From: a virus
Lineage: Duplodnaviria; Heunggongvirae; Uroviricota; Caudoviricetes
DNA length: 64,000 bases
IMG/VR virus record: IMGVR_UViG_3300033146_000394
Coordinates: 1-64,000 of that record
Strand: one strand, 5' to 3'
This document shows positions 1 to 64,000 of the stretch, piece after piece; position 1 is the first letter of the stretch; each line of letters opens with the position of its first letter. Below the pieces are notes generated by a model. It made no database searches. It was given only the letters and a program-made list of their open reading frames with translations, and was not told where the DNA came from. Made by a program: the position numbers and the translations under genes.

Positions 1-10225: not shown

Positions 10226-11068
10226 TTATTTTTTAAGAATTGTTTTTAATATTTTAGTTCTAGTAAGATTATTCATGTAAGCACCAGATAAATTATATCT
10301 TTTTAATAATGTATATAAATCTAAGGTATTAGGACATTTTATTAAAAATATTTCATACATCTCTCTTGTGAGTTCTTTATCTCTAAATTTATCAACACTA
10401 ATAATAAAATTCTTCTTCTTCAAAATATCATCATAAGTCGTATTATATAATATCTTTTTAAATAATAAAAAATATTTCTTCCACCAATGATTGTTTATTT
10501 TTATTTCAAATTCATCATATAACGAATTTATAGCATAAATATTTTGATTATTTTGATTATAATACTTTAATATCCTATAAAATGATTTAATATTACTTAT
10601 CAAATGTGATATTGAAGAAACATATAAAATAGTATATTCATTGTGTGATCCTTTTTTTAAAAATTTTAAATGATATGTTTTAGATAAAACATCACCCATA
10701 TAATTACCTTTATATTTTATATCTATATATGGCTTTAACCAATATAATGTAAATATTTGATGTAAATAAATAGATTTTTTTAATCCACTTTTATATATTT
10801 CGATTTCTTGTTTTTTTGCTAATGAATTAATTGCAGCATATTTATTATTTGGGAATAATTTTCTTAATATTTTATGACCACCACCAAATATATCACCCAT
10901 ATCACACCACATAATATGTGTTTCATTATTATTTAACTCACATGATTCATTTATACATATATGCTTATCACTAGTAATATCACTATCTAATACATCATTA
11001 TATATAAATGTACCATCAAGATATAAATTTGATTTACAATTTGGACATATTAAATCACTTTTTTTCAT
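10226..11068 (-). CDS. hypothetical protein with N-terminal CxxC zinc ribbon
   Basis: CPNCKS ... CINESC near the N-terminus; 280 aa. Confidence 0.45.
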   Translation of the reverse strand: MKKSDLICPNCKSNLYLDGTFIYNDVLDSDITSDKHICINESCELNNNETHIMWCDMGDIFGGGHKILRKLFPNNKYAAINSLAKKQEIEIYKSGLKKSIYLHQIFTLYWLKPYIDIKYKGNYMGDVLSKTYHLKFLKKGSHNEYTILYVSSISHLISNIKSFYRILKYYNQNNQNIYAINSLYDEFEIKINNHWWKKYFLLFKKILYNTTYDDILKKKNFIISVDKFRDKELTREMYEIFLIKCPNTLDLYTLLKRYNLSGAYMNNLTRTKILKTILKK

Positions 11069-11277
11069 AATATATCTCTGGTTAATGTGTTATATATTTT
11101 TTCCAAATCGGCATAATTATTTATTATTTTAATAAAATCTAATGATCCATCAACTTCATCATAATATGATAAAATTGTTTGTTTTCCCTCAAAGTGGATT
11201 TGTAATTCATATCTTTGGTCTAACCAAACACCATCACACATTATAAATTTATTTTGGTTACTTAAATCTATTATCAT
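11065..11277 (-). CDS. hypothetical protein
   Basis: 70-aa ORF overlapping its neighbours by 4 nt (operon-like). Confidence 0.35.
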   Translation of the reverse strand: MIIDLSNQNKFIMCDGVWLDQRYELQIHFEGKQTILSYYDEVDGSLDFIKIINNYADLEKIYNTLTRDIL

Positions 11278-11510
11278 TTTCTAAGTATTGTTTTAAGTTT
11301 TAATATTCGTAAATGTGTTAAATATAATGGATTAGATTTAGAGATATAAACTTTATCATAATTCATATTATAAACACTACCATCACTAAACACATAATCT
11401 ATATTATCATTAGTGTGTTTTACCATATAGCTATCAGTAGAATTTATATACATTAAATATAAATCTGATGTATTAAAAAAATAAGTAACATCTATATTAT
11501 TAAAATCCAT
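11274..11510 (-). CDS. hypothetical protein
   Basis: 78-aa ORF. Confidence 0.35.
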   Translation of the reverse strand: MDFNNIDVTYFFNTSDLYLMYINSTDSYMVKHTNDNIDYVFSDGSVYNMNYDKVYISKSNPLYLTHLRILKLKTILRK

Positions 11511-11540
11511 GTTTTTTATAGTAAAACAAAAAATATTTGT

Positions 11541-11717
11541 TTAAAAATTATTTATTGATTTGTATTTAATTAATAAAGTTTCATATGATGCTTCATCAAT
11601 ATTTTTTAATTTATTAAATAATTTTCCTATACCACTTTCACTCGCAGTAATTTTATTTGATTTAATTTTTTTAATTCTTGAATTAATCATAAATTCTAAT
11701 TTGTTTTGATTTTCCAT
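11541..11717 (-). CDS. small hypothetical protein (58 aa)
   Basis: Unlisted ORF MENQNKLEFMINSRIKKIKSNK... with TATCTTTGCATAAAT promoter-like motif 23 nt upstream. Confidence 0.35.
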   Translation of the reverse strand: MENQNKLEFMINSRIKKIKSNKITASESGIGKLFNKLKNIDEASYETLLIKYKSINNF

Positions 11718-11861
11718 GATAAAATGTTTTTATGTTATTTATGCAAAGATATATAAAAACAAAACACAAAACACAAAATATTTATATATATAAATAATAA
11801 AAATTATTATAAAAATGGAATAATTAAAATTAATATATACATAAAACAAATAATTAAAAAT

Positions 11862-12407
11862 ATGAAAAAATTTACGGATAATATAAACAACAAACAACAC
11901 CACTATGCTGGTAATGAAATTTTGAAAAATGAATTATTTGATTTAATTGATGAAAATTTAATACCCACAATTGATGGTATATCTACTGATAAACTATCTT
12001 TAAATGGTAAAGAAGATTTAGTTATAGCATTATTAAAAATCGTAGAAAATTCAAAAATTGATTCAAAAATTGATATATTATTAAATTTAAATGATATATC
12101 AGAATCTAATGAAAATGATGATGTATATAAAACTGATAGAGATGTTGAATTCATAAACCCAACAACAGATAGAAGACAACATTGGCAAACAATTCTACTT
12201 GATGGGGAAGAAATCGGTGCTGTTTGTGAAAAAGAAACTTCAATATTAGATCCAATTAGTGTATTTTTCCAAAAAAACATAAAAGAAGAGTTGATTGATA
12301 AGGATAAATATGAATGGTATATATCTGAGGATAAAGGACGAATTTTTGTGATATTTTATACATTACAAGAATTAATAGATTTTTCTGAAAAATATAATGA
12401 AAAATAA
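11862..12407 (+). CDS. hypothetical protein
   Basis: 181-aa ORF, first gene of a plus-strand cluster of small genes. Confidence 0.45.
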   Translation: MKKFTDNINNKQHHYAGNEILKNELFDLIDENLIPTIDGISTDKLSLNGKEDLVIALLKIVENSKIDSKIDILLNLNDISESNENDDVYKTDRDVEFINPTTDRRQHWQTILLDGEEIGAVCEKETSILDPISVFFQKNIKEELIDKDKYEWYISEDKGRIFVIFYTLQELIDFSEKYNEK

Positions 12408-12417
12408 ATAATATACT

Positions 12418-12660
12418 ATGAATGTTAAAAAATATAATGAATTAAACGAAAACGGTACAGATATTAGAATATATAAAATATCAAGATACTTGAGTGATTA
12501 TTTTTATCCAAATGCTAGTAAAAATACATACCCAATTAAATGTGATGGGTTTAGTGAAAAAGATGAAAACTATAAAGTATATTTTAGTGTGTGGGAAAAT
12601 AATGAATATAAATCCGGACCAATCACAACTATATTTGTACCAAAAAGAGTTATATCTTAA
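12418..12660 (+). CDS. hypothetical protein
   Basis: 80-aa ORF. Confidence 0.35.
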   Translation: MNVKKYNELNENGTDIRIYKISRYLSDYFYPNASKNTYPIKCDGFSEKDENYKVYFSVWENNEYKSGPITTIFVPKRVIS

Positions 12661-12675
12661 AAAAAAAACAAAAAT

Positions 12676-13354
12676 AATGAAAAAATTTAGTAATATAAAT
12701 GAAATCAATGATATTGAAAAAACAATAAACCCTAAAATAAATAAATTAGTTGAAAAGCTTGTTTCTTTAAATGTATTTGTATCATATAATGGAAATAGTG
12801 ATGATATTCTCAACAAAAAAACAAAAATAAATGGGGTTGAAGAATTATCTGAGAAATTATATAAATTGATTGAAGAAGAAATATCAACAGAAAAAGGTAT
12901 TATATTAGAAAAAATAAAATATAGTAATATAAAAAATAATCAACAAGAAATAAATAAAGAAATACAATTATTGAATGAAACTAAATATGATGATATAATT
13001 TTTAGTCCAGAAGATATTTTTTCAAATGAAGATTATACCAAAGACAATAAATCTTTTGTTTTTGAATCTTTAAATAGTATTCCTAATGATTATTTAAGCA
13101 AAATAAATAGAAGAGAAGCAAATGATTATTTTTCTAATGGTAATAAATTAAGTATTATATATGAGGGTATAGATAAAGGTTGGATTTTATCATTTATATC
13201 ATCTAATAAATATGGTATATCTACAGATGATGATAATACCAAATATAAAGAATTTATAAAAGAAAATAATGATTTTATTGCTGATTTTATATCTGCATCA
13301 ACATCATTAATAGGAACAAAAAATATAAAATTCGATAATAAATTGTTTTTATAA
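12676..13354 (+). CDS. hypothetical protein
   Basis: ATG at 12676 (MKKFSNINE...) is more plausible than the upstream alternative start of the track ORF 12494..13354. Confidence 0.45.
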
Positions 13355-13399
13355 TAAAAAATAATAAACTTGTAAATATATTATATCTATAATAATGCA

Positions 13400-13846
13400 A
13401 TGACAATACAAGATTTTTTAAAATTAACATATTTAACTACAAAAGAACGATATAAACTTTTAATATTCGACAAAAAAAATATATCTTATGATTTATTTTT
13501 GTCTAATGTTGAAAGTTTTTATATTGAAAGACCAAGAATAATATGTTTAGATGGGTTTTCTGTTAGTGTGCAAGGTGGAATCTATACATTATGTAGCCCA
13601 AGAAAACATACAAAAATATATGATAGTTTAGAAATAAGCAAACCATCAAGTAAAGACAAAATTTTTATAGATAATGAAGATATTCAATCTTATGTAAAAT
13701 TACAAGATATTCAAGATATGATTAATCGACACAATGGAATAAATATATCTAAAACTTTTAAAAATTTTTCATCTATAAACTATTATAAATATGTAAACAA
13801 TATTAGGAAATCTAAATTAAATTGTATATTACAAAAAAATAAATAA
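13400..13846 (+). CDS. hypothetical protein
   Basis: 148-aa ORF. Confidence 0.4.
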   Translation: MTIQDFLKLTYLTTKERYKLLIFDKKNISYDLFLSNVESFYIERPRIICLDGFSVSVQGGIYTLCSPRKHTKIYDSLEISKPSSKDKIFIDNEDIQSYVKLQDIQDMINRHNGINISKTFKNFSSINYYKYVNNIRKSKLNCILQKNK

Positions 13847-13852
13847 TTATGA

Positions 13853-14143
13853 ATGAATATAAAGAACACAAAAAAAGCAAACATAAGATTAAAGTTACAA
13901 ACAATAACAGAACTTTTTTCAAAATATGATTATGATTTAAATGATGTTAATGATGATTGGACTGTATTTTTTTCATCTGAATCAAATAACTTAGTTAAAT
14001 TTATGATAGAAATATCAAGCACAGATGATACATTTAATGTGTTTAAATTTTTTAACGAAAATAAATGGGAAACATTAAATGATGATAATTTTGATAATAT
14101 AATAACAATAGCAGAAAATAAAATAACAGAATTATATGGCTAA
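13853..14143 (+). CDS. hypothetical protein
   Basis: 96-aa ORF overlapping the infC start by 8 nt. Confidence 0.4.
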   Translation: MNIKNTKKANIRLKLQTITELFSKYDYDLNDVNDDWTVFFSSESNNLVKFMIEISSTDDTFNVFKFFNENKWETLNDDNFDNIITIAENKITELYG

Positions 14144-14666
14144 ACATAAGCAAACAGAAAAAATAAATAGTGAGATTAGATCTAATGAAATTAGATTAGT
14201 TGGTGAAAATATTACTCCTGGTATATACACACTATATGAAGCTAAAAAAATTGCAGAAGAATTAGAGTTAGATTTAGTCGAAATAAATCCAAACTCAACA
14301 CCACCAGTGGCTAGAATAATGGATTACCACAAATATAAATATAATCAAAAACAAAAATATAAAGATTCTAAGAAAAAGCAAAAAGCAAGCAAACAATCAT
14401 TAAAAGAAATAAGATTTGGTCCAAATACAGATGATCACGATTTTAATTTTAAATCTAAAAATGCAAGAAAATTTTTAGAAAAAGGAGATTTAGTTAAAGC
14501 ATATGTTTTTTTTAAGGGGAGAGAAATAATATTTAAAGATAAAGGTGAATTATTATTATTTAAATTAGCAGATGATTTATCTGATGTTGGAATACCAATA
14601 TCATTAGATCTAAAATTAGAGGGTAAAAAAATGATAATGAATTTGAAACCATTAAAAAAGAAATAA
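14136..14666 (+). CDS. infC: translation initiation factor IF-3 (bacterial type)
   Basis: Full-length alignment to bacterial IF3: INSEIRSNEIRLVGENITPGIYTLYEAKKIAEELELDLVEINPNSTPPVARIMDYHKYKY...KEIRFGPNTDDHDFNFK...GKKMIMNLKP matches the IF3 N and C domains. Confidence 0.8.
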   Translation: MAKHKQTEKINSEIRSNEIRLVGENITPGIYTLYEAKKIAEELELDLVEINPNSTPPVARIMDYHKYKYNQKQKYKDSKKKQKASKQSLKEIRFGPNTDDHDFNFKSKNARKFLEKGDLVKAYVFFKGREIIFKDKGELLLFKLADDLSDVGIPISLDLKLEGKKMIMNLKPLKKK

Positions 14667-14668
14667 AT

Positions 14669-14890
14669 ATGGAAAAATTTAATATATATAACGGTGATGC
14701 AACAGTACAAATAAATGTTGATGATGAAATGAAAACAAAAATCTTTAATAAAATAGTTGAATTTATTAAAGATTTAAATTGTACATCTGGGGAACAATTA
14801 CAACAATCAGATTCATGTTTATTAGAAGCACCAGAATTAATATCAGATATATTAGATGATATAATTAAACCACAAACTAAGTGGAAATAA
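14669..14890 (+). CDS. hypothetical protein
   Basis: 73-aa ORF immediately after infC; not L35-like. Confidence 0.35.
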   Translation: MEKFNIYNGDATVQINVDDEMKTKIFNKIVEFIKDLNCTSGEQLQQSDSCLLEAPELISDILDDIIKPQTKWK

Positions 14891-15198
14891 AAAAAAATAA
14901 AAAAATTATGAATGATATACAATTATTTAAAGAAAAGCAAATAAATGACTATTTATCTAATATTGATTTATTAAACATGAATATTTCTCAGATGAAATCA
15001 GAATTAAAATCATTATTGGGTGAAGAACCAGCAATTAAATTAAATTATGTTAATGATAAAATGATAACTGAAGATGGAAATAGTGAAAAAATAGTTGAAA
15101 GATTAGATACTGTTACTATTATTTACACAATTAACAAAGAATTAATTCCTGGTAAAGAAATGCCATTCCCAATCTCTAAAACATTTATAGTTGGATAA
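14881..15198 (+). CDS. hypothetical protein
   Basis: 105-aa ORF. Confidence 0.35.
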   Translation: MEIKKNKKIMNDIQLFKEKQINDYLSNIDLLNMNISQMKSELKSLLGEEPAIKLNYVNDKMITEDGNSEKIVERLDTVTIIYTINKELIPGKEMPFPISKTFIVG

Positions 15199-15227
15199 AC
15201 AAGTTAAAAATTAAAAAATTAAAAAAT

Positions 15228-15449
15228 ATGATGTATAAAATAACATATGTTTCATATTCATTTACTAATGATAATGGAAAAGAAATAGAAAAAATAAAAG
15301 ACTATATATTAAAAGCTGAAACAGAAACAGATGCAAAATATCACTTTTTATCTAAAAAAATAAAACACAAATATATTAAAAATATATCATTAGATAATTC
15401 TAATACTATTGGTAATATGTTTCCAGAATTAGATAATTTATTAAATTAA
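15228..15449 (+). CDS. hypothetical protein
   Basis: 73-aa ORF. Confidence 0.35.
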   Translation: MMYKITYVSYSFTNDNGKEIEKIKDYILKAETETDAKYHFLSKKIKHKYIKNISLDNSNTIGNMFPELDNLLN

Positions 15450-16078
15450 ACCTTTTTTATATTTGATAATTCTTTTATTTTTAATAATAGTGATTCTATT
15501 ATTTTTTTAAAAGATATTGTTAATGTTCCAATACCAGCATCAATCACAACACCATTAGAAAACATATCATCATTAAAGTTATCAATATTTAATTTATTTG
15601 TTTTTATTAAGTCTAATAAACCTATTAAAAATGGGGTATATACTTCGGTATATGATATTAATTCTAATGTGTTGTTGAATATTTGATCTGTGGAATCAAT
15701 TATAGTAACAAAAATTTTATTTATATTATTTAAAAATGATGTAAAATTTGATAAAATATCATCATAGTTTTTTTCTGCTATTATATTTTTCATCTTTTCG
15801 ATGTCAGATTTATTTTCATCAACAATTATAGCAACTGAACACGTTGTTAATAATACAATATCTTTAATAGATATATTTATATTATTCTTATTTTTTATAA
15901 CATTTTCAAATATAGGGAATAATACTGGAATAGCTGTCCCAATCGTTGTAATATAATAAAAATTTAAATTTAAATCTTTTAATAATTTTACATATATATT
16001 ATTATATTTACTAATATTTAATTTATTTGTTTTTATACTTTCTATTAATTGTGTGTTATAATCATTTAAATATTTCAT
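15446..16078 (-). CDS. putative membrane protein
   Basis: Hydrophobic segments (TIGTAIPVLFPIF, LLTTCSVAIIV). Confidence 0.4.
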   Translation of the reverse strand: MKYLNDYNTQLIESIKTNKLNISKYNNIYVKLLKDLNLNFYYITTIGTAIPVLFPIFENVIKNKNNINISIKDIVLLTTCSVAIIVDENKSDIEKMKNIIAEKNYDDILSNFTSFLNNINKIFVTIIDSTDQIFNNTLELISYTEVYTPFLIGLLDLIKTNKLNIDNFNDDMFSNGVVIDAGIGTLTISFKKIIESLLLKIKELSNIKKV

Positions 16079-16156
16079 ATAATTATATATAAAAATAAAA
16101 AAACTTGTTTTTATAATGATATTTTTATTATATTTGCAAAATAAATAACAACCAAT

Positions 16157-18334
16157 ATGGAAAAAATAATTTTTATTACCCCTAGTTTATCGAATATTCG
16201 AGAAACATCAATTTTATTGAAAAAAATAACAGCAATATCCAAAGAAATTGATATATATATTATAGAATATGAAGCTAGGGATAATAATAAGTATAAATCT
16301 AATATAATAGATATTATATCCTCGAAAAAAATAATCACATTAAATAATCATAGTATATCAAATATAAACAAAATAATAAATAATATATTACCAGATATAA
16401 TTAGTTTTGAAGATATTCCTGAAAGATTTATGAATAGTGATGAAATATTTACTATATTTAATAAAGATAGAACATATAATATACACGAAACAACATATAT
16501 TAGAAGCGAAATAGAAATATATTATAAACCTGATCTATTTATATTTTATAATAAAAATCTAAAAAAAATATATGATATATATGGTGTTCCTATTGAAATT
16601 ATAAATTTTCCATATAATTATATAGAGATACAAAATAAAGACACATTTATTGAACATTTTAATTTAGATAAAAATGTTTTCAATATATTAGTTGTTGGTG
16701 TACATCAATATAACAATCAACAATATATTTATGATTTAGCCAATCAATTTGAAAATTATAAAGTCAATTTCATTTTTGTTGAATATGAACAAATACGAGT
16801 ATTCGATTTACCAAAAAATAGTAAATACTTAGGAGTAGTAGATATTGAATTATTATATGCAGCTTGTGATTTATTAATATATCAAAAAAATGATTTTGCG
16901 ATACCGATTGAAATAATTAATGCATTATCTAATAATTTACCTATTTTTAATAATAGTGATTTTGATGAATATAATTATAAAATATTAACTAATATTGATA
17001 ATAATATACTCGAAACAAAAAACAAAATTCTTCGAAAATTTAATATAAAAAGTAATTATGATACTGAATCATATAAAAAGATATTAAATTCAGTATATAA
17101 CATGAAAATACCAATTTCAAGAGAAATTATGGGGTTCGATTTTGATATAAACGAAAAAATCAATTTATCATTATTAGATGGTATAAGCATCACAATTAAT
17201 GATAAGTATGATTCGTTATTCTCAGATAAAAATTTTATAGTATCTTTTATTGATATTGATTCAGGGAATATTTTACATAGAGATACAATTAAATCAGGTT
17301 ATTGGACTAAACCAAAATTTTTATATTACGTTAATTGGAAAGTTGAAATAAAAAACAATAATAATATAATATATGAATATTCATTGGATTTAGATAAAAA
17401 AAATGTATATATTGAATATCATACCAACTCATTAGGTGATAATATAGCATTTATTCCGTATGTTGAAGAATTTAGAAAAAAGCATAATTGTAATGTTTTT
17501 GTTACATCAAAATGGAGTAATATTTTTAAAAATACATACAAAAATATAAATTTTGTTGATAGTGTTGATAATATTAGTATATTTGCATATTATAAATTAG
17601 GAATATTTAATAATTTGGAAGAAAACCATAAAAACAAACCATATAGTATATCGTTACAACAAGTGGCATCTGATATTTTAGGTATAGAATATTGTGAGAT
17701 AAGACCAAATTTAAATAGTGATATTGGATATAAACCAATAAGTGACAAATATATTTGTCTTGCTGAATTTTCAACAGCAAACCTTAAACATTGGCATTAC
17801 CCAACTATTGATAGTAATATTGGTTGGCAAATGGTTGTTGATTACTTAAATGAACAAGGATATAAAGTGATGGTGATTAGTTTACAAAAAACTAAACTAA
17901 AAAATATAATCGATCATACTGGGGATTATCCCATCGAACAAAGAATAAATGAATTAAGAAATTCTGAATTTCTTATTAGTGTTAGTAGTGGTTTGTCTTG
18001 GTTATCTTGGGCTGTTGGAAAGAAAACCGTAATGGTTTCAGGTTTTACCAATCCATATTGTGAATTTAAAGAAGATAATATTAGAGTTATTAATGAATTT
18101 GTTTGTAATTCGTGTTTTAATGATGAAATATTCAACTTAGAAGAGTTCAAGTCGGATTGGAATTACTGTCCTAGAAATAAAAACACACCAAGTCAATTTA
18201 TATGTTCATTAGCAATAACTCCAGAATTTATTGTTAATGAGATGATTAATAAAAAAATAATTAAAAATCCAAAGGATTTTAATTTTAAAAATAAATTAAA
18301 TCAATATTTAAACAAGAAAAAACAAACAAAGTAA
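16157..18334 (+). CDS. two-domain glycosyltransferase (GT1/GT4-like N-terminal part + GT9 heptosyltransferase-like C-terminal part)
   Basis: LGDNIAFIPYVEEFRKKHNCNVFV and GLSWLSWAVGKKTVMVSGFTNP resemble GT9 signatures. The central region resembles the GT-B C-domain. Promoter-like TATATTTGCAAAATA lies upstream. Confidence 0.5.
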   Translation: MEKIIFITPSLSNIRETSILLKKITAISKEIDIYIIEYEARDNNKYKSNIIDIISSKKIITLNNHSISNINKIINNILPDIISFEDIPERFMNSDEIFTIFNKDRTYNIHETTYIRSEIEIYYKPDLFIFYNKNLKKIYDIYGVPIEIINFPYNYIEIQNKDTFIEHFNLDKNVFNILVVGVHQYNNQQYIYDLANQFENYKVNFIFVEYEQIRVFDLPKNSKYLGVVDIELLYAACDLLIYQKNDFAIPIEIINALSNNLPIFNNSDFDEYNYKILTNIDNNILETKNKILRKFNIKSNYDTESYKKILNSVYNMKIPISREIMGFDFDINEKINLSLLDGISITINDKYDSLFSDKNFIVSFIDIDSGNILHRDTIKSGYWTKPKFLYYVNWKVEIKNNNNIIYEYSLDLDKKNVYIEYHTNSLGDNIAFIPYVEEFRKKHNCNVFVTSKWSNIFKNTYKNINFVDSVDNISIFAYYKLGIFNNLEENHKNKPYSISLQQVASDILGIEYCEIRPNLNSDIGYKPISDKYICLAEFSTANLKHWHYPTIDSNIGWQMVVDYLNEQGYKVMVISLQKTKLKNIIDHTGDYPIEQRINELRNSEFLISVSSGLSWLSWAVGKKTVMVSGFTNPYCEFKEDNIRVINEFVCNSCFNDEIFNLEEFKSDWNYCPRNKNTPSQFICSLAITPEFIVNEMINKKIIKNPKDFNFKNKLNQYLNKKKQTK

Positions 18335-18375
18335 ATAAATAAGTATAAGTTAAATTAAATTAAAAATTAAAAATT

Positions 18376-19224
18376 ATGAAGTTAAAAATTAACCCAATTT
18401 ATGGAGTAATCCTATTGTTAGTAATTGCTGCGGTTATTACTGTTTTTGTTAAATCTATCAAAACGCTTGAACCAGGTGAACGTGGTGTCGAATTTTATGT
18501 GTGGGGTGCAGGATTAGATAAAGATAATGTATATGATGAAGGTGTAGTATTAATTGTACCATGGAATAAGCTAATCACATATGATGTAAAGCAAAAAAAC
18601 ATGGATTTACAAATGAATGTATTAGATAAAAATGGTTTAGAAGTAGGAATTGAAGTATCAATCATTTATAGACCAATGCCAGGAAAAATTGGCTATCTAC
18701 ACTTAAAAACAGGTAAAGATTATGAAAATGTAGTTGTAGTTCCAAGAATTAGAGCTGCTGGTCGAGAAGTTGTTGGTGAATTTGGAGCAAGTGAATTATA
18801 TTCTAGTAAAAGAGATGTTTTACAAACAAAAATGGAAAATATTTTAAGTGTTAAATTTGAAGAAAATTATTTAATTGTTGAGGATGTGTTAATTAGAGAT
18901 GTTAATTTACCACCATCAATTAAAAAAGCAATTGAAGATAAACAAACACAAGACCAAAAAAATGAATTAGCAGAAAAATTAAACCAAGAAGCACAATTTA
19001 AAGCTAATGCACAAAGAACTTCAGCAAAAGGTGATAAAGATGCAAACATTCTTAGAGCAGAAGGTCAAGCTCAGGCAATTAAATTAACACAAGCACAATT
19101 ACAAAAATCTCCACAATATACTGAATATATTAAGTGGAAAAATTACTCAGAACAAGGTAAATCACCATATGGTGAAAACAATATCTATGGATCTGGAACA
19201 GCAGTTGTTAGGGGATTGAAATAA
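18376..19224 (+). CDS. SPFH/band-7 (prohibitin/stomatin-like) membrane protein
   Basis: N-terminal TM, then LEPGERGVEF ... PRIRAAGREVVGEF, then a coiled-coil Q/A/E-rich C-terminus typical of SPFH proteins. Confidence 0.7.
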   Translation: MKLKINPIYGVILLLVIAAVITVFVKSIKTLEPGERGVEFYVWGAGLDKDNVYDEGVVLIVPWNKLITYDVKQKNMDLQMNVLDKNGLEVGIEVSIIYRPMPGKIGYLHLKTGKDYENVVVVPRIRAAGREVVGEFGASELYSSKRDVLQTKMENILSVKFEENYLIVEDVLIRDVNLPPSIKKAIEDKQTQDQKNELAEKLNQEAQFKANAQRTSAKGDKDANILRAEGQAQAIKLTQAQLQKSPQYTEYIKWKNYSEQGKSPYGENNIYGSGTAVVRGLK

Positions 19225-19237
19225 ATATTTTATATTA

Positions 19238-19335
19238 CTTAGGATAAAGAACACAATAACATAGTTTGGACAAGTGCGATATAATCAAAAATGGAGAATA
19301 CTTGTGGCACAATTCTCGATGTTCTTTGTTCTAAG
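19238..19335 (+). promoter_or_regulatory. 98-nt structured element: 15-bp imperfect inverted repeat (CTTAGGATAAAGAAC / GTTCTTTGTTCTAAG) enclosing a GC-richer 68-nt loop
   Basis: Seen directly. Lies between the SPFH gene and the sigma-factor gene, followed by an A/T run; terminator or sRNA or operator. Confidence 0.35.
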
Positions 19336-19495
19336 TAATCATATTAAAAAAAATTGATTTTTAGTAAACTTTTTTTTATATATCATATATATTGTTTTAA
19401 TATATTTATATAATATTAACCCATAGAGTTTATCTAAATAAATATATATATTTTTATAATATGTTTCAATAACTTAAAAAACAACAAATTAATTT

Positions 19496-20155
19496 ATGAA
19501 TAAATTTGAACGACATTTCAAACACATATCCGGTATTGATTTTAATGATTTTTATAATGACCAATACCCCAAGTTATTATTTTATTTAAATAATTGGACT
19601 AAAAGTGCAGATTTGAGTGAAGATATTGCAAGTGAAGCTTTTATGCAATGTTTAAATAAAATTGAAACATTTGACCAATCTAAATCACAAGTACACACTT
19701 GGTTATATACTATTGCAAAAAATATGGCAATAAAGAAATTTAAAGACAACCAAAAATTACCACTAATATCAATGGATAAAGAGTTTGGTAAAAATAATGT
19801 TACCTTAGAATCTTTTTTTACATATGATGATAATAAACATGAATATAATAAACATAAAATTCTTAAAAGAAAAGCAGATGTTATTAGAAAAAGTATTTAT
19901 GAATTACCAGATAAACAACAAAAATATAAAGACGTATTAAAATTGAGAGAAATTGATGCAATGTCTTATGAAGAAATTGCAATTTATCTTGATTTAAATT
20001 TATCTACTGTAAAAAGCCAAATAAAGAAAGGTAGAGAAATTATAAAGAAAAACACAGAACACAAATTGAGAGGTCTTTCCTCTCTTTTTATTTTCATATT
20101 ATTATATATACTATATGAAAGATATAGACATAACAATATTGATAACATATTATAA
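19496..20155 (+). CDS. sigma-70 family sigma factor (ECF/gp55-like region 2 + region 4)
   Basis: Region-2-like FDQSKSQVHTWLYTIAKNMAIKKFKD, also resembling T4 gp55 [21 protein letters not shown]. Region-4-like LPDKQQKYKDVLKLREIDAMSYEEIAIYLDLNLSTVKSQIKKGREIIKK. Confidence 0.65.
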   Translation: MNKFERHFKHISGIDFNDFYNDQYPKLLFYLNNWTKSADLSEDIASEAFMQCLNKIETFDQSKSQVHTWLYTIAKNMAIKKFKDNQKLPLISMDKEFGKNNVTLESFFTYDDNKHEYNKHKILKRKADVIRKSIYELPDKQQKYKDVLKLREIDAMSYEEIAIYLDLNLSTVKSQIKKGREIIKKNTEHKLRGLSSLFIFILLYILYERYRHNNIDNIL

Positions 20156-20810
20156 TACAAACTATGATATATTTAAAGAAACATTAACCTCAGTTAGAAC
20201 ACTACAAATAAAAAAAAATAATAATTCACCAATAATTATCATTGATGATGGTTCTGATAAAGAATATAAAGATAATATTTATATATTAATCGGTGAATTA
20301 GAATTAAAAAATACTACAATTCATCATTTAAAAGAAAACATGAATCTAACATATGCAGTTTGGTATGGTCTTTCAAAAATAAATACAGATTATACTATGA
20401 GGTTAGATTCAGATGATATTATATATTATGTTCCAATATGTAAAGAAGATGTAGATGTTATATTTAAATATAAAACCACAGAAACACACGAAAAATGGTT
20501 AAATAATGAAGGTAGTCCACATTTACCGGGTGTTGTTATGAAAACTAATATGTATAAAAGTATGTATGATAATTATGAATATTTTAAACAATATGAAAGA
20601 CAAATACATGAAGACACATATCACCTACAAAGATTTTTATTAATTTATAAAGATAAATTCACTTGGTGTCGAACAAAAAATATTCATTATGTTTATAGAG
20701 CAAAAATCGGCATTATGGCAAAAGAAAAATCTCAATCACAAAAAGCAATCAATACAGATATTATTGATTTATTAAAAAAAGAAAATTTATATAAATATGT
20801 TTATAGTTAA
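20115..20810 (+). CDS. family-2 glycosyltransferase
   Basis: ITILITYYN...PIIIIDDGSD (GT2 DxD region). Confidence 0.55.
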   Translation: MKDIDITILITYYNTNYDIFKETLTSVRTLQIKKNNNSPIIIIDDGSDKEYKDNIYILIGELELKNTTIHHLKENMNLTYAVWYGLSKINTDYTMRLDSDDIIYYVPICKEDVDVIFKYKTTETHEKWLNNEGSPHLPGVVMKTNMYKSMYDNYEYFKQYERQIHEDTYHLQRFLLIYKDKFTWCRTKNIHYVYRAKIGIMAKEKSQSQKAINTDIIDLLKKENLYKYVYS

Positions 20811-21501
20811 AAAAGAAAATGAACCGAATATATGTTTTATACATATGTATAAATGTGCAGGTATGTCAATATTAAAATCATTAAATGATGAAAAATTGAT
20901 AGATAATACTCAATCCCATATACATAATTCATTATATAAATACCCATATAGAAAATATTCTAATAATATTTCATTAGTAAGAAATCCATTAACTTGGTAT
21001 GAATCTCTGGTTAATTATGAAATATCAAGAATTGAAGATGGATTAGGGATAAATGTATTTGCTAGATATTTTATTTTTAAAGATTATCCAAACAATGATA
21101 GAACTATGGATTTTAATATGAGTGTTGATAGAATGATAAATATGAAGGATTTTTTTGAAGAACAACCACATCAATTAGAACATTTTAAACAAGAATTATT
21201 ACCAAATAAATATTCTAATAGGATGGTTATGAATATAATGAATATTAAAACTATTGAAGATATTACAGAAATGAAATTAGAAAAAACATATTATCAAGAA
21301 ATGATTAAAAAATTTGGTGTTTATGATACAACTATATATAGAATGGAAGATCAATTAAATGATGTGATAAATATTTTAGGTATTAAAAGTCTTGCATATA
21401 TTAATATTAATAAGAAATATAATAAATTAACAAAGAATCAAATAGATACTATTAAACAAAATGATAGTGAATTATTTGATTCTTTTGGTTATAAATTATA
21501 A
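20797..21501 (+). CDS. putative sulfotransferase
   Basis: 5'-PSB-like FIHMYKCAGMSIL and 3'-PB-like LVRNPLTWYESL motifs. Confidence 0.45.
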   Translation: MFIVKKENEPNICFIHMYKCAGMSILKSLNDEKLIDNTQSHIHNSLYKYPYRKYSNNISLVRNPLTWYESLVNYEISRIEDGLGINVFARYFIFKDYPNNDRTMDFNMSVDRMINMKDFFEEQPHQLEHFKQELLPNKYSNRMVMNIMNIKTIEDITEMKLEKTYYQEMIKKFGVYDTTIYRMEDQLNDVINILGIKSLAYININKKYNKLTKNQIDTIKQNDSELFDSFGYKL

Positions 21502-21510
21502 TATTACTCT

Positions 21511-22896
21511 TTAACTACCAGACCCAGACCCAGACCCATTTGAACTTGACCCAGACCCAGACCCAGACCCAGACCCAGACCCACCACTATCAATAGTAAT
21601 CCAATCTTGTGGTATTGATGCATAATCATTTAAATTTGTATTACTATTAAAAGCATAATCACCATAACATATACTAAATTCTGACCATATCTCTTGTATT
21701 GTTCCATGTAAATCACACCCATCAAATATATGTTTTAAATCTTTATATCTATGATATGAATTAGGATCCAAATCTGGGAGAATATCTAATGGTGATTGTG
21801 GACACGAAATCAATGAACTACAACCACTAAAAACACCCATTAATGCCCAATTATCTGAATTAGTTCTTATCTGTGGTATTGATGTTAATGATGTACAATC
21901 TTTAAAACATTCAGTTAAAGTTAATGTATTAGTTGAAAATAAATTTTCTGGGAATGATACTATATTTGAACCACTGAATGATTGTGTAAAATATTTAACA
22001 GTTGATGGGAATAAATTATTTGGGAATGTAGTATCTATAAATATTGTATTATTAAAAACACTACCAGCATCTTCACCAACATAATTATTAAATATTGTTG
22101 GTATTTCTGCTAATGTGGTATTTTTAAATAAACCATTAATATTAAATGTTGATGAAATTCCTCTTAAAAAATTAGAATCGACTGTTTCAATATTACAACC
22201 AGCAAATATACCTTGAACAATATCTACACTACAATCTGCAAAGAAATCTGCTGGTAAATGTTTTATTCCAGAATTTGCAAATAAATCTCTTACAACTCTA
22301 ATCCCACTATTTTTGAAAAAATTTGGTGGAACTGTTTCTAATGATTTACACCCAGAAAAAACATAACTTGGATAAAAATCACTACCTATATTTGGATTTG
22401 AGAAAAAATCATCAGGTATTGTTATTAAATCTTTACAATCTGCAAAAACAGATGACCATTGCCCACCATTAGTATATATTCTTATATTGTGAAATAGTCC
22501 TTCAGGGATTTCTACAATACCACTATTTTTAAACATATTTGAAACATTATACATCTGTGTGGTATTTCTGAATAGATTTCCTGGGATTACTTTTAATGAT
22601 GTACAATCTTGAAACATACGTCTTACATCTGATAAATTTGGAGTATCATTAAATAAATCTACTGGAACATATTCAATTGATGAACAACCCATAAAAATAC
22701 CAGAAGTCCAGGTCAAATTTGTTTGATTTTTAAATAATCCATCGGGGATTTTTTTTAATGACGAACAACCATTAAACAAATCCAACCCCCATTGGATATT
22801 ATTGTTATAAAATAACCTTGATGGAATTTCTTCTAATAATGTACAATTTAAAAATGTTCTATAAAATTCTTGTGCTTGAGTATTATAATCAAACAT
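21511..22896 (-). CDS. BspA-type leucine-rich-repeat protein with C-terminal (GS)n tail
   Basis: About 24-aa repeats F..C.SL..IP..LF.N... ending in GSGSGS. The frame stays open a further ~95 codons upstream (to about 23183) without a start codon. Confidence 0.6.
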   Translation of the reverse strand: MFDYNTQAQEFYRTFLNCTLLEEIPSRLFYNNNIQWGLDLFNGCSSLKKIPDGLFKNQTNLTWTSGIFMGCSSIEYVPVDLFNDTPNLSDVRRMFQDCTSLKVIPGNLFRNTTQMYNVSNMFKNSGIVEIPEGLFHNIRIYTNGGQWSSVFADCKDLITIPDDFFSNPNIGSDFYPSYVFSGCKSLETVPPNFFKNSGIRVVRDLFANSGIKHLPADFFADCSVDIVQGIFAGCNIETVDSNFLRGISSTFNINGLFKNTTLAEIPTIFNNYVGEDAGSVFNNTIFIDTTFPNNLFPSTVKYFTQSFSGSNIVSFPENLFSTNTLTLTECFKDCTSLTSIPQIRTNSDNWALMGVFSGCSSLISCPQSPLDILPDLDPNSYHRYKDLKHIFDGCDLHGTIQEIWSEFSICYGDYAFNSNTNLNDYASIPQDWITIDSGGSGSGSGSGSGSSSNGSGSGSGS

Positions 22897-23293
22897 ATAT
22901 TCTGGAACTTTTTTTATTTTTGTTCCACTAAATGAATCATTAAAGTCAATAATATTTTTTAAGCCACCACTTTCATTTGGGACTTTTGATAAATTAGAGT
23001 TAGTAAATAATATTTTTTTTAAATTTGTTTTATCTGGTTTACCCCAAGATAATAATTCTTGTAATGAATCATCATTTGTAAAATCTAATACTTCAAATAA
23101 TCCATCAATTTTAATATCTTGATTATAATCTCCATTGACATATGTATGCGATAATATTATATCATTTTGTAAATTATTATAATGTATAAATTCAATATAG
23201 ATTTATTTTTTTTTATTATATATAAAAAAAAAAATCTTATATCACATTAGATATAAGATTTTATATATTAGTTGTTTATATAATAAGAAGATA

Positions 23294-23866
23294 TTAATCT
23301 ATAAAAACTATTTCTAATTTTTCTTCTTTTAATAATCTTTCTTTTATTTTCTTCTTAATTACTTTATTCCAAACACCATCCCATTTAAAATAAATAACTG
23401 AAGATATAAATCTATCATATTGTTTATTAACTGCATCAGATGGTACATCAGACCTATCAATATTATTTTTTAAATCTTCAGTTATTCTTTCAATTGATAA
23501 TATTGGATCAGGTTTAAAAATCAATCCTATTTTATTAATATTTTTAAAATGTTTTAAAAAAGAATTTCTTTTAGATAAATTGGTAGCATCAAAAACACAA
23601 TACCCATGTGTTTTTAGTTTTTCTTTGGTTCTTGTATATACTAAAGCTTTCCAAATTTGAGCATCTTTTTCGTGGTTTGATACATCACCAGTTAATTCTT
23701 TTCTCATTAAATCTGGTGAAACAACGAGTTCAGATATATCTAAATTATTCTCTACTAAGTATTTATCAACACATGGGAAATCTTCTCTTAATTTATTTTT
23801 TATATACCAAGATTTACCTGAACCAGATATAGCTATTGTCAAAAATAATTTTTTAATTGATTTCAT
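23294..23866 (-). CDS. P-loop kinase, T4 polynucleotide-kinase (Pnk) kinase-domain-like
   Basis: [20 protein letters not shown] resembles T4 Pnk [34 protein letters not shown] resembles VIISDTNLNPERRLA. No phosphatase domain. Confidence 0.55.
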   Translation of the reverse strand: [190 protein letters not shown]

Positions 23867-23924
23867 CTTTTGTTATTGTTTTTTTAATATATAATGTACA
23901 AAGATAATAAAAAAAAGTTTAATT

Positions 23925-24719
23925 ATGGATGAAAAAAAAGATTTTTTTGATATAGATGATGAATTTAATAAGAAAAATATTAAACACGTAGAAAATATTG
24001 AAGAAGAAGTTGAATTTGAATTTGAAAACGAAGAACAACAAAAAATATCTGATAAAGAAGAAATAGAAATATCAGAAAATTATAAACGAACAAAAGATGA
24101 TATTACAGATTCTGTTGATACACTAAAAGGAAATATAAATAGTATGTTAGATACAATTAAATCACCAGATGATATGTTTTTGCAACCAGAATTATTACCA
24201 GGAATTGATATTGATATTGAAACATATGATTATGATAGAGAAATGGATTTAATTAAAGTTGATAGTAAAGAAACGTTAGAAAGTTTAGCAAATTTATATT
24301 TAGATGTAAATAAAATGAAAAATAAAAATATCCACACTATTATTAAAAACGATTCAAAAGCTCTTTCTGATTTAAATTTTTCAATATCTATGGCTAAAAG
24401 AGGACTGATTATGTGTATGCAACAATTAGATTTAGGTGTAAATGATCCAGACATGTTTCAAAGTGTTAGTACATTTCAAAAAGAAATTAGAGACACAATA
24501 AAAATGGTATATGATATTCAAAGAAAAATGAAAGATTTTTATAAAGAATTAAAAAGTGAATTACCTGAAATAAATGCTGGGGAAGAAGATATATTAGAAG
24601 AACAACAAGAAGAAGATCACTATACTATAATTGGAGACCCAAAATTATTAAATCAAGTGTTTGATGAATTAAAAAAAGACCCAACATTATTAAATAATAC
24701 AAAAGACAAAAAAAATTAA
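23925..24719 (+). CDS. acidic protein (DFFDIDDEF N-terminus)
   Basis: 264 aa, D/E-rich; paralogous N-terminus with 28237..28446. Confidence 0.45.
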   Translation: MDEKKDFFDIDDEFNKKNIKHVENIEEEVEFEFENEEQQKISDKEEIEISENYKRTKDDITDSVDTLKGNINSMLDTIKSPDDMFLQPELLPGIDIDIETYDYDREMDLIKVDSKETLESLANLYLDVNKMKNKNIHTIIKNDSKALSDLNFSISMAKRGLIMCMQQLDLGVNDPDMFQSVSTFQKEIRDTIKMVYDIQRKMKDFYKELKSELPEINAGEEDILEEQQEEDHYTIIGDPKLLNQVFDELKKDPTLLNNTKDKKN

Positions 24720-24931
24720 ATATTAAAATCTAATATAGTTTTTTGGTTTTTTGTATAAAACATATCTGAATCTAATCCATGAAATGTACCATCTTCACAT
24801 AATATAACATAACCAATATTATTTTTAAATTTTTTATTATTTATTGAAGAGTATATTTTATATTTTTTATTTATAATAAGTAAGGTGTCATTATTTTCAA
24901 TGTAATCTTTTTTTGAATATACTTCTTCCAT
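24716..24931 (-). CDS. small GLDSD-motif protein ending in DFNI
   Basis: 71 aa; paralog of 28466..28699 (VILCEDGTFHGLDSDMFY vs VVLVEYGDLVGLDSDYFEEI). Confidence 0.4.
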   Translation of the reverse strand: MEEVYSKKDYIENNDTLLIINKKYKIYSSINNKKFKNNIGYVILCEDGTFHGLDSDMFYTKNQKTILDFNI

Positions 24932-24979
24932 TTTTTAACTTTTTTATTTTTATATATATATAAAAAAAACACAAAAATC

Positions 24980-26479
24980 ATGAGAATACAAAAATTCAAC
25001 AAATTTAAAGATATAAAAAACAATACTATTAATAAAATAGATGATATAAATGAAGGTATTTTATCTGATTTATGGGATAATTTTACTGAAACATTTAAAA
25101 ATTTAAAAGCAAAATTTGGTATTCATACTTGGGAACAACAAATTAAAATTTTAGCATCAAATGGTGAATTACCTGGTGGTGTATCAATATCATATCCAGG
25201 ACATAGATTATCAGATGATATTTTAAATGGAACAGAAGATATAATGGTAAAAGAAGATGCTGTACCATTAGAACATCCAGATAACAACATAGAGAATATT
25301 AATATTGGTAGGTTAGAAAAAGTAATAAAAGCAGCATATAAATTTAAATTAAAAACAGGAAAATTAACAACCGTTTTTTTATGGGGTGCACCAGGTATTG
25401 GAAAGACTGATATAGTAGACCAAATAGCAGATGAATTAGATATATTAATGATTGTATTTCATTTATCTTTAATTGATTCAACTGACTTTAAAGGATTACC
25501 TTTTATCGTAGAAGAAAAAATAAAAGATGATAATGGTAAAACAAAAATAAGAAAAAGGTCATCTAATGCATTACCACTAATATTCCCAACTAGTAATGGT
25601 GATAATGGGAAAGGTGGAATATTATTTTTAGATGAAATGAATTTAGCAGAATCATTTGTATTGAAAGCAGCAATGCCACTTGCATTATCTGGAAAATTTG
25701 ATGGTTTTGATTTACCAAGTAAATGGATTATTGTTTCTGCTGGTAATAGAAAACCTGATGTACCTGATACCGACTTAGAAGAAATAAAAGGAGCATTAGG
25801 TAATAGATTCATGCATATCAATCTTGTAACAACTGTTAAAGATTGGACAAGTTGGGCAAAAAATAAACCTTATGTAGATAAAAATTTATTATCTTTTTTA
25901 AATTCTGATATTGGTAAAGAGTGGTTTCATAAATTAGAGGGTTCTGATAAACAATCATCAGCTTGGCCATCACCAAGATCTTGGACACAAGCAACATATG
26001 CTATTTGGATAGAAGGTGATGAAACATTTAATATGTCAGAAGAAGACCAACGATTTTACTATGGTTCATTTGTTGGTAGAGAAGCAGCAGTTGAATATTT
26101 TAATTATATAGAATTATTAAAATATATGAGTGAAAAAGAAATGGAAGAAGTTTATAAAACTGGAAATGCTCCAAAATTACCAACTAGGACTGATGCAAAA
26201 TTTGCAGTGATGTCTGCAATAGTATATAAAAAAACTGGTAAAAAAATGACACCAACAGAATTTAAAAATTTATTACATTATATTAAAACTAAATTAGATG
26301 ATAATTTTGAGATAATTACACCAATGTTAAAGATGTTAAAAATGGCACATATTGATAAAAATAAACATGTTTATTATAAGTCCGATGAACCATATAAAGC
26401 ATTATATGATGATTTTATTAAAAATTGGTTTGGATTATATAATGACATAAAAAAGGAAGATGATAAAGGAAACATTTAA
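24980..26479 (+). CDS. MoxR/CbbQ-type AAA+ ATPase
   Basis: Walker A LWGAPGIGKTD and Walker B ILFLDEMN; AAA_5-like. Confidence 0.7.
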   Translation: MRIQKFNKFKDIKNNTINKIDDINEGILSDLWDNFTETFKNLKAKFGIHTWEQQIKILASNGELPGGVSISYPGHRLSDDILNGTEDIMVKEDAVPLEHPDNNIENINIGRLEKVIKAAYKFKLKTGKLTTVFLWGAPGIGKTDIVDQIADELDILMIVFHLSLIDSTDFKGLPFIVEEKIKDDNGKTKIRKRSSNALPLIFPTSNGDNGKGGILFLDEMNLAESFVLKAAMPLALSGKFDGFDLPSKWIIVSAGNRKPDVPDTDLEEIKGALGNRFMHINLVTTVKDWTSWAKNKPYVDKNLLSFLNSDIGKEWFHKLEGSDKQSSAWPSPRSWTQATYAIWIEGDETFNMSEEDQRFYYGSFVGREAAVEYFNYIELLKYMSEKEMEEVYKTGNAPKLPTRTDAKFAVMSAIVYKKTGKKMTPTEFKNLLHYIKTKLDDNFEIITPMLKMLKMAHIDKNKHVYYKSDEPYKALYDDFIKNWFGLYNDIKKEDDKGNI

Positions 26480-26498
26480 AAAAAATTAATATAAATAT

Positions 26499-28196
26499 AT
26501 GAAAAAATATGAAAATTTTTTAATTACATTAAATGAAAATTGGATTTCAGATAAAGTAGATAGAGGGGCATTACAAAAAGTAAGATTAGCACAAGCTCAA
26601 ATCACAACAAAGTTTCCATTTTTTACTAATCTTCTTTTTAAATTAACAATTAAAGAAACAAATGATCCTAAATGTAAAACTATGTGGACAGATGGAAAAA
26701 GTATTGGTTATAATAAAGATTTTGTAAAAAGGTTGGGTGATACTAGAAAAGTTGCTTGGGTGATTATTCATGAAATAATGCATAATGTGTCGTTACACTT
26801 TTTAAGAATGAATGGTAGAGACCCAGAGTTGTGGAATTATGCTGCTGATTATGCTATTAATGTATTGATTGATGATTTAGCAAAAGCAAACCCAGCAAAC
26901 TTAGTAACACCAGATAAAGTTTTATTGGAGGAAATATATAGAGATATGAGTGCTGAACAAATTTATAATAAAATATATGGTGATATAGAAAAGAGAAGAA
27001 AAGAACTTGAAGAATATTTAAAAGGTAAAAGTGATGGACAAGACCAAAAAAAGAAAGATGATAATTTTGATAATGGTTTTAGTGATGGACAAGAACAACA
27101 TAAAAATGACCAAGATAAAAACGAAAATAGATCAGATGGTAAAAATAAACCAAAAAACAAATCTGATGAATATAATGATGGTTATGATAGTGGATATAAT
27201 AGTGATTTAGATGATTCTCCTGAAAATAATAGACCACAACAAGATGATAGGAATATTGGTGATAAATCTGATGAATATGGTGAAGGGTTCGATGATGGAT
27301 ATAATGGAAATAGTAATAAACAAAATGGTTCTGATGGTGAAGGTGAATCTGGTGGTTCTATTAAAGATATGATAGATGATTTTATAAAAAAACACCCAAA
27401 TGGATTAGGGAGTGATATAAAAAAACCAGGTGAAGTTAAAGGAGAAAATATATATAATGATGATGATGGAGTTGATTCTAATGATAAAAATATATCAGAA
27501 GAAGAGTTAGCTAAACAATGGGTAGATCACGTCAAAAATGCTGCTAAGTCATATGGTAGTATGACACCCGGACTTGATAGAATAATTAAAAAAATAGGTG
27601 AACCAAAAGTGAATTGGAAGAACGAAATACAAAAATTTGTTAATGGTATATATAAGAAACGTTCTTTGGGATATTTTAAAAATAGATCAATACATAGAGG
27701 TGATTATTTACCAGGACCAAAAAGACTAGATAGTACATCATTTAAAGAAGTAATTATTGCAATAGATACTTCTGCATCAATTGGGGATAAAACATTAGCA
27801 AAATTTGCATCAGAATTAAAAGGATTATTTAAAAAATATAAAATCAAAAAAATCCACGTTATTTGGTGTGATTCTCAAATAAAAAGTGTACAAGAATTTA
27901 AAAACGTTGATGATTCATTTAATTTAGATTATTTAAAACCAAAAGGTGGTGGTGGAACTTCTTTTGTTCCCCCATTTGAATGGGTTGAAAAAAATCTAAT
28001 AAGTAGAGGAAAAACCCCAGCATTTATGTTATATTTTACTGATGCTGAAGGTTCAGCACCAAATGTTGGTGAATATAGTTTAGCAAAATATAATAAAAGA
28101 GTTTTGTGGGTAATAACGGATACATTACCAGATTCTAAATATGTTAAAGATTTATCATTTGGAAAAAAATTATTTATTGATAAAATAATAGATTAA
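26499..28196 (+). CDS. VWA-domain protein with N-terminal HExxH metallopeptidase-like domain and acidic DG-rich linker
   Basis: WVIIHEIMHNV (HExxH) and IIAIDTSASIGDK (MIDAS DxSxS). Typical partner of MoxR-type ATPases. Confidence 0.65.
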   Translation: MKKYENFLITLNENWISDKVDRGALQKVRLAQAQITTKFPFFTNLLFKLTIKETNDPKCKTMWTDGKSIGYNKDFVKRLGDTRKVAWVIIHEIMHNVSLHFLRMNGRDPELWNYAADYAINVLIDDLAKANPANLVTPDKVLLEEIYRDMSAEQIYNKIYGDIEKRRKELEEYLKGKSDGQDQKKKDDNFDNGFSDGQEQHKNDQDKNENRSDGKNKPKNKSDEYNDGYDSGYNSDLDDSPENNRPQQDDRNIGDKSDEYGEGFDDGYNGNSNKQNGSDGEGESGGSIKDMIDDFIKKHPNGLGSDIKKPGEVKGENIYNDDDGVDSNDKNISEEELAKQWVDHVKNAAKSYGSMTPGLDRIIKKIGEPKVNWKNEIQKFVNGIYKKRSLGYFKNRSIHRGDYLPGPKRLDSTSFKEVIIAIDTSASIGDKTLAKFASELKGLFKKYKIKKIHVIWCDSQIKSVQEFKNVDDSFNLDYLKPKGGGGTSFVPPFEWVEKNLISRGKTPAFMLYFTDAEGSAPNVGEYSLAKYNKRVLWVITDTLPDSKYVKDLSFGKKLFIDKIID

Positions 28197-28236
28197 TAAA
28201 TTAATATATAAACATATAAAAAAAAAAAATAAAAAC

Positions 28237-28446
28237 ATGAAAATCAAAAAATGGGAAATGTTTAAAGAAACATTAAAAAACCAAGAAATAAAAGAAAATA
28301 CAAAAAATTCCGAAATAACAGATAATGATGATGAATTAATTATTGATAACTCAAAAAATATAAAAACAGAAGAAGAATTTTTTGATTTTTTTAATATTGA
28401 TGATGAATTAGCTGAAGAGGTTCAAAAAGAAATTCAAGAAGATTAA
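28237..28446 (+). CDS. small acidic protein (EEFFDFFNIDDEL)
   Basis: 69 aa; motif paralogous to the N-terminus of 23925..24719. Confidence 0.35.
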   Translation: MKIKKWEMFKETLKNQEIKENTKNSEITDNDDELIIDNSKNIKTEEEFFDFFNIDDELAEEVQKEIQED

Positions 28447-28465
28447 AAAGGGGATATTCCCTTTT

Positions 28466-28699
28466 TTAAATTTCTTCAAAATAATCAGAATCAAGTCCAA
28501 CTAAATCACCATATTCTACTAATACAACATAACATTTTTTTGAAAACATTTTATCTGTTTCAAATTCAGAATATACATCATATATCTTACCTTCTATTAC
28601 GTGAATATTAAATGTATCTTCCGTAGTTTTATTATTATCAACAGTTTGCTTTGCTCTAACTTTTTTCATGGTTTCTACGTTTTTTTGCTTATATAACAT
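28466..28699 (-). CDS. small GLDSD-motif protein
   Basis: 77 aa; paralog of 24716..24931. Confidence 0.4.
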   Translation of the reverse strand: MLYKQKNVETMKKVRAKQTVDNNKTTEDTFNIHVIEGKIYDVYSEFETDKMFSKKCYVVLVEYGDLVGLDSDYFEEI

Positions 28700-30383
28700 C
28701 TGATTCTTTTCTTATATCTTTACTGAACATAATTCTATTATTCATTATTATCTCACGTCTTTTCGATTGTGTATCAGTTTCTTTATCACTCCAATCCATT
28801 CTTAAATATGGCCAATTTATACCAGATAAATCTTGGATTATTTTATTTTTAAAAATGTTTATAAATTTTGTATCTTTAAATTTTACACTATATCCATTAA
28901 TATTTGATATAGTACCTATTCCTTTATGACCACCAGCTACGGTGATTGCATTTTCATATATATCTATTTTATAATCAAACATAGAAACAAAATTATCTAA
29001 TAATGTTTCGTGATATTTCCCTAAATTTCCTATTATTTGACCATTTTTTAATTTTGGTAGATAATCTTCATCATAATTATCTAAATTATGATATGCTGCT
29101 AATTGTAAAGTATTACCATATTGTAACATAATCCACAATATTGGTGGTTTTGCTCTAAATATTAAATTGTTTTGTGAATCCATATCAATTATCCCCTTAA
29201 TACCTATTTTAGTACCATCTAATGAAATATCTTTAATATCTATATAATCAACACCATTATCATATGTAATTTCACCTAACACTTCTATACTATCCCCCAC
29301 ACAATTTTTTAATGTATTAAAATGTTTATTCTCTTTAATAAAATATGATATTGTTTGTATCTTTTCTACAATTCGTTTTTCATCTTCAATATTATATATA
29401 TTTGAACTATCTATTTCAAATATAGCTCTACCCCTAATAGCATTAGCCCACGTTCCTGGTGGTATATATACAATATTACCAATTATTTGATAACCATTTA
29501 ATGTAAACCCATAACTAGTTTTAAATTTCTCTATAAATTCATCTTGTGAATGTATAAGAAATTTTTTATCACTACCTCTGGTTCGTATAAGCATTTCTCC
29601 TAATCTCCATTTAGCATCTTCCAAATAATCTCTTTGAAAAGATTTATATAGTGGGGTGTTTACTTTAATTATATGATTAATATATTCATCTGTATTCATA
29701 CCAACATTATTTGCCATTTTTTTAATTTTCCAGATGTTTAAGTTGTTTGCTGGATAAAATAATTTAAATAATCTATAAATATTATACACGGATGGGGCAT
29801 AATCATTAATATTTGCTACTACTTCTATAAATGTTTTGTGATCTGAACGTTTTATTGTTTGATTGAAAGCTGCTGCGAAATCTAATTTAGATTTAAAGTT
29901 ATTAAAATCAAAATTAAGAATAATTGATGGTTTGATTTTATAATGTTCATATCTTGCAGAATCAACCATATCTATAACATTTTGTATCATAGAATCAATA
30001 GGTAATCCTAACTGATCACAAATCCCCTCATATGCTGATGTTGTTTCTGTTTTTACTGAATTATTATTTTTTTCAGCTTCTTTAAATTTTTCTAAATCAG
30101 TATTATGGTGGTCTATATATATATCAATCCCCTCTGTATTTTCTGCAAAATCTAGTGCAATATTAATATATTTTAAATCTAATTCAGTTGTTGTCCAACC
30201 TTCTTGATAATTAACTATACCATAACCATGAATTTTAAACCCTTTTTCAATTAAATATTTTTTCATAACAATAGCTGAATAAATCCCATCTAAATCATCA
30301 TGAAAATAAATCATGACACTTTTGCCAATTTTCCCTTTATTTTTCCAATATATCTCACTATTTGGTATGCGTGGTGCTGACAT
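28689..30383 (-). CDS. DHH-family phosphoesterase with large C-terminal extension
   Basis: VMIYFHDDLDGIYSAIV (motif I/II) and DIYIDHHNTD (DHH). Promoter-like TATCTTTGCAAAAAT lies 32 nt upstream. Confidence 0.55.
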   Translation of the reverse strand: MSAPRIPNSEIYWKNKGKIGKSVMIYFHDDLDGIYSAIVMKKYLIEKGFKIHGYGIVNYQEGWTTTELDLKYINIALDFAENTEGIDIYIDHHNTDLEKFKEAEKNNNSVKTETTSAYEGICDQLGLPIDSMIQNVIDMVDSARYEHYKIKPSIILNFDFNNFKSKLDFAAAFNQTIKRSDHKTFIEVVANINDYAPSVYNIYRLFKLFYPANNLNIWKIKKMANNVGMNTDEYINHIIKVNTPLYKSFQRDYLEDAKWRLGEMLIRTRGSDKKFLIHSQDEFIEKFKTSYGFTLNGYQIIGNIVYIPPGTWANAIRGRAIFEIDSSNIYNIEDEKRIVEKIQTISYFIKENKHFNTLKNCVGDSIEVLGEITYDNGVDYIDIKDISLDGTKIGIKGIIDMDSQNNLIFRAKPPILWIMLQYGNTLQLAAYHNLDNYDEDYLPKLKNGQIIGNLGKYHETLLDNFVSMFDYKIDIYENAITVAGGHKGIGTISNINGYSVKFKDTKFINIFKNKIIQDLSGINWPYLRMDWSDKETDTQSKRREIIMNNRIMFSKDIRKESDVI

Positions 30384-30464
30384 AATTATATCATTTTTAA
30401 TTATTATATTTATTTTTGCAAAGATAATAAAAAATCACACACAAAACAACAAAAATATTAGAAT

Positions 30465-30500
30465 AATTAAAAAAAAGTCACATAATAATTTTATTATGTG
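30465..30500. terminator. hairpin AGTCACATAAT/ATTATGTGACT flanked by an A-run
   Basis: Seen directly, between convergent genes. Confidence 0.45.
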
Positions 30501-30526
30501 ACTTCAACCCTATATCCGAACAGAGT

Positions 30527-31090
30527 TTATTTTAATAATTTTTGTATATTACTGATTAATATTTTTTTATTATTTTCAGATAAATTATTAATTATAACAA
30601 AACTTTCACTACCTTTTACATTAATTGTTTCAGTTATTATGTTTTTTTCATTATAATATTTTATAAGTGTTTCTGTGAAAATTTTAATATTTATTTTAGT
30701 ATTCAAATTATATTTTAATAATACTAATGAATCTTCTTGTTCAGTTAAAATGAAATGTAATTTTGATTTATCTATTTTTTTCGATTCTAATAACGAAATG
30801 GTATTACTTGGTTTAATTGGTCCATTAAATAAAACAATTTTCCCATTAAAATATATATTTTCATTAATTTTATTTTTTGTTTCGCTAGTATTTTTATTAA
30901 TTTTTAATTTAGTGTTAGTACTTGGCTCAGACACTATTGGTTCTATAACAATAGGATCATTCACCTCTGGTTCAATAACCCTTGGTTCAGCTATTACTGG
31001 TTCAGAATCATTTTTTTTTGATGATTCGTTTACATTATTAATATATTCTGAATATTTTTTTAGCATATCTTTTATTAAAAAAAAACTCAA
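30527..31090 (-). CDS. proline-rich repeat protein (EP[IV]IEP repeats)
   Basis: EPVIAEPRVIEPEVNDPIVIEPIVSEP low-complexity block; 187 aa. Confidence 0.45.
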   Translation of the reverse strand: MSFFLIKDMLKKYSEYINNVNESSKKNDSEPVIAEPRVIEPEVNDPIVIEPIVSEPSTNTKLKINKNTSETKNKINENIYFNGKIVLFNGPIKPSNTISLLESKKIDKSKLHFILTEQEDSLVLLKYNLNTKINIKIFTETLIKYYNEKNIITETINVKGSESFVIINNLSENNKKILISNIQKLLK

Positions 31091-31118
31091 CTCAACTCAT
31101 TTGAATTGAGTTTTTTTT
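31084..31118. terminator. hairpin ACTCAA/TTGAGT with A-run and T-run
   Basis: Seen directly. Confidence 0.4.
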
Positions 31119-31127
31119 ATTTTTTTT

Positions 31128-31634
31128 TTATATTGTTTGTGTTTGTGTGTTTTGCAATTGTGTATCTTGTGTTGTTTGTGTTTGTGTTTGTGTTTGTGCT
31201 GATTGTAGTTGTGTTGTTTCATCTTGAGGTATATCTTGAGCTGTTGCTTGTGCTTGAATATTTTGTGCGTCACCATCTTGAACTTGTGTTTGTGGTTGTG
31301 CTGGTTGTAGTTGTGTTTGGACCTGTGTTTGTGGTTGAACTTGTGTAGATGCAGTACCAGTTACAATTGATGTAGGAAAATTTTCAATAGATAAAAAACT
31401 TTCAGCTAAATAAGATACTAATAATTCAGCTATTTGGTTTTTTCCGAATCTATCTTCTAATTTTTCACCAGTTTCATCTTTAACTTTTTTCATGTATGCA
31501 GATACGAGTGAACCAGGTATATTAATAGATGGTCTAACTATAAAATCACTACCCATTATAGTAACATCTTCTTTAACCATTCCTATTTTATCTTTTAATG
31601 ATTTAAATTCTTTTGAACTTTTGATATTTTTCAT
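31128..31634 (-). CDS. TQ-repeat low-complexity protein with structured N-terminal domain
   Basis: 168 aa; C-terminal (TQ)n/(QV)n encoded by a (TGTTTG)n microsatellite. Confidence 0.45.
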   Translation of the reverse strand: MKNIKSSKEFKSLKDKIGMVKEDVTIMGSDFIVRPSINIPGSLVSAYMKKVKDETGEKLEDRFGKNQIAELLVSYLAESFLSIENFPTSIVTGTASTQVQPQTQVQTQLQPAQPQTQVQDGDAQNIQAQATAQDIPQDETTQLQSAQTQTQTQTTQDTQLQNTQTQTI

Positions 31635-31740
31635 AATAACAATATTATTTTTTTATTTATATATTAATAATAAAAAGTCATTTTTTGAATATATCATAGA
31701 GTTTTTTTGTTTTGGATTATTTTTTTTAATATATAAATTT

Positions 31741-32073
31741 ATGAATAAAACAGTAATTACAACATTTTTAATATATACAATAATTTTAATCATATTTGGT
31801 TGGTTATATTTCGACACAAAAAATGACTATAATAATGATATTGATAATATCAAACATGATTACCAAATTAAATATGATAGCTTAGAAAATAAAATAATTG
31901 GATTAAAATCAGAAATATCAAAATTAGATACAATTAAATATCAACTAAATAATAAAATAGATTCAATAAAAAATAACCAAAAAGACCATGAAATACCAAT
32001 ATATACTCCTTTTACTAGTCTTAATTCTGATGAAATTCCAACTCTATTCACAAGATACAATAGTACAAAATAA
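31741..32073 (+). CDS. membrane-anchored coiled-coil protein
   Basis: MNKTVITTFLIYTIILIIFGWLYF TM followed by heptad-like K/I/N repeats; overlaps the next ORF by 86 nt. Confidence 0.4.
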   Translation: MNKTVITTFLIYTIILIIFGWLYFDTKNDYNNDIDNIKHDYQIKYDSLENKIIGLKSEISKLDTIKYQLNNKIDSIKNNQKDHEIPIYTPFTSLNSDEIPTLFTRYNSTK

Positions 32074-32479
32074 TGATAATTGTTTATTTGACACAACATT
32101 AATAAAACCAGAATCATTAACACCATTAGTTATTAAAAAGTATGATAAAATATATTATTCATTTGATACTAAACAAACAGAATATTTATATAATTCATTA
32201 TTAGAACGAGATTTTTACTTTGATAAATATTTATATAAAAAAAACGATTTTGATACAATTGTATTATATTATGATGATTTAATAAAAACCCTGGAAGAAC
32301 AAAATAATTTAAAAGATACAATAATCAAATCAAATGATATATTATTAAACACAAAAATAGAAGAATGTGATGAATTAGAAAATGAATATATTAATGAAAA
32401 TAAAAAACAAAAAAGAAAAACAAGAATAACTACAATCGTTGGTGTTGTAGCTATTATTGGGTTAATTTTAATATTATAA
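31988..32479 (+). CDS. coiled-coil protein with C-terminal TM anchor
   Basis: C-terminal ITTIVGVVAIIGLILIL; the start is uncertain (alternative Met at 32030). Confidence 0.4.
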   Translation: MKYQYILLLLVLILMKFQLYSQDTIVQNNDNCLFDTTLIKPESLTPLVIKKYDKIYYSFDTKQTEYLYNSLLERDFYFDKYLYKKNDFDTIVLYYDDLIKTLEEQNNLKDTIIKSNDILLNTKIEECDELENEYINENKKQKRKTRITTIVGVVAIIGLILIL

Positions 32480-32482
32480 GAT

Positions 32483-35400
32483 TTATTTATTATCCCACGG
32501 TGGTATATCATAATATTTACCATTCTTGATTAAATATTGTATATTGTGTTCATAATCATCAATATTTAATTTTATTGTTGGTGTTGTTTCTGATGGTGCA
32601 GTTAAACTAAATTCACCAACTGGTGATATTAAATCATTCCAACCATGAAAATTACCAGAAACCCACTTACCATCACCCCAAACACCTTTAAATGATCCGT
32701 TAAAAAACACACCATTATTAAATAAATCGTGATATGATGTTTTAGATGTTGGGGTATTTGTTGTTTTAAATTGTATTCCAGCTTCTCTTTGAAAATTCAA
32801 TGAACTAGTTTGTATAGTATCATTAATATGTTTAAAATGATTTTTTTCTGTATCCAAAAACATATCATAAAATATATCACTACTTCGATTCACAATATTT
32901 TGCTGTGTGTATTCAGTATAATATTTATCATATGAATGATTAATTAACTGTCCAGTATTATTTAAACTTATAGTAAAAGAATTTAATGTTTCACCTAATG
33001 GTTTATCATATTTCTTAGATTTATAATATGCTTCAAACAAAACAGTATCTTGTGTATTAAAGTTATATATTGAATCTGTATTCATAACTAAATTATCACT
33101 ATTATATATTTCATTTTGTTTTATCATTGGTACTCCGTAATATGACACTCCGTTTGAATCAACCCAAAAGTCACCAACTTCCGATTCTATTTTTTTTGAT
33201 TGCATTATGACTGAATCAACATAACAATTTGAATATGGTATTGACTTAATAATTATTTTTTCCTCTTCATAACCATCCGAAATAAATGATGTTGATAATG
33301 TAATATATGAACCACTATTATTTATAAAGGTATCTAAATAAATATCATTATTATATGCATCACTATATTTATAAATTTTTATCTTCCCTTTAAAATTAAC
33401 TTTTATTTTATAGACTCTACCAAGCGTTAGAGTATTATTTGAAATATAAGTGATATTTAATTCTGCTGGAGATGTTGATGATGCACTCCAAATAGTACCA
33501 TTAAGTGTCCAATTGGGTGTGCTTGTACTTGACCATCCAGTGGTAGTTAGTATATTGGATTTATATTTACTAGTTAATCCACTATTAGTTTTACCATATT
33601 CATTCTTATGTATATTATGATATTTAAACCAATCATATAATGAGCTATTAAATGGTGTATTTAATGATGTATTACTTAATTCTTCAAGTTTATTAGTTAA
33701 ATTAATAATATCATCAGTAAACATTTGTGTATCTCCAGTAATATTTATATTTTTTAAACTTTGACCATTAGCAATTATTTCATATTGTTCCAATGATGCA
33801 CCATTAAACATGTTAGGTGTGGAAAACGTTAAATTATTATGTGTTTGATTTAATCTATAATCTTGCCATTTATTTTCATATTTATTAGATTTTATTGTAT
33901 GATTAAATTGATCATTTGCTAATGTTATATCATTATTTAACCACCAAGGTGGGACAGATGAACCATATATCCATTTTGTAGGTGTTGTATTATATGAAGC
34001 AACATCACCATAATTTTTATTATATGTTGTAACTAAACTAACATCACTTTGTGTAGAACTAATTACAGGAAATGGGTGTGTATAATATCCACTATTAGCA
34101 ATAGACCAAGCATTTTTATAATTTTTCTTATAAGCTATTCTTTCAGTATCATTTGCTTCATCCCACAATTTTTTAATACTATCTGATATGAATATAAAAT
34201 ACATATAATGTGTATTTGCTAAATCCAAATAATAATCAAAATTATAACCATTTTCATATAAATTATTAAATTCTTCATATATTTGAGTAGTTGGAGTTAA
34301 TGGGTTTGTTATAGATATATTTGGATCAATCAATGTTATCTCACCATTAGCTTCACTTATTTTATTAAGCCAAGTTTTTAGTGCTAATTTATTTTCATCA
34401 TTATTAGTATTAACTTTTAATGCAAATTTATATGGTAATATTTTATCATTGTATTCATCATCCCACACATTTAGTAATGTTTTAGCTGAATTAGAAATTG
34501 TTGGATTATCTAATATATATTCGTTATTTGGTGTTGGTGTCCACGAATTTAATATAGGGTCGTTACCATATTTTCCACTATTATTGTTTAAATTCTGTGT
34601 TTGGTCATCAATGTAAGATATTGGATATATTTCTTCTATTATTATTGATTTATAATATGTTGTATCATTATTTATTTCTGTTTTATTATTAAGAATTGTT
34701 ATATAATTATATGGAAAATCACCAGATTCTATTGTACCAAATACACCATTATAAAAATTACCATTATTCCATATATTTTGTGGTTCTGATGTAAAATCAG
34801 ATGAGAAATTACCAGAATAAAAATTACCATTATTAAATGTTGTTCCAGAGTGCATATATGCATCATAAAAATTACCATTATTTACTATAATATTAATAAA
34901 TTCATCACTTTGAAAATTACCACCAAATATATTTATTTTATTATTTATTTGATTTAATGTAGTATTATCATAAACACCTAAACTCACAACACCATATTTA
35001 TTTATGTGTGTATTATCATATAAATCCAATATAATATAATTTTCACCAACAGACAAAACTTGTTCATAACCATTATCATATGAACTTGGGTCGTCATATG
35101 TTTTTGTACTTATCGTTGTTGCGCTTGGAGTATTATTTATAAACCCATTTAAATATACTATTTTTCCTATATCTGATATTGTAAATAAATTATTTCCTAT
35201 TATTTCAACATACATAACATCTACAATATTATTATTATATATCAATTTTTTAGATATAATGTGACTAAAATTAACAGTTTTTAATTCGATATTAAATGTA
35301 TTATTATTATACTCTCCTTTTGATATATTTATAGGTGATATAAAATTATTATTTGTATATTTCCCCCCAATAACACTATTATTAAAAACACTTGATGTAT

Positions 35401-36625
35401 TAATATTAATATTCTTATTTATTGTATTATTTTCTAATATTGAATTTTTTATATCACCTTTTTCTAATATTGATGATACAACTAAACAATTAATAATATT
35501 TACCCCTATAACATTTGAATTAATAATGGTTGAATTTTTTATTTCACCACCATATAATTTAGAATTTTCAATTATAGCATCATCAATAACACCATCACCC
35601 ATTGTTAAATTATTTATTAGTAATGTTTTTGTTGGATCATTTATTAAACCATTATTTAAAAAACCATTATTCCACAATACACCATTATAATTACCACTTT
35701 GAAATGTTCCACCATTAAATACACCATTGAATACACCATTAAAATAACCATTTTGAAATGTTGTGTTTGTACTCAACACACCATTCACAAAAATTCCACC
35801 TTTCCAATATTCTAATGAAAATTCATCATCACTTGACCATTTACCATAATTCCAATTAACATCTGCATTTAATTTAGTGTTAATATAATAACCATTATTT
35901 ATATCATAATTTTTAATATTACAATTAGTAAACTCACCATTACTAATTTTTTTAGTTGATGTTGTTGCTTTTATATGACAATTATTAAATGTTGAATTTT
36001 TTATATCTACATCAAAAATTGACGTATTTAAATTATAAAAATATGAATATCCAAAAGAATTATTGTTTAATGATACTAATTTTTTATTATCAGTTAAATG
36101 TAATGATATATAATTATAATTATATTTATCTTTAATTGTAATATTGTTTATATCTCCACCATACACCACAGCTTGAATCCAATTAATATCAGAATTTATT
36201 GGAATTGTAATATTTTTTATAAATGATGAATCAATTTTTACATTTTTTATTGTTGCATTATCACAATAAACTCTTGAAACATAATGAGCTAATAGTGTTT
36301 TTTGTGCAGGAATTGTATTAATTTCTCTATTTATAACAAAACTATTATTATTTTTATCAACATATAATACAACATACCCAGTAGAAAAATCTGAATAAAA
36401 AAAATCATTTGATTCATTTGTGTACATAATATTATCTAATATTATTTCTGTTTCTTTATTATATGTACTAAAATCTCCAGAGAATGAGATATAAATAATA
36501 TCATTTTCTTCTATGTGAGAATCTATTTCAGTATATAATTGTATATAATTATTATAATTTGTTATATATGGTAATATTTTTACTGCATTTATTGTTCCTA
36601 AATCATCATATCTTATTGGTAGCAT
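32483..36625 (-). CDS. giant fibre/beta-helix repeat protein (1380 aa)
   Basis: Long runs of N/G/F pentapeptide-like repeats (NGVFNGVFNGVFNGG, GNFYSGNF, NNGNFYNGVF) typical of beta-helical fibre or tail-fibre proteins. Confidence 0.6.
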   Translation of the reverse strand: MLPIRYDDLGTINAVKILPYITNYNNYIQLYTEIDSHIEENDIIYISFSGDFSTYNKETEIILDNIMYTNESNDFFYSDFSTGYVVLYVDKNNNSFVINREINTIPAQKTLLAHYVSRVYCDNATIKNVKIDSSFIKNITIPINSDINWIQAVVYGGDINNITIKDKYNYNYISLHLTDNKKLVSLNNNSFGYSYFYNLNTSIFDVDIKNSTFNNCHIKATTSTKKISNGEFTNCNIKNYDINNGYYINTKLNADVNWNYGKWSSDDEFSLEYWKGGIFVNGVLSTNTTFQNGYFNGVFNGVFNGGTFQSGNYNGVLWNNGFLNNGLINDPTKTLLINNLTMGDGVIDDAIIENSKLYGGEIKNSTIINSNVIGVNIINCLVVSSILEKGDIKNSILENNTINKNININTSSVFNNSVIGGKYTNNNFISPINISKGEYNNNTFNIELKTVNFSHIISKKLIYNNNIVDVMYVEIIGNNLFTISDIGKIVYLNGFINNTPSATTISTKTYDDPSSYDNGYEQVLSVGENYIILDLYDNTHINKYGVVSLGVYDNTTLNQINNKINIFGGNFQSDEFINIIVNNGNFYDAYMHSGTTFNNGNFYSGNFSSDFTSEPQNIWNNGNFYNGVFGTIESGDFPYNYITILNNKTEINNDTTYYKSIIIEEIYPISYIDDQTQNLNNNSGKYGNDPILNSWTPTPNNEYILDNPTISNSAKTLLNVWDDEYNDKILPYKFALKVNTNNDENKLALKTWLNKISEANGEITLIDPNISITNPLTPTTQIYEEFNNLYENGYNFDYYLDLANTHYMYFIFISDSIKKLWDEANDTERIAYKKNYKNAWSIANSGYYTHPFPVISSTQSDVSLVTTYNKNYGDVASYNTTPTKWIYGSSVPPWWLNNDITLANDQFNHTIKSNKYENKWQDYRLNQTHNNLTFSTPNMFNGASLEQYEIIANGQSLKNINITGDTQMFTDDIINLTNKLEELSNTSLNTPFNSSLYDWFKYHNIHKNEYGKTNSGLTSKYKSNILTTTGWSSTSTPNWTLNGTIWSASSTSPAELNITYISNNTLTLGRVYKIKVNFKGKIKIYKYSDAYNNDIYLDTFINNSGSYITLSTSFISDGYEEEKIIIKSIPYSNCYVDSVIMQSKKIESEVGDFWVDSNGVSYYGVPMIKQNEIYNSDNLVMNTDSIYNFNTQDTVLFEAYYKSKKYDKPLGETLNSFTISLNNTGQLINHSYDKYYTEYTQQNIVNRSSDIFYDMFLDTEKNHFKHINDTIQTSSLNFQREAGIQFKTTNTPTSKTSYHDLFNNGVFFNGSFKGVWGDGKWVSGNFHGWNDLISPVGEFSLTAPSETTPTIKLNIDDYEHNIQYLIKNGKYYDIPPWDNK

Positions 36626-36703
36626 TTATAATTATCTTTTATTTTTATTATATATAAATTTGAACTCATCAAAAATATATATATATAATTAATAAAAAAA
36701 ATA

Positions 36704-37042
36704 TTGAATGTATATATGAATAAAGAAAAATTAAAAAAATTAATAGAAGAAGAATTTGTTGAGAGATATGACACATTAAATGAATTTATGATTAATATTA
36801 ATAATACATTAAAATTAATAAAAATAGAAGAATTATATACATATAATATATTTTGTATAGATATTGAAAAAAATTTATTATCTGAATTATCGAATAAAAA
36901 TATTGAAAAAATAACCCCAAAATTATTATCTTCTATATTAAATAAAATGATAATGGATAAAATAATGATTGATCCTCAATATGAAGAAAAATTAACTGAA
37001 TATTTCTCGAAAAATATTAATGAAAAGATAACTAACAATTAA
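36704..37042 (+). CDS. hypothetical protein
   Basis: 112-aa ORF. Confidence 0.4.
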   Translation: MNVYMNKEKLKKLIEEEFVERYDTLNEFMININNTLKLIKIEELYTYNIFCIDIEKNLLSELSNKNIEKITPKLLSSILNKMIMDKIMIDPQYEEKLTEYFSKNINEKITNN

Positions 37043-37399
37043 TCAAGCTGTTACCTTTATTATAATCTCTTGATAATTAATGAATTATAATTATAGAAAA
37101 AACTTATTATTTATAGTTTATATATATTATGTTAAAACAATTGAAATGATTAAAGGCTTTAAGGGATTAAAAACAAATAAATATAAACGTACATATATCG
37201 TGTAGCCCACCAAACTTTTTTTCAATTTATTTTTTTTCAATTTTTATGTAACTTTTTTTTGAAATGTTATATAAGAATTATCAGTTAGTTTTTCTGTAAA
37301 AAAAACATTGTGAAGGTTAAAAGAAATTAAAATGATTAACAGGCTTTGAAATGTGTAATATGTATTTCTTACTTCATATAAAAAATAACTTATAATAAT
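37043..37399 (+). promoter_or_regulatory. 357-nt leader/regulatory region upstream of the SSB gene, with direct repeats AATGATTAA(A/CA)GGCTTT(A/G)A at 37145-37162 and 37331-37349
   Basis: Seen directly; reminiscent of the autoregulatory translational operator upstream of T4 gene 32. Confidence 0.35.
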
Positions 37400-38365
37400 A
37401 TGAGTGAAAATGCAAACGATTTCCTATTTGGGGGAGCAGTAAAAGAAGATGATTCATTATCAGTATTTGATAAAAAATCAACATCATCAGATGGTATATA
37501 TAGACCATCATTAAAAGATGCAAAAGTTAAAAAAGATGGTTATAGAGCAACTTTAAGATTTTTAACTAATGTGTTAGAAAATGGACATAAAGGACCAAGT
37601 GCAATTAAAAAACACGTCCATTATATTGACATGAAAAATAATCCTAATTTGTCTGGATATTATGATTGTGGTAAGAATTTTGAAAAAGATTGCCCATTAT
37701 GTACAGAATATTGGAAATTATTCAACTCTAAAAATGCAATTGATAATGAAAAAGCAAAAACATTAAGTAGAATAACTAAATGGTATTCTTATGTTATGAT
37801 TCTTGAAGATGACCAAAATCCAGAATTAGTAGGAAAAGTATTAGCTTTCTCTTATGGTGCACAAATTAAAGATAAAATAGTATCAGAAAAAAACGGTGAA
37901 TTAACAGGAGAATCTGTTGATGTATTTGATACAGTAAAAGGTAAAGATTTCAAATTAATTATCAAAGAAAAAGGTGGTTATGCAAACTATGAATCATCAT
38001 CATTCTTAAAAGAATCACCAATAAAAATATATAACGAATCTAAAAAATCATTTAAAACTGTTCCAATTATGAAAGATGGTATGATTGGTATTGATGGTGA
38101 TGCAAAACAAACTAAGAAAATTAGAAATAAATTACTTGAGATATTTACTAAAAAAGATATTGATATTAAAGATTATGCACCAGTTAAATGGGATGATGAA
38201 ATCATTGGTAAAGTAAATGATATTTTAACTTCATTAAGTGGGGATATGACATATAAAGCGACACAACAATCAAAAACTACTAATGATGCAACAACTAAAA
38301 CAGATGTAGAAGAATTTGATAGTTCTTCTGAATCAGAAGATGATTTTTTTGAATTTGATGATTAA
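37400..38365 (+). CDS. T4 gp32-like single-stranded DNA-binding protein
   Basis: [10 protein letters not shown] resembles T4 GQAVIRFLP. The Zn motif H..C..C..C (HVHYID...[16 protein letters not shown]) is present. [38 protein letters not shown] resembles [49 protein letters not shown] resembles GFSNYDESKFL. Acidic C-terminal tail. Confidence 0.75.
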   Translation: [321 protein letters not shown]

Positions 38366-38380
38366 TTACAAAATACAAAC

Positions 38381-38420
38381 AAAAAAACCGACTATTAATA
38401 AATAGTCGGTTTTTTTTATT
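38381..38420. terminator. intrinsic-terminator-like hairpin CCGACTATT/AATAGTCGG followed by T8
   Basis: Seen directly, just downstream of the SSB gene. Confidence 0.55.
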
Positions 38421-38458
38421 ATATAATATTAATATATAAATAAAAAAACTACATATCA

Positions 38459-39319
38459 ATGTATATAAATTTCAATAAATTTTTATTAGAAAAATCATCA
38501 CTATCAATACTTGGTGTACCAGATGAAGTAATGAAAGAAATACAAATAAATTTTGAAATCAATTCAAATGCTAACTGGGAAGAAATAATTTTAAAAAAAG
38601 ATATAATAAGTGAATTAAGGAAAAAAGAAAAAGCTTTTTATATATCCATATTACATAATGATAACATACAAATATTTATAAATAATAACACTGAATATTT
38701 TACCCAATATTTCAAATTAGAAAGTGGTGGTTGGAGTAGTTTTAGAATAGATGATAGAGTAGAAATATCACTAACGCAGATAAGATATTCAATACCAAAA
38801 CATACTAAATTTTATAAATTACTAAAATCTGATTTTAAATTAAAACCAAAATCACAAAGATTAGTACAAGCACAAACAGTCAAACTAGAAAAAACGACAG
38901 AAGAATTTAAAAATTATATTTTAAAACACTTTAATAATATAGTAAAAAGGATGTACGGTACTAAATATTATAGAGTGATGGTGAAAATAAGTGAAAATCT
39001 AAGTAAGGTAACACAATCAACAACAGCAACAGAACTATTAAGAATATTAACGGACAATAAAAAACTTGCTAAAATTGCTGCGGAATATGAAGATGCTAAA
39101 AGCGAAGATGATATATTAAAATTACAAAATTTAGAGAAAAAATATAATTCATTATCTACTATTGATGAATATTTGATGATGTTTGAAAATGAATATTCTG
39201 AAGAATTTAATTATTTTGTGAATATTAAAGATTTAATTAATGATTTTGGTCGTATGCAAATAGAAACCTCTTTTATGTATTTCTTATATACTGGAAAAAT
39301 TAAAAAATTAAAAATATAA
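38459..39319 (+). CDS. hypothetical protein
   Basis: 286-aa ORF. Confidence 0.45.
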   Translation: MYINFNKFLLEKSSLSILGVPDEVMKEIQINFEINSNANWEEIILKKDIISELRKKEKAFYISILHNDNIQIFINNNTEYFTQYFKLESGGWSSFRIDDRVEISLTQIRYSIPKHTKFYKLLKSDFKLKPKSQRLVQAQTVKLEKTTEEFKNYILKHFNNIVKRMYGTKYYRVMVKISENLSKVTQSTTATELLRILTDNKKLAKIAAEYEDAKSEDDILKLQNLEKKYNSLSTIDEYLMMFENEYSEEFNYFVNIKDLINDFGRMQIETSFMYFLYTGKIKKLKI

Positions 39320-39991
39320 ATGAGATATATTAAAAATATAAATGAAATAAATACTGAATTTGATGATCATAAAGTTGGACAAAATGTTAATTTAAGTAAT
39401 ATGCAACCAACAATTGATTTACCAACAGATTATTACATAACACCAGATGAAGATGGTGATGATGAAGATGAATATTATAGTACGTCTGCTGGTAAGTCTG
39501 GTTTATATTATGGTGTAGAACCTGGACACAATAAAGGATTAAAAAAGAGAAACACAGCTCCACAAAAAATGTCAGCAGAAAAATTAAATGTGGTTATACC
39601 ATACAATTCATATATATTTGAAAATATTGGAGATATAAATAATAAGATATTATCTAATATAAAATATAAAATACAAAATACAAAAGAGGGTATAGAAGAT
39701 GAATTAAATTTAATCACCAATTTAGAAAAAACAATTATTAAAAAATATATTCTGATTTATTGTTCATATACATCACCAAAAATAAATAGTGAAATTAAAT
39801 ATGAAGATTTCATAAAAAACTATAATATAGGTAAAGCAAATCTAAGTTTTATTGATCCATATGATAGTTTATTAGAATCATATATCACAATATATGATGA
39901 ATATATATCTTGGAGAAGAGGTGATTACAATATGTTATATATAACTGAATACGAATATAAGAGATTAAAAATAAATGAATTTAATATATGA
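39320..39991 (+). CDS. hypothetical protein ending in EFNI
   Basis: 223 aa; 3' end GAATTTAATATATGA. Confidence 0.45.
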   Translation: MRYIKNINEINTEFDDHKVGQNVNLSNMQPTIDLPTDYYITPDEDGDDEDEYYSTSAGKSGLYYGVEPGHNKGLKKRNTAPQKMSAEKLNVVIPYNSYIFENIGDINNKILSNIKYKIQNTKEGIEDELNLITNLEKTIIKKYILIYCSYTSPKINSEIKYEDFIKNYNIGKANLSFIDPYDSLLESYITIYDEYISWRRGDYNMLYITEYEYKRLKINEFNI

Positions 39992-40422
39992 TTTTATATA
40001 ACAAATTTTTAGAAAATATAATTAGTAAAAATGATATAAATATTGATGATTTTAAACAATATATTGCTAATGGAATAGATTTAAATACATTAAGGTATCA
40101 TAATAATGAAACACTATTATTTAAATCAGTTAAAAACAATTCATACAATGAAACAAAATATTTATTAGAAAATGGATTAAATCCAGATATAAGAGATATT
40201 CATAATTCAACTATTATTTATTATGCTGCAATATATGGTTATATTGATATAATAAATTTATTGATAGAATATAATGCTGATGTCATTAAAATTAAATTAG
40301 GGTGGGATAAAAAATTATTTGATGTTGTAGACTCAAATATTCTTTTACAATTTAAACAAAAATACCCTAAAACATATAAAAAATATGAAGAATTAATAAA
40401 AATTTCAGAATTTAATATTTAA
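39988..40422 (+). CDS. ankyrin-repeat protein ending in EFNI
   Basis: NPDIRDIHNSTIIYYAAIYGYIDIINLLIEYNADV ankyrin consensus; 3' end GAATTTAATATTTAA. Confidence 0.55.
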   Translation: MILYNKFLENIISKNDINIDDFKQYIANGIDLNTLRYHNNETLLFKSVKNNSYNETKYLLENGLNPDIRDIHNSTIIYYAAIYGYIDIINLLIEYNADVIKIKLGWDKKLFDVVDSNILLQFKQKYPKTYKKYEELIKISEFNI

Positions 40423-40968
40423 TTATAACCATATCATTTTATCATCTAATAGTTTTTTTGTTGAATAATAATCATATTCATATTTAAAATCATGTATAAT
40501 AGTTGGATCATTCCACTTTTTTTGATCACTTTTAAAGAAATCAAACCCAATTAGATAATATTTATCTAATACCTTATTATATCTACTCGTTAAATACTCT
40601 ATACCATAAAACCCAGTAGTTGGTTCTGCATTAGGGTTATAAAAAATATCTAAATCTTTATCAATATATGATATTTTAATATTATTATTATTTAATATTT
40701 CATCTTCATATGTTAATATAGAATTTTTATTTTTTATAATATATAATTTAAAAAAATCATACCACAAATGTTTTTGATATATATCAAATCCTTGACATTT
40801 TGTTTGTCTACACCTAGTGAAAAAAACATCAACTCTACCATCAAATAATTCTTTATTTTTCCCATCATTAAATCGAACAATTAAATCATTATCATTTGGT
40901 ATAAGGGTATTATATATTTCTAATTCTTCTTCTGTTAATGGTTTATTAGCAATAAAATATATGTTCAT
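40423..40968 (-). CDS. hypothetical protein
   Basis: 181-aa ORF. Confidence 0.45.
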   Translation of the reverse strand: MNIYFIANKPLTEEELEIYNTLIPNDNDLIVRFNDGKNKELFDGRVDVFFTRCRQTKCQGFDIYQKHLWYDFFKLYIIKNKNSILTYEDEILNNNNIKISYIDKDLDIFYNPNAEPTTGFYGIEYLTSRYNKVLDKYYLIGFDFFKSDQKKWNDPTIIHDFKYEYDYYSTKKLLDDKMIWL

Positions 40969-41049
40969 ATTATTTGTTTATATTTTTTCATATATATTAA
41001 CAATAGTTTGTTCATAATTTTTAATATTATAAATTAAATATATAGATAT

Positions 41050-41328
41050 ATGAAGTATCTATGTAATTACAAAAACTTATATAATGATTTTAATATGAAT
41101 GAAAGAAACACAGTGTATTATAGAGGGTTTCATATGTATAAAAATATCGATCTATCACCTGGGGCAAATGGTTATTGGTCTATACCTAAATTATATCATA
41201 GAGAATTTGCAAATAAAATATCACAAGGATATGACACAGTATCTATAACACAAGGTAAAGAAGCAATAGATGAATGGTACGATTTTAATATCAAAGTAAA
41301 TAAATTTAAATATATTCAAGAAGAATAA
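41050..41328 (+). CDS. hypothetical protein
   Basis: 92-aa ORF. Confidence 0.35.
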   Translation: MKYLCNYKNLYNDFNMNERNTVYYRGFHMYKNIDLSPGANGYWSIPKLYHREFANKISQGYDTVSITQGKEAIDEWYDFNIKVNKFKYIQEE

Positions 41329-41342
41329 AAAACAATAATATT

Positions 41343-42158
41343 ATGAAAAATTTTAATAATTTCGTTGATAACGACACATTTATATTAGAAAAAATAAATG
41401 TAAACAAAACACTAAATAAAACATTTAATTTATTAAAAAATAATGTTAATAAACAAACTATAAAATATTTTTTAGTATTAATGTTAGGTTTTTATACTGT
41501 ATCTGAGATAATAGGTTTTTTAAACACACCAAATATTACACAAAATATTACACAAAATAACCTAAGTATGATAAAAACCCAATTAAGTGATACAACTACA
41601 TTAAAAATATTAAAAGATAAAGCAGACACAACTAAAATGACTATAATAGATAAAAATAGTGATACAATTAAAGAAAACAATTATAAAGATCCACAAACAA
41701 TAAAATTATCACAAGATGGGTGGGATAATATAAGAAACCACGAAAAACTAAAATTAACAGCATATGATATTGGTGATGGTAAAATAACTATTGGTTGGGG
41801 TCACGCTGAACCAAAAACTACATCTAAATATAAAATAGGAGATAAAATAAGTAAAGAAAAAGCAAAACAAATATTTATTGAGGATGTAAACCATTTTGCA
41901 GAAGGAACTAGAAGAATGTTTAGACAATGGAAAGAAATGGGTAGTGATGTTAAAATAACACAAGGACAATATGATGCAATTGTTTCTTTGATGTTTAATG
42001 GTGGTATAACTGGATTTAGACGTTCAAGTATAGCAACATATCTATATGATAAAGAATATAATAAAGCATCTAATGCAATATTATCATTTAAAGTATCTGA
42101 TGAATTTAGTGGAAACTACAAAAGACGAGAAGATGAAAAAAAATCCTTTGATTTATAA
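41343..42158 (+). CDS. GH24 (T4 e-type) lysozyme with N-terminal TM/signal-anchor segment
   Basis: NIRNHEKLKLTAYDIGDGKITIGWGHAE aligns to T4 lysozyme E11/D20/T26 ([21 protein letters not shown]). QGQYDAIVSLMFNGG matches the phage-lysozyme Q.DAL.S..FN.G motif. TM segment at residues 40-60. Confidence 0.7.
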   Translation: MKNFNNFVDNDTFILEKINVNKTLNKTFNLLKNNVNKQTIKYFLVLMLGFYTVSEIIGFLNTPNITQNITQNNLSMIKTQLSDTTTLKILKDKADTTKMTIIDKNSDTIKENNYKDPQTIKLSQDGWDNIRNHEKLKLTAYDIGDGKITIGWGHAEPKTTSKYKIGDKISKEKAKQIFIEDVNHFAEGTRRMFRQWKEMGSDVKITQGQYDAIVSLMFNGGITGFRRSSIATYLYDKEYNKASNAILSFKVSDEFSGNYKRREDEKKSFDL

Positions 42159-51110: not shown

Positions 51111-54100
51111 TACTTTTTTTCAGCTCTTTATATAATACAGTTAAATCTTGTAACCAAATTGTTTTTATCTTTCTTTTTTCTAATTCTTCATATTCGTGTT
51201 TTTTGTTTACATATGATGTTTTCATATCATTTAATTTTTCTGTGGTTAATGATATTAAACTCATATTTAATAAATAATTATAAGATTCTTCTATTTTTTC
51301 TATTTTCAATACTTGTAATTGTTCTTCTATTTTTTCTCGCTTGATGTTTTGTATTTTTAAATTGTTTTTTAATATTTCATTAATAAATTTCATTTTATTT
51401 ATTAATATGAATCTTTCATGCTCTAATTTATTTAATTGATAATCCTTCCTTAATTGATAGTATTCTAATCTTTTATCATAATAATCATCAATTATATTAT
51501 CCACACTATCATACATTTTTATTTTATTTTCTGAATCAAATAATCTCATATTATTTAATGAAAAATGGGTTTCTAATTTAAATGTTGATATTAAATTGTT
51601 TTCAATTTTTTTCATATCTTCTCGTGTAACATTTATTATAATATCAACTTTTTCATCTGTATCATTTTTTGTATATGTTTTTATAACTTTATCATCTTCT
51701 AATTTATCTAAAACATCATAGTATTTATTATTCCATAAACCTATTGGTAATTCTTTTATATTTAATTGTGTTGATGATTTTTTAATAATTACACCTTGGG
51801 TAGTGTATCTATTCTTATCTTCATCATATATTATATCACCAACAAACCCACGAAAATATGGTATTAGTTCTGGTGTTTTTTTATTTTTTATTTTTAAAAC
51901 TAAATATTTAATTATATCTAATGGGTTATAATTTAATATTGATGTTGACCAACCAGTACCTATACCATCTGCACCATTAATTAAAACCATTGGGATTATT
52001 GGTACATAATATTCTGGCTCAATTGGAAACCCATCATCATTTAAATAATTTAAAATATCATTATCCTCAACCATAAATATTTTTTTTGATAAATTTGATA
52101 GCATAGTAAAAATATATCTTGAACTAGCAGCATCTTTTCCACCTTTTAATCTTGTACCAAATGCACCTTTAGGTTCAAGTAAATTAATATTATTTGTTCC
52201 TATAAAATCTTGTGCAATATTAATAATTGCTCCCTCTAATGACATCGGACCGTGGTGATATGCTGTTTCTTCTGTGACAGCACCAGCAAATTGACTAACT
52301 TTAACTTTGTTTTTATATTTCTTTTTAAATAATGTATATAAAACTTTCCTTTGACTTGGTTTAAACCCATCAATAACTGAAGGTATAGAACGTTTATTAT
52401 CTGCCATTGAAAATTCTATAAACTCTTTATTAAAAAAACTATCATATGTAGTATCATCAACAAACTTATCAATTGATAATGTTGGTTTATAGTTAGTTAA
52501 CCATTCTTTTCTATCATTAGATCTTTTTTCATTAAAAATTAAATCAATTATATCGTGTGGGTTTTCATTATATTTAAATGGGATTAAATATTTATTTATA
52601 GTTTTAAAAAACTCTTTTATTTCAGATGCTTCAATTGTACCCAAACCTTTATAATATGTAACAAACCAACCACTTTGTTTTGTTGATTTCCATTTTTTAT
52701 AGTCTTTTAATTTATAAAAAAATTTATATTTCTTCCCTTTTTCTATTTTAACAATAGGTGTAACAAAATCATAAAGAAAATTTAATTTTAATAGTTCTGG
52801 CCAAAAAAACTCAAATATATTTATTAATAACCCTTTTATATGTGAACCATCATCATCTGCATCACCCGCAAAAACAACTTTACCATACCTTAATTTAGAT
52901 AAATCATCATATTTTTCTCCAAATTCTAACCCAAGAGCTAAAATAATATTTTTTATTTCAGAATTTTCTAATATTTTTTTCATTGTAGATTTTCTAACAT
53001 TTAGTGGTTTACCTTTTAATGGGAAAACTCCATAATAATCTCTACCAGTAGTAGAAAACCCAGTAATAATTGTAGAACTTGCAGAATCACCCTCTGCTAA
53101 AAATAACACACAATCTTTTGATTTTGTTGTTCCGGCTTTATTTGCATCATCTAACTTTCTTATTCTAATTTTACTTTTTTTACCTTTATTTAATTTTTTT
53201 AATTCTGCACGTTCTTTTATCTGAATATAATTCATTATATCTTCAATAATATCCGATTTCATTATATCTTTAATCAATCTTTGACTAACTTGAATATCAC
53301 CAATGTGTTTATTTGTTAATCTTGTTTTTAATGTTTCCTTAGATTGTGTATCAAAATCTGGATTAATCACTTTACTATTTAATAATATAAATAATTTTGA
53401 TTTTATATCATTTTCTTTTATTGTTATTTTTTTGTGTTTTTTTTCTAATTGGGTTTTTAATTCTTTAATTATTTGGTTTGTAATAAAATTAACGTGAGTA
53501 CCACCTTGATATGTTGTTATACCATTAACTAAACTAACTTGTTGAAATTCATCAATATTTGTTGATGATACACCAACTTCCCACCCACTATTTAATTTTT
53601 CATAAAAAAATTCATTATTTTTCGTGTGTAATTTACTGAAATCTTCAAATGTTTTTATTGGAATTATTTCATTATTAAAATATACTTTTATTTTTGTATA
53701 TACAGCAACATCAATAATTCTTTTTAATAATATCTGTTTATCTTGCTCTGTTATTTCTGTCATACCAAATCTTTCAAAATCTGGATAAAATGATATTTTT
53801 GTGTATATTTTTTTCGATTTTTTGATTTTTGGTTTATGTATATTTTCTAAATTATTTGTAAACTTTTGATAATATTCATTTTTTCCATCACAAGTTTCTA
53901 TTATAAATTCTTTACTGTAAATATTACATAATTTAGCACCCAACCCATTTTTACCACCAACTAACCTATCTTCATTATCATCATAATTTGTACCAGTTAA
54001 TAAATGCCCAAATATTAATTCTGGTACATATACATTATGTTCTTTATGTATTTGGACTGGTATTCCTGGACCATCATTTTCTATTGAAATGTGATCACTT

Positions 54101-54372
54101 TCTATATTAACTTTAATATACTTAACTTTATTAGTTCTAATATATTGATCGGATGCATTAACTAATATTTCATCAAATATTTTTAAAAAGCCTGGATTAA
54201 ATTTAACTATCTTAGGACTTATTGTAATGTTTTTTAAATCGTGTATATTATCAACTATAAAAATTTCTTTCAATTCAGATGCAGTTGACCCAATATATGT
54301 ATCTGGTCTTTGTAATACATGTTTTCTGTGTGATAATTTTTTATATTGATCTTCTATTGTTTTTTTCGCCAA
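51103..54372 (-). CDS. DNA topoisomerase II (fused ATPase + TOPRIM + cleavage core), eukaryote/NCLDV-like
   Basis: YVPELIFGHLLTGTNYDDNEDRLVGGKNGLGAKLCNIYS resembles human TOP2 YVPALIFGQLLTSSNYDDDEKKVTGGRNGYGAKLCNIFS. Also LAEGDSA, PLKGKPLNVRKS, RKEWLTNY, KRSIPSVIDGFKPSQRKVLY, and YIFTMLS...PIIPMVLINGADGIGTGWS, nearly identical to eukaryotic TOP2. The start is probably the TTG at 54372. Confidence 0.9.
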   Translation of the reverse strand: MAKKTIEDQYKKLSHRKHVLQRPDTYIGSTASELKEIFIVDNIHDLKNITISPKIVKFNPGFLKIFDEILVNASDQYIRTNKVKYIKVNIESDHISIENDGPGIPVQIHKEHNVYVPELIFGHLLTGTNYDDNEDRLVGGKNGLGAKLCNIYSKEFIIETCDGKNEYYQKFTNNLENIHKPKIKKSKKIYTKISFYPDFERFGMTEITEQDKQILLKRIIDVAVYTKIKVYFNNEIIPIKTFEDFSKLHTKNNEFFYEKLNSGWEVGVSSTNIDEFQQVSLVNGITTYQGGTHVNFITNQIIKELKTQLEKKHKKITIKENDIKSKLFILLNSKVINPDFDTQSKETLKTRLTNKHIGDIQVSQRLIKDIMKSDIIEDIMNYIQIKERAELKKLNKGKKSKIRIRKLDDANKAGTTKSKDCVLFLAEGDSASSTIITGFSTTGRDYYGVFPLKGKPLNVRKSTMKKILENSEIKNIILALGLEFGEKYDDLSKLRYGKVVFAGDADDDGSHIKGLLINIFEFFWPELLKLNFLYDFVTPIVKIEKGKKYKFFYKLKDYKKWKSTKQSGWFVTYYKGLGTIEASEIKEFFKTINKYLIPFKYNENPHDIIDLIFNEKRSNDRKEWLTNYKPTLSIDKFVDDTTYDSFFNKEFIEFSMADNKRSIPSVIDGFKPSQRKVLYTLFKKKYKNKVKVSQFAGAVTEETAYHHGPMSLEGAIINIAQDFIGTNNINLLEPKGAFGTRLKGGKDAASSRYIFTMLSNLSKKIFMVEDNDILNYLNDDGFPIEPEYYVPIIPMVLINGADGIGTGWSTSILNYNPLDIIKYLVLKIKNKKTPELIPYFRGFVGDIIYDEDKNRYTTQGVIIKKSSTQLNIKELPIGLWNNKYYDVLDKLEDDKVIKTYTKNDTDEKVDIIINVTREDMKKIENNLISTFKLETHFSLNNMRLFDSENKIKMYDSVDNIIDDYYDKRLEYYQLRKDYQLNKLEHERFILINKMKFINEILKNNLKIQNIKREKIEEQLQVLKIEKIEESYNYLLNMSLISLTTEKLNDMKTSYVNKKHEYEELEKRKIKTIWLQDLTVLYKELKKSNV

Positions 54373-54482
54373 AATTCTTATTTCTTTTTTTAAATTATAT
54401 ATAGTTATAAATAAAAGTTCATTTTTATGATAGTTTTTTGAGTTTTTTTATTTTATATATAATAAAAAATAATATAATTATT

Positions 54483-54812
54483 ATGAAATTAAAAAGATTT
54501 AATGATTTTTTAGTTAATGAGTCTAAGAAATCAACAAAAGAAGAAACAGAAAAAAAAGTGGATGATAAAGAAAAAAACCCACACAAATTTGGAACAAAAG
54601 AATTTTTCAAATGGCAAAAAGACAATAAAAAATCTGACGATAAGAAAGACGATAAGAAAGATGATAAAAAATCTGACGATAAGAAAGACGATAAGAAAGA
54701 TGATAAAAAATCTGACGATAATTGTGATGATAAAAAATCTGACGATAAGAAGCCAGGAAAAGTTTTAAAATTTGGTTCTCCAGAATGGAGAAAGAAATAT
54801 GTTAAAAAATAA
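54483..54812 (+). CDS. K/D-rich charged-repeat protein
   Basis: DDKKDDKKDDKKSDDKK repeats encoded by a 39-bp tandem DNA repeat; probable start MKLKRFNDF at 54483. Confidence 0.4.
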   Translation: MKLKRFNDFLVNESKKSTKEETEKKVDDKEKNPHKFGTKEFFKWQKDNKKSDDKKDDKKDDKKSDDKKDDKKDDKKSDDNCDDKKSDDKKPGKVLKFGSPEWRKKYVKK

Positions 54813-54830
54813 TATTTAATTAAAATAATT

Positions 54831-54875
54831 AAAAAAGCATCTGATTTTTATATATTAAAATCAGATGCTTTTTTC
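54831..54875. terminator. bidirectional hairpin GCATCTGATTT/AAATCAGATGC with A-run and T-run
   Basis: Seen directly. The right arm is built from the DFNI-encoding 3' end of the minus-strand gene 54848..55324. Confidence 0.55.
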
Positions 54876-55324
54876 ATAACCAAGAAAAAATCAAATTCAT
54901 TTGGATATTTATTGATAACTTTTTCTTTATCTTTTTTATTAGAAAGATTTTCAAAAATTGAATGATAATTATCAGTAAACCCAAACCAATTTATTTTGTT
55001 ATTTAATAATACCTCAAATATATCATTATTTGTATTCATATTTGTATTATTTATATCATAATGTAACCACATATCATTTGCTGTTATATTTTCAAAAATA
55101 TAATCTATGTTCTTTTTTAATATATCAGCAGAAAATTTATTGAAGTTAGTAATATCATATGGATCATCATCAATATGGTATTTATAATCTGAATTAGATA
55201 ACCAATTCAAATATAATATAATAATATCCCTCGGTGGTTTATTATTTGTATTTAAAACCATTAAAGAATTTTCAAAATAAAAAAAACCAACATTTTTATT
55301 AAAATTAATATATTTAGTTATCAT
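54848..55324 (-). CDS. hypothetical protein ending in DFNI
   Basis: 158 aa; C-terminal DFNI-stop. Confidence 0.45.
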   Translation of the reverse strand: MITKYINFNKNVGFFYFENSLMVLNTNNKPPRDIIILYLNWLSNSDYKYHIDDDPYDITNFNKFSADILKKNIDYIFENITANDMWLHYDINNTNMNTNNDIFEVLLNNKINWFGFTDNYHSIFENLSNKKDKEKVINKYPNEFDFFLVMKKASDFNI

Positions 55325-55327
55325 TTT

Positions 55328-56032
55328 TTAAATTCTTTTTTCATTTTTTCCTTTTTTTTCAGCTATTTTTAATTCTTTCTTAAATAATAATTTTTGATCT
55401 CTCATTCTTAATATTTCTAATTCTTTTTCAGCTATTCTAATTTCATATCTTTTTATTTTCTGTTTAATATTTCTAATTGTTATATCAACACTTTTATCAG
55501 CAAAAGCTTTTGCTGCTTGTTTTTTCATTCTTTTTATTCTATGAATATTTTCTTTGTATTTATCATCAATTGCTTCATCTTCACTTTTTCTTTTTTTCTT
55601 TGTAAATTTTTTATCAACGATGCTATTTTTCTTTAATATTTTTTTATGTTTTTTAACAATTGAATCCTTATTACTAAGTTTTTCATATAATTCTGGGTAT
55701 TCAGATTCATCAAAATCAAATATTACTTGGTGGTCATGTTTAATTGTAATATTACTTGCACCTAAATCATTTTTTATATTATTTAAAATTTCTGATATGT
55801 TATTTGGGATTTCGCCAGCATATGAATATGTTGTATATGAACACATTATTTGATTATTATCAATATATTGTACATTATTTATTTTGTTTTCTTTATCATC
55901 AACACTTATTCCATATTTCTTAAATGTTTCAATTACATTTTCTTCTGGTATTAATTCATCTAAATCTATTTCTGGTAATGGTTTATTATTAAATAATGAT
56001 TCATTAAAACTAACAAAATTTTTTATTTTCAT
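55328..56032 (-). CDS. hypothetical K/E-rich protein
   Basis: 234 aa, highly charged C-terminal half. Confidence 0.45.
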   Translation of the reverse strand: MKIKNFVSFNESLFNNKPLPEIDLDELIPEENVIETFKKYGISVDDKENKINNVQYIDNNQIMCSYTTYSYAGEIPNNISEILNNIKNDLGASNITIKHDHQVIFDFDESEYPELYEKLSNKDSIVKKHKKILKKNSIVDKKFTKKKRKSEDEAIDDKYKENIHRIKRMKKQAAKAFADKSVDITIRNIKQKIKRYEIRIAEKELEILRMRDQKLLFKKELKIAEKKGKNEKRI

Positions 56033-56070
56033 TGCTATTTAATTCTTTTTTATTATATATAAATATTTTT

Positions 56071-56784
56071 TTACTGAATATAAATATTATCATAAAATTT
56101 ATTGATTAATTCTATCAATAATCCAAAATATCCAGAATTCCTCAGTCTTTTAAACACTAAATTCCCAATTGAAAATTCTGCATCAGCAGTTAATAAACCA
56201 CTCTTTCTTTCACCGTGTATTTTCTTTTTTAATTTATATGATAATATATAATATTTTTTTGATAATTCTGGTGATAAGTCTTTTTTAGACCAATTCAACA
56301 ATTGATTTATTGCATCTCTATATATTTTATTATTTTTATCAATTTCTTTATCATTAATATTTGGTGTATTATGTTCTGGTTTAATTATCCAATTATCATT
56401 CATTAATGAATATACACCACTTGCTGTGTGTTCTTCTGTTATATTTTGAATATAAACTTCTATATCATGTCCTTGGATAGTAATATTATGTAAATTATTC
56501 CAATTTATTCTGAAACTATTTATTCCAGCTTCAATTATATCTCTTTTACCATATATATTAGAAAAATCAATCATAATATGTATATCGAAATCTGAGTATT
56601 CATTATAATTGTAATTTGCTAATGACCCAGTTAATACTATATCTATTATTGGTGCTTCTATTTCAGTTGATGTATAAAAATCATTAGTAATCATTAATAA
56701 TTTTTCTCTTATTCTGTTATCTATTTTTCCATTATTCCAAAATTTTGGGTTTAGTGTTTTATTATAATAAATATATTTTTTCAT
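56071..56784 (-). CDS. nucleotidyltransferase-fold protein
   Basis: VLTGSLANYNYNEYSDFDIHIMI matches hG[GS]x(9-13)Dh[DE]h of pol-beta-superfamily NTases. Confidence 0.5.
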   Translation of the reverse strand: MKKYIYYNKTLNPKFWNNGKIDNRIREKLLMITNDFYTSTEIEAPIIDIVLTGSLANYNYNEYSDFDIHIMIDFSNIYGKRDIIEAGINSFRINWNNLHNITIQGHDIEVYIQNITEEHTASGVYSLMNDNWIIKPEHNTPNINDKEIDKNNKIYRDAINQLLNWSKKDLSPELSKKYYILSYKLKKKIHGERKSGLLTADAEFSIGNLVFKRLRNSGYFGLLIELINKFYDNIYIQ

Positions 56785-56801
56785 ATCCTATATATTAATT
56801 T

Positions 56802-57218
56802 TTAAATATTAAAATCTGATACTGCATTATACATATTGAATATATCATTGAGGTCATTTATCATAGAAAAATCCTTAATATCTATACATGGTATAATTTC
56901 AAAACTTTTCGCTATTGGGTTAAGTATTATTTTCATAGAATATTGACCATTAATATAAAGTATTTTCCAACCAATTGCGTACTCTGATAATAATTCAGAT
57001 TTTAAATTAATATCTAAGTCTATATATTTTGATATAATATGTAATGCATCACCTATTTCTTTTGGTAAATAATCATATTCTAAATTTAATCCTTCTGGGT
57101 ATTCTTTTCTAAAATCAACAATAATTGTTGGTGGTTTATTAAAACCATTAATAATCCTCTGTTCACGTTGTTGCTTCACAAATTGTTTATTTTCAAATAA
57201 TTTAAAATATTTTATCAT
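56802..57218 (-). CDS. hypothetical protein ending in DFNI
   Basis: 138 aa; N-terminus MIKYFKLFENK (similar to 9761..10201); C-terminal DFNI-stop. Confidence 0.45.
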   Translation of the reverse strand: MIKYFKLFENKQFVKQQREQRIINGFNKPPTIIVDFRKEYPEGLNLEYDYLPKEIGDALHIISKYIDLDINLKSELLSEYAIGWKILYINGQYSMKIILNPIAKSFEIIPCIDIKDFSMINDLNDIFNMYNAVSDFNI

Positions 57219-57221
57219 AAT

Positions 57222-58097
57222 CTAAAATCTTTTTTTAAATTGATATAATGGAAATTCATTTATACCATTCACTTTTCTTCTTTTTTCTATATCTTTTCCA
57301 CTATACGATATAATTGTTTTATAACTCCCAAGTAATTTTTTACCCTCATAAACTCTAACTGTTTTTCCTTTTTCACCCAACGCATCTACAACAGCAATAT
57401 ACTCATTTGAAATAATTGATTTTAATATTGAAATTTTGATTTTATTTATCATTTTCTTTGCTTTTGCCATCATTGGGTTATTCCATGGATTCATTAAATC
57501 AAGAACAGTATTAGTGTTTTCTAATTGGATTTTAATTGGTCCAATTGACTTTTGAGATATATTAACATTATCCTGTTTTTCTATTTTTTTTGCTTTTATT
57601 AAAGAATCTTGATTTCTTCTAATAGTATTAAAATCTGCTCTAGCAATTGTTCTTTCAGTCATAACCCTATCATTCATCTTATATCCTTTTGGTGGTAATC
57701 TATAAAAATGTCCAGTGAATATCATTGCTTTTATATTACTTGTTTTAAATAATCTCCACACTTTTTCTGTTTCTTGTTTTTGAGATACAGAAAATCCCTC
57801 TAAATGCCAACCTCTAACTAATTCATTTCCAGTGTTTTTATTAACCCCCAACACCATTGGATAAATAACCCTTTCTCTACCACCTTTCCATTTATCCTTA
57901 TCTCCGGCATATAATACTAAAACAACCATACCATATTTAATAGCTTTAATCATTTTTGATCTATTATACTTCATTCTCTTATTAACTGGAAATCCAGGAA
58001 CAATATCTTGTATTGGTTGATTACTCGATTCATTTATTCTAAAATATGGAATAAAATTTATATCATCTTTTGTATTTAATCTAAAACCCTCTTGCAT
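57222..58097 (-). CDS. hypothetical protein
   Basis: 291-aa ORF. Confidence 0.45.
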   Translation of the reverse strand: MQEGFRLNTKDDINFIPYFRINESSNQPIQDIVPGFPVNKRMKYNRSKMIKAIKYGMVVLVLYAGDKDKWKGGRERVIYPMVLGVNKNTGNELVRGWHLEGFSVSQKQETEKVWRLFKTSNIKAMIFTGHFYRLPPKGYKMNDRVMTERTIARADFNTIRRNQDSLIKAKKIEKQDNVNISQKSIGPIKIQLENTNTVLDLMNPWNNPMMAKAKKMINKIKISILKSIISNEYIAVVDALGEKGKTVRVYEGKKLLGSYKTIISYSGKDIEKRRKVNGINEFPLYQFKKRF

Positions 58098-58255
58098 TTT
58101 TATGTTTTTTTCTTTATTATTTCATATTATATATTAATTTTTATAAATCAAAAACACTAAATATATAACTATTTTAGAATTAAACAATTAAAACAAAAGA
58201 TGCCACATTATGATATACTATATTATATAATATTATATATATATATTTATTACAA

Positions 58256-58298
58256 CTAATTAATTATTTTTTTATATAATTAAAAAATAATTAATTAT
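58256..58298. promoter_or_regulatory. perfect 15-bp inverted repeat AATTAATTATTTTTT ... AAAAAATAATTAATT immediately upstream of the tk start
   Basis: Seen directly; candidate operator. Confidence 0.3.
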
Positions 58299-58300
58299 AT

Positions 58301-58867
58301 ATGGCAAGTTTATATTTTAGATATTCGACTATGAATGCTGGGAAAAGTTTAGATTTATTAAAAGTAGCACATAATTATGAAGAACGACATAAAAAAGCAT
58401 TAATATTAACATCTGCATTAGATGATAGATATGGTCAAAACAAAGTTAAAAGTCGCTTAGGTGTAGAGAAATATGCATTAGGAGTTAAAAAAGATGATAA
58501 TATATTATTAATAGATGATTATAAATTATATGATTGTGTATTAGTTGATGAAGTTCAATTTTTTACTAAATACCAAATATATCAATTATCTGATATTGTA
58601 GATTATTTTAATATCCCAGTTATTTGTTATGGATTAAGAAGTGATTTTAAGAATGAACCATTTGAAGGTAGTTTGTATTTAATGACTATTGCAGATAAAA
58701 TAGAAGAATTAAGGTCTATTTGTTGGTGTGGTGCAAAAGCTAGTATTAATTGTAGAATAAATGATAATGAAATAGTTTATGATGGAAACCAAGTAAAAAT
58801 TGGGGGGAATGAGTCATATATTACATTATGTCGTAAACATTATAAAGAGGGTAAAATGAATAAATAA
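58301..58867 (+). CDS. tk: thymidine kinase (TK1 family)
   Basis: P-loop YSTMNAGKS, LVDEVQFF, and C-terminal Zn ribbon C..C...C..H typical of type II thymidine kinases. Confidence 0.8.
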   Translation: MASLYFRYSTMNAGKSLDLLKVAHNYEERHKKALILTSALDDRYGQNKVKSRLGVEKYALGVKKDDNILLIDDYKLYDCVLVDEVQFFTKYQIYQLSDIVDYFNIPVICYGLRSDFKNEPFEGSLYLMTIADKIEELRSICWCGAKASINCRINDNEIVYDGNQVKIGGNESYITLCRKHYKEGKMNK

Positions 58868-58885
58868 TTATTTATATATAATCAC

Positions 58886-59902
58886 ATGAAATATTTAATA
58901 ACAAAATTTAAAAATTATTATAATCATATTAATGAAAGTTATAATGTAGAAAATATAAATTATGATGAATCTATTATAGATTCATTTTATAAAGATAATT
59001 TTGATTTTTTTAAAGAACATGGTTTAAGTAGTGTTATTGATAATTTTAAATGGGGTTATATATATCAAAGTGTTGATGAATTATCATTAACAAATGATTG
59101 GAAAAAGGATTATATTGAAAATAGAGATAATGATGATTTAATTGATTATATACAAGAATATTATAATGAATATTATAATGAATATAAATCAAAATACATT
59201 GAAAATATAAATAAATTATTTATTGAAAGTTTTAGTGGGGGGCAAGATGATGAATTTGATGAAAAATTTGATTTTGATAAAACATATAAAGATTATAATT
59301 ATTTTGATAAAGTTGAAAAAATATTTAATTATGATGAAAGTTATTTAATTGATATTGTTGAGAAATCCCATTTTTATTCTTGGGTTTGGGATAAAAGATA
59401 TGATAGCGTGTTCGATTATATTAATGAAATATATATGGATCCAGATAATATAGAAGATAAAAGCTCAGATAATTATACCGAAGCAGTTTCTACATATTTC
59501 ACTGTAATTGAAAATTATATTGATGAAAAATATTTAAATAAAATATGGATTTCTAATATTAGTGCAGAAGTGGAAAAAATATATTATTTCGATAATAATA
59601 AATGGTCAGATGATTTTATTGATAATTTAATTGATTATGATTTAAATAATATTATATATATATTTAATGATATATCAAATATCACGTATTTTAATACATA
59701 TGAGCACCAAAAAGATTTAATAATAAGTATGTTTAGATATGAATCAGATATTAATATTACTGAATCAGATAATTATGATAAAGATTATTATTTACCAGAT
59801 ATATTATTTAACATAAATGAAAAATATAATTTAGTTGACGAAATTAAAAAAGAGTATAATACTTATATTATAAAAATCACAACAAACGAATTTAATATTT
59901 AA
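58886..59902 (+). CDS. acidic hypothetical protein ending in EFNI
   Basis: 338 aa, D/E/Y-rich; 3' end GAATTTAATATTTAA. Confidence 0.45.
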   Translation: MKYLITKFKNYYNHINESYNVENINYDESIIDSFYKDNFDFFKEHGLSSVIDNFKWGYIYQSVDELSLTNDWKKDYIENRDNDDLIDYIQEYYNEYYNEYKSKYIENINKLFIESFSGGQDDEFDEKFDFDKTYKDYNYFDKVEKIFNYDESYLIDIVEKSHFYSWVWDKRYDSVFDYINEIYMDPDNIEDKSSDNYTEAVSTYFTVIENYIDEKYLNKIWISNISAEVEKIYYFDNNKWSDDFIDNLIDYDLNNIIYIFNDISNITYFNTYEHQKDLIISMFRYESDINITESDNYDKDYYLPDILFNINEKYNLVDEIKKEYNTYIIKITTNEFNI

Positions 59903-59946
59903 ATATTATAGGTATTTAGCTTATTTGTTATCTATATATAACAAAT

Positions 59947-60816
59947 ATGAAATATCTAAATAAAATAATAAATGGTGATGGATTAGAAAATATTAAAAAA
60001 ATACCAAATGATTCGATAAATTTAATTTGTGTTGATCCACCATATAATATAAAAAAGGATAATTGGGATAATATTGATAATTACTTTAAATGGTTAAAAG
60101 ATTATTTTATTGAATTTGAACGAATATTAAAAGATAATGGGTCATTTTTTATATTTCATAATGATTTTAAAACTATTGCAAAAATAGACATTATAATAGA
60201 AGATAATACATTATTTAAACAAAAGAATTTTATTGTTTGGAATAAGAGATTTGATAATTCTAATAAAAAAGGATATTTAGATGGCTTTATACACTCTGGT
60301 AAAAGTAATCACTCATTTCAAAAAATGGCAGAATATGTATTATTTTATCAATTTGATTTATATCATAAATTAAAAGAGAAGAGATTAAAATATGGATTCA
60401 ACCAAGAAAAAATAGCAAAAGAAATATTAAGTAAAAATGGTAATCGTTCTGGATGGTATGCAAATATAGAATCTGGAAAAAGTTTTCCCAATAACACAAC
60501 GATTATTCCAATAAAAAAATATTTGAATTTAACAATTGATGATTTAGTTCCAGTGTTTAATAATCAAAAAATACATCATAGTGTTTGGAATTATGATATA
60601 GATTATAAAAAAATTGGACATATTACACCAAAACCATTAAATTTAATAAAAAATATAATTTTACATACAACAAATGAAAATGATGTTGTGTTAGATTGTT
60701 TTGGTGGTTCTGGGACATTAGCAGTAGCTTGTAAAGAATTGAATAGGAATTTTGTTTTAATAGAAAAAGAAAAAAAATATTGTGATATAGCAAAAGAAAG
60801 ATTAAATAGTAAATAA
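59947..60816 (+). CDS. DNA amino-methyltransferase (beta class, N6-adenine or N4-cytosine)
   Basis: Motif IV CVDPPYN near the N-terminus and motif I LDCFGGSGT near the C-terminus (beta order). Confidence 0.7.
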   Translation: MKYLNKIINGDGLENIKKIPNDSINLICVDPPYNIKKDNWDNIDNYFKWLKDYFIEFERILKDNGSFFIFHNDFKTIAKIDIIIEDNTLFKQKNFIVWNKRFDNSNKKGYLDGFIHSGKSNHSFQKMAEYVLFYQFDLYHKLKEKRLKYGFNQEKIAKEILSKNGNRSGWYANIESGKSFPNNTTIIPIKKYLNLTIDDLVPVFNNQKIHHSVWNYDIDYKKIGHITPKPLNLIKNIILHTTNENDVVLDCFGGSGTLAVACKELNRNFVLIEKEKKYCDIAKERLNSK

Positions 60817-60875
60817 ATGTTTTTATAATGATTTTTTTATTATCTTTGCAAAATATTAATTTAAAAATCATAATT

Positions 60876-61136
60876 ATGAAAAAAATAGTTTTTCAAACAA
60901 ACATTGATCATTATACAAATAATCATTTTCCTCAACAACTATCAATTCCACCAAGAATTGGTGAACACGTAAGAGTAAAAGAAGAGTGGGGGCATATGTT
61001 AAAACAAAAAAAACTTCCATTAATTTTAGAAGTTGTAGATGTTATTCACGGAGAAGAAAATATAGTTTGTGAATTACACTATAAAGAAATAGATTTAAAA
61101 TTTGCTAAACAAGCAGGAAGAAGTTTATATAATTAG
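60876..61136 (+). CDS. hypothetical protein
   Basis: ATG at 60876 (MKKIVFQ...) preceded by TATCTTTGCAAAAT promoter-like motif. Confidence 0.35.
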   Translation: MKKIVFQTNIDHYTNNHFPQQLSIPPRIGEHVRVKEEWGHMLKQKKLPLILEVVDVIHGEENIVCELHYKEIDLKFAKQAGRSLYN

Positions 61137-61159
61137 TATAATCAATAACAAAAATAATC

Positions 61160-61762
61160 ATGTCAAATATTAAAGTAATAAAATTAAGAGTTTTAAATAA
61201 ATATCATATTGAAAATAATAAAAATAAGATAGTTTATATTATCAAAGAAAAAACAAAATTATCTCTTGATGAAATATATAATATTGTTAATGATATGCTA
61301 AATGGTGATGTATTTTCAACTAAAATTGAAATAAATATTGAAAAATTTAATTCTGATTTTGAATTAGAATTATTTCTTATAAATTTACATAAATTTGGGG
61401 TTACATCTACAATTACAGATAAAACACCAATTTTAGATAATAATTTATTATCTATTCATGATATTTATTCTGATATTTGTAGAATAAATAGTTTAGAAAA
61501 AAAAGGAACATTTGAAAAAATATCTAAATTCAACGAAGAATTTGGAGAATTAAATGCAGAAATTCTAAAATTATATAAATTAACATACAAACCATATAAT
61601 AGAAAGGAATTATTAGGAGAAATGGCTGATTCTATGCAAGTTTTACTATCTATTTTTGATTCCCTACACGAAAATTCGAATATTACCCTAAATGATATAT
61701 TATTGGAAATATCTGAAAAAAATAAAAAATGGGAAAATAAAATAAAAGATTATATAAAATGA
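61160..61762 (+). CDS. MazG-like nucleotide pyrophosphohydrolase domain protein
   Basis: EEFGELNAEI ... ELLGEMADSMQVLL (E.GE / E..D MazG pattern) in the C-terminal half. Confidence 0.4.
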   Translation: MSNIKVIKLRVLNKYHIENNKNKIVYIIKEKTKLSLDEIYNIVNDMLNGDVFSTKIEINIEKFNSDFELELFLINLHKFGVTSTITDKTPILDNNLLSIHDIYSDICRINSLEKKGTFEKISKFNEEFGELNAEILKLYKLTYKPYNRKELLGEMADSMQVLLSIFDSLHENSNITLNDILLEISEKNKKWENKIKDYIK

Positions 61763-62169
61763 AAAATCTGGATAAATTAAGTGATACTATTGATGATTTT
61801 TTTAAATCACAAAGAGCAGACGAATATTTTAAAGAAATAAAAAAACTAAGAAAAAATAAAAATCGTTATATTAATAAATATACAAATTTATTAAAAAAAT
61901 GTGATAATATTAATATTTTTATGGATAAAATATTTTTATGGGAACATAAATATGAAGAAAAAAAATATATGAATGGTGTTAGTGCAACATCTAATTTTTT
62001 CCAAATTATATTTAATGTGTGGGAAAGAAATGGAAAAGAAGAAGTTATAGATGAACCATTTTTAACAGAATCATATACGTGGTTAGAATATACATTTAAA
62101 ATATATGTTGGTCAAGGGGTATATTTCCGAGTTGTAAAAAATAATAAAATTATTTTTTATTCATATTAA
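61759..62169 (+). CDS. hypothetical protein
   Basis: 136-aa ORF overlapping the previous gene by 4 nt. Confidence 0.4.
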   Translation: MKNLDKLSDTIDDFFKSQRADEYFKEIKKLRKNKNRYINKYTNLLKKCDNINIFMDKIFLWEHKYEEKKYMNGVSATSNFFQIIFNVWERNGKEEVIDEPFLTESYTWLEYTFKIYVGQGVYFRVVKNNKIIFYSY

Positions 62170-62228
62170 ACAAAGTTCTAAATAATGTATATATGATAAT
62201 GATTGATAAAAAAAATAACACAAATATA

Positions 62229-64000
62229 TGAATAAGAAATTAATTTTTGAAAAAACAGAGAAATTATCAGAATTAAAAATAATATTAAAAAAGGAATTTG
62301 TAGGATTAAATGATATTATAGATGAAATTGTAGATTTAATTGAACCATGGTATTTATTCCCTGAAAACCAATTTAGACCGACAGTTATTAATATGTTTGG
62401 TATGACAGGTACTGGTAAAACATCATTAGTGTTAAGAATATTTGAATATTTAGAATTAACATCATTAATGAGATTTGATACTGGTGAGTGGGTGGAACAA
62501 AAAAGTGGCACATTATCTGATATAATTTCAGAAAATAATAGGAAAATAAATAATTTTGATGGTACAAAAAATGAAGAAGTTAATAATAAATCATCAAATA
62601 AAACTATCTTTTTATTTGATGAATTTCAATTAGGTAGAACAATAGGTAGTGGAAGAGAAAATATTGATAGACCAAATCTTAGAGTTATGTGGGATTTATT
62701 AGATTCTGGTAAATTTACAATAGTTGAAGATAATTGGCAAAAGGATAATTTACAAGCATTATATGTTAAATTAAGTTATTTAATTAATACATTAAATGTT
62801 AAAGCAAAATTTGGTAAAATAACACAAAATAAAAAAGAATGGGATTTATATTTCACAAATGATGATGATTCAGAAAATGATTGGTATTGTGAAAATCCAT
62901 TAGTACCCACTAATGAATTATATGCATTATCAGACTTATCAAAAGACTTTATATCAGATAAACAACTTGGTAAATATCTAATGACATTACAATCAGAAAA
63001 AGAGATATTATTATTTCTTGAAAAAATATTAGTGACTTCTACAACACCAACTGAATATGATTTTTCTGATTCTATTATATTTATTGTTGGTAATTTAGAT
63101 GAAGCTTATGCTTTAGCAAATGATATGGATGCTGATTTAGATGCTAATTTTTTATATGAACACACAAAAAAAATAAACATTTCTAATATAAAACAATCAT
63201 TATCATATTTATATAAACCAGAACAAATATCAAGGTTAGGTAATAATTATATTATTTATAGATCTTTTAACGAAGAAACATATAAAGAATTAATTAAAAT
63301 GGAATTAAATAAAATTAGTATAAAAGTATATGATAAATTTAATTTTAAAATAAATTATTCGGATAAAATAAAAGAATTAATATATAAAGAGGGTGTTTTT
63401 GCAACACAGGGGGTAAGACCAATATTTTCAACGGTAACTAGTTTAATTGAAACTAAACTTGGAAAAATAATTGTTGATTTAAATAAGCAAAACATAGATG
63501 CAAAAGAAATATTTTGGGATGTTGACGATAAATATGAATTTTTAAATATTAAAGTGAATGATGATATTGAATTAAAATATAAAATAACACTTAAAGTTGA
63601 AAATTTAAGAAAAAGTTTATCAAATGATATACAAGCATTAATTGGTATTCACGAAGCTGGACACGTTATATGTGATGTTTATGGATTAAATTTATGTCCA
63701 GAAATAGCAGTATCAAAAACTATTGTTGAGGGTGGTTTTACACAAACTAATTATCCAGATTATAAAACAAAAACATTTATGATGAACCAAATTGTTACGT
63801 TATTTGGTGGTCACGCTGCGGAAGAATTGGTTTTTGGTTCTGATAATATTACAAGTGGATCAGTATCAGACTTAGAAAAATCAACAAACATTGCATTGAA
63901 TATGTATAAAGATTATGGAATGGATCCAGATAATAATTTAATTCCAGCATCATATTCAGAACCAGATTTTAGAATATCAACTGATCAAATATCTGATGAG
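62229..64000 (+). CDS. FtsH-like AAA+ ATPase fused to M41 zinc metalloprotease, 3'-partial, no N-terminal TM
   Basis: Walker A GMTGTGKTS. HEAGHVI (HExxH) with downstream LFGGHAAEELVFGSDNITSGSVSDLEKST resembles FtsH LLGGRAAEE..FG..TTGA.NDLERAT. The ORF runs off the window end, so it is not in the supplied track. Confidence 0.65.

Follow-up and report, generated by a model that had tools for sequence, protein, structure and literature searches.

The question raised by this locus is whether a two-gene module has been duplicated on either side of an AAA+ ATPase gene and its neighbor, a gene for a metallopeptidase-VWA protein. The window analyzed is the whole 64,000-nt stretch (positions 1 to 64,000 of IMG/VR record IMGVR_UViG_3300033146_000394), which is part of a huge, ~22% GC, T4-related phage genome. 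A gp32-like SSB, a family B DNA polymerase, a topoisomerase II, and a helicase are all encoded in the window and identify it as phage DNA. According to the original prediction, an acidic protein with the motif DFF(D/N)IDDE(F/L) and a small protein with the motif GLDSD are encoded convergently at both ends of the region, which would make the enclosed pair look like an inserted or duplicated cassette or a functional unit. The six open reading frames, with their positions, strands, and quoted motifs, were all found as predicted. The features of the region are as follows.

23925..24719, + strand: 264-aa acidic helical protein; core gene of the clade, probable small terminase subunit
23940..23966, + strand: motif DFFDIDDEF, residues 6-14 of the 264-aa protein; N-terminal, acidic/aromatic
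24716..24931, - strand: GLDSD-B, 71-aa small protein of subtype B, predicted SH3-like; paralog of the gene at 28466
24932..24979: 48-nt A/T palindromic intergenic region between the divergent GLDSD-B and AAA+ genes; inverted repeats I9 and I16
24980..26479, + strand: AAA+ ATPase, 499 aa, putatively MoxR-like, N4 gp24 type; PHROG 1297
25385-25408, + strand: Walker A GAPGIGKT of the AAA+ gene
25622-25636, + strand: Walker B LFLDE of the AAA+ gene
26499..28196, + strand: HExxH-metallopeptidase/linker/VWA protein, 565 aa, N4 gp25 type; DUF2201_N, DUF2201, PHROG 1314
26769-26783, + strand: HEIMH of the VWA protein, residues 91-95
27765-27779, + strand: MIDAS DTSAS of the VWA protein, residues 423-427
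28237..28446, + strand: 69-aa acidic orphan gene; coding-like codon signal
28384-28410, + strand: DFFNIDDEL of the 69-aa gene
28445..28466: bidirectional terminator-like hairpin AAAAAGGGGATATTCCCTTTTT from the terminator scan, between the convergent 69-aa and GLDSD-A genes
28466..28699, - strand: GLDSD-A, predicted SH3-like, subtype A, no tail; directly downstream of the DHH-like gene
28689..30383, - strand: DHH-like protein, 564 aa, backbone gene at the far edge of the block; weak Pfam DHH match

The GLDSD-B gene and the 264-aa gene converge and share 4 nt, and the 48-nt region on the other side of GLDSD-B is presumed to be a promoter region shared with the AAA+ gene. A sigma-70 promoter scan was uninformative at 22% GC (55 sites vs 67 expected). 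The terminator scan, with 6 sites in the region vs 1.4 expected, called the hairpin AAAAAGGGGATATTCCCTTTTT on each strand.

The ATPase and Metallopeptidase-VWA Pair

The predicted AAA+ and VWA-metallopeptidase motifs of the central pair were confirmed. In the VWA protein, DUF2201_N is matched over residues 27-216 with 117.2 bits (cut-off 23.2) and DUF2201 over residues 418-546 with 73.2 bits (cut-off 26.4), both far above the Pfam cut-offs, and PHROG 1314 is matched with E=7e-76. The HExxH motif (HEIMH) and the MIDAS motif DxSxS (DTSAS) are both intact. The AAA+ protein carries Walker A and Walker B motifs and matches PHROG 1297 with E=1.6e-53. Its Pfam scores are borderline (AAA_5, 22.1 vs a cut-off of 22; AAA, 23.1 vs 21.2), and these scores, together with the classification of its homologs in the literature, suggest that the protein is MoxR-like. 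The two genes lie on the same strand, 19 nt apart. The same pairing recurs in the related loci L001, L002, L004, and L006 and in phage Muenster, where it is annotated as homologous to N4 YP_950502/3. A homolog of the VWA protein is carried by 492 phage records in the phage collection. No relevant solved relative was returned by PDB sequence searches with the AAA+, VWA, and 264-aa proteins, an NCBIfam search yielded nothing relevant, and viral contigs scanned with the AAA+ protein as sole query gave no match.

The pair is the already described phage pair of a putatively MoxR-like ATPase and a metallopeptidase-vWA protein, homologous to N4 gp24/gp25. Genes, gene order, and domain architecture are those of the pair in jumbo (group 2.2) and N4-like phages. 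It differs from the N4 gp24/gp25-type pair in an acidic, low-complexity linker of ~190 aa (about aa 156-344) between the peptidase and VWA domains, and the lineage of the window adds two small genes for predicted SH3-like proteins and an orphan acidic gene. In RavA-ViaA, CbbQ-CbbO, and p618/p892 of Acidianus two-tailed virus, an AAA+ ATPase gene likewise adjoins that of a VWA partner; the likeness is at the domain level, and unlike the protein of the window, these VWA partners are without a fused metallopeptidase. For the pair in jumbo phages, a role in virion assembly and peptidolytic processing has been proposed (Iyer et al. 2021, PMC7824862).

Virion assembly or maturation would be the most likely setting for the pair in this phage as well. 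The mechanism considered here borrows its model from the cellular MoxR-VWA systems, which carry out chaperone-like remodelling of clients docked through the VWA metal-ion site. In MoxR-type partners such as CbbO and Midasin, this site binds acidic client residues. As inferred from the protein families, the ATPase ring would supply the remodelling force, the VWA domain would dock a client by binding one of its acidic residues at the metal-ion site, and the HExxH domain would then cleave that client.

The Flanking Genes

The two GLDSD proteins are homologous, with 41% identity over 41 aa and E=2e-7 in a pairwise protein comparison, and they form the sole paralog pair found among the 82 ORFs of the window by all-against-all BLAST. 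At the DNA level, the similarity of their genes is limited to a 50-nt stretch of 72% identity within the coding regions. They belong to a small, previously undescribed phage family with two old subtypes. Subtype A is without a tail; subtype B has a C-terminal extension that ends in an aromatic-x-aliphatic tail. The DFNI tail predicted for one of the two proteins is present at the C-terminus of GLDSD-B (codons 24719-24730). The GLDSD-B gene has a codon log-likelihood ratio of 0.33 and is the ortholog of the second gene in the tandem pairs of L002 and L004. The GLDSD-A protein probably starts at M11 (nt 28669), giving 67 aa rather than the 77 aa of the ORF, as judged from its homologs.

Structure prediction for the GLDSD proteins alone, as the original prediction had proposed, gave an SH3-like fold. 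The modeled structure is a small beta-barrel whose last strand is preceded by a short helical turn, and it is superposable on SH3 domains. The predicted proteins differ from known small beta-barrel domains of this kind in being stand-alone, phage-encoded, and 62-80 aa in length. None of 7 GLDSD members was assigned to a curated SH3 or SH3-like family by sequence in Pfam; one of the 7 gave a sub-threshold match to DUF7177 (E=0.024, 15.3 bits vs a cut-off of 27).

For the 264-aa protein, at least 188 homologs were found with 45-73% identity, on contigs of up to 614 kb; it is also 45% identical to its counterpart in the 735-kb phage LR756501. The family is single-copy in each window or locus examined. 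The gene is a conserved core gene of the huge-phage clade and stands outside any duplicated module; it is assigned to the backbone because it is conserved and because no AAA+/VWA pair lies next to it in L085 and L093.

On balance, the 264-aa protein may well be a small terminase subunit. PHROG 735 (terminase small subunit) is matched weakly by 7 of 29 family members over the C-terminal half, with a best E value of 2.6e-4. A fragment of the large terminase gene (PHROG 5989, E=2e-25) is adjacent and convergent to the homolog in L085/L086, and in L001 a distant homolog (hhalign probability 87%) directly follows the VWA gene, with a large terminase gene two genes further on. The gene is not beside a large terminase gene in the window, L087, or L093. 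The predicted structure is all-helical with a disordered acidic N-terminus. Fold searches with this model returned only uncharacterised phage proteins with E values down to 2e-7; among the entries of the viral fold library, those named as terminase small subunits gave E values of about 0.2-0.6. The fold is also carried by the Tenacibaculum jumbo phages pT24 and PTm1. Comparison of the family with T4 gp16 was not significant (hhalign probability 0.4%). The family resembles gp16-type small terminases in its predicted helical structure and, in L085 and L001, in lying next to or near large terminase fragments, and the 264-aa protein differs from them in being longer and in its disordered acidic N-terminus.

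The 69-aa protein at the opposite end of the region has no homolog among 5.8 billion proteins. Its codon signal is strong in frame (0.61 vs -0.19 for the best other frame), and this signal and the terminator at its end speak against a noncoding artefact. The ORF is probably a real gene, a lineage-specific orphan. The region at its start is 71% identical to that of the AAA+ gene over 62 nt.

The two acidic proteins have only the 9-residue motif DFF(D/N)IDDE(F/L) in common, with 7 of the 9 residues identical. No 9-mer match in the window is better, and 2 of 1000 composition-preserving shuffles reached it, for a pattern that was defined after both copies had been seen. The corresponding DNA match of 26 nt falls short of significance (a match of this length arises in 15 of 300 shuffles), and local alignment of the two genes gave no wider protein or DNA similarity outside the motif. 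Thus, similarity beyond acidic composition extends to homology for the GLDSD pair and to nothing past the motif for the acidic pair. The idea that the 69-aa ORF is left over from the 5' end of the 264-aa gene found no support, as the similarity stops at the motif in both protein and DNA. In the closest homologs of the 264-aa protein, the motif is kept as DFF(D/N)I(D/N)DEF; it decays to FFxDIL in farther homologs, and the farthest have an AT-hook-like KRGRPKK instead. The sequence EGFFxN(I/L)W at the N-terminus of the AAA+ protein was considered as a relative of the motif, and the resemblance was too weak to use.

Gene Order in Related Phages

In L002/L003, L004, and L090, the GLDSD genes occur as a tandem A+B pair that is divergent from the AAA+ gene, and in P0128/L090 A and B are fused into one protein. 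Together with the window, a GLDSD gene thus adjoins the AAA+ gene in four lineages (window, L002, L004, L090). The wider gene context of the window differs from that of the other three, and its AAA+ protein is 44-51% identical to those of L002 and L004. The tandem pair adjoins a dUTPase gene rather than an AAA+ gene in L088/L089, and the single GLDSD copy of L092 has no homolog of the AAA+ protein beside it. More than 75 more distant AAA+/VWA loci are without GLDSD. The linkage of GLDSD to a homolog of the window gene at 9761-10201 is as tight as that to the AAA+ gene (L002, L004, L088, L090). Where GLDSD and AAA+ are adjacent in these relatives, the GLDSD genes form a tandem pair and not a flanking arrangement.

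In L085/L086, only the large terminase fragment lies between the homologs of the 264-aa gene and the DHH-like gene, and in the window these two genes are separated by a block of five genes. The DHH-like protein of the window is 51% identical to a 763-aa protein of L085, whose gene lies two genes away from that of the 264-aa homolog. Among the relatives compared, the order of genes in this part of the genome is highly variable.

The GLDSD genes were very probably split by a rearrangement of old paralogs rather than copied as part of a duplicated module. Two ancient GLDSD paralogs, usually tandem and divergent from the AAA+ gene, would have stood beside the pair in a small phage lineage, and a local rearrangement would then have put the AAA+/VWA/69-aa operon between B and A in the window, a direction read from a few short contigs, with those of the relatives ending no further than the VWA gene. 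Such a move would therefore give the region its look of repeated flanks. A local gene reshuffle is preferred to a duplicated two-gene module because the acidic genes are unrelated apart from the 9-residue motif. The explanation of the region as a whole, a known AAA+/VWA pair between rearranged old GLDSD paralogs with an unrelated 264-aa backbone gene and a 69-aa orphan, is considered probable.

For the duplicated module as claimed, the outcome is negative: of its two genes, the GLDSD genes are paralogous and the acidic genes share only a motif. Repeat finding and local alignment of the two flanks led to the rejection of a segmental duplication, the 50-nt GLDSD match and the nonsignificant match at the acidic motif being the only DNA similarities detected. 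The duplication that did occur, that of GLDSD, is old, as judged by the 41% identity, and normally tandem, so a recent copying of the flanks does not hold. What survives of the cassette is the occurrence of AAA+/VWA with GLDSD as a block in different contexts.

Possible Partners and Terminal Tags

A joint role of the SH3-like pair and the AAA+/VWA machine is possible, though somewhat unlikely. The neighborhood may instead be without meaning, with the GLDSD and 69-aa genes as independent accessory genes (e.g., for host takeover or anti-defence) and the motif as a remnant or a chance product of acidic composition. The fluid gene order, the equally tight linkage of GLDSD to the homolog of 9761-10201, the presence of GLDSD without the AAA+ gene in some relatives, and the definition of the motif after the fact are all consistent with such independence. 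However, the motif match was exceeded in just 2 of 1000 shuffles, the adjacency of AAA+ and GLDSD survived a change of context in the window, and selection on the GLDSD pair as such is evident from the A-B fusion. We consider independence of these genes unlikely.

A functional unit with clients, in which the SH3-like A and B proteins are adaptors or substrates and DFFxIDDE on the 264-aa and 69-aa proteins is a docking site, is decidedly less likely still. The metal-ion site of the VWA domain could, for example, bind the motif as an acidic ligand, in keeping with the sites of CbbO and Midasin, and the peptides KKDFFDIDDEFNK and EEFFDFFNIDDELAE are candidate partners of the VWA domain. The adjacency of GLDSD and AAA+ in four lineages argues for a unit of this kind, since it persists with ATPases only 44-51% identical and despite the differing wider context; a joint action of A and B is suggested by their fusion. 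The motif match is nonrandom, both of its carriers flank the pair, it is conserved in the 264-aa orthologs, and a 264-aa homolog abuts the VWA gene again in the distant L001. Against a functional unit stand the tandem pair by the dUTPase gene in L088/L089, the single copy of L092, the more than 75 AAA+/VWA loci without GLDSD, and the position of the 264-aa gene away from the pair in L085, L087, and L093. That DFFxIDDE is a shared docking site, as opposed to a relic or a chance likeness, is doubtful.

A recently inserted mobile cassette, whose repeated flanks were produced by the insertion or mediate recombination as in T4-type regulatory cassettes, would account for a five-gene block between genes that are near neighbors in L085/L086 and for GLDSD genes in direct orientation at both of its ends, but it is extremely improbable and largely refuted, as the flanking copies are old and diverged (41% identical as proteins, ~72% over 50 nt of DNA) and of distinct subtypes already present in relatives, the block is not bounded by further DNA repeats in direct or inverted orientation, and family searches detected no integrase or transposase within it.

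The preferred reading thus remains that of a known pair between separated GLDSD paralogs. As a separate observation, approximately 10% of the ORFs of the window, including GLDSD-B, end in (D/E)FNI, a tail of the general form (F/Y)N(I/L). An origin of the tail as a side effect of promoter sequence for the next gene was rejected: ORF maps place 5 of 9 tagged genes before a convergent gene, and the peptide pattern persists in relatives with different codons (KYNL, KFKI, EYDI). A peptide-level signal is preferred for these two reasons. The tagged proteins as one paralog family were also discarded, as all-against-all BLAST shows no similarity among them.

Many ORFs of the window also begin with a leader (MKY..F..F.E) that resembles the T4 capsid targeting sequence. 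The leader motif, whose pattern was defined after the fact, was counted on 11 N-termini vs 0.75 expected. The N-terminus of T4 IPII and IPIII is MKTYQEFIAEA. Proteins of L001 begin with MKYIQTYKDFLLEA, and those of the window with MKYIKIYEEFEF, MIKYFKLFENKQ, and MKKYENFLITLNE, the last being the VWA protein. The likeness of these leaders to the T4 sequence (MKTYQEFIAE, ending in a prohead-protease site) is one of N-terminal sequence resemblance only. The terminal tags, (D/E)FNI and the T4-like leader, may be a more valuable lead than the claimed module.

It is very doubtful that the A and B proteins and DFFxIDDE serve the AAA+/peptidase-VWA machine as recognition elements, perhaps in concert with the (D/E)FNI tag at the C-terminus. 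If true, they would be the first concrete client or adaptor candidates for the widespread, uncharacterised N4 gp24/gp25-type system and would point to tag-based protein sorting or processing in huge phages. The AAA+/peptidase-VWA pair is present in hundreds of phages with a role that is only predicted, and the lineage of the window offers testable candidates for its partners: two small proteins of a peptide-binding type and a probable terminase subunit with a conserved acidic motif.

Features of the Window and the AAA+/VWA Pair

The window is phage DNA, since it codes for a gp32-like single-strand DNA binding protein, a family B DNA polymerase, a topoisomerase II, and a helicase. The GC content is ~22% throughout, and the source contig is 84.8 kb in length. 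The closest GenBank phages are the uncultured huge phages LR756500 and LR756501 (462-735 kb), which are among the huge phages described by Al-Shayeb et al. 2020. At 21511-22896(-) lies a gene whose 461-aa product is of the leucine-rich-repeat type and ends in a (GS)n tail; this protein matches PHROG 9915 (E = 1.4e-49) and, weakly, DUF285. The six ORFs of the original prediction and the motifs quoted from them are all present, as listed below.

23925-24719, +, 264-aa acidic protein with MDEKKDFFDIDDEF... at its start
24716-24931, -, 71-aa GLDSD-B, ending ...HGLDSDMFYTKNQKTILDFNI
24980-26479, +, AAA+ ATPase, 499 aa
26499-28196, +, HExxH and VWA protein, 565 aa
28237-28446, +, 69-aa acidic protein containing ...EEFFDFFNIDDELAEE...
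28466-28699, -, 77-aa GLDSD-A, ending ...VGLDSDYFEEI

The AAA+/VWA pair is already known from phages and in itself brings nothing new. The ATPase hits PHROG 1297 (E = 1.6e-53). The metallopeptidase-VWA protein matches PHROG 1314 (E = 7e-76) and the Pfam families DUF2201_N and DUF2201, both far over the cut-offs. The Walker A, Walker B, HEIMH, and MIDAS (DTSAS) motifs are intact. Homologs of the metallopeptidase-VWA protein are found in 492 phage records, and the annotation of the corresponding two genes in Klebsiella phage Muenster names N4 YP_950502 and YP_950503 as their homologs. Iyer et al. (PMC7824862) proposed that the pair acts in virion assembly, with peptidolytic processing, on the analogy of a MoxR-vWA pair in Acidianus two-tailed virus. 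The putative MoxR identity of the ATPase is taken from that study and from borderline Pfam scores. The peptidase and VWA domains are separated by an acidic, G/N/D/K-rich low-complexity linker of ~190 residues (aa ~156-344; 26964-27530), in which the unit KSDEY(N/G)(D/E)G(Y/F)D.GYN appears at 27159-27200 and 27264-27305. In the VWA protein of L001, a locus of the distant phage LR756500, the equivalent linker is instead a long (GQ)n run.

GLDSD Paralogs and Their Gene Order in Relatives

GLDSD-A and GLDSD-B are true paralogs and belong to a small family that has not been described before; this half of the proposed two-gene duplication holds. They are 41% identical over 41 residues (E = 2e-7) and form the sole paralog pair in an all-against-all comparison of the 82 window ORFs. 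No Pfam family was matched above threshold by any of seven members. When 5.8 billion proteins were searched by word index, just three more members came back; a profile run exhaustively against 1.84 billion cluster representatives gave 24 matches at E<=0.001, mostly of 62-107 aa. Two subtypes are present. Subtype A, to which the 77-aa protein belongs, stops directly after G(L/F)DS(D/E)YF; subtype B, represented by the 71-aa protein, carries an extension of 10-15 residues with (F/Y)(N/K/D)(I/L) as the last residues. The true start of the 77-aa protein is probably M11. In the predicted SH3-like model, the conserved GLDSDYF (residues 58-64) falls, by position, on a short helical turn preceding the last strand.

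The A and B genes are in tandem in the related contigs L002/L003, L004, and L088/L089, and are fused in L090 to encode a single 147-aa protein. In L002, L004, and L090 the A/B pair is divergent from the AAA+ gene, and the gene that follows on its other side is homologous to window ORF 9761-10201. The tandem of L088/L089 adjoins a dUTPase gene rather than the AAA+ gene. L092 holds a single GLDSD copy among other tail-tagged proteins, and no GLDSD gene was found at ~80 more distant AAA+/VWA loci. Approximately 2 kb from the L092 copy, a gene at 9968-10576(-) encodes 202 aa with a DxSxS motif (DMSGS) and matches VWA weakly; it is followed by a 321-aa gene of unassigned family (10585-11550(-)), and the two may represent a VWA pair of a different kind.

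Because the relatives carry tandem or fused A/B genes, the window order B(-), AAA+(+), VWA(+), 69-aa(+), A(-) is the odd one out, and is most simply read as derived. A local rearrangement would have displaced either GLDSD-A or the AAA+/VWA operon. The duplication itself is old and predates the split of phages whose ATPases share only 44-51% identity. A recent insertion bounded by repeats is largely ruled out by local DNA comparison of the flanks and by a repeat search, in which no bounding repeats were found. The idea of a cassette can be kept if it is modified: what sits between two genes that are near neighbors elsewhere is the stretch running from B to A, rather than the acidic genes, and the AAA+/VWA and GLDSD genes occur side by side in two genomic settings. 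The SH3-like proteins may be functionally coupled to the ATPase-peptidase machine, although this is less likely than not. Adjacency is kept in four lineages and A is fused to B in one, but adjacency to the AAA+ gene is missing in two lineages, so that coupling is not required.

The Acidic Proteins and Their Shared Motif

The other half of the proposed two-gene duplication does not stand, as the acidic proteins share a motif only. DFFDIDDEF/DFFNIDDEL is the top 9-mer match in the window (score of 40 of a possible 51; the runner-up scores 32), and this score is attained by only 2 of 1000 composition-preserving shuffles. No protein similarity was detected beyond the motif, and the DNA match between the acidic genes of the two flanks is at most 26 nt and not significant. 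The motif is therefore read from these comparisons as a short linear motif and not as evidence of gene duplication. It could serve in docking, perhaps by offering the neighboring VWA metal-ion site an acidic ligand, as happens in other MoxR-VWA systems; it could also be a relic. The closest orthologs of the 264-aa protein keep the motif at their N-termini; further out it is degraded to FFxDIL, and in the most distant members KRGRPKK takes its place. Tails of similar character end the gp32-like protein (37400-38365(+), PHROG 224; acidic-aromatic SESEDDFFEFDD) and the DNA polymerase part at 45375-47129(+) (DIIYDDFWD).

The 264-aa protein has at least 188 homologs (45-73% identity) on contigs of up to 614 kb, and shares 45% identity with a protein encoded by the 735-kb phage LR756501. 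It is predicted to be helical with a disordered acidic N-terminus. A small terminase is the moderately favored assignment. The small-terminase family PHROG 735 is weakly matched by 7 of 29 family members (best E = 2.6e-4), and hhalign against T4 gp16 alone was not significant. In L085/L086 the homolog and a terminase-large fragment (PHROG 5989, E = 2e-25) converge, and next after that fragment comes a homolog (51% identity) of the window DHH-like gene 28689-30383. A remote homolog in L001 (hhalign probability 87%) lies directly after the VWA gene and two genes ahead of a terminase-large fragment. The AT-hook-like KRGRPKK, found in P0110, P0115, P0122, and L087 2104-2883 in place of the acidic motif, would suit a DNA-binding small terminase. 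Small terminase or not, this is a backbone gene; its homologs in L085, L087, and L093 have no AAA+/VWA neighbor.

The terminase-large genes of relatives appear fragmented (L001 9961-11663; L085 8914-9996, 10836-11744, and 14957-15856; L093 4020-5606) and ringed by homing-endonuclease-like genes (DUF723, PHROG 3339). In the window itself, no such gene was found.

The 69-aa ORF is probably a real orphan gene. No homolog was found among 5.8 billion proteins; the in-frame codon signal is strong, the start region resembles that of the AAA+ gene, and a bidirectional terminator-like hairpin (28445-28466) lies at its end.

Putative Terminal Tags and Leaders

The DFNI tail noted for one GLDSD protein belongs to GLDSD-B, where KTIL immediately precedes it, and it recurs across the window. 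Ten of the 82 ORFs end in (F/Y)(N/K)(I/L) (0.36 expected), and of the nine occurrences of (D/E)FNI among these ORFs, eight form the very C-terminus. The nine ORFs with the exact ending, one of them DIFNI, are 1555-2481, 9761-10201, 24716-24931, 54848-55324, and 56802-57218 on the minus strand and 39320-39991, 39988-40422, 44039-44437, and 58886-59902 on the plus strand. The tagged proteins are otherwise unrelated in the all-against-all comparison. From its sequence, the ending looks like a C-terminal peptide tag of the form aromatic-x-aliphatic-COOH, with the variants KYNL, KFNL, KYNI, and EYDI in relatives. A promoter by-product is ruled out, since five of the nine tagged genes, as we read the ORF maps, precede a convergent gene, which argues for a peptide signal. 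A second C-terminal motif, K(L/I)(K/N)(T/C)IL.(K/Q).., recurs on five ORFs: 2537-2920(+), 4252-4422(-), 10226-11068(-), 11274-11510(-), and 13400-13846(+).

Many ORFs begin with a shared leader, MK..(F/Y)..F or in fuller form MK(Y)(I/L)..(F/Y)..F.E; a pattern set after the fact fits 11 ORFs versus 0.75 expected. The AAA+ (24980), VWA (26499), and 69-aa (28237) genes are among these 11, and further examples of the leader are 44039, 58886, 56802-57218(-), and 9761-10201(-). Of the ten ORFs tagged at the C-terminus, six bear the leader as well, and L001 carries the leader MKYIQTYKDFLLEA twice (8254 and 9039). The window leader resembles MKTYQEFIAEA of IPII and IPIII, the T4 capsid targeting sequence (PMC3012670). 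If the leaders and tags are sorting signals, the ATPase-peptidase pair might, speculatively, be targeted to the prohead, which would fit its proposed role in assembly. The terminal tags and leaders may matter more than the question of the cassette.
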